Origin: Methanobacteriota archaeon
Lineage (GTDB): Archaea > Halobacteriota > Bog-38 > Methanoflorentales > Methanoflorentaceae
Reading direction: 5' to 3'
NCBI GenBank assembly: GCA_963720465.1
Contig: OY970393.1
Span: forward strand, 2,080,001-2,144,000
DNA: 64,000 nucleotides
The translations under genes were made by a program, and so were the position numbers. The notes under the pieces are model-generated. The model had not been told where the DNA came from and ran no database searches. It saw nothing but the letters and a program-made list of their open reading frames with translations. Positions 1 to 64,000 of this stretch are shown here, in pieces. How positions within the stretch are numbered: the stretch's first letter is position 1; every line of letters starts with the position of its first letter.

Positions 1-471
1 TTTGGGGCATTGGCACGCGTACTGCCTGAAAAGTGGACGTTTCACGGAAGAAGTCGCGACCCGGCCGCAGACGGATTTAATTGCATGTTAAACTACGGAT
101 ACGGGGTTCTCTACTCAATGGTTGAAAAAGGGATTATTGTCGCCGGACTAGATCCGTATATCGGGTTCATTCATGTTGATAACTACAACAAGAAGTCATT
201 TGTCTTTGATTTGATAGAACTCTATAGGACGTATGTCGATCAGACGGTTGTCCCGCTATTTACACGAAAGATGGTGAAGGAGGACATGTTCGACACCGTT
301 CCTGGGGGGTTTACGCTCAACGCCGACGGCAAAACGCTGCTCTTGCAGCTGTTAAACGATGCCTTTGAAAGGTCGATCAATCACCGGGGCAGGAACGTAA
401 AAATACGGAACATCATTCAACTTGATTGCCACCGGATCGCAAATGATCTGCTTTTGCCTGGGGATGAGTAA
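1..471 (+). CDS. cas1: CRISPR-associated endonuclease Cas1, C-terminal part (truncated by window start)
   Basis: FHGRSRDPAAD-FNCMLNYGYGVLY, GLDPYIGFIH and SFVFDLIELYR are Cas1 C-terminal motifs; the stop overlaps the cas2 start. Confidence 0.95.
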   Translation, partial: FGALARVLPEKWTFHGRSRDPAADGFNCMLNYGYGVLYSMVEKGIIVAGLDPYIGFIHVDNYNKKSFVFDLIELYRTYVDQTVVPLFTRKMVKEDMFDTVPGGFTLNADGKTLLLQLLNDAFERSINHRGRNVKIRNIIQLDCHRIANDLLLPGDE

Positions 472-764
472 TGTCCATCGTGTGGGTCGTGTACGACATC
501 GCTGAGAACAAAGTACGAACAAAGGTCAGCAATGCCTGTATAAGCACCGGCTTGTATCGTGTGCAAAAGAGCGTTTTTCTTGGAACCTTAAGCGCAAATG
601 AACGCGATGAATTGGCGCTTAAATGCGAGGAACTGATCGATGCAGACGTTGATTCAGTCTACATCTTTCCCATGGATCAACAGTCTTTCAAGAGCGTGAA
701 AATGCTTGGTCAGGCATTTAGCAAAGACCTTGTGAGTGATAAAGTGCGCGCTCTCTTCGTTTAA
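471..764 (+). CDS. cas2: CRISPR-associated endonuclease Cas2
   Basis: 97 aa; VVYDI and RVQKSVF motifs; directly follows cas1. Confidence 0.95.
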   Translation: MSIVWVVYDIAENKVRTKVSNACISTGLYRVQKSVFLGTLSANERDELALKCEELIDADVDSVYIFPMDQQSFKSVKMLGQAFSKDLVSDKVRALFV

Positions 765-774
765 GGGTTTGTTC

Positions 775-1377
775 ATGTCATACTGTGATAATGAAGAGAG
801 GGCAATTGTCACCATTACTGATGTACTAGAATACACCTTCTGCCCGCGCTTCATCTTCTATATGCGTTGTCTTAATATCCCCCAGCACGAGGAGAAACGG
901 TTCAAGGTGCGAAAAGGCCGTGAGGTCCACAAAACACGCGCTATGACAAATAAGGGGTACTTGCGACACAAGATAAACGTCGTAAAAAAAGAGAGCGAAG
1001 TGTTGTTAACGTCACAGCGACATCGGATTAAGGGTAAGGTAGACGAAGTGCTGTTTTTAGCGGACGGAACCGCTGCACCGCTTGAATACAAATTTGCGGA
1101 GTTCAAGCGAACCGTGTGGTCCACGCATGCACTGCAACTGATACTTCAAGCTTTGTTAATCGAGGAGAACTACGGTACAACGGTCAAGAGTGGATTTGTG
1201 TGTTACACGCGGAGTAACGATGTTGTCAAAAGGGTTGATATAACTGATCGTGATTATGATCGCGCTTTGCTGGTTATTAGCGACATCCTTAAAATGATAG
1301 ATATAGGATATTATCCAGCTAACATGAGACCAAATAAGCGCTGTTCCGACTGTTGCTATAGAAACGTATGTGCTTAG
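775..1377 (+). CDS. cas4: CRISPR-associated exonuclease Cas4
   Basis: N-terminal CPR, RecB-type GKVD...EYK and Q...Q motifs, C-terminal C-x2-C-x5-C Fe-S ligands; start placed at ATG 775. Confidence 0.93.
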   Translation: MSYCDNEERAIVTITDVLEYTFCPRFIFYMRCLNIPQHEEKRFKVRKGREVHKTRAMTNKGYLRHKINVVKKESEVLLTSQRHRIKGKVDEVLFLADGTAAPLEYKFAEFKRTVWSTHALQLILQALLIEENYGTTVKSGFVCYTRSNDVVKRVDITDRDYDRALLVISDILKMIDIGYYPANMRPNKRCSDCCYRNVCA

Positions 1378-1484
1378 TTTTCTGAAGTATTTAAAGACAC
1401 CAATAGAAATGGCATCAGAACGTTCAGTACCAAGAGGGGGTAGGATATCAACAATATTCGACAAAAGGAGTATTTTCGGCAGCT
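1378..1484 (+). promoter_or_regulatory. CRISPR leader
   Basis: AT-rich non-coding stretch between the cas4 stop and repeat 1, with a TATTTAAA TATA-like box. Confidence 0.7.
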
Positions 1485-4400
1485 CTTACAGAGCTACATC
1501 CAATAAAACAAGGATTGAAACTTGGGGGTCTAAAGATGGTACACGCGTGGTTAAGCCTTACAGAGCTACATCCAATAAAACAAGGATTGAAACCGACTCA
1601 GGAAGCGCAGTATAAAGAGGACCATATAGCCTTACAGAGCTACATCCAATAAAACAAGGATTGAAACGTCGAGAGCCTGATAAGTTTGCTATAGTCGTTT
1701 TGTTCTTACAGAGCTACATCCAATAAAACAAGGATTGAAACTAAATACGTAGGCGACGAAAAATCGCAGGGAGGCCACTTACAGAGCTACATCCAATAAA
1801 ACAAGGATTGAAACCCCAATAAGGACGTATCGCCGCGGTGTCAAAAGACGCGCTTACCGTTACATTGCCGTTCGGCCCAGTTACCACGGGAACGGGGTAG
1901 TCGAGAGGGTTTATTCCTATATTGTGGTGAATGACAAGCTTACAGAGCTACATCCAATAAAACAAGGATTGAAACTTCGAACTCATCTGGGTCTACACGC
2001 CGCATCCAACTTACAGAGCTACATCCAATAAAACAAGGATTGAAACACCAACAGTCCGATTGTGGCAAGTTTCACCCTCGGCGGTACCAAGACGGTTACG
2101 AGCGGAACCTTTACGCTAACGTTCGCAACCTTACAGAGCTACATCCAATAAAACAAGGATTGAAACCTGATATTGTGTGAGTCCCTAGGGACAACCCGCT
2201 ACTTACAGAGCTACATCCAATAAAACAAGGATTGAAACCTGGTGAGCCGAGCATCAATGAGTTTACAGCGATCTGCTTACAGAGCTACATCCAATAAAAC
2301 AAGGATTGAAACAAGGCGATCACACTCGTGAAATTGAATTTAGAAAACCTTACAGAGCTACATCCAATAAAACAAGGATTGAAACTAAGTTGCTTCGGTG
2401 AATGGTGTTTTTGTGATATACTTACAGAGCTACATCCAATAAAACAAGGATTGAAACCTAGCGCAGAAGGACGATGGGGACACTGACATGCTCTTACAGA
2501 GCTACATCCAATAAAACAAGGATTGAAACCTTTGTGCTGTTCGTTCCTACATTAAAAGTCCCCGACGCTTACAGAGCTACATCCAATAAAACAAGGATTG
2601 AAACCGACGTTGCGTTCCAGCTCCAGCGCGTCATCTCAGACTTACAGAGCTACATCCAATAAAACAAGGATTGAAACTTCCTCCCTTAAGTTTGGCACGT
2701 TCAATGCCTTCTTACAGAGCTACATCCAATAAAACAAGGATTGAAACTCGTTGAACGACACCGCCATGACGCCCGAGCCGAGGATGCTTACAGAGCTACA
2801 TCCAATAAAACAAGGATTGAAACCACATTCTATATCCCCCAACTCTCCTTTCCTAGTGCCTTACAGAGCTACATCCAATAAAACAAGGATTGAAACTCAT
2901 CAGGCTTAATATGTATAACGAACCGGATTTGGCTTACAGAGCTACATCCAATAAAACAAGGATTGAAACCCAAGAGTCAACCATCAGTCTACGACGTGCA
3001 CGTGAACTTACAGAGCTACATCCAATAAAACAAGGATTGAAACTCAATAACTGGGACCAGATCACCGGAGGAGGCCCTCTTACAGAGCTACATCCAATAA
3101 AACAAGGATTGAAACTTTGAGTGGGTTCAGCATTTCCTACGCCCAACCAAAACCTTACAGAGCTACATCCAATAAAACAAGGATTGAAACATCCCGACGA
3201 TACGACCGACCGTATCGTGAACCCCGCTTACAGAGCTACATCCAATAAAACAAGGATTGAAACACCGAGAGCGCACGATACGCGAGCTTAAAGAGACTTA
3301 CAGAGCTACATCCAATAAAACAAGGATTGAAACTCGGAGTAAGCAAGCGACGATCAGCGACTGCTAGTTGTCTTACAGAGCTACATCCAATAAAACAAGG
3401 ATTGAAACACGGATGCGGATTCGATGGGTATTGAGGTCATACTGCTTACAGAGCTACATCCAATAAAACAAGGATTGAAACTGCTCCAACACCAGACCAT
3501 TCACGCACAGCTGGAACTTACAGAGCTACATCCAATAAAACAAGGATTGAAACTACAAAGACGACCGAGAGCGATCCGAAGCAAGATCAACTTACAGAGC
3601 TACATCCAATAAAACAAGGATTGAAACTCGTTTCTGCCATCTTTAGTATCGCTTGACACGCGCTTCTTACAGAGCTACATCCAATAAAACAAGGATTGAA
3701 ACCTTGGATCATAGTTTTGGTTTTGTTTGTTTTATTTGACCTTACAGAGCTACATCCAATAAAACAAGGATTGAAACTCAAACGGGCAACACCACATCCC
3801 GCCAGAGATGGTATCTTACAGAGCTACATCCAATAAAACAAGGATTGAAACGCCACATTGGTTTAAAGTTCGCGCTGAATAACAAACTTACAGAGCTACA
3901 TCCAATAAAACAAGGATTGAAACGAGTTGGGATCTACAGCTTGACGCCAACAGTTCCAACTTACAGAGCTACATCCAATAAAACAAGGATTGAAACCGGG
4001 TGGGTGCCAGCGATACCCTCAGCACATCCAGCTTACAGAGCTACATCCAATAAAACAAGGATTGAAACGCCACATGATTCATGACTGTCGGAAGTGTCGG
4101 CTTTATCTTACAGAGCTACATCCAATAAAACAAGGATTGAAACTGACACCGCTCAGGCAGCCCGCGTCCCCGTCACTGGCTTACAGAGCTACATCCAATA
4201 AAACAAGGATTGAAACCAATTAAAAGCAGTTAAGACGTGCGCGCAGTGCTCCTTACAGAGCTACATCCAATAAAACAAGGATTGAAACTTGTAGTAACGG
4301 GCTCTTCTTCTGGGGAGATACCTCTTACAGAGCTACATCCAATAAAACAAGGATTGAAACATTCAGAACTAAAGAGGCATAGGATATGTCAAAAGACTTA

Positions 4401-5915
4401 CAGAGCTACATCCAATAAAACAAGGATTGAAACTGAACGATTCCGCTTCCTGCGCTCCGTTTTGCCATCTTACAGAGCTACATCCAATAAAACAAGGATT
4501 GAAACTTGAGGGTGGTACGGCTTTTGTAAACTTCAGCGCGACTTACAGAGCTACATCCAATAAAACAAGGATTGAAACCCAACCCTCGACATGAGGGAAC
4601 TAGACTGCCCTCTTACAGAGCTACATCCAATAAAACAAGGATTGAAACTGTTGCCCGTGGTTTCGGTGCCCGCGTTAAACACCTTACAGAGCTACATCCA
4701 ATAAAACAAGGATTGAAACTTAGTAAAATCGGTCGCTCCGCTCAAGGCGCAAGGCTTACAGAGCTACATCCAATAAAACAAGGATTGAAACTTTTTACAG
4801 TTGGAGAGAAGATAATACAGGTACTCGACCTTACAGAGCTACATCCAATAAAACAAGGATTGAAACCGGAACCTACGCCACGGCAGGCTGGGCAGGCTGC
4901 AACTTACAGAGCTACATCCAATAAAACAAGGATTGAAACTATTTTAGGGATAATCTATACACACGCACGGTTTAAACTTACAGAGCTACATCCAATAAAA
5001 CAAGGATTGAAACTCTATGGGCTTTCACGTATGGTGTCGCACTGCAAGACTTACAGAGCTACATCCAATAAAACAAGGATTGAAACCCAACACACCTGGC
5101 AAATCGGTCTGAATATAAACCAACTTACAGAGCTACATCCAATAAAACAAGGATTGAAACCTGTGACCTGGAAATAATAATTGGTGTTCAACTGCAGGCT
5201 TACAGAGCTACATCCAATAAAACAAGGATTGAAACAACATGAAGTTAGCGTATGATATCGGCGCTCTGATCTTACAGAGCTACATCCAATAAAACAAGGA
5301 TTGAAACGAAAATAACAGCGGCAACCTCGTGTTCGTGGAGTTCCTTACAGAGCTACATCCAATAAAACAAGGATTGAAACACTTTTCCAGGGTTTCAGGT
5401 CCCTGCTCGACGGCGACTTACAGAGCTACATCCAATAAAACAAGGATTGAAACAGTTGTTTGTGCCATAATCTGCTCCTTTTTTAACTTACAGAGCTACA
5501 TCCAATAAAACAAGGATTGAAACCTGCTATCGGTTTAGCGTGCTGGGTCGCTGAAGATCTTACAGAGCTACATCCAATAAAACAAGGATTGAAACTCTAG
5601 CAAAACCAAGAGGCAAAAATGAGTGATAAACTTACAGAGCTACATCCAATAAAACAAGGATTGAAACCCCATACCGCTTCCACCAGTGGCACTGTAGTGC
5701 AACAAGGCACCCACAGAGTTATATCCCACTCGCTTACAGAGCTACATCCAATAAAACAAGGATTGAAACACCACACCTCCCTTGCCGCCCTGCTTCGAAA
5801 GCACGGCTTACAGAGCTACATCCAATAAAACAAGGATTGAAACTTTATGAAGTGAACGATGCAAAGGCTTGGAATAGCCTTACAGAGCTACATCCAATAA
5901 AACAAGGATTGAAAC
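1485..5915 (+). CRISPR. CRISPR array: 59 identical 37-bp repeats (CTTACAGAGCTACATCCAATAAAACAAGGATTGAAAC), 58 spacers
   Basis: Counted by hand. 55 spacers are 33-39 bp and three are 124, 83 and 65 bp. The 3' ATTGAAAC handle and the upstream leader give + orientation. Type I/III-like; the effector genes are outside the window. Confidence 0.99.
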
Positions 5916-6120
5916 CCCGCATAGAAGATAATAGATTCGGGACTTTTGTACTCCCCGCTGAGCGCGTCAGCGCTGTGTCTTTGCAGAAAACGAAGCTTCG
6001 TTCCGCGCCTCGGGCAGAAACTGGGCATATCGCAAGTAATTCGGCCTGAAATAACATGCATGTACTTGAGGTATCAAAGAGCTGCAAGACTGGCTTGCAC
6101 TCTTAGCGGAGCGCCGATAG

Positions 6121-6723
6121 CTAAATCAAAATGAGTTTTCCGGCTAGTGTGAGCTCGTAGCCCTCAGAGGTCTCGTTGATAAGTCCCTGTTCCTTCAAGT
6201 CGCGCAGGTGCGTGTATGTCATCGTCCGACTGATATCCAGCTCGTCTTTGAGTACTTCAATGTCGCTGACGCCCTTGTTGATCATCTTAAGGAGATCGAG
6301 CTTCGTCTTATGAAGGCTCCACGAGATCTTGGGTATAGGAAGGACCTGATGGGCCTCCTCCGTCACGTAAAAGACTTCGCTGACCTTGTCGATGTTCTTG
6401 AACACCCCGAGCAACGCGCTGATTGATCCTGTCTTGCGCCCGCCGGTTATATTAACAAACACGCGGTTGCCCTTGTCGTGTTCGCTGTTGATAAGGTAGG
6501 TCATAAGGTCAACGAGGCCGAGGATGTCGTACCAGTTCTGCACCTCCTTCACTTCGATGTCGACGATGGCGCCGAAGGTGTTTTGCATGAGGCTCTCGAT
6601 CTTCTTGGCCTCCGAGGGCGGGTCCGTTTCGCGGATGAGAATGAGCTTTTTTACGTTGAACGTCTGCATACCGATGATAAGCGGTTCAGCTTCAAACCCG
6701 AGGGTGGCGATCATTACGTTCAT
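6121..6723 (-). CDS. csa3: Csa3-like CARF-wHTH transcriptional regulator
   Basis: IATLGF start, VNITGGRK CARF motif, C-terminal winged helix (ELDISRTMTYTHLRDLKEQGLI...YELTLAGK). Confidence 0.85.
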   Translation of the reverse strand: MNVMIATLGFEAEPLIIGMQTFNVKKLILIRETDPPSEAKKIESLMQNTFGAIVDIEVKEVQNWYDILGLVDLMTYLINSEHDKGNRVFVNITGGRKTGSISALLGVFKNIDKVSEVFYVTEEAHQVLPIPKISWSLHKTKLDLLKMINKGVSDIEVLKDELDISRTMTYTHLRDLKEQGLINETSEGYELTLAGKLILI

Positions 6724-6971
6724 TGCACAAGGCTCCGCTGCGTTAGTGAACTCAGCGGTATGTAGTTTCAGGGTCTAATACTAAAAGTTTATCTAAAACG
6801 CGTTATGAGCGCTCCAATCATTATGACAGAAGAAACGCACTTAACGCACGTTCGTTGCAGACCAGTGTGCGATGAGCGCTTGGTCATCGCAACTCGAGGG
6901 GTCTTCAATAAGTCGCGCTCTTGGCGATCGAACCGCCCGTCTAAAAAAAGAAAAAAGGGGAGCGAAAACGC

Positions 6972-7490
6972 TCACGACAGGGTTGTTACTACCTGATTTA
7001 TTCCGTCGCTGTACGTTAAGGTCGTCGCAGTCGCGCTCTGCGGTACTTCGAACGCTATCTGTCCTGACACCTTCTCCCCGGGATTCGTATTTGACACTAC
7101 ACTAAGTGCATTGTTGCCGAGGAACGACGAAGAGGTTATTTCGTACACCGTTCCGCCTGACGTCGTCAGTTTGAAATCGTATGGGTTGCCGAGGTCCCAA
7201 TTTTTCTGGTTGAGATTTGTTACTGTGACGTCGAAGATGAGGAACTTGTTGCCCGGTTGTGGCGTGCTTACGACGTAGCCGCTCCCTATTTGGCTTGCCG
7301 TTTGCTGCGAATTGATCGTTACGGCGACGCCTGCGTTACCGCTGCCACCGCCTGACGAATTCTGCGTCGTGGTGTTCGTCGTGCAGCCAGCGGTTGCGAC
7401 TAAAACGAGCGAACCAATAAATAATAGCGGTAGCGCCTTTTTCAGTGGCATGTTAATATGGCGCTTCATCATTTTTGCTACTGGATTCAT
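6972..7490 (-). CDS. DUF4352-family lipoprotein
   Basis: Lipobox VATAGC; FLIFDVTVTN, FKLTT, PGEKVSGQIAFEVP pattern. Start reassigned by alignment with the paralog at 27409-27933. Confidence 0.8.
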   Translation of the reverse strand: MNPVAKMMKRHINMPLKKALPLLFIGSLVLVATAGCTTNTTTQNSSGGGSGNAGVAVTINSQQTASQIGSGYVVSTPQPGNKFLIFDVTVTNLNQKNWDLGNPYDFKLTTSGGTVYEITSSSFLGNNALSVVSNTNPGEKVSGQIAFEVPQSATATTLTYSDGINQVVTTLS

Positions 7491-7513
7491 TTTGAATTTC
7501 ACCTCCGAGCACA

Positions 7514-7870
7514 TCACGTGTTTTGTCCAGCGATCTGAGCGCCAGCAACGCGCTCCCTTTTTTGCATCAAGATGATGATGCCGCCAACGAGGAACAGTAT
7601 GAACGTGAGGACACCGAAAAGACTGATCGATATGACCACTCCAAGCGCCCCGACAATCATGAGAACTGCTCCGATGATTTTTCGCTGTTCGAGCACACCG
7701 CCAGCGATTCCGACTATCGAGAAGATGAAGGCTCCCGCAGCGTTCGTATAGAGCGATGACGCTCCCGTCGCGTTGAATGCCTGGCCAATTCCTCCGATGA
7801 GGACTACGAGTACGGCGGCGAGGATTCCAAAAATCCCTCCTATTATTCCGAGCCAAAATGCTTTGCCCAC
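7514..7870 (-). CDS. DUF4064-like small membrane protein
   Basis: 3-4 Gly-rich TM helices (LGIIGGIFGI); paralog at 27950-28477. Confidence 0.7.
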   Translation of the reverse strand: MGKAFWLGIIGGIFGILAAVLVVLIGGIGQAFNATGASSLYTNAAGAFIFSIVGIAGGVLEQRKIIGAVLMIVGALGVVISISLFGVLTFILFLVGGIIILMQKRERVAGAQIAGQNT

Positions 7871-7949
7871 GTGTTTGCCTCCTTTGGGTGCACCCGCGCA
7901 TCTGTCCTTACCTGATTCCTGCAGAATGTTGACGTCGCACGCGAGTGTA

Positions 7950-8100
7950 AATTTTGTATATTTACAATAAAGTCTTTTAATATATTAAACTAACTAAATT
8001 TAATAATCATAAAAAAGTATTAATCTATTGTAATTGAAACAGTTATAAATATTAAAACTTTAAAATAAGGCTATAAACATAACTCATTGTAACTCTCAAC
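7950..8100. promoter_or_regulatory. Very AT-rich divergent promoter region
   Basis: Strong AT enrichment with several TATA-like boxes between divergent ORFs. Confidence 0.5.
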
Positions 8101-8174
8101 GCTACAGGCGTATCTGCAAGATGAGCTAGGATAGCCTACCACAAAAATGCCATAGCTACTAATGGACTAATAAA

Positions 8175-8425
8175 ATGGAATCTTTCGTGGAAGCGTTTCT
8201 CGAACGCTCATCTTTTGGGCCGCCGCAGCAGCACAAGACGGCACGTGCGTACCTTTACGCCACGCCGACGTGACCGGACCCGCGTACAACACGCTCTCCG
8301 AAGCGCTGCAGCGCGGCACGCTAACGATCACTGAGATCTCCGCTCAAGCGTCAGTGCCTACCCTCTTAGTCGTTAACAATTACGGCCTGCCGGTGCTCCT
8401 TCCGTGGAGAGGATTGTGCGGCGTT
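8175..8425 (+). pseudogene. Frameshifted, truncated DUF6569/ARPP-1 domain gene
   Basis: MESFVEAFLERSSFGPPQQHK, then in another frame YNTLSEALQRGTLTITEISAQASVPTLLVVN..PVLL, resembling the family N-terminus; similarity breaks at the expected DGEEL. Confidence 0.6.
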
Positions 8426-8603
8426 CCGCTCCACTCTTTCGCCGCAATTATAGCAAAATTTCGCGTTTTCGGGAACCTGCACCCCGCAATGAACGCATCT
8501 CTTTTTCCCCTTAGCCTATGCATCTGTCATAGTATAGCTCCAGTCAAAACGAATCGTTTTCAAGTTTTTTTCTGCGCCCGCGTTCACCGACAGTGGTCGA
8601 GCG

Positions 8604-10628
8604 TCATACTTCTGCTATCGTTGAAATCCCGTGCTCCTTTGATACTCGAAATATCTGGTCTGCAAAGCTCTCCAGTTCTCGCTCGTGCGAGACGATAATC
8701 ACTTGCGGGCACTCGAGCTCAGTCAGTATGTCCTGCACTTTGAGCAGCTGCTCTTTGCTGAAACCATCGGTGGGCTCGTCAAGGATGAGCAAATTCGATT
8801 CCATCGACGTTGCGACCTTGCGCACGATCATATTGAGGGCGAGTCTGTATGCGAGCGCGACGCTCGTTTTTTCGCCGCCACTGAGGTAGTTTACGCTTTG
8901 CTCGTAACCGTCCTGCTCTACGATTACAGTGAATTCCTCATCAATGCGGGCGCTCTTTGTGGGGTCCTCTACCAGCAATTCAAACCACTGCTGGAAGAAC
9001 TGATTAAACTCCTGCTGGAATGCTATCATGACGTGCCGCTCAATAGCCTCCAAGGCTTTTATAAAGTAGTCCTCAAGCCAGATCTTATTTTCAGTCAAAA
9101 GGCGTGCTTTTTTAACGTCACGTTCCTTCGCTTCGACTTCCCGTTCCAAGGAACCCAAAAGCTTTTTTTGCTGCTCGACGGTAGCGTCCAGTGACGAAAG
9201 CTCTTTTCCGATCTTCGACACGGCGTCGGCCGCTTCGCGTCTTTTGCCCTCAAGGTTTGCCAGATCCGCAGCGATCTGCTTCATTCTTAGTACCTCATCG
9301 CGCGCCTGCTCTAACGACTCTCCTAGCGTTAAGATTTCGCGCTTTGCCGTTCGAATTTTTTCCTCGTTGCGCTGGATTTTCTGCCGTACCATGTCCGCCG
9401 GTTCTTGCAGCAGCGCGAGCGTGTCTTGCGACCGGCCATACGCTTCGAGGGCACTAAGGAGCGCGCCAGCCTCAGTCAGATCTCTTTCCGTGTCGTCGAT
9501 TTGCTGCTGCACCGCGCCCTTTCTGGCATTCTCAGCCGCAATCTTTTTCGCACACTGCGTTGCGTCGGCCTTTCTGCCACACGTCGGGCAGATCCCGTCC
9601 GCGCGGATACGCTCGTAATTGTTAAGGGTGGACTCGATAAAGGCGGCGCTCTGCGCAAATTCCGCCTGCGATTGTTTCAGCACGTCGATCGACGCTTTGA
9701 ACTCGCGTTCGTTTCGCTCAGTCGGCCTTTTCATCTGTCGCAATCCCTCCATTTGTTGTTCTCGCCTTGCGAGCTCGTCTATGGCTTTGGCGAGCTCACG
9801 TTGGGCGGCCCGGATGTCGTCTTGAGCTCGTGCAATCTGTCGTTCGAGCTGCGGAAGTCTGCCCTCGGCTTGGGCAAGTACCTCTTTCTGGCTGCGCAAA
9901 TGGTCAAGTCGCTCGTTAATGGCATCCAGCTCGTCTTGCAGTTGACCTTCTTCGGTTCGCTTGTTTGCGATTGTTTGCTCCGATTGGCGTATTTCATTGT
10001 CTAGGGAGAGCAACTCCGCGCGCTTGGTTTCCACATCTGATGCGGAGGCCTCGAGAATCGCAGCCCTTGTGTTGCAAGCGGTAACTGCGAGTTGTGCGTT
10101 GTCTCGCGCGATCTTGTAGTCCTCGATCCGGAGCACCTTGTAGAGCGTTTGCAGCCGCTCTTTGGCATTGAGGGCGAGAATTTCTTTCATCTCCTCTTGA
10201 GGGGTGAAGATCGCGTAACGATAAATTAGGCTCTGAGCTCGAGGGTCCCGGGGCTCGTTGAACTCCAATATCTCCAGAATGCGCTCCTTCAGTTCGCTTG
10301 GACTGAAGCCCGTTACGCCGTCTGGTCCTTCAAGGTGCCCCTCACCTTGTTGCACGGTGCTGCCTTTTCGCACGAGCGTTCGGCGCACAACATACTCGTC
10401 TCCATCTACCTGGAAGGCAAGACTGACAGAGCCTTTCGACTCGTTTGTCTTGAGCAAAGAGCCACCTTTCTGTGATCCGAGGCCGAAGAGCGCGAATTCG
10501 ATGGCCATCAGAATGGTCGACTTTCCCGAACCGATGTCGCCTTCAAAGAGTGATATACCTGGGGGGAACGCTATCGTCGCCGTCTTGTAGCTCCTGACGT
10601 TTTCAAGTTTTAGGGAGCGCAGTATCAC
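8604..10628 (-). CDS. rad50: DNA double-strand break repair ATPase Rad50
   Basis: Walker A GDIGSGKS, coiled coil with CPTC zinc hook, LSGGE signature, LILDEPT Walker B, SH switch. Confidence 0.95.
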   Translation of the reverse strand: MILRSLKLENVRSYKTATIAFPPGISLFEGDIGSGKSTILMAIEFALFGLGSQKGGSLLKTNESKGSVSLAFQVDGDEYVVRRTLVRKGSTVQQGEGHLEGPDGVTGFSPSELKERILEILEFNEPRDPRAQSLIYRYAIFTPQEEMKEILALNAKERLQTLYKVLRIEDYKIARDNAQLAVTACNTRAAILEASASDVETKRAELLSLDNEIRQSEQTIANKRTEEGQLQDELDAINERLDHLRSQKEVLAQAEGRLPQLERQIARAQDDIRAAQRELAKAIDELARREQQMEGLRQMKRPTERNEREFKASIDVLKQSQAEFAQSAAFIESTLNNYERIRADGICPTCGRKADATQCAKKIAAENARKGAVQQQIDDTERDLTEAGALLSALEAYGRSQDTLALLQEPADMVRQKIQRNEEKIRTAKREILTLGESLEQARDEVLRMKQIAADLANLEGKRREAADAVSKIGKELSSLDATVEQQKKLLGSLEREVEAKERDVKKARLLTENKIWLEDYFIKALEAIERHVMIAFQQEFNQFFQQWFELLVEDPTKSARIDEEFTVIVEQDGYEQSVNYLSGGEKTSVALAYRLALNMIVRKVATSMESNLLILDEPTDGFSKEQLLKVQDILTELECPQVIIVSHERELESFADQIFRVSKEHGISTIAEV

Positions 10629-11884
10629 TTTTCAAAGGCTCCTTTCAGATGAAGAACGCCGAGCGCGTCTTCGAGCATGCGCACCTCATAGTCCTTCTTA
10701 TTCTCGGCACTTCGGTCCTCGCTAAGAACTCTCAACAGCTCAAGGGAAAGCTTGACGCCTGAATCACTCTTGAGGCCGGGAATAGCAGTGTGTACGGTCC
10801 CGATATTCTCGGTGAAGAGCCGCTCTTCGATAACCGTTACGTCCTCTCCGGCCACCTTTATAGCGGCGTAGTCAGCTGAGGTGAGGCCGCGGCGCCCGAG
10901 ATGCACGTCGACAGCGCCGCGCTCATAAAGCAGATTCTGCAGCTTTACAAAGTCTACGTCAGACGTTTTTCCACCGGATAATTCGCCCCGTATCTTCAAT
11001 ACGACGATCTTACCGTCAACGTCGAGGCTGCCAAATGATTCGGCGAGTGCGTCCTGGGCGCGCGACGAATTGAGCCCTGTTAGGTTATACTCTTTGTACG
11101 TGCTCTCGACCAAACCCGTCTCAACGAACTCCACGTCTGTTACCGTTTGATCGAAGTTTATGATGTAAAATCCCCGGCGCTCGCCCCTGGCCGTGAACTC
11201 AAAATCACGCCCATAACCAGCGAAAAGCGGCCCGGGGAACACAATCCTGTCGTATGCTGGGAGGCGGTGCTCTGAGTGCTGATGAACGTGTCCACCGGCG
11301 TAGTAGTCAAAACCCTTTGGGAAGAGCGAGATAGGGATTGAGTCCATCCTACTGAGGTACTCGGGCTTGAGCTCGTCAATGCCGGAGTGAAAGGCAAAGA
11401 TCTTGAACCCGTCGAGACGTTCGAGATCGTCTCGATCGAGCATGTCATAATACTCGCGCTCTAACCCCATCCGCCGCGCTGAGATACCAACGAGCTTCGC
11501 GCCCGTGCGCGCGTCTACGATGCACTCGAGTTTGAGCGTGCCGTCGATGACTTGTGGCTTTACAATCTTCGTTAGGAGGCCCGCGCTTTCGATCACGTCG
11601 ATAATGGACGTGCTCGTGGGCGTGTAATCATGACTTCCGTAAATAGCGTAAATCGGTATGCCGTGTTCGGTAACTTCTCGCATCTTTGCAACGGCTTGCC
11701 TTACTGTGTTGAGATCCGAGGGCACCCCGACGTGGAACAGATCCCCTGAGATGACAATGAAATCGACTGCGCGCGTAATGCAAATGTCCATGGCTCGCAC
11801 AAAGGCGCCGATCTCCAACTCCGCCATCTTCCCGTGTCGGTTTGCACCGAGATGGACGTCTGCCATATGGGCAAATTGATGCAT
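10625..11884 (-). CDS. mre11: DNA repair nuclease Mre11
   Basis: DVHLG, GDLFH, GSHD, FH and GHVH metallophosphoesterase motifs; overlaps rad50. Confidence 0.95.
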   Translation of the reverse strand: MHQFAHMADVHLGANRHGKMAELEIGAFVRAMDICITRAVDFIVISGDLFHVGVPSDLNTVRQAVAKMREVTEHGIPIYAIYGSHDYTPTSTSIIDVIESAGLLTKIVKPQVIDGTLKLECIVDARTGAKLVGISARRMGLEREYYDMLDRDDLERLDGFKIFAFHSGIDELKPEYLSRMDSIPISLFPKGFDYYAGGHVHQHSEHRLPAYDRIVFPGPLFAGYGRDFEFTARGERRGFYIINFDQTVTDVEFVETGLVESTYKEYNLTGLNSSRAQDALAESFGSLDVDGKIVVLKIRGELSGGKTSDVDFVKLQNLLYERGAVDVHLGRRGLTSADYAAIKVAGEDVTVIEERLFTENIGTVHTAIPGLKSDSGVKLSLELLRVLSEDRSAENKKDYEVRMLEDALGVLHLKGAFEK

Positions 11885-11895
11885 CGTTGAAAGCC

Positions 11896-13497
11896 TCAGA
11901 CAACTCTTCGGTTGGGTTTTAGGTGAATGTCGTGCTTGTCTTCAGGGGTATCTCTAGTGGGGTATTCTGCCACGTAGTCGCCAAAGAGTGGTACCTGGAT
12001 AGGAATTGCAAATTTGGTGAATATGCTGCTTACGATCGCCTCCCCTTTGTCCAAACTACCAATCGTCGCGTAGTCCTCCTTGAGGTCTTGTGCGGCGCTA
12101 CTGATGATCGCGTTTCGTTCGCTAGCCATCTCGTTTCCAAAGATGATCTTAGTATTCAGGTTTGCTAAGACCGTAGTGGGGATAACGCTCGTTAACTGGG
12201 TAATCGCCACGAGGCCGATCTTAAATTTCCTTCCTTCGCGCGCGACGGTGCTGTACGTTGTATCGCCCCCTTGACTTAACACGTCGGCGCCGAGCACGCG
12301 CGGAGCCTCTTCGATCACGATGCTTACCACGGGCTTATCCTCGAGTTTGGAAACGCCGCTGCTCCCGGTCTCTTGTTTGTACCGTTGATACTTCGTCAAA
12401 ATCTCGTTTATGACCAGGCTTCCGATAAGGAGCTCAGCTTTGTCGCTAAGCCTCGACGTATCAACGACAACGATCATTCCGCTTTCCAGCGCTGCGATCA
12501 TTTCGCTGAGCGTCGACTCTCCTGAGGTGGCGCTAAAGGCTCGGTTGTAACAGATAAGGTCTCCTTGCTCGTTGACGTCTAAACCCAATGCCGTCTTAAA
12601 CTTCCTTTGAAGGACAGCTGCGGTCATTGGGGCGACGTTTTCAGGTCGCTCGTCTTTAAAGATGGCTTCGATCCACTGTTTATCCTTTTTGTGGGCGAAG
12701 TAATAGCCGTACAGCGCTTCAGACTGTGGGTCGGTGAGGTTAAAGAGCTCCTCAATATGCCATGGCATTATCGATTTTAGGTTAATGACAAGCGTGTTTG
12801 TTCCTGCAGGGGCCGCAAGCGAGTAGTACTTAATCTTGTCTTTTGCGTCAGGGTGATTGCTCAGGCCGAGTTCTTTGCCCCTGCCGCCATAATACTCGTC
12901 GTGCGGGTCGAGGACCAACACGCCGAGGTCGTCGTCGTTTACCACGCTCCACAGCAGAACCTTCACAAGGTTGCTTTTTCCTCTGCCCGTCGTCGCGGGG
13001 ATGAGCACGTGGTGGGTGAACAAGTCCTGTGCGTTGAGTCTCACGGGCACGTCGAGGACGTTCGACCCGCTCCGCACCTTGCCAAGGTACGCCGTGTTCT
13101 TAGGAACGTCCATAAACTGAAGGTCCTCGTTGACTACGTGCCGAACTGAAGAGAAAAAGTCGGGCAGCGCCTTTGGAATCGTAACGCGGTTTCCTGAAAC
13201 TAAGGCGACAGCTCGAGCTTCGGCCAAAACATAGTTACGCAGACTCTCATCGAAAAACTCGAGGCTGCCCCCTCGTCTTTCAAGTTCGAGTCCCGCGGTG
13301 AGTTCAAGCACTTCTCGAGAAACTTGGCTGCCGTAGAACAGGTTGTGGACTTGGAGGATGAGTGAGCCGTCTCGGCTTTCTGCAACTAAGAGATTCCCCA
13401 GCTCTATTTTCGTGTCAGTCTTCTCTCTAATGAGGATGTGCGCGACTTTGCCTGCAATGATCTGGCCGACGATTTCCAACTCTTCCATTCGTGTCAC
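11896..13497 (-). CDS. herA: HerA helicase/translocase
   Basis: ATTGRGKS Walker A, IEEAP Walker B, REGRKF, ITQ; operon context. Confidence 0.93.
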
Positions 13498-14606
13498 CCC
13501 AGTTTGTTTAAGACGTTATGAGCGTCCGTAGCCTTAACATGCCGATAAAATTTCTCCCACTTGCCCATCGCTGCCATCTGCGACCGCAGTATGGCAAAAT
13601 AATGCTCACGCTCCAAACTCGTTACTCGCGCGAAGCGGTCGGCGTCGATGAGCCCGTACGGGTATCCGGGGAACGTATAATCCGCTGAATTTTGCACGAG
13701 CTGCGTGAGAATCTCATTAAGCGCACGTTCGTCGAGTGACAGAAATTGATCTCTTTGGATCTCTAATCGAAATATACGCTCTGAAATCGCGTTGAGCTTA
13801 ACGCCGAGTATGAAAACGAAGTGGTCTTTGCTCGTTCCGTCCGCTATCGGGTAGTACCATTCTGTGGTGATGCCCTTTTCAGCCGAGAGCTTATCAAGTG
13901 CGCCGAGCAGGGAGTAGCCCGTGTCAGTGAAAAGAGCGCTCGTCTTGGAAAGTCCTGCGAGAATGACCCCTTTTTTCTGTGCTGCCTGACTAAGCTCGTC
14001 TAAATACGCGTACTCATTTGGGAACGCCGTTTGAAGGGTGCCGTCGAGCACTATAACGTCGCCAGGCGCAAGCTCATTTTCAACGACGCTCTTTGCAAGT
14101 ACGAGCTCTGAGAATCGTCGAGAGATAGAGCCGACCCTATAAATGTCCGCCCGTTGGGTTCCGATGGTAATCGAGCGATCCATCGAGCTAAAAGAGAGGT
14201 CGCGTTCACGTGGGAGGATGGCCTCTTCGCCAGAAAGCGGGAAAAGCGAGGTGTTGTAGTGAATCTCTCCTCTTTCGAAGTCAGAAAACGTCGCAGCGAA
14301 GAACTCGATCCGCTGAGGGATTGACTTTTCAGGTATCCTCTTATTTCCGCTCCACATGCCAAAATAGACCCGGTTCAGTTGGACTGAAAAGTTGGGAGCC
14401 CCGAATACCTCTTGATTGCCACCATCAACGAACGCAATTTTCTTATCAGAATCGACGCGTTGGATTTCTTTAAACCCGTCAGTCGTCAGTGGGGAATGCC
14501 GTATGCCTCGCTCAGGAAAAAACGGGTTGCCTATGTTCTCATCGTTAAGATGGGTATCCAAGCGTTTGATAAGCTCGTTGGCAACTTGTGAAGTTTCCTT
14601 CTTCAT
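13494..14606 (-). CDS. nurA: NurA 5'-3' nuclease
   Basis: FVDGG, LDGTL, SKTS and [10 protein letters not shown] motifs; start placed at ATG 14606. Confidence 0.92.
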
Positions 14607-14886
14607 CTTAAGACCTGTCGGAGGCAACAACACGTTGTGAGTGCAGAAATTGACAACAGTACACGGTCTTACTGTTACTTGCTATTGTCGAGTTTGCACG
14701 TGCGGATTCGGTGTGGGTGTCTGGATCTTACACAGCTTCCACGTCATCTGTCAATTGCCGGCAATAATAAAGGTAGTAGGACGCACGACGAAAGTGTACG
14801 ACTGTTGAGCCGGGGCTTCAGCTGAATGCGCCACATTCTTTGTAGCGCCCCTAAAAGCAACCACAAAATTAGTACGCCACCCGCAC

Positions 14887-15390
14887 TTACTGCGGCTTCT
14901 GTTCCTGCCGTTCGTCGATGCGGAAGACGTGACCGCCGTTCATGCACACGCAGGCGAACGCGACAGGATAATCCCTCAACACCATATAGTTGCTGGTGAG
15001 GTCGTAGAGCAGCATCACGATGGTCTCCTTGAGGGCCTTGCTGTTTGTGTATTCGGTGAGGGGCTCACATATTCGGTCTGCGATGTTCTCACGCGTGTCG
15101 AGAGCGCCATGCATGAGCAGGTGGATGACCCCGCCGATTGCCCGAGGCGTGAGCCTGGCAAGGCAGTCCTCCTCGCCGGTCGTAAGGTGTTCGAGCACGT
15201 TTTTCGCGTCACCAAGGCGCCCACTAGAGAGGTGTGCGAACGTCTCCGCGAGTTCCTTAGGGCAATCTCTCAATGCGGTGTTGAGCACCGCGGCGAGTAA
15301 GCGCACATCGAGTGTGGTTGTGCGTCTCTCGTGCCTCTCGCGACTCTCGAGCTCTAAACGTTCCAATCGTTTTTTCATTTGAATACTCAT
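14887..15390 (-). CDS. Hypothetical protein (mobile-element remnant)
   Basis: GGTG RBS before ATG; begins MSIQMKKRLERLE. Confidence 0.55.
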   Translation of the reverse strand: MSIQMKKRLERLELESRERHERRTTTLDVRLLAAVLNTALRDCPKELAETFAHLSSGRLGDAKNVLEHLTTGEEDCLARLTPRAIGGVIHLLMHGALDTRENIADRICEPLTEYTNSKALKETIVMLLYDLTSNYMVLRDYPVAFACVCMNGGHVFRIDERQEQKPQ

Positions 15391-15481
15391 TGGCACCTTC
15401 CGCGTCAAACCGTTGCAACTGTCGAATACGGTCTTTCATCAGCTCCCTCTGTTCGGCGCTTTTTGTCATTTCGACCCTCCT

Positions 15482-16174
15482 TCAAAGCGCCCGGTTCGTG
15501 GCCGAGACACTCTCGAGCCGTTCGAGACGCGTTTGCAGATCAGCGATCTCTACTCCTCTGAAGATTGAGTTTATCAGTGCCATCTCGTTGGCTGCGGTGT
15601 GTCCATCGATCTTTCTTGCTCGAAGACGCTGCAGGGTTGTAAGCTGCAGCGTGACGAGGTCATCTGCATCTACTGTGTCGTTGTCGCTTCCCTGCCGTCC
15701 AGCAGGAGCGTTCACTTTTGATGCTTTTCGAGCCTTTCGCGAAGCGATCAGCTCGCGCAGCTCCTTTTGGTCCGCAATCTCATCATTGTCACGCAACGTC
15801 AGTGCGTTACGAGCCTCTTCAACGCGAGTGTCCAGTTTGATCATTATGTCATAGAGTTTGGGGGTAGGCACGCTGACCAGGTCGCGCTTTTGGATCTCCT
15901 CATTCACCCGTGCAAGCTCAACGCCGTAGCGTTCGATTTGTGCCTGTAATGTCAGTCGGTACCGCTCCAGGAGCGCATTGAGCTCTATTACCTTCAGGTT
16001 CTCGATCTGTTCCTTGAGCTCGCGTTCAAAACGCACCACCGTCTGCAGTCCGATCTCAAGTTCATCTGCGACTGCCCTTTGCGATTTGCCGTGAGCCCGC
16101 AGCTCAACCAATCGGTGCTTCTTCTCAATATCTTTCACGTGTCTTTCACCTCTTCCGTGTGTCTCTCGTTCCAA
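15482..16174 (-). CDS. HTH-containing coiled-coil protein, phage/satellite-type
   Basis: HTH (ELRAHGKSQRAVADELEIGLQTVVRFE), coiled coil, C-terminal DLQTRLERLE; exact start uncertain. Confidence 0.65.
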   Translation of the reverse strand: MERETHGRGERHVKDIEKKHRLVELRAHGKSQRAVADELEIGLQTVVRFERELKEQIENLKVIELNALLERYRLTLQAQIERYGVELARVNEEIQKRDLVSVPTPKLYDIMIKLDTRVEEARNALTLRDNDEIADQKELRELIASRKARKASKVNAPAGRQGSDNDTVDADDLVTLQLTTLQRLRARKIDGHTAANEMALINSIFRGVEIADLQTRLERLESVSATNRAL

Positions 16175-16492
16175 GCGGCGATGACAAGGAAATACACAGA
16201 AAAAAAGCCACGATTATATGAGAAATAGTCCCGCGCTGTATTTGCGACGTGAAAGCGCTTCACATCATCAGAGATTACGTCACCGATAGCGCCCGCGACT
16301 ATGATCTCAGTTTTCACTCGCATCATTAGGTCGTGAATATTCTCAAACCTCCTCGGTTCGTTAAAGCAGACACGTGTTTATTGAGCGGTTGACTATTTAA
16401 AGTTTGGTAAAAAGTTAAACTAATCAACCCATTACGATTAGTCACCTTTATCACCTTTCAACCACTATCAGACTAAGGAGGCATTGGGAGCA

Positions 16493-16732
16493 ATGGCGAT
16501 GTTAAAAACTGACAAGGATACGCATACGAGGTTCATGCGCTACGTAGCGAAGCGATTTATCCAGACTGAAAACAAGATGACGGTCACCGAAGCGCTCAAT
16601 GAGCTCCTTAACTGCGGCGACCAGCTGATCTTGAAGCAACGGGATGCGGAAGGCAGATTTGACCGTATGCCTGAGGATGTCTTGAAACAGCGAATAAATG
16701 ATACAACGAACGAACTTCTCGCTCAAAAATAA
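16493..16732 (+). CDS. Small RHH-like DNA-binding protein
   Basis: AAGGAGG RBS at 16475; beta-helix-helix pattern (MLKTDKDTHTRF...TVTEALNELL); TCACCTTT direct repeats at 16442-16458. Confidence 0.5.
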   Translation: MAMLKTDKDTHTRFMRYVAKRFIQTENKMTVTEALNELLNCGDQLILKQRDAEGRFDRMPEDVLKQRINDTTNELLAQK

Positions 16733-17196
16733 CCCTATGCAAGGCGGCCTATTCAGCAATAGGCCGACACCTCCTCTTTTTTATGTCGATCGATCTCAAG
16801 AGAGAGAAAGAACATCTCATACGCAAACGCGCATTAAATATATTTAGCCATTTATATAAAATTTAATTAATAATTAATAAATGGGCTTTTCGTTTGCCTA
16901 AGCGAGTCAGAGCCGTTGGAAGCTTCAACGATCGAAGCTGGTTTTTTAAAAGTAGCATGGTTCTGTTACCATTTTGTTACCATTTTGTCACACTTTTTCC
17001 GTTTGGTGTGACGCACCTCACGTTCGTAGAGACGTGAGGGTTTCACCGAATCTGACCTCTACTCGTGCCTTTCGCATTTTCTGAGAGGTAAATTCGACTA
17101 GTAGGCGTGACATTCAGAATCTGCTAAGAGCCCAGGCGATATAGATAATGAGCTATGCTATCTTCGCCCCGGCTTCAAAAGAGGTGCTCTCCGCAG

Positions 17197-17457
17197 TTAC
17201 TTTAGAAAGGAGGGGTCTATGTCCCCCTTTCCCTCAAGACTTGCTTGACTTGGCGTCCGAGTGAGGACAAAGGAGATACAATGCCGACGATTGCCAGCAC
17301 GGCGACCGGGTAGAACACCTACGTAACTTTCGACGAGATCCCGCAACTGCCCGGCAAGAAGATTTCCAATGACGGCCTTAGCGCCATACGCGGTAAAGAC
17401 GAGCCCGTAGATCGGTCTGCAATACTTGGTGCCACAAAATGCGGCGTACGAGGGCAC
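17197..17457 (-). pseudogene. C-terminal remnant of an OFA-type MFS transporter
   Basis: FCGTKY..IYGLVFTAYGAKAVIGNLLAGQLRDLVESY resembles the last MFS helices; no N-terminal part is present. Confidence 0.6.
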
Positions 17458-17575
17458 GATTGCAAGCTAGTCTGCTAGAGAGCCGTATTACCGCAGTATA
17501 TCAAATCGGCGAGTAAACGTGCCGGTTTTCAGAAAATAAAAAGAGAATCCCTGCGAGTGATGCAGGGAGTTCTAT

Positions 17576-18172
17576 TCACCCCAGCGGAGCAACGGTCCTC
17601 TTGTACATCTCGTTTAATACCTGCGCGAGGCCGGCATAGATTGCCACGAAACCGGTGAGGATCCCTTCATAGCCGGCAATCGTGACTATGTTGGCGTTCC
17701 CTGTCATCTCACCGATTGCCAGTAGGAAGAACAGAACGGTAAGTAAGCCAAGGACAACCTGCAATGCCCGGTTTGCTTTGAGCGACCCGATGAACATGAC
17801 GAGCGTAAAGATCCCCCACATCACAAAATATGCCGCCAACGCATTCGCGCTTGCCGCATCCGCGAGCCCTAGTTTCGGAAGGATCAGAAGGGCGACAAGA
17901 GTCTCCCAGAAAAACCCGAAAGACAGGAATGCGGTCATCCCGAACGTGTTGTTCTTCTTCCACTCCATGATCCCGGCAATAATCTGGGCGAGGCCCCCGT
18001 AGAAGATCCCCATCGCGAGGATCATCGAACCGAGCGCAAAGTACCCCGCATTGCTTAAGTTCAAAAGGACGGTCGTCATCCCGAAGGCGGTCAGCCCGAG
18101 CGCCGCTGGGTTTGCGGTCACGTCCAGGTTCCTCACATGGGTGACGTCGATCTCTTCTGATTCGTTTGTCAT
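17576..18172 (-). CDS. satP: Acetate uptake transporter (GPR1/FUN34/SatP family)
   Basis: [12 protein letters not shown] signature, FYGGLAQ, NTFG; 6 TM helices. Confidence 0.93.
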
Positions 18173-18745
18173 ACGTTTATTCTCCTAAAATTTTTTTCAT
18201 CACGCGTACCTTTTGCATCTGCAAGGGCCCAAACAGGTCGAGGGGCCTCCAGAAAAGGTATCAAAGGGGCGAAAAACACTAGAAACAAGATAGATGGCAA
18301 TAAGCTGGGTTGCATTAATAGACCAAAGCTTGAGGACCAGTCGCCCAAAAACGCTCCACAAGTTTATGCTGCCCCGACAAATGTTTGTGGTAAGGCGGGC
18401 GTCACGAAGATCCACCGGCCTTTTTTCTGGGCGCATTCCAAAAAGTGTGGACCTGGCGCTTTCTGACGCTTGACTGTCGCAGATCATCTGGATGTTTCTA
18501 TCACTATTAATAATTGATATAAAAAGTTTCGCATTCGAAAAAAGGCGATCCTGCTGATTGATCGACGCGAATAAGCGGAGCATTACCGTCTCTTGCTCCG
18601 TCTCCTGACGCTAGCCTAGGGAGCTTAACCGAAAGGTTCCACGCTAAACGAGAGATCGCAGCCAAATGACGATAGGAATCTTGTGCGCCGGAACCGACGT
18701 GCAACGCACTTTTGCTGCACGCTATGAAAAGAATATGAATGATCT

Positions 18746-19423
18746 TCAGAAATGACCGAGGGTACTTTGGAAAGGTTGTCCTTCCAGCTCTGAATCGTCG
18801 TAATCGAAGTAATTTAGTATTCTTCCGACGGCCGGAAGGATTTGATGCTTGACATAGTATTCCACGTCTATCTCTCGCTGTTGCTTATCCGTGTCAACCA
18901 CTTTACCTTCTACCTGGGTAAAAATCTCAGCCGGATACGATCTGTCTCCAATCGATCCAGACCCTTTCATAACGAGATATGCAATTTTCGCGCCAACGTC
19001 GGCGGAAAGGCCGTATTCTTTTGCTCGCTTTGCTGCCCTTACGTGAGCTTGGACGGATTCATAGCTCGCTATCTTTTTTGTAAGCGTCTTGTAAATTATG
19101 AGCTTTGCTAACGGAATCTCACCGGCTCTAAGTCTCTTGATCGTACTCGTAACCAGTTCTGCAGCGGCTCCAGGTTCTCGCTTCTCAAGAATGATTTTGA
19201 TAACATCGGATTGTAGCTCCTTTGCGAGTGCACACCAATCGCCTCTCCGCACTTCAAGACCTCTGACAACAATAGTCCCGTCTTCGGTAATCCCAGCGTA
19301 GCGCTTCTTCTTCTCTGTAAAGAAGATAGCTTTGTAGTGTTCTTGCACGTCAAGCCGAATTGGATAAATTGTCGAAAGCTCCTCGATAAGTGCACGGACC
19401 CTATCTATCAGCTCAGTTGCCAT
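18746..19423 (-). CDS. polB: Family B DNA polymerase, C-terminal subunit (end of palm plus thumb)
   Basis: KKRYAG, RGLEVRRGDW, YYVKHQILP and PIP-box-like QSTLGHF; own AAGGAGG RBS. Confidence 0.92.
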   Translation of the reverse strand: MATELIDRVRALIEELSTIYPIRLDVQEHYKAIFFTEKKKRYAGITEDGTIVVRGLEVRRGDWCALAKELQSDVIKIILEKREPGAAAELVTSTIKRLRAGEIPLAKLIIYKTLTKKIASYESVQAHVRAAKRAKEYGLSADVGAKIAYLVMKGSGSIGDRSYPAEIFTQVEGKVVDTDKQQREIDVEYYVKHQILPAVGRILNYFDYDDSELEGQPFQSTLGHF

Positions 19424-19533
19424 TAGGCCTCCTTGTTGCTCATATCAGCCGTGAAAAGTTTTGTAGTACTATTAAACGGCACAAATCACTCCTCGACTAC
19501 GCGTTAGCACCTTCGTTGACCGCTAGCTGCAAA

Positions 19534-21264
19534 TCAAGCCTTTTTGAGCTTTACGAATAGACTGTCAGTGTCTCCGTAGATCACCTCGAGACCGTGCTTC
19601 CCAGCACGCTCAACCGCGTCCTGTATGATAGTGCGTCCCCACGCTGTCGTTGCTTCAGCACATTCTTTGCGGTACCACTTCGCTGCGTGCCATCCAGTAT
19701 AGCCGTAGAACGCGTTTGTCAGGATCTTGATTGCGTTCTGGTGAACATCAAGGATGGTATAATCATCTGAACCCTTGTCAGTCTGAGCCATTTGTTCTCT
19801 AACCGTTTTTCTTCGTTCAATTAAGTTCGTGAGGATGAGTTTGAAGAATCCATCGGGGTGCTTCCTAAATCGATACTCGGTTCCGGGGGCCTCGTAGAAT
19901 TCCGTATGCTTTTCGTCTGGCGACACGACGGTGTCCGGTGATATGTTATAGCCAATCATTATCGAAGGGTACATAGATGAAAAATCGAGGCTGAGTACGT
20001 CTTCGTGCACGCCGGGTTTTGGAAACAGGACGAAGCCCCCAACGTAGCTGCCCGTGCCCCCTCCTTTCGCAGGCACAATTTCATTTATCTTGAACGCCTC
20101 GGCAACCAAAAGTGACTCGACTTGCCGTCCCCTCCCCATTCTTGATACCTCGTCGAGTGGCCGTCTCACGATCCGCGAAAATTCAAATTGACTGGGAAGT
20201 AGCCGCTCTGCGACCCCCCACGTGCTCACCACATCAGCTTTTGAATAATCAAAAAGAACCTGCCTAAGCTCAGGATCGTTCCAATACCGGGCCATATCCC
20301 AACCCGGAACTTGTGCGCGATCCGACTTGCGCATGACCCCCATATAGTCGGCGACATTGTCCAAAGTCTTGACGCTGAGCTCGCTTAAGTCCCGTTTTAC
20401 GACCTTGTACAAGTCGACGTTGCTGCGTCCGAAGATCCTGACCTCTTTCACGCCGCCCCCGGCGCTGAACTTGGCAGGACTCCCGTCCCTTCCGATCGTT
20501 AAGCGGAGCTTGAATTTTTCTGCTCTCGTTTTCAAGTATTGCCAATCAAACTCGTCAGTGTTGTAGCCGACGATAACGTCGGGGTCATATTCGTGAATGA
20601 AGGAGATGAAGTCGGCGATGACCCGCCTATCATCGTTATCATCACCAACCGAAAAGAAGGTTGTTTCATCGGCTCCGGTAGCTATAGAAATGATGATGAT
20701 AGGGTCTTTGCTCGGAATTGGAACGCCACCGTGGCTTAGCATCTCACAGTCGAAGGCCATTACTTTGAGATCGGGGTTCTTACGGTGCTGTTCGGCTTCT
20801 ATGTGGTCGACATCGATGGCAAAGGAAAAATGCGGATCGGCGCGTTCGCGCCCTTCCACCAGAACCTGATCCATAGGTACGAGTTCGCGATCGATTACGT
20901 ACCGGACGGCGAATAGAATGTCTGCTTCCCTGACACTCACGCCAACTGCAGCTACCTTTTCGCGCAATATCGGCACGTGTTGCGGGTGATCGACGTACAC
21001 TTTGAGAACAGTGACGGGCTGTCCAAAATCCTTGCGCACGACACGTTCGACGCGATTCGGCCGGATCTCCTCACCAGACCGCATCGACGCTATAGACATT
21101 ATGGCGTCAGCGTCGTCCGTTACCGCATAAAAATAGGGTTCAAAATTAGGATCGTAGGCGATGATATTGCGACCGAGCTCGTCTTTAAGCCACATGCGAA
21201 TCACTGCTCGACCGTCCAACGTGATGTAGTCAACATCAAGCAAAAAGCATCGAAGCCGCATCAA
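19534..21264 (-). CDS. polB: Family B DNA polymerase, N-terminal subunit (uracil pocket, exonuclease, motifs A-C)
   Basis: FDCE, YNTDEFD and YSKAD exonuclease motifs; DFSSMYPS, KILTNAFYG, YGDTDS, then a stop. Confidence 0.95.
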   Translation of the reverse strand: MMRLRCFLLDVDYITLDGRAVIRMWLKDELGRNIIAYDPNFEPYFYAVTDDADAIMSIASMRSGEEIRPNRVERVVRKDFGQPVTVLKVYVDHPQHVPILREKVAAVGVSVREADILFAVRYVIDRELVPMDQVLVEGRERADPHFSFAIDVDHIEAEQHRKNPDLKVMAFDCEMLSHGGVPIPSKDPIIIISIATGADETTFFSVGDDNDDRRVIADFISFIHEYDPDVIVGYNTDEFDWQYLKTRAEKFKLRLTIGRDGSPAKFSAGGGVKEVRIFGRSNVDLYKVVKRDLSELSVKTLDNVADYMGVMRKSDRAQVPGWDMARYWNDPELRQVLFDYSKADVVSTWGVAERLLPSQFEFSRIVRRPLDEVSRMGRGRQVESLLVAEAFKINEIVPAKGGGTGSYVGGFVLFPKPGVHEDVLSLDFSSMYPSIMIGYNISPDTVVSPDEKHTEFYEAPGTEYRFRKHPDGFFKLILTNLIERRKTVREQMAQTDKGSDDYTILDVHQNAIKILTNAFYGYTGWHAAKWYRKECAEATTAWGRTIIQDAVERAGKHGLEVIYGDTDSLFVKLKKA

Positions 21265-21321
21265 TAAACGAAAGTTTTCGATGCTACATAAACGTGCCGA
21301 GGAAGGCGCAAATATTACGGT

Positions 21322-21771
21322 TTAAAAGAAAAAGTCCATTTCTTTGATATCAAGGTCGTCTTTGCTTATTGCGCCATCGTCAAGAATGGAGCGCCTTATC
21401 AGCACTGTAGTTTCTGCTCGAATCGCGAGCGCAATACAGTCGCTCGGACGGGCATCAAGTTGCTTTTCAGTCCCATTAACCTTTATGGAGAGTCGCGCAT
21501 AGTAGATTCCTTCGTCGACGTCGTCTATGACTACGGTGACGATGCTCGCTTCAAAGTTCTCGAGTATCGACATTATCAAATCGTGTGTCATAGGGCGTGA
21601 CGGCACCTCTCCGTGCAGGGCTGCATTTATTGAGATTGCTTCAGAGATGCCGATATAGATCGGCAGGAAGCGGTGTCCGTCATCGGTCAACAATACCACT
21701 GGCGTATGTCCAGTAGTCGTGCTAACCATGTATATCCCCTTAACCTCCACCGGGGTTACTTCATCTACCAT
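21322..21771 (-). CDS. Bifunctional nuclease family protein (DUF151)
   Basis: LPIYIG..EA, RPMTHDL, DARPSDCIALA. Confidence 0.9.
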   Translation of the reverse strand: MVDEVTPVEVKGIYMVSTTTGHTPVVLLTDDGHRFLPIYIGISEAISINAALHGEVPSRPMTHDLIMSILENFEASIVTVVIDDVDEGIYYARLSIKVNGTEKQLDARPSDCIALAIRAETTVLIRRSILDDGAISKDDLDIKEMDFFF

Positions 21772-21974
21772 TATTTACACCAATACTGTAGCTGTATATT
21801 AAATTGACTGCCGCTTAATACGCGCGTTAGTGTCTATAACAACGCGAAAGCAGCCCCCTGTAGGTCGCGTTGATTCGGACATGCCGCGCTATCGGTTCAG
21901 CACGATTCAAAGTTCTTCTACGCATACGCTAGTACATTTGCGTGCGCGCCTATCGCGATACGTGAAAAACCTTG

Positions 21975-22032
21975 AGTCCTGCAAGGCTAATATATACATT
22001 AGCAGTCCTGCAAGGCTAATATATACATTAGC
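21975..22032 (+). repeat. Perfect 29-bp tandem duplication in the hisH promoter region
   Basis: AGTCCTGCAAGGCTAATATATACATTAGC occurs twice in tandem. Confidence 0.95.
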
Positions 22033-22090
22033 ACACATCACTGAAGTAGGCATCACAGAGATATCGATCGCTTCGCTCACGCCTAGGGCA

Positions 22091-22711
22091 ATGAAAAGAA
22101 TTATTATAATTGATTACGGTCTCGGCAATTTAAGAAGTGTAACGCGCGGCCTCGAGCGTGCAGGGGCGCAGGCGGAGATCACTTCAGAAGCCAGTCAGCT
22201 CGTCCGAGCAGACGGCTTGGTGCTTCCAGGAGTGGGGGCATTCAAAAGCGGCATGCACAACATCAAAGATAAGAAAAGAGCGTTACTGCGTGCCGTAGAC
22301 GAAGGTACACCCGTGCTAGGAATCTGCTTAGGGATGCAGATGTTGCTCACCGCGAGCGATGAAGGTCGGAGTGAAAGCAGGCCGGTCGAGGGCTTAAATC
22401 TCCTTAAAGGCTACGTCAAGCGATTCAACTTTGGGACCACCTCAGAGAAACTTAAAATACCCCACATGGGATGGAATCGCCTGGAGGTGGTAAAAGAGAA
22501 CGCTTTGGTCCAAGGTGCCAACGGTGCATACGCGTATTTCGTTCACTCGTATTATGTGGAGCCCGGAGAACATACGGTTGCAACTTCAAACTATGGGACC
22601 GCATTTGCCGCTGTCGTTGCGAGCGGAAACGTTTTTGGAACGCAATTCCATCCAGAAAAGTCTTCTTCAGCCGGCTTGCAGATGTTGAAGAACTTTGTGG
22701 AGATATGCTAA
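22091..22711 (+). CDS. hisH: Imidazole glycerol phosphate synthase glutaminase subunit
   Basis: IDYGLGN, LPGVGAF, GICLGMQ, PHMGWN, YFVHSY, QFHPEKS. Confidence 0.97.
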   Translation: MKRIIIIDYGLGNLRSVTRGLERAGAQAEITSEASQLVRADGLVLPGVGAFKSGMHNIKDKKRALLRAVDEGTPVLGICLGMQMLLTASDEGRSESRPVEGLNLLKGYVKRFNFGTTSEKLKIPHMGWNRLEVVKENALVQGANGAYAYFVHSYYVEPGEHTVATSNYGTAFAAVVASGNVFGTQFHPEKSSSAGLQMLKNFVEIC

Positions 22712-24045
22712 TGGACCTTGAAGGCTACGCGAAAAGAGCCCTGAGGCAAGGCTTAGCAAAAGAAGTAATAGAGCGCACGCTCGCAGAGCGAATTCTAGAG
22801 GTCCGCGACATTCCTCTCGATTCCGCAGTGCGTATAGCCCAAGCGGTTCTCGAGGAAGCGGAACGCACTCTTTGTGACAGGGAACGATCTGGGGTCACGA
22901 TGGGTAATTTCGGGGTCGGCTCACGGGGATCCGGCGATTTCTATGTACACGAAGAAATAGCGAGGATCATCGGAAAAACGAGCGCGATTGTCGGCTCTGA
23001 TCAGCTTGATGATTCCGGAGTAGTCAGAGCAAAAGGTGACTTGATAGTGGTAACAGTAGACGGCATGCATTCGCGCTTGAGTGACTTCCCATTTCTCGCG
23101 GGATTCCACGTCACACGTGCATCCTTGCGGGATATCTATGTCATGGGTGCACAGCCGGTCGCCTTGTTTTCCGACATTCATCTCGCTGACGACGGGGACG
23201 TATCGAAGGTGTTTGACTATACGGCAGGCATCGGGGCAGTAGCGGACGTTATGAATGTTCCGTTAGTCACCGGAAGCACGTTGCGGGTTGGCGGCGACGT
23301 GGTGATCGGCGACCGACTGACAGGGTGCGTTGGTGCCGTCGGCGTAGCGAGCAATCAAGGCTTGACGGCGCGGATCAATGCACGCGAAGACGACGTTATT
23401 CTCATGACCGAAGGCGCTGGCGGCGGAACCATAACAGCTACAGCGCTGTATAATGGCCGTTCAGACGTGGTAAAGCAAACGTTGAACCTGAAGTTTCTTC
23501 ACGCGTGCGATAGGTTGCTACGAGATGGTCTCGTCACCAAGATACATGCGATGACTGATGTCACGAACGGCGGCATACGAGGAGATGCGGAGGAAATATC
23601 AAAAACGGCGCAGGTAAAGCTCGTTTTGGAAGAGGAGAAGATACGGCGGCTCATCGATCCCACGGTTTTGACTATGCTCGACGATTTGCAGATCGATTAC
23701 ATGGGCGTCTCCATTGATTCATTGCTCATAGTTGCTCCGGCTCAGCTCGAAGCGGAGATAAAAAGCACCCTAAACGGCGTCATAAAGGTCGATCAAGTAG
23801 GCCATGTTGAGTCAGGGAGCGGCGCCGAAGCACTCCGTGATGGTAAGCGGTTCACTATCACGCCGAAGTTCCGCGAATCAGCCTATACGCCCGTAAAGAA
23901 AGTGGTCGGTGAACACGCAGATCATCAAGAAATACAACAAATGCGTGCCCGGGTCGATTTGGCTGCCGCGCGCGCACTGCGCATGAAAGAACAAATGATC
24001 ACCTATCTCCGAACGGGAGACAACCTGCCCGACGTTAGCTGTTAG
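22711..24045 (+). CDS. AIR synthase-related (PurM/HypE fold) protein
   Basis: MDLEGY start, GVGSRG.GDF, DGMHSRLS, MTDVTNGG. Confidence 0.88.
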   Translation: MDLEGYAKRALRQGLAKEVIERTLAERILEVRDIPLDSAVRIAQAVLEEAERTLCDRERSGVTMGNFGVGSRGSGDFYVHEEIARIIGKTSAIVGSDQLDDSGVVRAKGDLIVVTVDGMHSRLSDFPFLAGFHVTRASLRDIYVMGAQPVALFSDIHLADDGDVSKVFDYTAGIGAVADVMNVPLVTGSTLRVGGDVVIGDRLTGCVGAVGVASNQGLTARINAREDDVILMTEGAGGGTITATALYNGRSDVVKQTLNLKFLHACDRLLRDGLVTKIHAMTDVTNGGIRGDAEEISKTAQVKLVLEEEKIRRLIDPTVLTMLDDLQIDYMGVSIDSLLIVAPAQLEAEIKSTLNGVIKVDQVGHVESGSGAEALRDGKRFTITPKFRESAYTPVKKVVGEHADHQEIQQMRARVDLAAARALRMKEQMITYLRTGDNLPDVSC

Positions 24046-24072
24046 GCAAAAACTAGCCCGTTGGATAGGGCC

Positions 24073-24098
24073 TTATTATGGCAATAGTCGCACATCCT
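24073..24098 (+). repeat. Left att site TTATTATGGCAATAGTCGCACATCCT
   Basis: Matches 33329-33354 with one mismatch; on the - strand it reads as a displaced gene end DVRLLP-stop-stop. Confidence 0.9.
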
Positions 24099-25225
24099 TT
24101 TCGGCTCAAACTGATCAATTTTTTGGGTGCTTTGATGCTATAGAGGGCTCGGGGGAGCTTTTTGATTCTGGCCGGAAGTTGCCTACTTTAAGCGAAAAGT
24201 TGTCTACTCCACAGCAGTCGCTGCAAAGTAGCGAGTGCACAATTGAAACAGCCCCCTGTAGTGTGAGCTGTGTTTCGTTTGGCCAGAATCCCACAGGCGA
24301 GACGCTTAGTGACATCGCATTGCCATTCACTGCTGGTGAACTTTCAGGGTATGTGTCCAACCGTTTGTTAGGTCTAGCAGAACCCTCCTGCATTTGGATT
24401 GAACGGGCTGCGAAGAAGTTGTGGCAAACTACCCTTGGCGTCATTTCGCAACATACCTTGCAACAACTGCGAGCGGAAACGCTACAGCGGTATCACTGCT
24501 CTACGAGCCACAGCAAGATCCTCTCGTTTGCGCAGTCTTTTCTGTCGTACCTCACGAAGGTCAGGCTCGATACCCTCTATCTTGCCTTCGGAATCTTCTT
24601 GCAGATGTCCAAAGCGGTGAAGGTACGAAAAGCAATTACGTCGCGCATTATTACGCAGGTCGACATCAAAAATGTGCTTCGATACATCAAACGAGCTGAA
24701 CAAGAGGGCAAGATATCGCAGGGCAGATCGTTGCAATATGTAGCGTTTATTCTGTTCGGAGCATACACAGGACAGCGGGCTATGTCGACGATTTCGCATC
24801 TCAAAGTGGGGCAATTTAGAGCTGCTCTTAAAACTGAAAAGCCAGTGCTGCTCGTAAAAGCTAACCAGGACAAGATAAGGATGGAACACTATGTGCCACT
24901 TTGTCCTCAAGTGGTGCGAGCTATTGAGCCGCTGTTGGACGGAAGAGGCGATGATGAACTTATGTTCATATACAACTCGCTGGTCATATGGCTAAAGCGA
25001 GAGCATATTCTCCTTTCACGGATAGCAACGCATTTCACGCCTGGAGATCTCAGGAAGCCGGTAGAACAAACTGGCGATATTATTCAATGGGATCAGTCAA
25101 ACCGAGCTTACGTCCTGACGCATGGCGTTTCAGGCGTTTCGTGGGCACATTATCGGCATCCATTGCCAGAGAACGTATATGATATCTATATGGAGTACTG
25201 GAGAAACGTCGATTTCACAGTCTAA
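24074..25225 (+). CDS. Tyrosine integrase, C-terminal (catalytic) portion
   Basis: YTGQR (R), DKIR (K), DLRK, LTHG and AHY (Y). The frame is open from the att site to the stop, with no ATG start near the 5' end. Confidence 0.85.
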   Translation, partial: YYGNSRTSFSAQTDQFFGCFDAIEGSGELFDSGRKLPTLSEKLSTPQQSLQSSECTIETAPCSVSCVSFGQNPTGETLSDIALPFTAGELSGYVSNRLLGLAEPSCIWIERAAKKLWQTTLGVISQHTLQQLRAETLQRYHCSTSHSKILSFAQSFLSYLTKVRLDTLYLAFGIFLQMSKAVKVRKAITSRIITQVDIKNVLRYIKRAEQEGKISQGRSLQYVAFILFGAYTGQRAMSTISHLKVGQFRAALKTEKPVLLVKANQDKIRMEHYVPLCPQVVRAIEPLLDGRGDDELMFIYNSLVIWLKREHILLSRIATHFTPGDLRKPVEQTGDIIQWDQSNRAYVLTHGVSGVSWAHYRHPLPENVYDIYMEYWRNVDFTV

Positions 25226-25254
25226 GACTGTAAGTAACTTGATTTCAGTGCTGA

Positions 25255-25367
25255 GCCCCGCTGAAAGGAAAAACTGTGAACCTATGGGCGATATACTACA
25301 GTGGGATCAGTCAAATAAGAACTACATACTCACTCATGACGTTTCTGGAGTCGATTGGCGGTTCTAA
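25255..25367 (+). pseudogene. Second, diverged integrase C-terminal fragment
   Basis: RKNCEPMGDILQWDQSNKNYILTHDVSGVDWRF aligns with RKPVEQTGDIIQWDQSNRAYVLTHGVSGVSWAH. Confidence 0.85.
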
Positions 25368-25923
25368 CTGAATTCGCCTTTTAACAACCGCTCATTATGT
25401 TTCCGTGCGGTCCCGTATGCGTCTGCGATTCCGACTAACCAGACAAGCGGATACGTAATGAACCGATTAGCACGAACATTAGAAGAACGTTCATCACCTG
25501 AACTATCATAAGGACGATTCCTTTCGCTATCTGTCCGTTATATATCTGTCCTAAACCGGCCCAGAAGAACGATAGCACAGCAGCAACACCGGGATTTTTC
25601 TTATACATTGATATTAACGCCAAGTCTGAAGGTGTTAATTCTCTCGGTGCTGGAGCTAGTGCTGGCGCTGGTGCTTTATCCAAAAACCTGAACGGATCTG
25701 CTGCTCTTCTCCCAAAGTCAAGGTAGGCCTTAAAGCCCCTCACCACTAGATCATCTTTTACGTCGTCTTTAGCTGACTGCTTGAGTTCTTGCAGTTGGTA
25801 TACTTGTGTTCCACTGATTGGCGACAGTGTGTTGTTGAAACCTGTGCCACACCTAGGACAATAATTAGAATCTGGTATAAGTTCGGTGCCACAATTTATA
25901 CAATTTCTTTTGCTTTCGTCCGT
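25364..25923 (-). pseudogene. Zinc-ribbon + TM2-like membrane protein with ACG at the start position and a late frameshift
   Basis: The frame extends upstream to ACG-DESKRNCINCG...CPRCG. It contains KNPGVAAVLSFFWAGLGQIYNG. After VLIG the expected tail FITYPLVWLVGIADAY lies in another frame. Confidence 0.7.
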
Positions 25924-25941
25924 TTGTGTATCCGGCCTCTC

Positions 25942-26002
25942 TGACGGAAAAATGAATCAAAAGCGTCAGATGGGGCCAATGAAGCTTAAGAATTGCTATC
26001 CG
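25942..26002 (-). repeat. 61-bp intergenic repeat, copy 1
   Basis: 58/61 identical to 26641-26701; lies just 5' of an RBS. Confidence 0.9.
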
Positions 26003-26051
26003 GTCACGAAGCGTAGAGCGTCGGCAGCTGAATCAGAGGGTCGCTCTAAAA

Positions 26052-26627
26052 TTACTTTGCTGTCGCCGTCATCGTTCCCCCCGTCACGAACTCGTCAGTT
26101 TGCACGATCCAACTTGCTCCAACCGAGAGCGGGAATATACTTATCGAATTAATTTTGACAGCCAGGTGTTTGACTGCTGCATCATGCGCCATCACTGTTT
26201 TATACGGGCTGACCATGTCCGTCGGGCCCGGTGCATTGACACCTGTATCGTTTTGCGTGAATCCAACGCTCTGTTCGTTGTAGAACTTCGCCGCGTCGTC
26301 GGTGCTTGAGAATTGCGTGATATTGTAAGTATACGTTGTTATCGTCCCATTTGGATAGAAGCTGTTATATGTCGTGTTTTCGATCGTTGCGCTCATTCGT
26401 GCCGCATCCGACCCGTTTTCGACAACATTTGAACTGACGACCGTCGAGTTCTCTCCGGGATTGTTCTTGATGTTCGTCAGGAGTGCGTTTGCCAATTCGA
26501 CTGCCTTGTTCGACGGCGAGACTGTGTTTTGCGCAGTTTGAACCGGATTGGTACATCCGCTTATACCGACGACGAGAACCGCAATGATGCCTAGCATCAA
26601 AACCATTTTTAACGTAATTTTGATCAT
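26052..26627 (-). CDS. Predicted lipoprotein
   Basis: Signal peptide with ISGC lipobox; Thr/Asn/Ser-rich. Confidence 0.8.
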   Translation of the reverse strand: MIKITLKMVLMLGIIAVLVVGISGCTNPVQTAQNTVSPSNKAVELANALLTNIKNNPGENSTVVSSNVVENGSDAARMSATIENTTYNSFYPNGTITTYTYNITQFSSTDDAAKFYNEQSVGFTQNDTGVNAPGPTDMVSPYKTVMAHDAAVKHLAVKINSISIFPLSVGASWIVQTDEFVTGGTMTATAK

Positions 26628-26640
26628 TTATCGCCCCCCT

Positions 26641-26701
26641 TGACGGAAAAATGAATCAAAAGCGTAAGACGGGGTCAATGAAGCTTAAGAATTGCTATCC
26701 G
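26641..26701 (-). repeat. 61-bp intergenic repeat, copy 2
   Basis: 58/61 identical to 25942-26002. Confidence 0.9.
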
Positions 26702-26734
26702 TGGTTTAGTGGATGACTGTTGACTCGTTGCATC

Positions 26735-27352
26735 TCACGCTACTACTTGAAACGTTGTCACTCCCGTCGATATTCCTGCTCCGGTAAACGCGCACTCGAT
26801 CGTGTGCGTTCCGATTGGCAGACCCTGTGCAGTAGGCATATTATACGTCAAACCACCCGGATTGTCGCAGATCGTACCACTAGCCACTAAGACAAGTTGT
26901 CCGTCAATATACCAGAACGGCGTATAGCACTGTGTCATATCAGAGCACGTCGCACTGAAATATGTGAACGTTACGTTTGTCTGACTGACTGTCGCCGGAA
27001 CTGCGTCCCAAGTTAGTGTCGTTGGCACGTTTGGTGTCGGCGTCGGTGTGGAGGTCGGTGTGGGCGTCGGCGTTGCGGCTATAGGTGTCGCCACTGCGGG
27101 AGTCGGCGTTGCGGCTATAGGTGTCGCCACTGCGGGAGTCGGCGTTGCGGCTATAGGTGTCGCCACTGCGGGAGTCGGCGTAGACGTAGACGTCGACGGT
27201 AACGCACTTGTTTGTGTAGGCGTCGCGGTCGATTGGCCCGTGGGCGCCATCGACGGGTTACTGGGGACGTTTATTTGGATGCAGCCAGCCACCCCCGCAA
27301 GGACAGTCACGAGCGCGACTACAACGCATGCCATTACCACCTTTTTTATCAT
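26735..27352 (-). CDS. Predicted lipoprotein with Thr/Pro stalk and C-terminal Ig-like domain
   Basis: VAGC lipobox, TPTPAVATPIAA x3, beta-rich end (GTHTIECAFTG). Confidence 0.8.
   Translation of the reverse strand: MIKKVVMACVVVALVTVLAGVAGCIQINVPSNPSMAPTGQSTATPTQTSALPSTSTSTPTPAVATPIAATPTPAVATPIAATPTPAVATPIAATPTPTPTSTPTPTPNVPTTLTWDAVPATVSQTNVTFTYFSATCSDMTQCYTPFWYIDGQLVLVASGTICDNPGGLTYNMPTAQGLPIGTHTIECAFTGAGISTGVTTFQVVA
27066..27181. repeat. 36-bp coding tandem repeat, about 3.2 copies
   Basis: GTCGGCGTTGCGGCTATAGGTGTCGCCACTGCGGGA x3 plus 8 bp. Confidence 0.95.
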
Positions 27353-27408
27353 ACGCTTAGCCTCATACGGCTTTCTTCCTCAAAAAAAGAAAGAGAAGAG
27401 GTAAAGAA

Positions 27409-27933
27409 CTACGACAGGTTCGTTACCACTGAATTAAAGTCGTCGTTGTATGTTAAAGTCGTTGCTTTCGCGCCCTGCGGGATTTCGAACGCTATCTGGC
27501 CTGTAACATGCTCTCCGGCATTCGTACCTGACACAACATTAAGTGGGTTGGTAAGGTCGAACGAAGAAGAAGAGTATTGGTAGACGGTTCCGTCGGCGGT
27601 AGTCAGTTTGAAATAAAGCGGATTGCCGATGTCCCAATTGTTCTCGTTGAGATTTTTGACTGTCACGTTGAAGATGAGGTACTCGTTGCCTGCTTGGGGC
27701 GTGTCTACGGCGTAGCCGCTCCCTATTTGGCTTGCTGTGTACTGCGAATTGACCGTTACGGCGATGGCTGAGCTGCCACTAGCACCGCCACCGCCCGACG
27801 AATTTTGCGTCGTGGTATTCGTCGTGCAACCACAGGTTGCGACCAAAACGAGCGCACCGATAAATAATAGCGGTAGCGCCTTTTTCAACGGCATCTTGAT
27901 GTACCGTTTCATCATCCTAGCTATTGGATTCAT
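27409..27933 (-). CDS. DUF4352-family lipoprotein
   Basis: Close paralog of 6972-7490; GGAGG RBS. Confidence 0.82.
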   Translation of the reverse strand: MNPIARMMKRYIKMPLKKALPLLFIGALVLVATCGCTTNTTTQNSSGGGGASGSSAIAVTVNSQYTASQIGSGYAVDTPQAGNEYLIFNVTVKNLNENNWDIGNPLYFKLTTADGTVYQYSSSSFDLTNPLNVVSGTNAGEHVTGQIAFEIPQGAKATTLTYNDDFNSVVTNLS

Positions 27934-27949
27934 ATTTAACCTCCTATCT

Positions 27950-28477
27950 TTAAATGATTGACATCCCGCAGCCGCTGCAGAATATTGCCTTTGGTGTCAA
28001 TTTCTTTCCGCACCGTCCGCACACTGTGTAGCTGTGGGTGCTGCTGAGCGCCGTTCCGTTTAAAGTCGACGACGCGCTAGTGTATGAAGAGGTCTCTTGC
28101 GCCGCCGCAAATGATTCAGAATGTGCAACCGACGGCTGATGCGAGACCACCTCGTGCTCGGTCTTCCGTGCGAAAATCACAATAGCTCCCACAAGGAAGA
28201 ACAAGAATGGAAGCAGTCCGAAGAGGCTGATGGAAACGAGCACGCCAACTGCTGCAATGAGCATCAACGTGCCTCCAATTAGCCTCCTCCGTTCAAAGAC
28301 GCCGCCTGTTACCCCGACAATGGAGAATATGAAAGCAGCTAGGCCGAGCCCGTAGAGCGTAGTGCTCTGCGAGCTTGTTGAATATGTCGCTGAAATACTT
28401 CCTACCAGAACAGCGATGATACCTCCCACAAAACCAAGAAACCCCCCAATGAGTCCTATCCAAAATGCTTTACCCAC
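27950..28477 (-). CDS. DUF4064-like membrane protein with C-terminal zinc ribbon
   Basis: Paralog of 7514-7870 plus CGRCG...FCSGCG. Confidence 0.75.
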   Translation of the reverse strand: MGKAFWIGLIGGFLGFVGGIIAVLVGSISATYSTSSQSTTLYGLGLAAFIFSIVGVTGGVFERRRLIGGTLMLIAAVGVLVSISLFGLLPFLFFLVGAIVIFARKTEHEVVSHQPSVAHSESFAAAQETSSYTSASSTLNGTALSSTHSYTVCGRCGKKLTPKAIFCSGCGMSII

Positions 28478-28573
28478 AGATTTCCCCCCTTAGGTTCAGC
28501 AATGAGTCTGCGCCGCACTAGCGACACATGACCATTAAGTTGTAGCTACAGTCGTCTCGCCTTTTGACTACTC

Positions 28574-28990
28574 CTAGTTGCCAGCAAGCGGTTGTTGTTG
28601 AGCACGCTGTTGCAACATTCTTTGATTCATCATCCGCTGATAAATGGTGGGCTGAACCTCGTTGATTTTGTCCTTCTCAATATGAAATACGGGATTCTGT
28701 GTAATACCGAGGTCGTCTTCGTACGTTAGCAGCATGAACATCTGTTTCTTCTTCCACGCAAATGCGAAAAGACCCGTTAACAGCAATCGTGTCTTTGTTA
28801 GCTTGTCTTGCGACATGCTCGAAACGTTTGTTATATTTAGATAGGGTATCATGGTTGGAAACTCGGGTATTTCCAGATAATCCGGATTGAGCGCCAAATT
28901 CACATCCATTTCCTTTGGATACCCAGAATGCCCACCAAGATATTTTGCTTTGTACGAGAAGTCCGTTCCTTTTTTTCCAAATAGTGCCAT
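28574..28990 (-). CDS. Hypothetical protein, possibly PH-like fold
   Basis: YLGGH motif, IPY.NI..V, short hydrophobic segment LLLTGLFAFAWKKK. Confidence 0.65.
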   Translation of the reverse strand: MALFGKKGTDFSYKAKYLGGHSGYPKEMDVNLALNPDYLEIPEFPTMIPYLNITNVSSMSQDKLTKTRLLLTGLFAFAWKKKQMFMLLTYEDDLGITQNPVFHIEKDKINEVQPTIYQRMMNQRMLQQRAQQQPLAGN

Positions 28991-29005
28991 AGTTTACAAC
29001 TCCGT

Positions 29006-29230
29006 TCAAATGATAGTTCGTTCTCCGTCCGCCTTTGGGTCAACAAAACTCTTTGTCCCGTTGACCGCGTTCTGCTGTATGTACTCCTCAAGCTGAGCTT
29101 TTGTGATACGGTATTGGTTGCCTATCCGAATCGCTTTCAGCTGTCCTTTCTTAATATGCTGATAGATTGTGGTTCGTGTAACCCGCAACATCGTCGCAAC
29201 TTCTAGTGGTGTGTAGAGTTTATCTATCAT
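29006..29230 (-). CDS. Excisionase-like HTH_17 DNA-binding protein
   Basis: LYTPLEVATMLRVTRTTIYQHIKKGQLKAIRIGNQYRI. Confidence 0.88.
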   Translation of the reverse strand: MIDKLYTPLEVATMLRVTRTTIYQHIKKGQLKAIRIGNQYRITKAQLEEYIQQNAVNGTKSFVDPKADGERTII

Positions 29231-29490
29231 TTTATAGCGGTTCTTAATGTTTTTTATAGTATATAATTATTGTCAATTTTATCAATAATATAAATCTTGG
29301 TTAATTCTTCAATATTTTACCTTAATTAACCCAGTTTTTAACTTTTTATTTAGATTATGTTAAATCCACAGCTCAGATTGGTGTGTAACGACACCGATTG
29401 CGTCACATACAAGAACAAAAGCAGAAGCAGATTTTTGGTCGTCCGTTGCACTCAGATGTACCTGTTTCAAAAAAAGAGAGGAAAAGACGA

Positions 29491-29550
29491 TTACAAGGTA
29501 ACCGTCAGATTGTTGGTAAAGTCGTTGTAAATTAGGCTTACTGGGTTAGC
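29491..29550 (-). pseudogene. 3' remnant of a third DUF4352-like gene
   Basis: ANPVSLIYNDFTNNLTVTL-stop resembles AKATTLTYNDDFNSVVTNLS and is followed by a similar pyrimidine-rich tract. Confidence 0.55.
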
Positions 29551-29959
29551 ACGTCAGAGGAGCCTGTATCAGGCTCCGACCTCGTAGGACAAAAAGGTCG
29601 GAGAGACGGGCAAGCAGAATAGTTAGCGGTCGCTCTGCCATTTGTTCATAGTCGTCGACGGCCCAAACCCGCATATCGAAAAAAGAAAGAATGAGCTAGG
29701 AGCTACGGACTGCTAAAAGAAACGCGACATAACATCTTGGCTGGAGCTGCTTAAAAACTCTGTTATTTCCAAAGATAGGTTCGACATGTTTAGGGCACAG
29801 GAAAGCCAAGGAGCGCCACATTTCTTTGAGCTTTGCAATTGGAACCCTGTCCAACGGGTCGCGATTAACCTCTAAGTTAGCGAACGAGGAACTCGTCATC
29901 TTGAACTCAACCTCCATATAAAAAAGAAAGAGTTTTTTTTAAGTGGCATGGCATCTATT

Positions 29960-31760
29960 CTACAGCCACTCCTGATCGCAGAGACATATCTTTAACAAAA
30001 GTAGGATCTTGGACTCAGCAAGACACTCCGGCTGATTAATGCCTGCTGAGTATCGCTCTTGATAAGGAGCTTCCGACCTCTCAAAACGTACCACTAACTC
30101 GCTATTTTCACTTCTTATGCGTGTGATGTGTTTTATCCCACTTAGGCGCGATAACGCTTTGTTGACAAGTCTTCCAAACATATTCTCTTCGGGCCCTGTT
30201 TCACGGAAATCCAACAGTTGTTTCCGGAATTTTGCCGCAATAGAATCAACGTTTGTTCTGGCGTAGTCGTAGAGAGATTGACCATAATCGGTCCTCAAAT
30301 CGTATGATCTCGATTCTCTTCCAAGTTGAACAATACTCTGGAGAGTATTATCAAACAAAAAGATATTCTCAGCTTCTATAGCAGCGACACTTAGTTTTGT
30401 TGATGCATTCAGACACTGATAAACGTACTGAGAGTCGGAGATGCCTATCGCTGCTTTTCCACCGGCCTTTATAAAATTCGAAAAACTTAAACTCCATCCT
30501 CTTTCCGGCATCATGCGCATTTCGGCGCCTTTTTCTCCCGCACCACGGGCGATAAATATTGGTATCAACGATGCTTGATTGTTCTCGTGTTGAAGGAGAT
30601 CTTCCACAATTGTTGCCATAATATCCATTAAAAACCTAGCAAATCCGATGCCTGGCTTACTCCAAAGCGTGTGTGATGTACGGTTTTCATATGCTGACTG
30701 AAGTTTGTCCGCTTCTGTCAGTACGTATGAGCCACAGATATTCATGAATTGCGTGGCAAACAGATCGCTTACTTCAGGTCTGATCGTCGCTAAGCCAAGA
30801 TTTAAGAGAGTAATCCTAAGGATTTCAACTAGTCTCACGCGGGTTCGACCTTCGATAAACTCCTTATTAGCTTGCTCTTCCTCTCGCGTTGGATAACCAA
30901 GCTCAGAGATTAGTCCAATCGCTTCTAGCGCTCGTTCTACAACTTGTTCAAACGTATGAATGTCGTGGTTTTCGATAGCAACGATGCCGAGATTTACAAG
31001 AAAATGAAATGGGTCTCTGGTATCAGGAGACTCTTTGATCTTAACAGAAGGGGATAGAAATGATAGTTGATTCCACCAACCAACGCCCTTTAGCGGCTGA
31101 TCGTCTATATCCATGTCCTGAAGCTCTTGCTGATACGCTTCGATGATCGGTATATATCGCTTCAGGAAATCCCGCAGCGGTATCTCAGACGCTTCTTTTT
31201 CTAGCATCGTAGAAGGCGAGCCTTCATACCGCGCTATTTTTCCAAGTAATAGACCGCCACACGCGACTAACGGTAAGAACACTAGAGCGGCTAGGGAGGG
31301 TAATGCGTTATCTGTCACTGTTCCAAACACAAACAGGGTGCCCAGCAAAATTACAGCGGACAAAGAGACCTGCGAAGACGGGGCCGACCTCAGCAAGGCG
31401 CGATATGGAAATAGCTGGTATTCGAGGAAAGAGAAATTTATCGCAAATACGGCAATGGTTATGTTACTGACCAGGAGTGCATCCACATAAACATTCAATG
31501 GCGTATTCCATCCAAGGATAGCCAAGATCACCGCGAGAGTCAATCAAGAATGAAGCGATTAGTATCAGTGATTGTTCTCCAACCTTAGTCAGCGTCAAAT
31601 GCGTGCTTCGTGCTTGAAGCTTAACTCTTTCAAGCCACTCTTTGGTTTTAGAGGGCTGATCTGGCCTTTGCTCCTCGAATGAGTTACCACAATTCTTGCA
31701 AAAACGTGCGTTTTCCGAGCTATTATATCCGCATTTCTTGCAGAATCGGAATTTATACAT
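29960..31760 (-). pseudogene. Zinc-ribbon + multi-TM helical protein split by a frameshift near 31545
   Basis: CKKCG...FCKNCG ORF runs into a hydrophobic helix (LILIASFLI) that continues as TLAVILAILG in the next frame. Confidence 0.6.
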
Positions 31761-32188
31761 CTAGTGTAGGATGCAAATACCTTGAAGATAATATTTGCTT
31801 TTTTCAGATGATCCAGCTACAATTCCGTCTGACGGGAGCCACGATCTACGCTTAAATGTTACAAATAAGGATCTCTCTCGCTTGGCTTCGCTCTTCGCAC
31901 TTGCGGTCTTCGAAGATTTCGAGCACCGAAATCGCAAGTTTTTCTGCGTCGTGTGTGCACATTACCTGCTGCAACACTTCAATGATCTGGCGGCGGGTGG
32001 CTCTGCCTCGTTGAGGTTAGCTCGCGGCCCTACCAGAATCGATGTGACAAACGTAGTCGACGTCTGAGCGAGCTGTTCTTTCAACTCGAGAGCAAACGTT
32101 CGCAAATACAACCCATCAAGCCGTTCGGCTCTGCCGAGGCAGTAGCTGCACGCCGCCCCGTATAATACCACGTGCCAGTAAAAAAAAA

Positions 32189-32509
32189 TTATTTCTCCAG
32201 TTCCCCCAATATCTTCATGGCCTTGGTGAAGGGCGGCATTCCCGATGTCAGTAAAACCACTCTCAGGACATCCACTATCTCTTCCTTGGTGATTCCCAGC
32301 TCCTTCATGCCGCTCACCATCTGCTTCTTGGCGGCCCGGTCGTCCGAGGCGGCGGCAGTGATGGCTATGGCAATCAGCTTCTGGGTCTTGTAGTCCAAGA
32401 CCTTACCAGTATAAGCTGCCTCATTCAAAGATACAATGGCTTTATAGAGGTCTGGATATTCGTTCTTGGTCCTTGCCATTCCCTCGCCGAAAAAGACTTC
32501 ATCCTTCAT
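32189..32509 (-). CDS. Carboxymuconolactone decarboxylase (AhpD-like) family protein
   Basis: LDYKTQKLIAIAI...GITKEEIVDVL...GMP. Confidence 0.85.
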   Translation of the reverse strand: MKDEVFFGEGMARTKNEYPDLYKAIVSLNEAAYTGKVLDYKTQKLIAIAITAAASDDRAAKKQMVSGMKELGITKEEIVDVLRVVLLTSGMPPFTKAMKILGELEK

Positions 32510-33113
32510 AACATCTCACTGGATATTCCTTGTCGTCCTTGGAATTATAGATTTCGTCATTCTCTGACCAAAGACCAGATCAGGATTCTAAGCTGTGCAT
32601 CTCGCGCTCTCTTTCGACCCTTTCTAATGGCTCTTCTAGCGGTTTGGTATGTAAGGAAGCAGCAAAGAGGTTGTAGAGTGCTTCTTGGTTAATTTTTCCT
32701 GTATAAATCTGAGAATTGATGGCTTGCACACCGTTCCCGGTGAGATGTGAGAGTAGAAACTGTGCTATGGTGGTGCTCAAACCATGAAGTGGTCAAAATG
32801 AATACGTTCCAACGATCATACGTTCGTTAGATCCTTCTTTTTTCCACGACCTTGGTTACCGCCGTTTAACTGGTGCCTTCTCTTTTTTGGCGGGTTCTTC
32901 TGCGTTCGATGTTTAGTCAAGAGGGTCCAATCATAATGATTAAGTGTGCGGCGCCGCTACGCACGTACTATGCTAGCTGCTGAATGTTCCCCATATTATG
33001 ATGTGATGTCAAACCGCGAGCTGCTGGAGATTCACCGCAGCAAAATCTCACTTCACGAGGTGAATGGAAACAGAATCTGAGCGGTTAAGATGCTTGGCGG
33101 CAATCAATAACCT

Positions 33114-33354
33114 ATGCAACCAATCTGCACGCACAAAATCAGCGTTCAGAGTTCAAAGCCGTCGCACGCATATCCGATTATACGGCTGCCGCGTGAGTTT
33201 AGCGGGCTTGTAGGTGCCGCTGCTACCATCTATCAAACAGTCCACGATGGAGCACAAGCATTCCTTGTGGTCGTCAACAGTCAGCAAGACCATAAGCTCA
33301 AAATGGGCTCAGAATCAAAAAAGAGGCTTTATTATGGCAATGGTCGCACATCCT
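33114..33354 (+). CDS. Tyrosine integrase, N-terminal portion (runs into the right att site)
   Basis: MQPICTHKISVQSSKPSHAYPIIRLPREF (AbrB-like); crosses att in the same frame as the C-terminal half. Confidence 0.8.
33329..33354 (+). repeat. Right att site TTATTATGGCAATGGTCGCACATCCT
   Basis: Encodes the last codons and the stops of the SWIM gene on the - strand. Confidence 0.9.
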
Positions 33355-33652
33355 GGTACCACGCGTTGACAAAATCAACTAAGCCTTGCTGTTTCGCGAT
33401 TTCGACAGCGATCATGTGGCTGCATTTCATGATATTTCGTGAGGCATTGAACAAGAAGTCCTTACAGGTGCACGCAGCGTCTTCGACAATGTACTCATCA
33501 GCCTCTCCCACGACAACATAAAAGTCTTTATAGCGTTTAACGCGTCCTTCTTTCGCTATTTCAAGTCCCTTTTTGCCTCGATTGCCGTATTCGCGCTCGA
33601 TTTGTTGCTTAAAGGCATCCGCAAACAAAGGTCCTTCTCCTACCTTACTCAT
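33332..33652 (-). CDS. SWIM zinc-finger protein
   Basis: VKRYKDFYVVVG, CTCKDF...CSH. Confidence 0.85.
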   Translation of the reverse strand: MSKVGEGPLFADAFKQQIEREYGNRGKKGLEIAKEGRVKRYKDFYVVVGEADEYIVEDAACTCKDFLFNASRNIMKCSHMIAVEIAKQQGLVDFVNAWYQDVRPLP

Positions 33653-33677
33653 ATGTGTCCGCGTTGGCGATTTTTTG

Positions 33678-34409
33678 TCATTGGTGGTCGTAGACGAGGC
33701 CCAAAAGCCTCGGCCTATCGTCGATGAACTCGCCGCCTAACCGTTGCGCTAGGATTTGCATTGCTGGCGCTTCAGTCGCATAGTGCGTGGCGTCAATAAG
33801 AGAAAGATGTCCTTCTGCGCAGCGAATAGCGTCGTGCTTCAGCTCGGCTGAAAGAAGCGCGTCAACGCCAGCTGCGATTGCCTTCTCAGTTGCGTCAAAG
33901 CCGCTGCCGCCAATCACGGCGACTTTTTCGACGATTCCGCTCCCCGTGAACAGGACGTGTGTGCCAAGTTTTAGTGCCACGTGCTTAACAAAATCAACTG
34001 TGCTGACGGGATCGATTATACCCATTCTTCCGATGCCAAATGGTTCGATGTCTTGCAATCCTACGAGTTTCGCCAACACATCGTTGACCCCTCCAGGCGC
34101 CGCATCGTAGTTGGTATGCAAGACGTAAAACGACAAACCGTTCTCTAAGATGAGCGTTAGCTGTTTTTGAATACGCAAAGGAACTTTAGTGATAGGACTC
34201 CAAATTAGCGTGTGATGCGTGATAAGGACATCGGCCTCGTTCTGGACTGCCTTTTGAATCACGTTCGCTGTTGGATCTAATGCAACAGCTACCGAGTTTG
34301 CTTCGTCTCTCCCGCGAGCTATAAGCCCGATTCGCCCATCATCGATCGGCTCGGCAAGTTCAGGTGGCGCAATGGCTTCGAGTGTTTCGATCAGCGAGTA
34401 TAAGTCCAT
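33678..34409 (-). CDS. Nif3-like dinuclear metal centre protein
   Basis: ITHH, HTNYD...GVND, GGSG, HYATE. Confidence 0.92.
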   Translation of the reverse strand: MDLYSLIETLEAIAPPELAEPIDDGRIGLIARGRDEANSVAVALDPTANVIQKAVQNEADVLITHHTLIWSPITKVPLRIQKQLTLILENGLSFYVLHTNYDAAPGGVNDVLAKLVGLQDIEPFGIGRMGIIDPVSTVDFVKHVALKLGTHVLFTGSGIVEKVAVIGGSGFDATEKAIAAGVDALLSAELKHDAIRCAEGHLSLIDATHYATEAPAMQILAQRLGGEFIDDRPRLLGLVYDHQ

Positions 34410-34414
34410 AAAGA

Positions 34415-34567
34415 TTAATCAGCACGCGTTATCTTCACTTCTGCGAGCTTCCAGTCGTCGCCGACGCCGTGAATAGACAAGAGCACGCCGCCGATTATTC
34501 CGGCAAAGATATCTTGGACGAACTGGTTAACAGGTACCCGCTTTCCGTCGACTATAAGCTCCGCCAA
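34415..34567 (-). CDS. 50-aa protein resembling the MobB C-terminal domain (not in the ORF track)
   Basis: (M)AELIVDGKRVPVNQFVQDIFAGIIGGVLLSIHGVGDDWKLAEVKITRAD fills the gap between moaA and the Nif3 gene; TTG start. Confidence 0.7.
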   Translation of the reverse strand: MAELIVDGKRVPVNQFVQDIFAGIIGGVLLSIHGVGDDWKLAEVKITRAD

Positions 34568-35456
34568 GGAATCTTGGTTTGTAATATGGCTCCCTCCTTT
34601 GGACTGCCCTCATAATAAGTTCCAACGCGCGTTCGTCGGACAAGTTGTCGATTCCTCGCACATCCACGAGGTTATCGTTTCTGAGAAGACAAGGCTTAAG
34701 CTTTGCGTCTGACGTGACCCGCAGCCTATTACAGTTCATGCAAAACTCGGTATTATCTATGGGGCGAACAATTTCAATTTCGGCGTTGTTGATCTCGAAC
34801 TTCTTTCTTTTATGCAAGGTATTTGCGGTCGTTCTATTTGACAGCCCTTCCAGTGTACTTTCTATAATGCGCAGATTAGATCCCCGTAGCTCCGGGCGAC
34901 TCTTGAAGTCCATTAATTCGATCAGTTGCAAAACCATCTCTTTTCCTTGCACGTACCTGATCATATCCCCGATCTCATGGTCATTTATCCCGTCCATCAC
35001 GACCATGTTTATCTTAACAGGCGTTAGGTCTGCTTCAAGGGCTGCGTCGACTCCTCTCAAAACGTTTTCAATCTCTCCCCCGGTCAGTTTCTTATAGGTC
35101 GCTGCGTTTAGCGTATCTACGCTTACGTTTATTCGATCAAGTCCTTCTACGTCGCGGATCCGCTCAGCGAGGAGTTGACCGTTGGTAGTCATTGAAATGT
35201 CTTCGAACGGGGGCAACGCCTCGATGACTTCGCGAATGTCTTTGCGCAGCAGCGGCTCTCCGCCTGAAAACTTGACTTTCGTGACTCCTTCATCATAGCA
35301 GAGTCGAGCGATTTTTGCTATCTCAGGCACAGAGATCTCATGCGGGCGGGCACTGTGCAGTTCTCCTTCTTCGTGACAATATATGCAGTTGAGATTGCAT
35401 TTGTGCGTCAGCGAAATACGCAGACTCTTGATGGGACGGTCGTACGGGTCAAACAT
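34527..35456 (-). CDS. moaA: GTP 3',8-cyclase
   Basis: LRISLT..CNLNCIYCH, SGGEP, FCMNCNRLRVTSD.KLKPCL. Confidence 0.95.
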   Translation of the reverse strand: MFDPYDRPIKSLRISLTHKCNLNCIYCHEEGELHSARPHEISVPEIAKIARLCYDEGVTKVKFSGGEPLLRKDIREVIEALPPFEDISMTTNGQLLAERIRDVEGLDRINVSVDTLNAATYKKLTGGEIENVLRGVDAALEADLTPVKINMVVMDGINDHEIGDMIRYVQGKEMVLQLIELMDFKSRPELRGSNLRIIESTLEGLSNRTTANTLHKRKKFEINNAEIEIVRPIDNTEFCMNCNRLRVTSDAKLKPCLLRNDNLVDVRGIDNLSDERALELIMRAVQRREPYYKPRFLGGAYSRRKAGTC

Positions 35457-35700
35457 GCTCTCACTATACATGTATCGATGTGATTGTATATAAACATCGA
35501 GCTGCGTTTTCACGCCGCTCCGTCGCTCTTTTTTGCGCGGCGCCCTCTCAAAGCGTCATTTTGCAGGTGCGTGTGTTGATGCGCGGCGCTTTCGCTCAGG
35601 CACTTGAGTAATCCTGTCGATGCACTACCGTCGGACGCAAGTGAAGTGTTTTCTTCGAAGCAGAAGAAAACGATATATAACATCTTCAATATACATATTA

Positions 35701-35946
35701 GTGCTCCTAAGAGGACTGATATAACGTATCACGTGCGTGTTTGGATGATTATCGGTGCATATGGGAGCAAAAATGCCCCGTTACGTATAGGTCCTTGTTT
35801 GAGTGCCTGGCGAACGCCTTTTGATGATAACAAGACAACCCCGTAATGGCAAAGGTCGCATCACGCCCTGGCACGAGGGTAACTGAAGGGGACAGCGAAG
35901 ATTTCAATAGAATGAACCTTCGGAGTTAGTGCGTCAGGGCAAAGAC
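35701..35946 (+). ncRNA. Probable three-hairpin box H/ACA guide RNA
   Basis: Three stems, each followed by AAA, with internal pockets and K-turn-like GA motifs. Pocket sequences are complementary to conserved 23S rRNA as I recall it. BRE/TATA lies ~25 nt upstream. Confidence 0.6.
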
Positions 35947-35973
35947 CAATATTTCTATCTTTTCATCCCGTTT

Positions 35974-36312
35974 ATGCAGCTTGAAGGCGCACTGAGGGCC
36001 GTACCAGAAGGCGTTGCGATTCGCATTCAGGTTACGCCAGGTTCGCGATACCTAGGCGTTGGGAAGTACGATGGGTGGCGGCACGCTATACATTTAAAGC
36101 TCACCGAGCCCGCGCAGAAGGGAAAAGCCAACGAGGAGCTCGTCAGATACCTAGCGGCTTTGTTCAACAAGCCTGCGAAAGACGTGCACTTGGTTTGCGG
36201 TCACACTAGCAGTCAGAAAGTGGTGTTATTGTACAATACCAACGTCCTGGAAGCTCAGTCGGTTATTAGCCAGGCTATAGAAAATAGTGCCACCCAGACA
36301 AAGCAGTCGTAG
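35974..36312 (+). CDS. DUF167/YggU family protein
   Basis: IQVTPGS, PAQKGKANEELV, GHTSSQK. Confidence 0.9.
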   Translation: MQLEGALRAVPEGVAIRIQVTPGSRYLGVGKYDGWRHAIHLKLTEPAQKGKANEELVRYLAALFNKPAKDVHLVCGHTSSQKVVLLYNTNVLEAQSVISQAIENSATQTKQS

Positions 36313-36507
36313 CGCTTGTCGTGACACATCGGTAGTTTTAATTATTAGCGAGTCAAGATATCATCTGAAAAAGGTCACATTAACCCTACATTCACAATTG
36401 CGGGCAGGCGCTCGCAAACTTACGAAGCGCGACTGTGGAAATAGCAAACGGCTAGTTACTGGATCTTTTGTTCAACAACTTCTGCAGTTTCTAAGGAGTT
36501 GACGATA

Positions 36508-37707
36508 ATGCAAAATTCTGACACTACAAAATACGTTATTTATGCTGACATTCATACCGACGGCGTCGTCGAGAAGCCCGACGTAGTGGGAGCAATATTT
36601 GGACAGACAGAGGGGTTGCTTGGAGACGATTTGGATCTCAGAGAGCTCCAAAAGACAGGCAGGATAGGACGCATTGAGGTAAACATAAGCTCCAAAAGTG
36701 GTAAGTCCGATGGATTCGTCCTCATTTCCTCCTCCCTCGACAAAATTGAGACTTCGATACTCGCAGCATCGTTGGAGACAATCGATCGTGTGGGACCGTG
36801 CATCGCCAACCTTTCCGTTACTAAGATCGAGGATGTCAGAGCGTCGAAGAGACGTCAGATCGTTGATCAGGCAAAGAACATACTTCTCAACAAGTTTGAT
36901 GAAAGCTTGCCAGAGAGCCAAGAACTCACTGAATCCGTAAAGCAGGCTGTGCGAGTCGATGAACTTGTCTCTTATGGTAAAGAAAAACTCCCGTCGGGTC
37001 CTAACGTTCAGGATTCTGACGCAATACTAATCGTTGAAGGACGAGCCGACGTTTTGAATCTGCTCAGGGGCGGCATCAAGAATGCCATAGCTGTTGAAGG
37101 GACGAACGTGCCTAAGGCAGTGATTGAACTGAGCAAGAAGAAGACCGTCACAACGTTCTTGGACGGCGACCGAGGGGGCGAGTTGATCCTCAAGGAGCTC
37201 CTGCAAACCGCTGACGTCGATTACGTCGCGTACGCGCCCGAAGGCAAGAGCGTTGAAGATTTGTCTCAAAAAGAGATCGTAAAGGCGCTAAGAAACAAAC
37301 TGCCCATCGAACAGGTGCTCGAACAAAAGAACAAGAAAAGGCCCTCGCAAAATACTCGAAATAAGCCAGAGCCGGCGCCTCGCGTTGCGCCTATTGAAGC
37401 CAGCGAGCCGTCTCCGCTTGAAAGCAGCTTTAGAAACTACGTAGAGGCGCTGAACGGCACGTTGAATGCGTTTTTGCTCGACGCAGAGGGGAAAGTTTTA
37501 AAAGAGGTAGAAGTGCGGAACCTCGCAAGCGCTCTGAAAGAATCAAATGGCCTTGTCAAAAGTGTCGTTTTTGATGGGGTTATCACTCAGCGTATTCTTG
37601 ATATTGCGGCAGAAAAAGAGCTTGATTATCTAATAGGCGTCAAAATCGGCAATGTCGTTAAAAGGCCGCTTTCGGTCAAAGTACTCACTGTTGAAGATAT
37701 CCAATAA
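36508..37707 (+). CDS. dnaG: Archaeal DnaG primase-like protein
   Basis: [18 protein letters not shown]; TOPRIM VEGRADV and DGDRGG. Confidence 0.96.
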
Positions 37708-37718
37708 TTATTTAGTTT

Positions 37719-37756
37719 CGGAGCTAGTTGACCAGCTCCGTTTCCAATTTTTTTTG
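37719..37756 (+). terminator. Hairpin plus T tract after dnaG
   Basis: CGGAGCT...AGCTCCG followed by a T8 run. Confidence 0.6.
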
Positions 37757-37886
37757 TCTATCTGTTTTGAGAATTGCCTAGCGCCATCTTTAAATACTTT
37801 TTTTTAGGAAGCATTGTTCCTACATAAATACTTTATACCACGTGATTTTAACATTTGTAGCGTCTAACGACACCGAGGTATGGCCC

Positions 37887-38168
37887 ATGCATAAAGAGGA
37901 ACTTATTCAACTACATACACTGTTGGTTCGAGTCAAAAACTATTTTGAAGAACACACGTGTTGTAATGGTGAATTTGAGCGATACGCATCGCTTCACATC
38001 GGCCCGATGCACATACACAGAAGCAAGGCTGAGCATAAGCACGCGATCTTCGTGCTTGGCAATGAGCTCGCGTCTGTAATGGACTCCGAGGAGCTCTCTG
38101 GTACAGGCAGGATTTCAGTACCAATGCAAGAACTTGCTGCACGAACCGAGATGATAAAACTACGATAG
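37887..38168 (+). CDS. UPF0058 family protein
   Basis: MHKEELIQLH...HIHRSKAEHKHAIFVLG. Confidence 0.88.
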   Translation: MHKEELIQLHTLLVRVKNYFEEHTCCNGEFERYASLHIGPMHIHRSKAEHKHAIFVLGNELASVMDSEELSGTGRISVPMQELAARTEMIKLR

Positions 38169-38609
38169 TTGGTTAACTAATCGTTTCTCCATCAAATAGG
38201 CGTCTTCGCCATCTTGGTAATAAGCAGCAATAACCTTGACCAGATTGAAGCCGAGCGATAAGTACAATCGCTGAGCGCCAATGTTGCTCAACCTCACCTC
38301 AAGGAGCAGCCGTAGGATACCTTTTGTGCGCAAGACTTGAAAGAGAGCCTTTAGCAGCATTGAAGCGAACCCCTTGTTTTGGCACCTCTTATCTACGGCT
38401 ATTGACAGGATTTTCACGTCAAATAAAGAGATTACTACAGTGGTCAGGAACCCAACCACGTGACCACCTTCTTCCGCAACAAGGAAACCGTCAGGAAACG
38501 TTTCGTATGCCGTCATAAACAATATAGGGTTGTATTCGCCAAATGCCTCTTTTTCGATCGCTATGACCCGTTCAAAATCTGATGGTCGGAACCTACGAAT
38601 TAAGGACAA
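38160..38609 (-). CDS. rimI: RimI/Ard1-type N-acetyltransferase
   Basis: LEVRLSNIGAQRLY..LGF...YYQDGEDAYLM. Confidence 0.88.
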   Translation of the reverse strand: MSLIRRFRPSDFERVIAIEKEAFGEYNPILFMTAYETFPDGFLVAEEGGHVVGFLTTVVISLFDVKILSIAVDKRCQNKGFASMLLKALFQVLRTKGILRLLLEVRLSNIGAQRLYLSLGFNLVKVIAAYYQDGEDAYLMEKRLVNQLS

Positions 38610-38677
38610 GAACCAGCTCCTGGCTACGGCCTGTCGACACGGAATATGTATATGCTAACAAAGGATAATTAAAGGCT

Positions 38678-39103
38678 GTGGCTATGTCTGACCGCTGCGT
38701 GGAAGTACTCCCAGAGTTTATACGAAACAACTACTCCGCAAGGCTAGTTGAAGTCGGGAGCGGCAGATATTCGGGAGTCGCTATTGCGCTTCGCTCTAGG
38801 TTTAAGGTGACGGCGACGGACATCCTTGAAATTGATGCGGTCGATCGCCGCTTGAAGCCCATTTACGTCAAAGACGATGTCACGCGTCCAGATCTGCGAC
38901 TGTATCGAGGTGCTAGTTTGATCTATGCCATTCGGCCCCCGATGGAAATTCAGCGAAGCATTATAGAGTTATCTGAGCGAATAGGTGCAGATGCGCTCAT
39001 TAAACCGCTTGGGTCTGAGATTATCGAGGATACGCGATTAAGCTTGATCAATTTTCGCGGAATGCCGATGTACATCGTGAGATACGCGACTGCGATTGAG
39101 TAG
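38678..39103 (+). CDS. UPF0146 family protein
   Basis: VEVGSG, DDV..P...LY.GA.LIYAIRPP.E. Confidence 0.85.
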   Translation: MAMSDRCVEVLPEFIRNNYSARLVEVGSGRYSGVAIALRSRFKVTATDILEIDAVDRRLKPIYVKDDVTRPDLRLYRGASLIYAIRPPMEIQRSIIELSERIGADALIKPLGSEIIEDTRLSLINFRGMPMYIVRYATAIE

Positions 39104-39294
39104 CTCAACTCAGCCTGCTGATCTGGCTTTAGACGTGAATGCTGCCCCAGGCGGCTAGTGCGCACAAGCGGAGCCGCGCAGCCCAGCACTTGCTTGCTAA
39201 CTGCGACTTGTTCAATGTTGCAGCCCCAGTCGGCCGCAGCTGGCCGATCGATAGAGCTATTTTTCATAACAACACCTATTGAATCGCGAATCTT

Positions 39295-40869
39295 ATGGTG
39301 TCAGGCTTTGAAAAATTGACTGCGATCGCGGGCAACGGTGAAGGGGTGGGGCTCGAGTTTAAGGAGTTCTTAACACGAGAAACCCATCTTAAGGGAGAGC
39401 GACGGCAAACTCTCGCGTGTCAAATGAATTACAAACTCCTGCAAGCTGATGGGAAAGCGCAGTATATTGTAGGGATTACCGATTCAGGCTATCTGAAAGG
39501 TATTTCAAGGCCGCAGCTAGATGAGTCAGTGCATGTCTTGCACGCCATCGCTCGCGACGTTGGCGCGGACGTTTGTGGGCTAGAAGAATATGTGGTCAAG
39601 GGAGGTTATATCGGATTAATAACCATTAAAAACGAGCACTCAGAAAGAGACCATATTCTTATTGGAACCGCCGGCCATGTTGACCACGGCAAAAGCACCT
39701 TAGTGGGCACGATTGTAAGCGGCATTCCTGATGATGGGGCAGGAAAAACGAGGCTGTTTTTGGACGTCAAGCCCCATGAAATAGAGAGAGGACTCTCAGC
39801 AGATCTTTCGTACGTAGTGTACGGTTTTAACGAGCACGTCGTCCGACTTAAAAACCCACTTAGCAAGAGAGAACGAGCAGACGTCGTTCAAAATTCCGGA
39901 AAGCTTGTTTCGTTTGTAGATACTGTGGGGCACGAACCGTGGCTCAGAACTACCATAAGGGGAATCGTCGGTCCAAAGCTTGATTACGGCCTTTTAGTCG
40001 TCTCAGCTGACGATGGTGTAACCCACGTCACGCGGGAACATCTAGGCATCTTACTCGCAATGGAACTTCCCACCATTGTCGCATTGACGAAGATCGATAG
40101 AGTTAGTGAGCGGGCTATCCAAGAGGTCGAATCTCAGATCCACGACATCCTGCGTATCGTCGGCCGAGTGCCTTACAAATTGAAAGCGGTCGACGGGGTC
40201 GAGAAGATTTGCGGTAAGGTCGCGCAAGGGCTGCTCGTGCCGATTATACGGACTTCGCCTGTGACTCTTGATGGAATTGAAATCTTGGACGAGCTTTTCA
40301 AGCGCCTGCCAAAAAGGAACATGACTGAGAACGGGGACTTTGAGATTTACATCGACCGCGTTTACCAGATAACTGGCGTTGGGTCCGTAGCCAGCGGCAC
40401 GATCAAGAGCGGCACGGTAGCTGTTGGCGACACGCTCTATCTTGGCCCCGCAAAAGACGATGCATTCTGGCGAGTTAAGATCCAATCGATTGAAATGCAT
40501 CACTGTAAAGTTGAAAAAGCCTCAGCGGGCGATATCGTCGGGCTTGCTGTTAAGGGCGTTAAGCCTCACGACATTGAGCGAGGCATGGTTCTAGCGCGAA
40601 ATAAACCCGCTGCGGTCAGGGAATTTGTCAGTGAAGTATATATCTTGCACCACCCAACGAGGATCGGACACGGTTATGAGCCAGTAATTCACATCGAAAC
40701 GATATCAGAGAGCGTGACCTTTGATCCTGAGCGTGAGTTCATGATGGCCGGCGAGTCTGGGATAGTACGGGTCCGGTTCAAATATCGACCGTATCACGTA
40801 TATATGGGTCAGAAATTCATTTTTAGAGAAGGCAAGAGCAAGGGTGTTGGAACTATAGTAAGCGTTTGA
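39295..40869 (+). CDS. Archaeal GTPBP1-like translational GTPase
   Basis: GHVDHGKS, DTVGHE, TKID; EF-Tu-like domains II/III; N-terminal EFK domain. Confidence 0.9.
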   Translation: MVSGFEKLTAIAGNGEGVGLEFKEFLTRETHLKGERRQTLACQMNYKLLQADGKAQYIVGITDSGYLKGISRPQLDESVHVLHAIARDVGADVCGLEEYVVKGGYIGLITIKNEHSERDHILIGTAGHVDHGKSTLVGTIVSGIPDDGAGKTRLFLDVKPHEIERGLSADLSYVVYGFNEHVVRLKNPLSKRERADVVQNSGKLVSFVDTVGHEPWLRTTIRGIVGPKLDYGLLVVSADDGVTHVTREHLGILLAMELPTIVALTKIDRVSERAIQEVESQIHDILRIVGRVPYKLKAVDGVEKICGKVAQGLLVPIIRTSPVTLDGIEILDELFKRLPKRNMTENGDFEIYIDRVYQITGVGSVASGTIKSGTVAVGDTLYLGPAKDDAFWRVKIQSIEMHHCKVEKASAGDIVGLAVKGVKPHDIERGMVLARNKPAAVREFVSEVYILHHPTRIGHGYEPVIHIETISESVTFDPEREFMMAGESGIVRVRFKYRPYHVYMGQKFIFREGKSKGVGTIVSV

Positions 40870-40898
40870 AGTTACTTCCACGCAACAGATGCGCTAGT

Positions 40899-41837
40899 CT
40901 ATATCCCAAATGATTCCGCGAGCACCGCTTCGTTCAATCGGCCAAACTTGAGCGTGTTATTTGATTGCGCATCCGTGATCGTGACTTGGGCAGGTGCGAA
41001 CATGAACTTGTCTATCTTATAAAAATCATGGTTTGCGTCTTTGAAGGTTTGGTAAAACGGCTTGCCATAGGACGCAGACGTTTCCGAGGGCAGTTTTTCG
41101 AATAGCTCGTCGTACTTATTGACCGTCATGAAGACATTTCCATAGTAGATTATGCCATCGTTCGTCATGCCCATCGCTCGAAGTGAGTCCTTTGTGACGG
41201 GCGCGATCGGGCACGAACCGGCTGCGCTCATTATTTGTAACGTGTCATATCCCAGTTCAGCGGCTTTGTAAACGGCGACTTCAACTACTCTGCCGGCCAC
41301 CTGAACAGTCCCGACAATTGATGACGTCGGCGCGTTAAGAAGTGTCAATTTTGAAGGCTCGAGGTTGCATTGCTCGGCGATCTCGTCTGCAACCTTCTCA
41401 TCGGGCAAATGGTCGCATTCAAGTGCGATTACCCCAAAATCATAATCATCTTCGTAGTCTATCAGTTCGTACGTCTTCTTCGGCTGGCACGACAAAGCTC
41501 GCGCCGGTCCTGAACCCATTGCACTGTAGTTATCGCCCCTTATCGACCAGCCCGCTTTCTGAGACCCAAGCGTGGCAAGAGCGGGATGGTCTGTAAAAAC
41601 GTGGATAAACACCAGGGGCGTATCTTTCAACGTCTGCACAGTGAGCCTGACAGACCCGAGCCCACCGAGGCATATTTCGGTAAACATCTCGCCAGCTTCG
41701 TAGCCACCCTCAACATTAACGCCGCAGTCAATAACCGTAGAACCGTTGTCAAGCTCAAGCGCCTCGATCTTCAGTTCTTCGGTGTAGTCTAACATTTCTT
41801 CAACGATTCCCATAGAGATTTCATTAACGCTAAGCAC
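40899..41837 (-). CDS. mch: Methenyl-H4MPT cyclohydrolase
   Basis: IDCGVNV.GG, SQKAGW, GSGPARAL, FYKID..FAPA. Confidence 0.96.
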   Translation of the reverse strand: MLSVNEISMGIVEEMLDYTEELKIEALELDNGSTVIDCGVNVEGGYEAGEMFTEICLGGLGSVRLTVQTLKDTPLVFIHVFTDHPALATLGSQKAGWSIRGDNYSAMGSGPARALSCQPKKTYELIDYEDDYDFGVIALECDHLPDEKVADEIAEQCNLEPSKLTLLNAPTSSIVGTVQVAGRVVEVAVYKAAELGYDTLQIMSAAGSCPIAPVTKDSLRAMGMTNDGIIYYGNVFMTVNKYDELFEKLPSETSASYGKPFYQTFKDANHDFYKIDKFMFAPAQVTITDAQSNNTLKFGRLNEAVLAESFGI

Positions 41838-41915
41838 ATTATCAACTCCAAGATTTAGATAGGATAAAGGCTATATTTCTCTTGCGATCAGACTTGTATG
41901 CCTCAGCGGGGGTGA

Positions 41916-42836
41916 TTAGTCAGCTCTAGCTTCCATACGTACTTTGGCTATTTCAAGATGCCTCAGTTTGTCAAAGGCAGCCAATCGAGGCAAATTGGCG
42001 AGCGTTTTACTCGGAGAAATCCAAACGTGCTCTTGACCAAAGGCTTCAATGAACGGGCCAACCCGCTTTTCGAGAGCTTCAATTGATTCTGGTTGCGCCT
42101 TTGATGAATCTACACATCCTACACAGGCTACTTTTTCGTGCACCTCAAAAAGTTCTTTAAATTTAAGCGTCGCGTTATTCTGGGCGAAATCAACAACGTC
42201 AAAGGAAATGACCGCGATTTTTGCTTCTAACAGCTTTGGAAAGGCTTCGCTCACGTTTCCTTCGAAGTGACAAACGGGCGTTTTCACTCTTTTGAAAAGT
42301 ACCGACAGCAGGTCTAAAAATACGTCAAGATCGCGGACGATCCCGATGGGTTCGATGATTTGGATCAAGCTTGCGTGGTTCTCTCTCAGCGCGTCGATTT
42401 CGTAGCGAAGCACAGATGCTATATCAAATAGCAAGTTCACGTCATGTTTGGATCTGTACGGCGCTTTTGGGTCTAGTACGCAGCTTTCGGCAAATGAGAA
42501 CGGGCCCGGCAACACTGCCTTGACACGCGCTACGTCGCCACATTCTCTCGCAGCCGTAAGAAAATCCAATTCTGCTGTTGTACTGTGCAGAGTCCCCAAG
42601 GTGTTTTGAATTCGTGGGCGATCATCCATAAGCATTCCGGGAACATTGGATGCGAGCAGGTGAGTGACATGCCTCACTTGACCGTCTGTAACGATGTCCA
42701 CGCCGGCTCTTAGCTGGTCCTGAACCGCCTTTTTGACCGCAACGGTGAATGGGTTCTCGCCACCTACTCGGACGTATTCTCGTATAGAGTTGAGGTCCGG
42801 TCGTGTTGGGTAACCGCTCAAGTTCGCTGAGAGCAT
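41916..42836 (-). CDS. Cobalamin-independent methionine synthase-like (single-barrel) protein, divergent
   Basis: AVQDQLRAGVDIVTDGQVR, KAVLPGPFS, GCVD..ES; Cys zinc ligands missing. Confidence 0.75.
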   Translation of the reverse strand: MLSANLSGYPTRPDLNSIREYVRVGGENPFTVAVKKAVQDQLRAGVDIVTDGQVRHVTHLLASNVPGMLMDDRPRIQNTLGTLHSTTAELDFLTAARECGDVARVKAVLPGPFSFAESCVLDPKAPYRSKHDVNLLFDIASVLRYEIDALRENHASLIQIIEPIGIVRDLDVFLDLLSVLFKRVKTPVCHFEGNVSEAFPKLLEAKIAVISFDVVDFAQNNATLKFKELFEVHEKVACVGCVDSSKAQPESIEALEKRVGPFIEAFGQEHVWISPSKTLANLPRLAAFDKLRHLEIAKVRMEARAD

Positions 42837-42837
42837 G

Positions 42838-43905
42838 CTATGAACCCGCCGGCAGCATTTTTTCTTGTTGCGTCTCTCGGTACGTCCTGTACAAAGCGAG
42901 GGCCAGGCCGTAAGCCGCCGGCCCTATGACGAAGCCGATCGGCCCGAGTGCTAAAATGGGGGCCGTGAACGCAAGAATCGTCAGTGCTTGAGGCACCCTG
43001 CCCGTGCGATGGGCCCACATCGGAAGTATGTACAAACCTACAAGTTGATCAAGCACTGCCCAGCTAAAAATCAAAAGAACCACGGCTCTTATCGGATCTC
43101 CGATAAGCAGGTAATACAATGTGAGCGGTACGTACACGATTGCTCGCCCAATGACTGGGATCAGCCCAAAAATCGCAATGAGTATTGCGAACGTAATGAA
43201 ATAGGGCACACCGAGGATTGCATATCCCACAGCCGCTAAGATGCCACTCACGATACTAGATCCGAGATTGACGACGTAGAGTGAGTAATAAATGAGTTGT
43301 AGGTGTCCCAGAAACCGATTTACGACGGTTTGATACTCCGCCGGTACTAGCGTGGTCATCTCGTCGAAGAAATCCTTGCCACGCAGCAAGAGGTAGTAGA
43401 GAAGCAAAGTCACGATCACCAGTTCGACGATGTAGAGCGGTATGTTTAGAATCACCCGTTCTATGACACTTGTTGAACTCGCTAGCAGATCCTGCAGAAT
43501 GGTCGACAATATCTGAGAGATCCTACCCTGTAAGCTTGCCACTTGGAGGCTCTCGCTTATTCGCGCGCTAAGGTTCGTGATTAGACTTGCGAAGCCCTGG
43601 TTGAGCAAGTTGTTAAGGTTTTCAGAAGAGATAGACAAACTCGCGATCTCACTGTACAATATGTAAACGATGTCTAGCAATACGAAAGCGAGCGCCGCGA
43701 AGATGGAAACGATGACGATTAGAATGGCGCTTCGCCGTCGGTGTATGCGTTTTTCGAGCCACGCAGTGGGGTATTGTAGAATAAAAGCGAGCAACAGCGT
43801 TATGGCAATGACGTCTTTGAATGGCCACGAGATAAAGACAAGGACTGTGGCAACACTCGCTACGAGAACTAGGAGTACTAGCCTATCGCGTAGCTTTTTG
43901 TCCAT
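42838..43905 (-). CDS. AI-2E family transporter
   Basis: Multi-TM; GVPY, LIPVIG, GPIGFVIGP. Confidence 0.88.
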   Translation of the reverse strand: MDKKLRDRLVLLVLVASVATVLVFISWPFKDVIAITLLLAFILQYPTAWLEKRIHRRRSAILIVIVSIFAALAFVLLDIVYILYSEIASLSISSENLNNLLNQGFASLITNLSARISESLQVASLQGRISQILSTILQDLLASSTSVIERVILNIPLYIVELVIVTLLLYYLLLRGKDFFDEMTTLVPAEYQTVVNRFLGHLQLIYYSLYVVNLGSSIVSGILAAVGYAILGVPYFITFAILIAIFGLIPVIGRAIVYVPLTLYYLLIGDPIRAVVLLIFSWAVLDQLVGLYILPMWAHRTGRVPQALTILAFTAPILALGPIGFVIGPAAYGLALALYRTYRETQQEKMLPAGS

Positions 43906-44010
43906 AGATCCTGTGCGGCCCCTTCCTCAACTCACTACTCATCCGAGATCAAGCTTTCTATGCGCGCGCATCGACAGCGTTATTATCTCCGTCCTCGTGT
44001 AATTCACCGC

Positions 44011-44370
44011 ATGGACCGACTAAACAAGATCTTTGAATTGCAGGCGAGCTTTGACGAATCCGTTCAAAATCGCGCCCCTTTTAACGAGTGGAGCAGAGAA
44101 GACCAGGTCGTCGCCTTGCTTGGGCATTTGATACAGGAGTCTTACGAGACGCGCAACACGCTAGGCGTCGTCATCACCGGTGAGAGGAAGTGGTGGAAAA
44201 AACACACACTGTCTGCGGAAAAGTGGGCTAGCGTTCACGAAGAACTAATTGATTGCTTGCACTTCCTCGTGTCTGCAATGATCAGCGCAGGTCTGACGCC
44301 ACAAACTGTCATCGAAGCGTATGAAAAAAAGAACCTCGTTAATAGAAAGAGGCAAGCTGAGGACTACTAA
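44011..44370 (+). CDS. All-alpha (dimeric) dUTPase-like protein
   Basis: IFELQ..FD, KWWK, EELIDCLHF, YEKKN.VN..RQ...Y. Confidence 0.8.
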   Translation: MDRLNKIFELQASFDESVQNRAPFNEWSREDQVVALLGHLIQESYETRNTLGVVITGERKWWKKHTLSAEKWASVHEELIDCLHFLVSAMISAGLTPQTVIEAYEKKNLVNRKRQAEDY

Positions 44371-45557
44371 ATCTTAATCTTTCCATACCAACCGCCCCTG
44401 CCCACAAACTCGAAGTCGATAGCGTCTTTTCTGAACCGTTCAAGCACTTCCGCGAGTTCTGGGTGCTGTTGCCTCACATCACCTAGAGGCGCATCGATTA
44501 GAATGTTTATTTCGTTATGAAATTCCCGTATCAGTTCGCCGTAACTCTTCTTGACGTTCATAGCCTTAGACCGCTTCATAGCCTTGGACCGCTTCATAGC
44601 CTTCAGTATCTCTAAGAGCGGCACAGTGTGTCTATAAGGTGGTCTTCGTGCTAATGGAACCTCGCCACTCTTGAGCGCAAGGAGTCGAATTCTATCTTTG
44701 ACACCTATTTTGAGTGGCCCGCCGCACTCGGGACAGGTTTTTAGCACGTTTCCGTCAACGGTGATATCTTCTAGGTCGTAAGCTTTTTTGCAGCGATGAC
44801 ATCCTGTCAGATGGTACTTGCCCTCTCGTGGATCGAGACCCACGTTGAGGGCTACCCCCCGACCGTTGACGCCTTGGAATGCTCGACGTATCTCTTTAAA
44901 ACTTGGGCGTCGCAAGCAGAATCGCGTAAACTCTCTGCCTAACTTGTCAGGCACCGCGGAATGTGCGTCACTGAAAGACACGAAGGCGCATGAATCCAAC
45001 TCTGCTAGCTTGCTGGCCATTTCGGTGTCGGCACTTAGTCCAAGCTCTAGAAAAGTGACAAGATCTGTATTCTCCCCATAACACTCACGAATGCTATCGT
45101 AAGCGGCATACATTGATGTCCAAGGAGTGAAGGCGTGTGACGGCCCCGCGAGTGCGTCGACGTCACGAACTAAACTAATAAGCTCTTCAGGCGATACTCT
45201 GAGCTGAGGTCTGCCGCCAGTTAATTGGGAATACCCGTTGTCCAACACCACTTCGCGCAGTTCGTGCGCGGAAGAGAAATTCGGAAACAATATCACATGA
45301 TGAACACGCCCCTTGACCGTTGTTTCAATTTCAGTTTGAATAACATACGCAATTCCATCAATCTCGTAACAGTCTCCACGCTTTTCTAAGCTCGATTCTA
45401 GCTCTTCTAGCCATGCGCTGTGAAGACTATCGCCAGTTCCGAGCACTTGAATGCCTTTCAAATGAGCAGTTTCACACATTCGCGGCAGATCCATCTTGGG
45501 GCTCGTCGCGATGCTGAAACGTGAGTGCACGTGCAGATCTACGTCAAAGTGCTTCAT
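44367..45557 (-). CDS. Endonuclease Q family (PHP domain + Zn ribbon)
   Basis: DLHVHSRFS, HAFTPW, ELGLSAD, SDAHS...LGRE, GKYH..C..C...CPECG. Confidence 0.88.
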   Translation of the reverse strand: MKHFDVDLHVHSRFSIATSPKMDLPRMCETAHLKGIQVLGTGDSLHSAWLEELESSLEKRGDCYEIDGIAYVIQTEIETTVKGRVHHVILFPNFSSAHELREVVLDNGYSQLTGGRPQLRVSPEELISLVRDVDALAGPSHAFTPWTSMYAAYDSIRECYGENTDLVTFLELGLSADTEMASKLAELDSCAFVSFSDAHSAVPDKLGREFTRFCLRRPSFKEIRRAFQGVNGRGVALNVGLDPREGKYHLTGCHRCKKAYDLEDITVDGNVLKTCPECGGPLKIGVKDRIRLLALKSGEVPLARRPPYRHTVPLLEILKAMKRSKAMKRSKAMNVKKSYGELIREFHNEINILIDAPLGDVRQQHPELAEVLERFRKDAIDFEFVGRGGWYGKIKI

Positions 45558-45695
45558 CTCTGGGTATTTCGTAAAACAGATATAAATAGCTAAATACCTC
45601 ATAATCGCTATCGTGAAGACGAACATCCAAGTAGTTTTTAAGTCAAGAAAAAGAGTATACGTGGGAAAGCTAGACGCCTGAAGCGATTGAGCTCT

Positions 45696-46568
45696 ATGGA
45701 TAAACTTTACACAGCAATCACTGAGGCTGCCAATGAGCTGGCAAAAAAAATCAATGCAGCACATATTTTTGTGATCTCAGATGCATCGTGTATCGAGGTG
45801 TCCTGCGACGTCCCTTCAACTTTTATTGAAACCTCTTCGCTAACGAAAGGTGTCACTAATGAGTTGCAAGACCTCCTAAGCGAAAGCGCAACCCAGGACC
45901 TCAAAACTAAAATCGTCGCACCAGCGCTCAATGATTTCGCGCTTGTGCAGGACATTGCCACCGCGGCCTATGTTCAGGATGTAGTAAGTGGGGGCTACAT
46001 CGTTGGTGTGTTATGCCTGGCGGATCTATCGTCTATCGTTGTCTGTGACGTCAAACAGCTTGTAACGGTGCAGGCTATAGATCGGACAGCGGAACGCGTG
46101 GAGCCAACGGCGCTAAAAGCGGTGTTGCGATTGGCTCTTGAATTGGGAAGAGAGGGCCGAGAGGGCAAGAAAGTGGGAACGGCATTCATAGTTGGAGACA
46201 CGAATGAAGTGCTAAGAAGATCTCATCAGCTTATTCTAAATCCGTACAAGGGACACGCCGAAGATATGCGGGACATAAAGAATCCATCGCATTGGGAAAC
46301 CGTCAAAGAATTTGCTCAGATAGACGGCGTGTTTATCGTAGATGAGAAAGGTTTCATCACATCAGCCGGCAGATACTTAGACGTAAACACAAAATCAATA
46401 GAGTTAGAGGGGTTAGGGGGGCGACATTTATCGGCGCTCGCGATCACGCGCGAGACACACGCAATAGCAATAACCGTTTCAGAAAGCGGGGGAACAGTCC
46501 GCCTTTTCAAAGACGGCATCGAAACCAGAATCGAGCCGAGCGCTGACCTATTTATGCTCCTACCTTAA
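45696..46568 (+). CDS. dacZ: Diadenylate cyclase (DacZ type)
   Basis: EGREGKKVGT, KEFAQIDG, GGRH, VSESGG. Confidence 0.88.
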   Translation: MDKLYTAITEAANELAKKINAAHIFVISDASCIEVSCDVPSTFIETSSLTKGVTNELQDLLSESATQDLKTKIVAPALNDFALVQDIATAAYVQDVVSGGYIVGVLCLADLSSIVVCDVKQLVTVQAIDRTAERVEPTALKAVLRLALELGREGREGKKVGTAFIVGDTNEVLRRSHQLILNPYKGHAEDMRDIKNPSHWETVKEFAQIDGVFIVDEKGFITSAGRYLDVNTKSIELEGLGGRHLSALAITRETHAIAITVSESGGTVRLFKDGIETRIEPSADLFMLLP

Positions 46569-46788
46569 TGCGATCACTCAGCTGAGGCGATTACTCAGCT
46601 GCAGAGGTCTTAGCACCGAATCAGCGAAGTGAATCTCTCTTTGTTCTCTCAGAATTTGCTCGCCTATCGTTTTTGGGCTCGCCGATTTATATTTCCTTTG
46701 GTCTAGCTGTCTGTTCAATCCGCGCGCTGAAAAAGCGTCTTGTGTGAGGAGCTAAAAAGAAAGCTGAATGCACGAGTGACAACGTTTA

Positions 46789-46894
46789 TGCGGGGGGTGC
46801 GATTTGAACGCACGAACTCCTATGAGACAGGGTATCTTACTTGCACGTCGCAGCCCTAAGCCCTGCGCCTTTGACCTAGCTTGGCAACCCCCGC
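46789..46894 (-). tRNA. tRNA-Leu(TAG) with 21-nt intron (46834-46854) at position 37/38
   Basis: GCGGGGG/CCCCCGC acceptor stem, CAGGG-CT-TAG-G anticodon arm, BHB with CTTA/TAAG helix, long variable arm, GTTCAAATC. Confidence 0.95.
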
Positions 46895-46903
46895 TAAGCA
46901 CTC

Positions 46904-47488
46904 TCATGTGTTGCTATTATTTAAAAATCTGGCTGCAGCGTATGCAACGATTATGAAGACCGGTGTAAGCAGGAAAGTGAAAATGGCGATCTGCGTGATA
47001 TCGCCTGTCGGTATGGGTGGGTGAGTGCCCAAAAAATAATCCGCGTAATCGTTTGCAAAAAACCATATGAGCGCAACGGCGATGAACCTCTGCCTCAGAT
47101 GTCGAATTAACATCACCGGCAGAATGAACTCGGCAGCCATCGCGACGTGCAAAAGAACCAGCAGTGAGTAGAAACTACTGTCGATTGAAAAATAGAACCC
47201 AGCGAAGGTCAAAATGACGAATACGGTCCACGTGCCGTATTTTGCCAATCCTATTGCGGTGATGAAATTGACGAGATCGGAACTACGCCTCGTGCTCACG
47301 TAAACGGCGAAAATTGCCGCGGCGAGCATAGTGTACAGAGGGCAGTCTGGAATGAATATCCAATAAACCGGGCTCGAAGAAACTAGCTGATCCCAGTAGT
47401 AGTAGAAGCCGATTAGCGTTCCCGCGACGTTGATAATTATGATCGCAACTAATAGCGGCGTGTTTTCCAAGATACCGCGGAGTTTCAC
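46904..47488 (-). CDS. DUF1405 membrane protein
   Basis: GFYYYWDQL, FIPDCP, KYGTW, NDYADY...HP. Confidence 0.85.
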   Translation of the reverse strand: MKLRGILENTPLLVAIIIINVAGTLIGFYYYWDQLVSSSPVYWIFIPDCPLYTMLAAAIFAVYVSTRRSSDLVNFITAIGLAKYGTWTVFVILTFAGFYFSIDSSFYSLLVLLHVAMAAEFILPVMLIRHLRQRFIAVALIWFFANDYADYFLGTHPPIPTGDITQIAIFTFLLTPVFIIVAYAAARFLNNSNT

Positions 47489-47973
47489 GTCGTGTATTCA
47501 CTCCTAATCTCTCGAGCGGGCACACCGCCGACCAGAGCGTCGCTGGTGATGTCTCGGTTAACAAGAGAGCAAGCAGAAATCGTGGCTCCGCTTCCGATGA
47601 CTACGCCTGCTAGGACAGTCGAGTTTGCTCCTATCAGAACATTTTTGCCGATTTCGATCGGGCCTTTTTTCCATTTGCCTATCAGGAATTCGTGACAAAG
47701 CAGGGTAGACCCGTATCCGATGATGGAGTTGTCGCCAATTTCTATAAGTTCAGGAAAAAAGATGTCAAAAGTGACTTCCAGACCGACAGAAACGTTCTTG
47801 CCGATTTTGATCCCAATTGAACGATATAGCGCGTTTTTTGTTTTCAGTGAAGGCATCGAGCCGCATACGCGCACAACGACGTAGTTTAGGGCCACTCGCA
47901 GCGGGTTTTTGACTTTGGACCAGTCCCACATTGAGTTACGTTCGTGAGCCGCATACTCTGTTAATCGACGCAC
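47485..47973 (-). CDS. Hexapeptide-repeat acyltransferase
   Basis: DIFFPELIEIGDNSIIG, GGVPA; GTG start inferred. Confidence 0.85.
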   Translation of the reverse strand: MRRLTEYAAHERNSMWDWSKVKNPLRVALNYVVVRVCGSMPSLKTKNALYRSIGIKIGKNVSVGLEVTFDIFFPELIEIGDNSIIGYGSTLLCHEFLIGKWKKGPIEIGKNVLIGANSTVLAGVVIGSGATISACSLVNRDITSDALVGGVPAREIRSEYTT

Positions 47974-48098
47974 GTAGTATTCAACGCGTATCTCTCGATT
48001 TATAGTTTTACCAAAACATTTAATTTTAATGCGGAGAGGATTCTGAGTGTAATTTTGTTCATTTAACTGGTAAATCAATTGGAAAACGGAGGCCTGTC

Positions 48099-49412
48099 AT
48101 GTTTGGATCTTCCGGAATTCGCGGAGTGGCCAACAAGGAGCTGACCTCAGAATTGGCGCTCAGTGTTGGGCTAGCCGTCGGATCTCGATGCAAATCTGCC
48201 GTTATAGGCAGAGATCCTCGGATCGCAAGCGAGATGGTTGAATATGCGCTTATCTCAGGGCTCACCGCCTGTGGGTGTGACGTCACTCGAATCGGCCTCG
48301 TCTCGACGCCGACTCTTTCTTACGCAGCCCGCAACTACGAATGTGGGGTTATGGTTACAGCCTCACATAACCCTGCTGAATATGTTGGCATCAAATTGTG
48401 GAACGCAGATGGCACTTCATTTAATAGCGAGCAGCAGGAAGACATCGAGTCATTGATCACGGAAGAAGAATCGCACCCTGCGTACAGAGGTAAGCGGGCC
48501 GGCTGGGACGCTATTGGCAACATTGCGTCTTATGGCAATGCCATCGATGACCATAAAAAGAACATCCTTAGTCATTTCACCGACGTAAGCTGTCGCGTGG
48601 TTGTCGATTGCGGCTCAGGCGCAGGGGCGACAATCACGCCATACGTGCTTAGAGAGATGGGATGCGACATCATCACGCTGAATGCGCAGCCCGATGGGTT
48701 CTTCCCCGCAAGAAATCCAGAGCCTATAAAAAGCAACTTAAACCTCCTCATTGAAGCTGTGCGAAGCTTCCGCGCCGATATCGGTATAGCCCACGACGGT
48801 GACGCCGATCGTATGATGGCGGTCGACCGAAGTGGCAGGTATATTGCCGGCGATGAAATGCTCGCGTTGTTCGGCGTGAACGAGGCAAAAAAGATTGCAG
48901 TTTATCCCGTTGACGTTTCGCACATGGTCGATGACGTTCTCACCTGCGCAATTCATCGAACACGCGTAGGTGACGTGTACGTCGCGGAAGAGGTCAAGCG
49001 TGCAGGAGCGGACTTCGGTGGCGAAAGTAGCGGTAGCTGGATTTTTCCCCGGATTTCATATACTCCGGACGGTATCTATGCGGCGGCACTGATCGTGTCG
49101 ATCGCTAGTCGGCAATCGATCTCCGACGTGATTGCACGGTTTCCCAAGTATCACATTTTGCGGGGGTCGGTCACCTACAGCAGCCGAAACGATCCAATGG
49201 CTGCGATTACTCAAGAATTGCGCTCTCTCGAATATACTGAGATAATAACCATTGACGGCGTAAGGCTTGATTTTGAAGACGGCTGGATGCTAGTGAGAAG
49301 ATCAGGAACAGAACCGAAGATAAGAATTACAGCGGAGGCAAGAGACTCAGCAATGGCAAAACGGCTTTATGAAAAAGCGTCGGCATTAGTGCAGAGGCAC
49401 ATAGAATGTTAG
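48099..49412 (+). CDS. glmM: Phosphoglucosamine mutase
   Basis: FGSSGIRG, TASHNP, DGDADR, GGESSG, RRSGTEP. Confidence 0.92.
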   Translation: MFGSSGIRGVANKELTSELALSVGLAVGSRCKSAVIGRDPRIASEMVEYALISGLTACGCDVTRIGLVSTPTLSYAARNYECGVMVTASHNPAEYVGIKLWNADGTSFNSEQQEDIESLITEEESHPAYRGKRAGWDAIGNIASYGNAIDDHKKNILSHFTDVSCRVVVDCGSGAGATITPYVLREMGCDIITLNAQPDGFFPARNPEPIKSNLNLLIEAVRSFRADIGIAHDGDADRMMAVDRSGRYIAGDEMLALFGVNEAKKIAVYPVDVSHMVDDVLTCAIHRTRVGDVYVAEEVKRAGADFGGESSGSWIFPRISYTPDGIYAAALIVSIASRQSISDVIARFPKYHILRGSVTYSSRNDPMAAITQELRSLEYTEIITIDGVRLDFEDGWMLVRRSGTEPKIRITAEARDSAMAKRLYEKASALVQRHIEC

Positions 49413-50638
49413 CGGTCATACTTGGTGCAGGCGAAGGCACACGGATGCGCCCACTGACTTATAACCGCCCCAAAGTTATGCTCCCGGTACTAGGCACGCC
49501 CATACTCGAACGCATAGTTAGCTCATGTGTCAAAGCAGGCATTTTGCGCATAATAATCGTAACCGGTTATCACGAGGAAGCAATTCGTTCACATTTCGAT
49601 AAGGCGGAGCTCGGAGCCCAGATTGAGTACGTCCGGCAAGAACAGCAATGCGGGACGGCCAACGCAATTAACCAGGTTAGGGATCTCGTAGACGAGCGTT
49701 TTCTCGCGTTAAATGGCGATAGCTTGGTGAGCCCACTCACATTGAAGCTCCTCACAGAGACAGCTCCAGACCGAGTAGTCCTTATCGCCGCGAAGAGAGT
49801 GAAAGAACCGAGCAACTATGGCATACTAGAAGTCACTGACGACGCTGTGGTTCGAATAGCGGAAAAACCCAATGAGCCCGTGTCTGATTTGGCAAATCTC
49901 GGTATTTACGCCTTTGAGCCGGATATCTTCGAGTGCATAGCTGAGACGCGGAAGTCGGCAAGGGGGGAGTACGAGATCACTGACGCCATACAATTGCTGA
50001 TCGATCAGGGCTACCGAGTTGGGTACGCGAAGGTTGAGGAGGAGTGGATCGACATAGGAAGGCCCTGGGACTTGTTGAGCGCAAATGAGCTTCTGTTGCA
50101 GACGCTCGAGAGCGCGAACGAAGGGGTCGTCGAGCCTCTTGCGACGTTAAAAGGTGTGGTGCGAATCGGGCGTGACTCGGTCATAAAAAATGGCGCGTAC
50201 GTTACTGGGCCGGTCATAATCGGCGAAGGATGCGAAATCGGGCCCAACTGCCTCTTACGCGCAGGTGCCTGCATAGGGAATCGAGTCAAGATCGGCAATG
50301 CCGTCGAAGTGAAAAACTCAATCATAATGGATGATAGTAAAATCGGACATTTGTCGTACGTCGGGGACAGCATCATCGGCATGCGCTGCAATTTCGGTGC
50401 CGGTACCACAGTCGCCAATCTGCGTTTTGACGAGAAGCTCATTAAACTCGGGGGCGCGGACACCGGTAGGCGGAAACTAGGGGTCATCATGGGTGACGAC
50501 GTGCGCACAGGCATTAACAGCATGATAAACGTCGGCACGTCGATTGGTCCCGGATCGACACTCGGCGTGGGTGTCGTGGCTGCCGGAGTTTATCCTCCAG
50601 GGTCGCGAATCGAATCGAAATCTACGACGCTGCAATGA
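49406..50638 (+). CDS. glmU: Bifunctional sugar-1-phosphate nucleotidyltransferase/acetyltransferase
   Basis: GAGEGTRMRPLT..RPK plus a left-handed beta-helix, HLSYVGDS. Confidence 0.9.
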   Translation: MLAVILGAGEGTRMRPLTYNRPKVMLPVLGTPILERIVSSCVKAGILRIIIVTGYHEEAIRSHFDKAELGAQIEYVRQEQQCGTANAINQVRDLVDERFLALNGDSLVSPLTLKLLTETAPDRVVLIAAKRVKEPSNYGILEVTDDAVVRIAEKPNEPVSDLANLGIYAFEPDIFECIAETRKSARGEYEITDAIQLLIDQGYRVGYAKVEEEWIDIGRPWDLLSANELLLQTLESANEGVVEPLATLKGVVRIGRDSVIKNGAYVTGPVIIGEGCEIGPNCLLRAGACIGNRVKIGNAVEVKNSIIMDDSKIGHLSYVGDSIIGMRCNFGAGTTVANLRFDEKLIKLGGADTGRRKLGVIMGDDVRTGINSMINVGTSIGPGSTLGVGVVAAGVYPPGSRIESKSTTLQ

Positions 50639-50708
50639 AGCGCATCGCCTCATAGCAGATGATAAGCTATTTAGCCGATGGAGCTCGTAAGCTCAGAGGA
50701 GACGAGAC

Positions 50709-52013
50709 ATGCGTATTGCCGTTTTTATTGGGACGCGAGCGGAGCTAATAGGAATGGCCTCTTTCCTCAAGGAGGTCGACAAGAACCCTGATACAGAACT
50801 CGTTTTCACTCATACCGGACAACATTTTGACCGCGAAATGTATGAGAACTTGCTTCAGGATTTGGGTCTTCGAGACCCAGATTATGGCCTGTCGCTTGGC
50901 AACATGAGCTACAACAAGCAGATCTCCGGCATGATCAATCAAATCGATGATATATTGGATAAAGCGCGGCCTGACTTTGTGTTTGTTCAAGGCAACGTAA
51001 TCTCATCTTTTAGTGCAGCAATTGCATCGTCGATGAATTTTATTCCTGTCGGCCATATTGAATCGGGCTATCGCTCACTACGGGACTTACACAGTGATGT
51101 TAGAAGGAAAGTCATCGAAATGTGCTCGACGCTGTTTTTTCCTGTATGCAACACTGCTTACCTAAACCTTCTTGAAGAGTGCTACGATCCTGATTGTGTC
51201 TACTACTTAGGTGATCCTCTCGTCGACGCACTTTTGGACTACAAGCCGACGGCGCAAAAGGCGGATTCTGTCAGTGCGTTCTGTGAAGACGAACGACCGA
51301 TTGTTTCTGTTGCGGTTAGGCTGCCGTGGAACATAGGAAGCCCAGAGGCGCTCGGCAGAATCACAAAAGCGGCGACTGGCCTTGATGAGTACAACGTTGT
51401 CATGCTCTTACACCCAAATACTAGGAGACATCTCGTCAAATTCGGCCTAATGGAAAAACTGCAATCGTGTGAGAACATCCATCTTATCGATCCATTGGCC
51501 TACACTGGCTTCATAAAACTGATGATGGACTCTCACGTGTTAGTCACTGATTCCGGAGGGCCTCAGAAAGAAAGCGCCATTTTGGAAACGCCGTGCATCA
51601 CGCTGTCCAATAGCACCTATTACATTGAGACCGTTGAAAATGGTTGGAATAGGGTACTAGGAAATAGCCCGCACCCGGATGTCTTGACTGAAGCCGTACG
51701 CGCTACGGCGCCGGGAAAGAAAATAAGCGACCCGCTTAACGACGGCAAATCATCACAGCGAATAATTTCCAAAGTCGTTGAGCTGTTCGAAGAAAGACGT
51801 CTCACGATTTCTCCGCAAGTGTCAAAAACGAGCTTCTATGCTCACCTAACGGTTTTTTCGGAAGGGTTCATGGGCATGCGCACACGCACCACGTCTCACG
51901 CTGACGGGACAGTTCAGGCGATGTTCGACCAAACGGGAGAAATCACGTTCGATCCGACGCAGGCTCAGATTGTGCGTACTTTCGGGCCGGTGCGAAACAC
52001 AAAAGAAATGTGA
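50709..52013 (+). CDS. UDP-GlcNAc 2-epimerase-like protein, divergent
   Basis: GTR.E, HTGQH, HIESG.RS, LHP, TDSGG.QKE; several catalytic positions altered. Confidence 0.8.
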   Translation: MRIAVFIGTRAELIGMASFLKEVDKNPDTELVFTHTGQHFDREMYENLLQDLGLRDPDYGLSLGNMSYNKQISGMINQIDDILDKARPDFVFVQGNVISSFSAAIASSMNFIPVGHIESGYRSLRDLHSDVRRKVIEMCSTLFFPVCNTAYLNLLEECYDPDCVYYLGDPLVDALLDYKPTAQKADSVSAFCEDERPIVSVAVRLPWNIGSPEALGRITKAATGLDEYNVVMLLHPNTRRHLVKFGLMEKLQSCENIHLIDPLAYTGFIKLMMDSHVLVTDSGGPQKESAILETPCITLSNSTYYIETVENGWNRVLGNSPHPDVLTEAVRATAPGKKISDPLNDGKSSQRIISKVVELFEERRLTISPQVSKTSFYAHLTVFSEGFMGMRTRTTSHADGTVQAMFDQTGEITFDPTQAQIVRTFGPVRNTKEM

Positions 52014-52028
52014 AAAGTAAGGTTATGG

Positions 52029-53030
52029 ATGATTGACAGCTATACCTTCTTTTTGCTTGTAGTCTCGGTTCTGCTTTCATTTGTAGTCACGTTTGTTGTG
52101 ACGCCGCCGCTTATCAAGAGAATGAAATCTGCGGGGGTGTTTGGCGTTGACGTTCACAAAGTTGAAAAGCCTGAGATTTCTGAAATGGGCGGCTTTGCTA
52201 TCTACGCAGGGTTCGCCACGTCCTTGATCTTCGCAGCTTTTTTGGGACTCAATTTAATGGTAATATTGGTTTCACTGCTTGTGGTAACCATATCAGCTAT
52301 GGTTGGGGCCTTGGATGACGTGATGCACCTTGGCGCCAAAGAAAAGCCGCTCCTCGGCTATTTCGCTGGCATTGCGCTCATATTGACTGCGGGGAGCGAC
52401 CCTTACCTTCTCGTGCCTTTGTTAGGAACGTTTTGGCTTGGACTCGCGTGGATCCCTATTGTGCCTTTTGCCGTCACAGCTGGGGCCAATGCAGTCAACA
52501 CCTTTGCTGGATTCAATGGGATGGAGATAGGTTGCGGCGCCATAGTGACGTTTGCATTAATAGTCGTTGGAATGGTGTTGATATCGCCGACTGGAGGCGT
52601 CGCGGGACTTTTGGTACTGGCGGCGCTATTAGGGTCTCTCTTAGGGTTTTTTCCGTATAATCGATATCCTGCCCGCATATTTACGGGCGATATAGGGACG
52701 CTCTGCATCGGTAGCGCTATCGCCGTTGGCGCCATAGCGCTAAAAATCGAATTATTTGCGGTCATCGCGGCTTTGCCTTATATCGTCAACTACGGCATGG
52801 TATTGCTCTCTGTTGGAAAGGTAACAGAGAGTCACTTGTTTACGGCCACGCAGGTAACGAATGACGGGTACTTGATCCCCTCAAAGTCGTATTCCGTTCG
52901 AAAGAACTTGTCCGATTACATCTTGAGCAGGAGATCGATGAAAGAACCGGCACTAGTGAAAACGCTTTGGACTTTGTGCATAATATCCGCCGCAATAAGC
53001 ATTTTGTTGGCGGTCTTGTCGACTCGTTGA
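52029..53030 (+). CDS. aglH: UDP-GlcNAc:dolichyl-phosphate GlcNAc-1-P transferase (MraY/GPT family)
   Basis: DVHK...EMGG, GALDD, NAVN..AGFNG.E, YPARIF.GD.G. Confidence 0.82.
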   Translation: MIDSYTFFLLVVSVLLSFVVTFVVTPPLIKRMKSAGVFGVDVHKVEKPEISEMGGFAIYAGFATSLIFAAFLGLNLMVILVSLLVVTISAMVGALDDVMHLGAKEKPLLGYFAGIALILTAGSDPYLLVPLLGTFWLGLAWIPIVPFAVTAGANAVNTFAGFNGMEIGCGAIVTFALIVVGMVLISPTGGVAGLLVLAALLGSLLGFFPYNRYPARIFTGDIGTLCIGSAIAVGAIALKIELFAVIAALPYIVNYGMVLLSVGKVTESHLFTATQVTNDGYLIPSKSYSVRKNLSDYILSRRSMKEPALVKTLWTLCIISAAISILLAVLSTR

Positions 53031-53205
53031 GGCGTATGGTTCACGGCGACAGACTGGAAAAATGGCAATGACTGCCTCCGGCAGAGCGTATAAGGGCCAA
53101 CAGCCTTGTGTGGCCGCAAGCATGAGACCGTCCGTGATCGTCTGGTCACGGACTCACGGAATTGGTTGTGGAAGTAGCTAGTGTGCCTAATCTAAGCCGC
53201 AGAGG

Positions 53206-55521
53206 TCACAGCAGCTGTTGTGAATTGATGCTAACTGCGTCGATCGGAGCTGTGTATCTCGCGTCGAGAGTCCCATTGGATGGGGGATCCATCCATAGAC
53301 TTACGTACAGGGTGCTTGTTGCCCCCACAGTGGGCAGAATCTTTAACGGGCTAGAGCTGCCGCTTGTTGTAAGATCGATCGGCACTGCCTTAGTCTCCCC
53401 GACATTTAACGTCACCGGCTTGTACTGGTCTAGCCAAGCCATGTGCAAGCTCAGCGGATCACTGGCGTAATTCGTTACATAAACAACTACTGAGTCGCCG
53501 TTCACTTCGACGTTGCTGATCGACGCGTATTGTGTAGGCGTTTGGGCGAGCGCGTTTTGGTTCATTTGGTAAATCACGACACCATTATTCTGGAATACTT
53601 CTGTCATAATCGTGGGATCTGGAACGAAGTTCGCCAATGGAAATCCCCAGACGCTGCTTGAGTAATTTGCTTTGATCGGATCGTAAACGAAGTAATCTAT
53701 CCCCATTTTTTTTGCTATGAGTAGCTTGGTGGCAGAATCTGTGGAGCCGTTCATGAAATTGGAGAGGTCCGTGAGCTGCGATAACTGATGGGTGACAACG
53801 TAAGAGTTTTCGGAGTCGGTTGATATTGCAGCTCGGGCACTGGTGAACGTGCTTATGTATTGCAAGAAAGTCGGATCTGACAATACTGTGTCGTTGGACG
53901 TTGTGTGTTGATTGAGCCATTGCAGTGCGCTCATTTCGTCAGGGGTGATTTTTGGTTCCTGTGCGTTTACGGCAAGGGCGCTGGCTGCGGCGATATGAAA
54001 TACCGGGGATAACACGGAGATAACCACGAAAGCGATGATAAGCATCGAGCGCATTGCCCGATTGTCTCGCCTCCGTCGCAAGCCTTGGACGCGCGGCTGC
54101 GGTTCATATGCGAGCCGAAAAACAAGGATTGCAGCAAGTATTGACAGCGGGAGCACGAGATAGAGTATCGACTGCACCCCGCCTTGATTTCGGAGAACGC
54201 CAGGTATGACGCGTTGAATAAGATAAGGCAAGTGCGGCGCAGCTACTCCCAAAACACCGATTAGCGCGGGTATCAATGCCACGAGGAGCCAGCTTGAAAC
54301 AAGCATGTTTCGCAGGTTTGTCTCAGCTCGATCCCAGAGGGTTGTTTTGTAAACCAGAATACTCAGAATTGGGATGAGACCAAGACTTGAAACCATGAAA
54401 GCTAGTGAGAACGCCGTCTGAGCCGAAAACACGAGGGAAACCGCAATTACTCCAGCCATCGCGACTAAAACCAAAATTATGATCAAATTAAGGGCATTTT
54501 TTGTCGTGTGGCCAATTACGGCAAACAGTCTGTCACGGCGTTTGTACGGTGACCTTTGATCTGTGCCCCCGCTAAAAAGCACGCCGACTGCTGCGAGCCC
54601 CAACATGCCTGCCGACAAAGTCAAGATCTCTGGAATGCTCCACGGTAAAGTTTGGTACTGGCTATACATGTACAGCCACCAAGGGGCGCTAATTATGACT
54701 GGTAGCAGGACCATTGCACTTATCTGCTTCAAATGCATCCGAGTGCCAAGATTAATCAGCACATAGAGTATGATGAAGATTGTGAAAATGTAATAAAACG
54801 TCGTGGTAGAAAGCCTGTGCGTAAAAATAAGCGTTGTCACGGTGAGAGCGCCCAGAAATGTGTATTTTGATCTCAGGATAGACTTACCTGCATCGTTCTT
54901 GATTGCAGCGTAGAGGTAATATGTCGCAAGCATCATCAATATCAGCCCGAAGCTTGACGCAACGATGTATTGCGGCCCTAAAATTGCCGGATTTGGGCTG
55001 AACGTTGCCGAAAAAAACGATGCCAGGGCGGCTATTCGGGTGTCGTCTGTGATTTTCTTTACTACAACAAAAGTGGTGAGAACGAAGGCTACCAAAATGA
55101 ACGCGGAAAACCCCTGCAGCAGAACGAGCAGTTCGGAATTCATGCTAATATTCACTCCACCGAGTATAGCGACTGCGCTAAATACGATCGGGAGGCCGGG
55201 TGGGTTAATGTTGTACCAGACGTCTCCAGGGGCGGCGTTTGGATCATTTGGGCTTAACGCATTGGTTTGTTGAACGGTTTTTGCTAAAGCGATGTTCGTC
55301 GCGGTGTCGTGATCAATCAAACCGGTGCCGCCGCTCCAGTATCCAGCGTAGCCTACGGTGATAAGCAGCAGCGCGAGGGTCGTGAGCAAGATACCTACCG
55401 ACACTTTCTTGCCCAGCTCTCTCGAACGCGTTCGCTCACCCTTGTGACTGTGCTGCGTCGATGGCGGCTGAGGTGATCCCAGTCTAGAATACCCTTGGTT
55501 CTGCTCGTATCGCTCTCGCAT
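53206..55521 (-). CDS. Multi-pass GT-C-like membrane protein with extracellular C-terminal domain
   Basis: About 13 TM helices; D-H loop, PPG, THRLS, E..AL.WL...T....VLSDP. Confidence 0.7.
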   Translation of the reverse strand: MRERYEQNQGYSRLGSPQPPSTQHSHKGERTRSRELGKKVSVGILLTTLALLLITVGYAGYWSGGTGLIDHDTATNIALAKTVQQTNALSPNDPNAAPGDVWYNINPPGLPIVFSAVAILGGVNISMNSELLVLLQGFSAFILVAFVLTTFVVVKKITDDTRIAALASFFSATFSPNPAILGPQYIVASSFGLILMMLATYYLYAAIKNDAGKSILRSKYTFLGALTVTTLIFTHRLSTTTFYYIFTIFIILYVLINLGTRMHLKQISAMVLLPVIISAPWWLYMYSQYQTLPWSIPEILTLSAGMLGLAAVGVLFSGGTDQRSPYKRRDRLFAVIGHTTKNALNLIIILVLVAMAGVIAVSLVFSAQTAFSLAFMVSSLGLIPILSILVYKTTLWDRAETNLRNMLVSSWLLVALIPALIGVLGVAAPHLPYLIQRVIPGVLRNQGGVQSILYLVLPLSILAAILVFRLAYEPQPRVQGLRRRRDNRAMRSMLIIAFVVISVLSPVFHIAAASALAVNAQEPKITPDEMSALQWLNQHTTSNDTVLSDPTFLQYISTFTSARAAISTDSENSYVVTHQLSQLTDLSNFMNGSTDSATKLLIAKKMGIDYFVYDPIKANYSSSVWGFPLANFVPDPTIMTEVFQNNGVVIYQMNQNALAQTPTQYASISNVEVNGDSVVVYVTNYASDPLSLHMAWLDQYKPVTLNVGETKAVPIDLTTSGSSSPLKILPTVGATSTLYVSLWMDPPSNGTLDARYTAPIDAVSINSQQLL

Positions 55522-55599
55522 TAGACGTGGACTATCTCAAAACGTGTAATAATAAATCTCATTTATAGAATCGCATGTCCTAGTCACTTATAGTTTTTG

Positions 55600-56750
55600 G
55601 TCGCCGTTTTCCAGTCTCGCTAACCTTGAACCAGCTTAGAAGCACGGCACCGTAGGTGATCTCATCCGAGACCGTTCTGGTAGCTATTGCGAGCATTTCT
55701 GCCTAGGATAGGGGTAAGCCTTACCATGGTCGAAAGGGATGCAACTGCGGCGAAAACTACTCCCGATCCAATAATTTTTGCGCCCTAGCACGCAGCGACC
55801 ATTTTGTCCCAGATTCCGTTATAGACAAAAAGCCCTGAACAAGCCGCCAGCACAAGCAACAATGGCCGAATCTCTTGAATCTTAAAAAGCGCAAGAGACC
55901 ACGTCATTTATTTAAGATAACAAAACCGGGCTAAACATATCAGAACCAGGAAGTAAGCTAGGTACCCTCAGCCCTGGGCCGCAAATCCCAGTCAAGAGAG
56001 CAAAAACGCGGGTACGATGCTATAGAAAGGACGGTTATCAGCGGCACAATCAGGAAAATACTCGAGCGATAATGTGCGTCAAATACCCCTACGGCGTAAG
56101 CAGTCGCTATGACGTTGAGGTAGAGCATGCAATCTGCTACGCTGCGACGGCGCGGACGCTGTCAACGCCCAAATAGACGGGGAGGGGAATAGTGATCTCA
56201 TTCTCTCTGTCAAAACGAGCGAGAACCCCAAGGACACTTTTTGAATAAGGATTAGAGAATCAAGTAAGGACCGACGCATATTCCGACTAAGCCAGGTGTC
56301 AAGTTGCGAAATAGGACTAGAAATATGAGTGCAACGCCTCAGTCAATGATGTTTGCGAAAACGACAGTCTGATCTTGTAGAGCGCCAGCTTGAAAGATTG
56401 TACAACGGCGTATATCGTAACCAAAAACGCTATTTTGCCGAAGATCCCTCGTACTGGGTCAAGCTGGCTGAGTAACTTGCTGGAGGATCTGAGGACGATT
56501 TCTGGCGAGAGATTGCAATCGAGAGAAAAAAGCAATATGAAGAGCATTGATCGGCACGTCGGCAATACGCGAGTTTCGTTCGGCAACGATCTTCACAACG
56601 CCTTCTCAATCCGAGGGTCATCACGGCGCTTAAGATCGTAGCTATGGCGGAATGGCGAGACAAGTTCAGCAAACCTGTACGCTGGGCACTATGCAACAAA
56701 AAGTTCTTCTGCCAGCGATATGAGTTTCGCCAGCGCATATCCGGTCCTCA
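55600..56750 (-). pseudogene. Degraded polysaccharide flippase-like gene
   Basis: Hydrophobic fragments scattered over several frames (ALAKLISLA, TILSAVMTLGL, VVKIVAE, IFLIVPLITVLSIASYPRF) with stops; ends approximate. Confidence 0.45.
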
Positions 56751-56925
56751 AAACTGAGAGCCCTCACCAGAGCTTCGGATGAAGTGTAACAGCAACAATT
56801 TGCATGCTTTTTGAAAAAACCGACCCAAGTCTCGCGACGGGCTGGCCGTTATGGGTCAACTATTCAGCCGTTGCTAAATACACTTTTGTTGGCGCATCTA
56901 AAAGATTATTAACGTTTACTCTGCT

Positions 56926-58083
56926 ATGGTCAATCGGATGCCTCAAGAAAGGTGCAGAATCCTGTTTGTAACTTCTTTCGACGTTCGACTGATTGACAGC
57001 GTGAAGACAGACGGCAGCATGATTCGTCTGCTCAAAGATTTCTTGCTGAGATACGAGGATCTGTGCGATCTATTCCTGTTTACAGGAGACACAAGCAAAT
57101 TTGATTTGGCGCCCGCCATAGAACACGTTCCGTCGGCGGTGTTCGAGAAATTTGGTCTTTGGCACCTTTCATATGCTGTCTTAAGCACATTCAGAATCGC
57201 CAAGCGATTGAAAGGAAATGCGCTAGTCAGGGGGTTTTCTGCTGCGTGTCCCGGGGCAATAGTCGCAGCAAAGGCAAAAAAGAAGCCTTCACTCGTTTTT
57301 TATGAATATAACTGGTCGTATCAAGTTACGCACGTGAACAAAGGCAAAATCCTTGGGACAGTTGCAAGACTTATCGAGAACTATGTCATAAAAAACGCCG
57401 ATGTTTTAGTCACGCGAAACCAGTCTCTTGAAACAGAGCTTTGCGAACGAGGCGCTACAAGAGTGGTCATCATACCATTGACGTTCGATGAAGACATTTT
57501 CAGACCCGGCATTGATGTCACAGCGCTCAAAAAGACTTACCGCGTCCGAGACGAAAAGATACTCATGTATATTGGAAGACTGCATCCAGTCAAACGGCTT
57601 GACCTCCTTCTCAAGGCAGCTGCCCAGCTTCCTGAGCACTTCAAGCTCTTTATAGTCGGTTCTGGAGCTCTGGAAGATGAGCTCAAAGACATGACAAAAT
57701 CCCTTGGCATTGCGGACAAGGTGATTTTCACGGGCGCAGTGCAATATTCCGACGTGCCGAAATTCATGAATATGGCAGACTTGATCGTGCTGACCAGTTC
57801 AATGGAAGGGCAGCCGAGGGTTCTGATAGAGGCCATGTCTTGCGGGACGCCGGCGGTTGGAACGAACGTGTTCGGAATTAGAGATACTATAGATGATGGG
57901 GTGACAGGGTATCTCGCCTCCGACGATCCTGGTGACATCGCAAGAAAAATTTCCGAGGCTTTGGCAAACGATGCGTTTCCACAAATGTGCAGGTCAGTCG
58001 CACTTGAGAAATACTCGAACGAAGCCTGTGCGTTGAAAGAAAAGGCGCTATGCAAAGAGCTTTTGGCGCTCGACAGCTACTAA
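56926..58083 (+). CDS. GT4 family glycosyltransferase
   Basis: YIGRLHPVKR, EGQPRVLIEAMSCGTP. Confidence 0.92.
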   Translation: MVNRMPQERCRILFVTSFDVRLIDSVKTDGSMIRLLKDFLLRYEDLCDLFLFTGDTSKFDLAPAIEHVPSAVFEKFGLWHLSYAVLSTFRIAKRLKGNALVRGFSAACPGAIVAAKAKKKPSLVFYEYNWSYQVTHVNKGKILGTVARLIENYVIKNADVLVTRNQSLETELCERGATRVVIIPLTFDEDIFRPGIDVTALKKTYRVRDEKILMYIGRLHPVKRLDLLLKAAAQLPEHFKLFIVGSGALEDELKDMTKSLGIADKVIFTGAVQYSDVPKFMNMADLIVLTSSMEGQPRVLIEAMSCGTPAVGTNVFGIRDTIDDGVTGYLASDDPGDIARKISEALANDAFPQMCRSVALEKYSNEACALKEKALCKELLALDSY

Positions 58084-58454
58084 CTTTTGACATACTCTGC
58101 CTCGCTTGCTGGCGTAGTTCTCGCACTGTTTCGTTTTCTCAGAGTAAGCGCACTCTCAAAGTCAATTCACTGCCAAAACACGGTAATTCGCCTTAGAACC
58201 TTGATCAAAGCTTGATTTCAGCGAGGACTTGATCGTAGCTTGGAGAAGGACGTTAGGAGATGATGTCCGAGTGAGGGTGTCGAGCTTCGAATGGCCAGGA
58301 TATAACAGGCTGGAGCCCGAACGAAAGAAAACGTTAAGAACCTGCGCAAGGCGATGACAGATTGACCCCAGCATTCAGACGACACTCTCTGGGTGCCGTG
58401 GTAGGGTCTCTTGTCGGTAAGCACCGAGGATCGTCCGCTGTGAGCCGATATTCG

Positions 58455-59042
58455 CTACTGTGGGGGCTTCTGGATTTCGAGGACCTGCTCGTCTGGAAGT
58501 TCGATGTGCTGATCTAGTTCGTGCCCAAACATGTTGATCAAAACGGTTCTCAGCTCCTTTCGAGGAATGTTTCCGGTGTTTTTCAAGCGGCACTTCTCTA
58601 AGTACTCCTCGTAAGTGCAGATGAACCGTGCCGGATTGCCCGCATAGACACTGTTCGGCGGCACGTCTTTTGTGACCACAGATCCCGCCCCTACCACGCT
58701 ACTCGGACCGATTACTACGCCCGGCATTATAATTGCGTTGACGCCGATGAAAGAGTTATCCCGAATAATTATGGGACCGAACTTGCTGCCTTCGAAGTCC
58801 GCGTTCTGCTCGAGCACCCATTTGGCTCCGTCGTGAGTCATAAAGGTAACGCCGTATGTAACCTTGCAGTTATTTCCGATCGAAATCAAGTACGGTTCGG
58901 TGCTTAAATTGCAGTAGTAGAGTTGACAGTTGCTGCCTACGCGTACTCCTAATCTTCGTGCTAGGCGGACACGGGCTTTCCCCGTGCTTATCCTGAATAA
59001 AACGACGTTCAATCTGTAAGCGATTTTTTCTAGCCAGTTCAT
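58455..59042 (-). CDS. Hexapeptide-repeat O-acyltransferase
   Basis: TEPYLISIG, THDG, GAGSVVTKDVP...GNPAR. Confidence 0.9.
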   Translation of the reverse strand: MNWLEKIAYRLNVVLFRISTGKARVRLARRLGVRVGSNCQLYYCNLSTEPYLISIGNNCKVTYGVTFMTHDGAKWVLEQNADFEGSKFGPIIIRDNSFIGVNAIIMPGVVIGPSSVVGAGSVVTKDVPPNSVYAGNPARFICTYEEYLEKCRLKNTGNIPRKELRTVLINMFGHELDQHIELPDEQVLEIQKPPQ

Positions 59043-59227
59043 TTGACGATTGTTTGTTGATTTAGATACGTTCCTGCTTGCTGAACCGACAGCCGCACGT
59101 TACACAATCTATATTTTACCCAGCTCTTTAAGCTTGCGATCTTCGCTCAAACTCGCCGAGCAAAAGCGAGGTGATAGGCGGCAGGTTATTATTGTTAGGT
59201 TGATATATTGCACCACAACTTTGTGTT

Positions 59228-60277
59228 ATGTTCAAAGCTATTCCCGTAGAAAGAAGAAGTAGAGTTATTCATGATTTTCCCTACAGTGCCGAGAGCAGGC
59301 GATGTCCACACGCAGGTATCGTCAATATCACAAAGAGCGGGCACTGCGTTTTTGGTTGCGCATATTGCTATGCGAAGAGCTACCCTTGGTCTGCGAACGG
59401 ACGTTTCATTGAGGTGTACGAAAATACGCCCGAGCTGCTTGATAGTGAATTAAGAACGATTCGCACGTGTCCGCCTCTTTATTTTTGCGCCGTGACCGAT
59501 CCATTCCAACCGTTTGATCTCGTGTGGAAAACTTCCCTCGACGCAATGCGTATCGCCGCGAACCATGGCGTTTTTTTTACTATCGTCACTAAATCGGACC
59601 TCGCCTTGAAAGTCCTTGAAACTCGCTGGGCAGATTATGAAAGATTTCGCGTTTCCTTCACGTGTGAGAGTCTCAACCGTAACAAGCTCAGCGCGATCAG
59701 CAATGCCCCAGACATCTTTCGCAGGCTGAGAGCAATCGAAAGGCTTGTGAGTGCTGGCGTCAACGTCTCAGTGAGAGTTGATCCGATAATCTCTGGGTTG
59801 ACAGATGATTACGGTGAGTTGGACGAACTGTTTCAGACGTTGAGTTCGATGGACATTTGCCACGTTACCACGTCAACCGGCAGTTTCAATTCCCGGGCGT
59901 TTCGGAAATTGCTCGCTAGGATCGAGGAAGGGGGCTATGCGGAGTCAGCTGCGCTAATTCGAAGTCGCTATGTCTTTAATGGAAAAAAGTACACGCTAAA
60001 CCCGAAGGACCGACTGACGCTTTACACGTATCTCGCGTCGCTTTGCGATCATTACGACATGGGTCTCTCTCTTTGCCAAGAACCGCTTAATCTCATACCT
60101 GGTGACGCCACACGATGCCGCACTCTTGGAGAGTTGGCTATGCGAGATCGATCGGGGCGGTTCATTCCAGTTTGCGGTTCTGACTGCTTAAACGCTTGTC
60201 CAAACGCGGAATATCCGCCTTGCAAGAACGAGAAGCTTCGCACGGAATATCCCTTCAAATGGCGGACGCTTAGATAG
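59228..60277 (+). CDS. Radical SAM protein (SPL/Rv2578c-like)
   Basis: CVFGCAYC, TDPFQP, TKS, R+DPI, Cys-rich C-terminus. Confidence 0.82.
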   Translation: MFKAIPVERRSRVIHDFPYSAESRRCPHAGIVNITKSGHCVFGCAYCYAKSYPWSANGRFIEVYENTPELLDSELRTIRTCPPLYFCAVTDPFQPFDLVWKTSLDAMRIAANHGVFFTIVTKSDLALKVLETRWADYERFRVSFTCESLNRNKLSAISNAPDIFRRLRAIERLVSAGVNVSVRVDPIISGLTDDYGELDELFQTLSSMDICHVTTSTGSFNSRAFRKLLARIEEGGYAESAALIRSRYVFNGKKYTLNPKDRLTLYTYLASLCDHYDMGLSLCQEPLNLIPGDATRCRTLGELAMRDRSGRFIPVCGSDCLNACPNAEYPPCKNEKLRTEYPFKWRTLR

Positions 60278-60385
60278 GGTCGTTCGTTTGACGCCGTTGC
60301 TGTGCTATTTTATGCGCCGGCTGATTAACGATGCTTTTAAGTATAAGCCGTACGGAATAAAACCTGAGACTTTTTCGCTTGTGAT

Positions 60386-61306
60386 ATGATTGCGTTAGTT
60401 ACAGGTGGCTACGGGTTTATAGGAAACCAGATTGCCGAGCTAATCTCGACCGAATATTCTGAAGTGCGCATACTTGACAATCTAAGCAACGCAGCGCGGG
60501 TAGTTCGATTGCCAAACGTGCGCCTAATCAAGACGGATATCAGAGATCCAGTCGCGACGAACGAGGCATTTGATGATGTTGACGTAGTTTTCCACACCGC
60601 CGCTCGCGTCGACGTAGTCGCAAGCACCAGAGAGCCATTTGTCGATATGGATAACAACGTTAAGGGTACTTTATCAGTCTGTGAGGCTGCTCGAAGAAAT
60701 GACGTGTCTAAGCTCGTTTATTCATCTAGCGCTGCTGTCTATGGAAATGCTGATTCTTTTCCCACAGATGAGGCGCAGCCGACACGTCCTCTATCTCCCT
60801 ATGCTGTGAGCAAGTATTGCGGCGAACTCTACATGGCTGCTTATCATCATTTGTATGGTCTCAGCACGCTGTCTTTGCGATACTTCAACGTTTATGGTCC
60901 GTATCAACGTCCGGAAAACGCGTACTCTGGCGTGATTAGCAAATTCTTCTATAATGCAACAAGAGACGCACCTCTAGAAATACACGGCGACGGCAATCAG
61001 ACCCGGGATTTCGTGTATGTAACGGATGTGGCGAATGCGAATCTGCTGGCAGCAAATAGCGACGCACCAAATGCAGTTGTGAACATAGGAAGCGGGCGCG
61101 AGACGTCTATAAATGAACTGGCGACGATAATCAAGGAAATGGCTCTCTCTCATTCGAGCATCGCGCACGGCGCCCCGCGCATCAGTGACGGCAGGAGATC
61201 ACTGGCGGATATCAGGAACGCAAAGAGAGTCATCAACTATGAGCCACAGATCCACATAGCTGATGGCCTTACAAAGCTCAGTCAGTTCTTTCGTGGAACG
61301 CGCTGA
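60386..61306 (+). CDS. NAD-dependent nucleotide-sugar epimerase/dehydratase
   Basis: TGGYGFIG, SSAAVYG, YAVSK, RYFNVYGP, GDGNQTRDF. Confidence 0.93.
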   Translation: MIALVTGGYGFIGNQIAELISTEYSEVRILDNLSNAARVVRLPNVRLIKTDIRDPVATNEAFDDVDVVFHTAARVDVVASTREPFVDMDNNVKGTLSVCEAARRNDVSKLVYSSSAAVYGNADSFPTDEAQPTRPLSPYAVSKYCGELYMAAYHHLYGLSTLSLRYFNVYGPYQRPENAYSGVISKFFYNATRDAPLEIHGDGNQTRDFVYVTDVANANLLAANSDAPNAVVNIGSGRETSINELATIIKEMALSHSSIAHGAPRISDGRRSLADIRNAKRVINYEPQIHIADGLTKLSQFFRGTR

Positions 61307-61688
61307 AAATTCGGGCTTCACCTTGGTCAAAATAGTCAATGAGTCTGAGGTTGTCCCGTACCTCGAATCATATTCGCATCGCCAAACAGAACATATAAAG
61401 CACTTATGGGAAGGTAACCGAGCGATTAACGTTGTCGCTCGGATTGAGCATTACTTAATCTGCTATCGGCTATAATCTGCAATCGCGCTTTTTTTAGGCT
61501 ATTCTCCAATGCTGGTAAATGCCACGAGCAGAATCATTGCATATTCGTTATTTGCTGCCCTCGAGTTCGCGACAATCTTGCTCCTGATAATGTGGGCTTG
61601 AGACCAGCGCGCTTAGTAGTCAAAGACAGATGACACTATCAGTAAAAAGGCGGGCCTAACCAGGAGCCGTCTTCTTCTAAGCAATCGA

Positions 61689-62321
61689 TCACAAGGTCAG
61701 CTTTGCCAGATCGAACGCTTCAGCTTTACTATGGTTATGAATGGCTAGCATTCCGGCCTGAAAAGCGCGATACTGTGCGAGACCAGCTATCGCTTCTGTT
61801 CGCACGTAGTACTTATCGTTCTGCGTTTCGTGGAGCTTTAAAGCTTCGAGCTTGATGTTGAAGAAAGGCGTAATGTTGACAAAAACTCGCGGAGTAAACT
61901 CGAGTGACACGCTCGGAGACTCATAGAGAAAAATATCATTCACGTGCCTGTACAGCGTCATAGTCGCAAGAGCCGTATTTCGGTGATCTTGGTGATTGTC
62001 GTGCGGACTGTGCGTGTATATTCTATCGGGCCGTAATGCATTTACCTTTGCCTGAATAAGCTCGATTGTCTGAAAGTCAGTTGTAATCATGCGATCTTTG
62101 AGATTCTCAATGGTGATACTGTCCGCGCCGAGGATCTGTGCAGCTTTCTTACACTCACTGATTCTTTTGTCACTTGGCCCCCCTGCTTCGCCTTTGGAAA
62201 GTACAAGAAGGTGTACGTCGTCGCCTTCGTGTTTGTGATAGGCTAGCGTCGCGTAGCAACCTAGCTCACAATCATCTGGATGAGCTCCGATCGCGAGAAT
62301 TACTTTACCCAAATAAACCAC
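61689..62321 (-). CDS. PIG-L family N-acetyl-sugar deacetylase
   Basis: AHPDD.E, HQDH, K..AL..H.TQ, AEAF. Confidence 0.92.
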   Translation of the reverse strand: MVYLGKVILAIGAHPDDCELGCYATLAYHKHEGDDVHLLVLSKGEAGGPSDKRISECKKAAQILGADSITIENLKDRMITTDFQTIELIQAKVNALRPDRIYTHSPHDNHQDHRNTALATMTLYRHVNDIFLYESPSVSLEFTPRVFVNITPFFNIKLEALKLHETQNDKYYVRTEAIAGLAQYRAFQAGMLAIHNHSKAEAFDLAKLTL

Positions 62322-63918
62322 CAGTGCATAATTGTTTTATAGTGTTGAACAATGCGTCCATCGAAGTATTGGTGCGCAAAGACACGTCTGCGTTAAAACT
62401 TATATTTCCTTTAAGCGCGTGCGACCATTGGGCACAGGTCGATCGTATCCCTATATTAGTTGTATAATCGATGATGGAGGGAATCACGTTGAGCGTTTTC
62501 GACGTATTGCCCACGATCGAGCGATCTCTCGCGATCTGATTTCGTTCAAATCGTGTTTTCAACTCATTTTGCATACTTGCAATCGTAACTATTTTCTCTT
62601 TAAAGTCATCAAGTTTCCTATCTGCGACTGCATTTTTTAAGTTGTCAAGCGCGCAGATGACACCGTCGATGTCCGCGAGCATATCGTCCAACTCGCCTTG
62701 GACGATCTCCACGTCGCACTTCTCATCCTTCGCCAGCTTGTATTGAGATCGCACCCTCAGTAGTTCGAGAATTGCGTCCAGCTGTCCAACGCCTCCGTAT
62801 ATATCTTTCGGTCTCCATATCGAGACGACCGGGAATCGCATCCCAAACTCTCCAGCGATCTTCTCAGCTCTGCTCAGATATTCGGCGCCCCCGTGGCCGC
62901 CGACGTAGAACGAAAGGCCTATGCCGCTAAAGGCGATGAGCATCGCCTCCGCTCGCAGCGACACGTTGGGTAACATCTGTCCCAGGGCGGAGCGCAGATC
63001 CCCCGGAAACTTCAAAGTTGCGGTGCACGCGCGACACTTCGCCACGAGCATATCATCGGGTACGTGCGTCATCTCCACGTCAGCTTTTCCGCCGCACGGG
63101 CAATGATACCAAACAGGCATTGGCGGCTTCGTAGTTAGGTTCTTCTGCGACTCGGCCATCAACTTAGCGTACTGGTCGTAGTTTTCAAGCAGAAAAGCGA
63201 TCTCTTCACTGAACACCTGTTGGCATTGGGAAAACCGCGCGAATGCGGTTGTATACCCACACTCTTCAATGAGGTACGCGAAAAAGAATGCGTTAAAATC
63301 AGCCGCGTTCGTGCTTCTGTCATACGCCCTATCGATAGCATCAGACACGACGCGCGTGTCGAAGTCGACGTCTGGAACCGGCAGCCCCAAACGTTTCGTG
63401 TATTTTGCAACCGAATCGAACGACTCGCTCGCCCAGCGTTCGATGTCGCTTTTTAGCTTTGCGACTTCGTCGCTGTCTGGCTTCGGAACAACGCGCATCA
63501 GCTTGTTGTAGTACGCCGGAGCAACCGACAAGTGGAGGGTCAGCGTGCCGTTTCTGTTTCTGACGCTCGGCAGCTGCGCTTCTCGGAACCACCGCTCATC
63601 AGCGAAGTCTTGGTCGGCAAAACAAAAGAGCTCAACTACAGGACAGTCAAGTCTCTCTCGCAACTGCTCGGCCACCGCGTGGACGAGCACCACCTTGCGC
63701 ACGACTCCACTGTAGGGCAAGAAGTTAGGCTGATGGGCAGACATCAAAATAATTCCTTCATAATCTGCTTGAAGCGGGATTCGAGAATCGTTATGAAACG
63801 CGCTGACGTGTTCAGCAAACGCTTTGCGCTTGCTTCGCATCGCGTGGTCGGGGTAAATAGCGTTGCTTGCAACAACTCGCGTGAGTTCCTGCAGATTCTT
63901 GCATTGATCTCCTTTCAT
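62305..63918 (-). CDS. BshC-like putative amino-acid ligase
   Basis: SAHQPN...K...A..L...PVV.LF..AD.D, FYVGGHGGAEY, GMRFP...RP, CPC/CRAC insert, C-terminal coiled coil. Confidence 0.55.
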   Translation of the reverse strand: MKGDQCKNLQELTRVVASNAIYPDHAMRSKRKAFAEHVSAFHNDSRIPLQADYEGIILMSAHQPNFLPYSGVVRKVVLVHAVAEQLRERLDCPVVELFCFADQDFADERWFREAQLPSVRNRNGTLTLHLSVAPAYYNKLMRVVPKPDSDEVAKLKSDIERWASESFDSVAKYTKRLGLPVPDVDFDTRVVSDAIDRAYDRSTNAADFNAFFFAYLIEECGYTTAFARFSQCQQVFSEEIAFLLENYDQYAKLMAESQKNLTTKPPMPVWYHCPCGGKADVEMTHVPDDMLVAKCRACTATLKFPGDLRSALGQMLPNVSLRAEAMLIAFSGIGLSFYVGGHGGAEYLSRAEKIAGEFGMRFPVVSIWRPKDIYGGVGQLDAILELLRVRSQYKLAKDEKCDVEIVQGELDDMLADIDGVICALDNLKNAVADRKLDDFKEKIVTIASMQNELKTRFERNQIARDRSIVGNTSKTLNVIPSIIDYTTNIGIRSTCAQWSHALKGNISFNADVSLRTNTSMDALFNTIKQLCTGGLFG

Positions 63919-64000
63919 GAATCACCTAAAAACATGACCGCAACAAGCTTTGGAACGTGAAATCCAACGCTACGTTCAAATCAGCAAAATCCAGCGCTAC

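Follow-up and report, generated by a model that had tools for sequence, protein, structure and literature searches.

Introduction

Self-splitting, or 'suicidal', integrases are regarded as an archaeal peculiarity. The type I integrase of SSV1 (Fuselloviridae) carries attP within the int open reading frame (ORF) near the 5' end, and recombination with a tRNA gene leaves the integrated element with int(N) at one end and int(C) at the other, next to direct repeats. Integrases of the pTN3 and pT26-2 type are likewise self-splitting and belong to cryptic plasmid-like elements, with many att sites per family and int halves that are widespread in genomes (PMC7253208, PMC8371274); they occur in the Thermococcales, Archaeoglobales, and Methanosarcinales, and within the data set of Badel et al. 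2020 (PMC7253208) tRNA genes were the site for 73/73 integrases and tandem integrations were not encountered. As presented in PMC8371274, the suicidal integrases have a single origin and share a common Phage_integr_3 domain, and section 8 of the same source gives the SSV1/pTN3/pT26-2 superfamily consensus as R...KxxR...Y.

Protein genes as targets have been described for thaumarchaeal elements, where 14/68 lie in the 3'-distal part of a protein gene and re-supply the end of that gene, one of the targets being a Zn-finger protein (Krupovic et al. 2019, PMC6563490). The att sites at these protein genes are mostly 8–25 bp, compared to ~30 bp at the locus described here (PMC6563490). One element of that collection, NitEve-E3, has an SSV1-like split integrase, and its target is assigned in Supplementary Table S2 and not in the main text, so that the table may already list a suicidal integrase with a protein-gene target (PMC6563490). 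A literature search that covered mainly journals without subscription, and articles without their supplements, returned no account of the integrase family analyzed here and none of a suicidal integrase that uses a protein gene.

The locus examined here is part of a 64,000-nt stretch of archaeal DNA (the window) and is best explained, with a probability of just under 0.9, as a 9.26-kb cryptic integrated element that arrived through site-specific recombination between an attP within the gene for its recombinase and an attB at the 3' end of a SWIM zinc-finger gene. The core of a first reading of this DNA, made from the sequence without database searches (the earlier note), is supported by the direct repeat, the in-frame integrase halves, the unsplit homologues, and the empty and occupied loci of relatives.

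Results

The att sites and the target gene

The integrated element (24073–33328; 9256 bp from repeat to repeat) ends in a 30-nt direct repeat with two mismatches, the left copy (attL) at 24069–24098 and the right copy (attR) at 33325–33354. This reproduces the 26-nt repeat with a single mismatch originally seen at 24073–24098 and 33329–33354 and extends it by several positions. When the window was shuffled 100 times with dinucleotides preserved, no match at ≤3 mismatches arose, and the two copies are the only ones in the whole genome (2,313,764 bases) when up to five substitutions are allowed. The positions of the two mismatches suggest an overlap region for the crossover between 24072 and 24086. 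At attL the host left flank passes through the core into the start of IntC, and it is here that the left-flank homology of the relatives' empty sites stops. The attR copy is shared between the 3' end of the target gene on the minus strand and integrase codons ~71–81 on the plus strand.

The target gene (33332–33652, minus strand) encodes a 106-aa SWIM zinc-finger protein (Pfam SWIM, PF04434: 21.6 bits against a cut-off of 19.6, E 1.6e-4) and is intact after the insertion. Read on the minus strand, the right repeat copy includes the last seven codons and both stops of this gene (..QDVRPLP followed by two stops) and ends the 106-aa ORF, in line with the initial observation that the repeat duplicates the end of the SWIM gene. 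Because the core re-supplies this 3' end, the SWIM protein would be unchanged by integration. The SWIM 3' end lies at attR and an ARAGORN search of the 64,000-nt window found no tRNA, which bears out the proposal that the element targets the 3' end of a protein gene instead of a tRNA; an Rfam search across the element was without a match. The reconstructed attP and attB showed no more dyad symmetry than expected by chance, with 112/200 and 180/200 shuffles, respectively, scoring equally well.

Both junctions, attL and attR, are bridged by assembled contigs from four public runs, so the integrated arrangement does not stem from a misassembly of the window. Neither the junction 33328>24073 nor a junction that skips 24073–33328 is present among the contigs of the four runs, an absence that is uninformative either way as contigs lose rare forms.

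Two halves of one integrase

The two ends of the element are occupied by parts of an integrase, each beside a direct repeat, and relatives hold the corresponding empty attB. At the left end, int(C) (24074–25225, plus strand) spans 383 codons between the att core and its stop and includes a linker, a core-binding-like region, and a catalytic region. At the right end, int(N) (33114–33329, plus strand) has 72 codons, the first ~52 residues of which are highly conserved (MQPICTHKISVQSSKPSHAYPIIRLPREF..), and in the integrated state its ORF continues into the SWIM flank to 33521. The ORF from 33114 reads through the right repeat as ..KKRLYYGNGRTS, while the frame from 24074 begins YYGNSRTS.. and remains open until the stop at 25223–25225; the equivalence of the two frames (YYGNGRTS and YYGNSRTS), with the left one open to 25225, had been pointed out before and was confirmed. 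A scripted join of 33114–33328 to 24073–25225 produced 455 codons followed by the first stop. Thus attP lies inside the integrase ORF, as the integrase frame is the same through either copy of the repeat and the joined 455-aa frame is uninterrupted. For the 9256-bp circle with one 455-aa recombinase proposed in the earlier note, the distance and the joined frame were obtained by computation, and the circle itself is presumed from them.

The joined 455-aa frame aligns as one HSP with the unsplit 465-aa frame of locus L113 (45% identity, residues 9–454), with the protein P0134 (49% identity, residues 1–371), and with the junction peptide P0123 (86% identity, residues 1–120). Intact homologues (P0134, P0150, and L113) carry the N-terminus encoded by 33114–33329; intact homologues without it had been named in the earlier note as the observation that would speak against a split integrase.

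An unlikely, if credible, alternative is that the region is a composite of at least two integrations that followed each other at one att; int(N) and int(C) would then not necessarily derive from one element, and a 9256-bp circle would never have existed. Directly 3' of int(C) there is a sequence match to the C-terminus of a second integrase (25233–25364, plus strand), and such an extra remnant would be expected of a composite. The same applies to metagenome loci at this site that hold arrays of integrase C-terminal remnants (L077 and L078) or chimeric IntCs (L039 and L056, 77% identical over residues 1–132 and 50% over residues 156–383), and to chromosomal junctions in which IntN and att are followed by a 5' remnant of IntC. 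Two natural junction peptides of this kind, P0123 and P0313, end ~55 residues into IntC, the latter on a 287-kb contig, and represent chromosomal junctions of the tandem or remnant kind rather than free circles; they were not counted as circles because the members of their clusters show them to be chromosomal and truncated. A scan of metagenomes with P0123 recovered many integrated junctions and no clean attP contig. Against a composite origin, the halves at this locus join in frame and are collinear with the unsplit homologues over the whole length, the genome has a single att pair, and neither a second IntN nor a further att copy occurs inside the element.

It is very improbable that this is an ordinary element with a lambda- or pNOB8-type integrase, whose gene starts near 24179 and for which the ORF at 33114 is unrelated and reaches the repeat by chance. 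Such a view could draw on the C-terminal pieces that gene callers annotate as stand-alone proteins of 300–390 aa and on the shortness of nearly all IntN-like ORFs, as 149 of the best 150 IntN-bearing representatives are 50–229 aa, i.e., split fragments. The presence of IntN and IntC in one frame in the three intact homologues and the agreement of the frames across the two repeat copies contradict this, as do the C-terminal pieces of the homologues, which start with peptides translated from tRNA halves and whose frames thus run out of an att site. A 1141-aa match of the IntN search (P0203) was discarded as a low-complexity repeat protein.

Empty and occupied sites in relatives

The left host neighbor of the element is an AIR-synthase-related gene (22471–24045, plus strand; Pfam AIRS and AIRS_C). 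The element is missing from 14/19 relatives' loci, in which the AIRS and SWIM genes are adjacent and the sequence consists of left flank, core, and right flank; the expectation that flanks without cargo would join at the repeat, with AIRS and SWIM convergent, is realized exactly in these 14 loci. Among the remaining relatives' loci, IntN adjoins SWIM in four of the 19 and the core is kept beside other DNA in one. Metagenome contigs contributed 55 loci, with IntN against SWIM in 24 and AIRS against IntC in 11, and one genome record (L115) has an AIRS gene that is 96% identical and adjoins a frameshifted IntC. An ancestral 9.3-kb region lost from the relatives by deletion between the repeats is a highly implausible origin, favored only by the fact that insertion and deletion are formally symmetric and opposed by the number of empty loci, including three (L028–L030; genomes G018, G022, and G023) from a second genus of the same family, by the differing contents and sizes of occupied sites (~3 kb, ~4.9 kb, >8 kb, and ~17 kb), and by the integrase halves in the region, which are from a family with dozens of copies elsewhere in the host genome.

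The integrase family

The int(C) family is a large, undescribed integrase family of at least 518 proteins, with records from bog_38, Methanomicrobia, and Archaeoglobus. At the equivalent linker position, 65/73 evaluable genome loci have a tRNA or a half tRNA of ~40 nt. The family normally bears a half-tRNA att in this linker, and the SWIM-targeting integrases constitute a single shallow clade of it, one that has switched to the SWIM protein gene. Searches of IMG/VR with P0134 and with the family alignment found no relative, and tblastn against phage and plasmid collections found no match, so no free replicon of the family is known.

Five residues are invariant among 57 family sequences (R235, K267, R327, H350, and Y360 in the numbering of P0001), with R327 and H350 separated by 23 positions and H350 and Y360 by 10. 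In our reading of the SSV, pT26-2, and pTN3 integrase alignments, both spacings appear equal to those of the corresponding invariant residues, and this spacing suggests that R235, K267, R327, H350, and Y360 are the catalytic R, K, R, H, and Y. The PHROG family phrog_216, 'integrase', matches 42/57 members (best E 5.7e-12) and phrog_1 matches 27/57, and P0001 reaches E 1.1e-6 against the PHROG integrase families. PF00589 is weakly matched in 20/57 members (best E 3.5e-4, below the curated cut-off), and P0001 had no match in Pfam, NCBIfam, or PDB sequences. The assignment to the tyrosine recombinases is drawn from these sub-threshold or PHROG profile matches together with the conserved residues, and is accordingly put forward as probable.

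The conserved N-terminal domain had at first been considered AbrB-like, a suggestion that was not upheld, as PF04014 was touched by only 1/29 IntN homologues (E=0.2). A search of PDB with an IntN profile gave nothing relevant (only a dynein chain at E 1.9), and IntN had no usable match in the Atlas (scores <0.8). Upstream of int(N), a conserved region (32741–33113, plus strand) is repeated beside other int(N) copies in the genome and is presumed to be a promoter or regulatory region.

Comparison with the SSV and pTN3/pT26-2 integrases

The earlier note had placed the integrase in the SSV1/pTN3 class. This is accurate for the way of working, with attP in the gene and an enzyme that splits itself, and was not borne out for homology, as PF16795, BLAST, and profile matches are all lacking. 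[quoted passage not shown] Unlike SSV1, the element has a protein gene as its target in place of a tRNA, lives in a host from cold peat/sediment samples that is not a hyperthermophile, and lacks fusellovirus genes; similarity by sequence or profile is undetectable, and PF16795 is absent. The residues before the second arginine are G-D-L-R and not KxxR, as the family consensus LGDLRK has G324 at the K position ahead of the invariant R327, and ten residues ahead of the Tyr there is a His where the SSV integrases have an Arg.

PF16795 (Phage_integr_3) had no match in P0001, was absent from the listed 25 of 27 families for the 57 homologues, gave no match at E up to 10 at the IntC loci of the same genome, and was not found in the members from Archaeoglobus, Methanoculleus, and Methanospirillum. 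A tblastn search with P0001 found no match in collections containing pT26-2, pGE2, pTN3, and the SSVs, and hhalign comparisons with alignments of the SSV integrases and of SSV+pT26-2+pGE2+pTN3+TPV1 returned probabilities of 0.2%, 1.4%, and 0.9%, the last for the comparison that bears on pT26-2 and pTN3. BLASTP of an Archaeoglobus family member (L149) against Int-pT26-2 detected no similarity (E 1.4), and hhalign against three canonical integrases of the same genome gave nothing. The element resembles the pTN3/pT26-2 type in its self-splitting integrase, its cryptic plasmid-like nature, the many att sites of its family, and the spread of int halves, and differs from it in the protein-gene target and in the remnant arrays and tandem junctions that are common here.

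Discussion

In its free form, which is probably circular, the element would encode one 455-aa tyrosine-type recombinase composed of a ~52-aa conserved N-terminal domain, a hypervariable linker with the att core, a core-binding-like region, and a catalytic region, and catalysis would follow the tyrosine recombinase mechanism. The final codons of the SWIM-finger gene, together with its stops, would serve as attB, and integration would leave int(C) on the left side of the element, int(N) on the right side, and a duplication of ~30 bp. No intact full-length integrase of the int(C) family is present in the host genome, and excision would therefore need a complete integrase in trans or two halves that complement each other. 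This copy may be trapped, given that it has no recognizable replication or virion gene, a frameshifted cargo gene, two differences between its repeats, and a host genome that lacks an intact integrase of the family.

A wider interpretation, doubtful but possible, is that these integrases are a second self-splitting lineage without detectable sequence relationship to SSV/pTN3/pT26-2, that they constitute the main mobilome integrase of bog_38-type and Methanomicrobia archaea, that an att in the hypervariable linker allows specificity to jump from a tRNA half to a protein gene, and that int(N) is functional after the split. The last part draws on an IntN pN/pS of 0.20 among 16 integrated copies, similar to that of the adjacent host gene. 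In this interpretation int(N) could rebuild an active enzyme with int(C) or act as a regulator or immunity factor, and 'suicide' would be a reversible split-enzyme switch and not the death of a gene.

Self-splitting occurs here in a protein family that the tests used did not link to the SSV/pTN3 superfamily, and a behavior hitherto reported from elements at tRNA genes is found at the end of a protein gene. The locus offers a natural experiment for two questions raised in PMC8371274, namely how suicidal integrases change specificity and whether sites other than tRNA genes retain the dyad symmetry required by tyrosine recombinases. The dozens of integrase fragments and the remnant arrays in one 2.3-Mb genome suggest that such elements shape the genomes of abundant peat archaea.

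The cargo genes of the element lie on the minus strand. A 74-aa HTH_17 protein with an excisionase/MerR-type helix-turn-helix (29006–29230; PF12728, E 8.6e-17) is a candidate regulator or directionality factor. The largest cargo protein (527 aa; 29960–31543) has a membrane N-terminus and is otherwise helical; sequence searches did not assign it to a family, and its matches in the Atlas were to unnamed families only. Small membrane or secreted ORFs occupy 25435–28990 and include a weak TM2-like protein, two lipoprotein-like proteins, a DUF4352 protein, a membrane protein with a zinc ribbon, and a 138-aa protein of unknown type. Toward the right end, sequence comparison revealed a conserved element gene (YGAACSYCLGRAERL..RQIIEVLQQVM..; 31740–32171) that is frameshifted in this copy, followed by a gene for a 106-aa protein of the carboxymuconolactone-decarboxylase (CMD) family (32189–32509; profile match). 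The sole junction listed from the assembled contigs, 32141>32659, with 25 letters on its shorter side, fits a paralogous copy of the conserved modules without the CMD gene, as found at genome position 167 kb. The DNA module at 31886–32176 has 13 more matching places in the genome.

An integrase gene split at a protein-coding gene

The element is bounded by a 30-nt direct repeat (24069-24098 and 33325-33354) with two mismatches and a spacing of 9256 bp; the shorter 26-nt version described in the earlier note has one mismatch. Shuffles of the window yielded zero matches of this kind, and a third copy is absent from the whole 2.31-Mb genome with up to five substitutions allowed. Read on the minus strand, the right repeat encodes QDVRPLP, the final seven residues of a 106-aa ORF (33332-33652), followed by its two stops; this ORF scores above the Pfam cut-off for SWIM. 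On the plus strand, the ORF from 33114 crosses the right repeat as ..KKRLYYGNGRTS, and the shared frame emerges from the left repeat as YYGNSRTS.. and meets no stop for 383 codons, up to 25225. When the 72-codon N-terminal piece (IntN, 33114-33329) and the C-terminal piece (IntC, 24074-25225, plus strand) were joined by script, the product was 455 codons with no stop. On the left, the host gene next to the element (22471-24045) encodes an AIR-synthase-related protein (AIRS). Contigs from four public runs bridge both element junctions and, together with the repeat, the frames and the SWIM match, therefore confirm throughout what the earlier note had observed, from the repeats at the SWIM 3' end to the 455-codon join. 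The circle form was not seen among the assembled contigs of these runs.

The two pieces also occur as one protein. IntC has 518 homologues at E<=1e-3. Of the 150 top-scoring representatives (50% identity level) found with the 72-aa IntN query, 149 are 50-229 aa long; the one remaining hit, P0203, is a repeat protein picked up spuriously. Unsplit homologues nevertheless carry the N-terminus encoded at 33114-33329, as the earlier note's reading implied. In P0134 (368 aa) and P0150 (333 aa) the N-terminal domain is naturally followed by the C-terminal region, and locus L113, within a 2.74-Mb chromosome record, has both pieces in a single 465-aa open frame. The rejoined window protein aligns in one collinear stretch with L113 (45% identity over 9-454) and with P0134 (49% over 1-371). 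The L113 frame (2539-3933 of that locus) may be an integrase rebuilt by a tandem junction or a non-suicidal member of the family. Four short peptides (P0123, P0313, P0314 and P0318) consist of IntN, ..RLHHGKGRTS and FSAQ.., and are natural examples of the junction that rejoining produces in SWIM-targeting elements. Because they break off some 55 residues into IntC, and a 287-kb contig contains one of them, we read them as chromosomal tandem or remnant junctions and not free circles.

Most likely, a circular element with an intact 455-aa integrase recombined its intragenic attP with the 3' end of the SWIM gene. The repeat core restores the SWIM C-terminus, which leaves the host gene unharmed. 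The repeat mismatches lie at 24072 and 24086, and the host-type base at 24086 is G in some relatives' loci, including that of the nearest relative (G009). If both differences stem from the integration event, crossover would have taken place between these positions.

The integration site in relatives and metagenomes

The SWIM protein was searched in 40 related genomes, and the 19 best loci besides that of the window were inspected. In 14 of these (11 genomes of the same genus and three of the sister genus), AIRS-like and SWIM genes are convergent, about 26-35 nt apart, and the sequence equals the left flank, core and right flank of the window; the flanks meet through the core, as the earlier note had anticipated for an empty locus. 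IntN (94-99% identical) adjoins SWIM at four loci, and at one, in G009, the core is retained with different DNA alongside. Occupied sites hold a ~3-kb remnant with IntN and without IntC (G011), ~4.9 kb with IntC truncated after 48 residues (G014) or more than 8 kb (G010). Across 55 metagenome loci, IntN adjoins SWIM in 24 and AIRS adjoins IntC in 11; two loci that share a 227-kb contig point to an element of ~17 kb there, and a further genome record (L115) has AIRS (96% identical) beside a frameshifted IntC. The SWIM 3' end is thus a recurrent, polymorphic integration site. Deletion in the relatives as the origin of the empty sites is excluded by the combination of empty and variously filled loci. 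Split frames, unsplit homologues, and empty and occupied sites together support the reading of the locus as a self-splitting integrase element inserted at a protein gene.

The G009 locus (L034; G009:C37:1-5535), from the closest relative, has a SWIM protein 98% identical to that of the window and the att core. Left of the core lie genes judged by eye to be nitroreductase-like, hemerythrin-like, methyltransferase-like and DUF169-like, and an 80-nt match to the integrase 3' remnant; neither AIRS nor IntN was found within the 5.5 kb.

The integrase family and its targets

The IntC protein (P0001) has no match in Pfam, NCBIfam or PDB sequences, and matches the PHROG integrase family phrog_216 at 1.1e-6. 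In an alignment of 57 members of the family, phrog_216 is matched by 42 (best E 5.7e-12) and phrog_1 by 27, and 20 weakly touch PF00589, under its curated cut-off. Residues R235, K267, R327-K328, H350 and Y360 are invariant in this alignment; by our own reading, the spacings R327-H350 (23) and H350-Y360 (10) are the same between corresponding invariant residues of SSV, pT26-2 and pTN3 integrases. The assignment of P0001 as a tyrosine recombinase is well supported, on the grounds of behaviour and sequence motifs and not of fold. IntN is nearly invariant from residue 1 to ~52 among integrases with differing att sites, and residues 55-85 are hypervariable in both length and sequence. The 'AbrB-like' label formerly given to this N-terminus is not supported: PF04014 was reached by one of 29 homologues (E=0.2), and a PDB profile search and Atlas gave nothing useful.

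The earlier placement of the integrase with SSV1 and pTN3 stands for anatomy and the intragenic attP, but the sequence tests used did not place it in that superfamily. The anatomy is that of SSV1, with an annotated integration site at about codons 64-78 of the SSV1 gene and 71-81 here. PF16795, the domain assigned to the SSV, pTN3-like and pT26-2-like families in the available text of a review (PMC8371274), gave no hit in P0001, among the families listed for the 57 aligned proteins, or at the further family loci examined. Searches by tblastn of collections containing SSVs, pT26-2, pGE2 and pTN3 gave no match to the window integrase, hhalign against integrases of the SSV, pTN3 and pT26-2 types returned probabilities of 0.2-1.4%, and an Archaeoglobus family member lacks BLASTP similarity to Int-pT26-2. 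The box preceding Arg II is GDLR in this family, as opposed to the KxxR consensus of known suicidal integrases in the same portion of that review. Very distant kinship to the superfamily may exist.

C-terminal pieces of homologues often start with what we read as translated tRNA T-arm peptides. Of 79 genome loci, 73 were evaluable. In 65 of the 73, the 450 nt that precede the conserved core region contain either a complete tRNA or half of one (~40-45 nt; Val, Asp, His, Leu, Gly), at the same linker position as the SWIM core here; five loci were too close to a contig end and one was without a long match. According to record titles, the family occurs in bog_38, Methanomicrobia, Methanomicrobiales, Methanoregulaceae and Archaeoglobus MAGs, in Methanoculleus sediminis and in two Methanospirillum species. 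Maximum-likelihood analysis of the 57 proteins puts the four with a SWIM-type att peptide in a clade of seven (support 100/99) that, with midpoint rooting, sits inside the family. The other three (P0007, P0009 and P0010) have no att within their called ORFs, and at L090, a locus of their type, the att is next to the 5' end of an alcohol-dehydrogenase-like gene, which may be a second non-tRNA target. This nesting and the sister att suggest that the move from tRNA to other targets was recent and local, depending on the root. The sister group (L090 2941-4122; L060 6001-6309) is about 70% identical to the SWIM-targeting integrases; its att is read as ..SPFAGTGIGFELPRTH.. and lies 18-90 nt from the alcohol-dehydrogenase-like gene start, and no tRNA was detected there.

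In the available part of Badel et al. 2020 (PMC7253208), every att site of 73 integrases lies in a tRNA gene. Protein-gene attB sites in archaea are recorded for BJ1, Msmi-Pro1 and NitGar-E6, whose integrases are not termed suicidal in the accessible sections of the review (PMC8371274), and the main text of Krupovic et al. 2019 (PMC6563490), as far as available, places 14 of 68 thaumarchaeal elements at protein-gene 3' ends. NitEve-E3 of that study has a split SSV1-like integrase, with its target stated in the supplement only. In the text of the literature consulted, we found neither this integrase family nor any protein-gene site used by a suicidal integrase. The finding broadens the protein families and targets known for suicidal integration, and the close tRNA-targeting relatives of the SWIM-targeting integrases offer material for comparison.

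Mobility, decay and cargo

Near-identical hosts carry different elements, a sign of recent mobility of the group: at metagenome locus L077, AIRS is 99% identical and IntC 87%. A second such sign is that the synonymous divergence of IntN disagrees, in both directions, with that of the adjacent SWIM gene (for instance, IntN 0.32 versus SWIM 0.08 in the comparison with L059, and 0.10 versus 0.18 with L040), although the IntN comparison spans just 72 codons. When 16 distinct integrated copies are pooled (the one at window 33114-33329 plus 15 more, among them L014, L016, L017 and L035), pN/pS is 0.20 for IntN and 0.16 for SWIM, with synonymous divergence of 0.215 and 0.179. At this ratio, the split IntN does not look like a dead pseudogene and seems to be under selection, which would reflect either frequent remobilisation of the elements or a function of the half itself.

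A conserved small gene of the element (31740-32171, minus strand; ..YGAACSYCLGRAERLDG.YLRTFALELKEQLA..RQIIEVLQQVM..) is split by a frameshift, which we count as a sign of decay or entrapment; at genome position 342 kb the gene is present in intact form (112 aa). Six-frame ORFs searched with HMMs gave 76 IntC-like and 31 IntN-like fragments in the 2.31-Mb genome, none of them an intact integrase of this family. We count this, and the lack of a circle among the assembled contigs, as further signs of decay or entrapment. Many fragments form same-strand arrays of just the last 25-70 integrase codons, so that the 3' end of the gene is kept, or copied anew, by preference; the units are 0.2-3 kb apart with no IntN between (for example G000:C1 330000-335325, plus; 364852-395341; 1533123-1559637, minus; and 2292297-2312031, minus), unlike the known suicidal family, for which tandem insertions were never observed according to the available part of Badel et al. 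2020 (PMC7253208). One C-terminal remnant (25233-25364), 52% identical to IntC residues 315-359, lies ~10 bp downstream of the IntC stop, an arrangement repeated at the SWIM site in metagenome loci L073, L075, L077 and L078.

The cargo includes an HTH_17 protein, small membrane or secreted proteins (one with DUF4352), a 527-aa protein whose family was not recognised and a CMD-family protein. Because no replication or capsid gene was recognised, we label the whole a cryptic integrated element. Elsewhere in the genome, 13 more places match the DNA module at 31886-32176. In each of the four runs, one contig joins 32141 to 32659, skipping 517 bp with the CMD-family gene; this junction agrees with a different genomic copy of the conserved element modules, near 167 kb, from which the CMD gene is missing. 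The CMD gene therefore resembles a cassette placed between such modules. A PT-rich repeat (..TPTPAVATPIAA..) in a 205-aa lipoprotein-like ORF (26735-27352, minus) is encoded by three tandem 36-nt units (27059-27181) that are 96-100% identical. A 70-nt direct repeat (25933-26002 and 26632-26701, 90% identical) is possibly a duplicated promoter or leader; its second copy lies a few nucleotides upstream of the start of a lipoprotein-like ORF (26052-26627, minus), and its first overlaps a plus-strand ORF (25886-26152).
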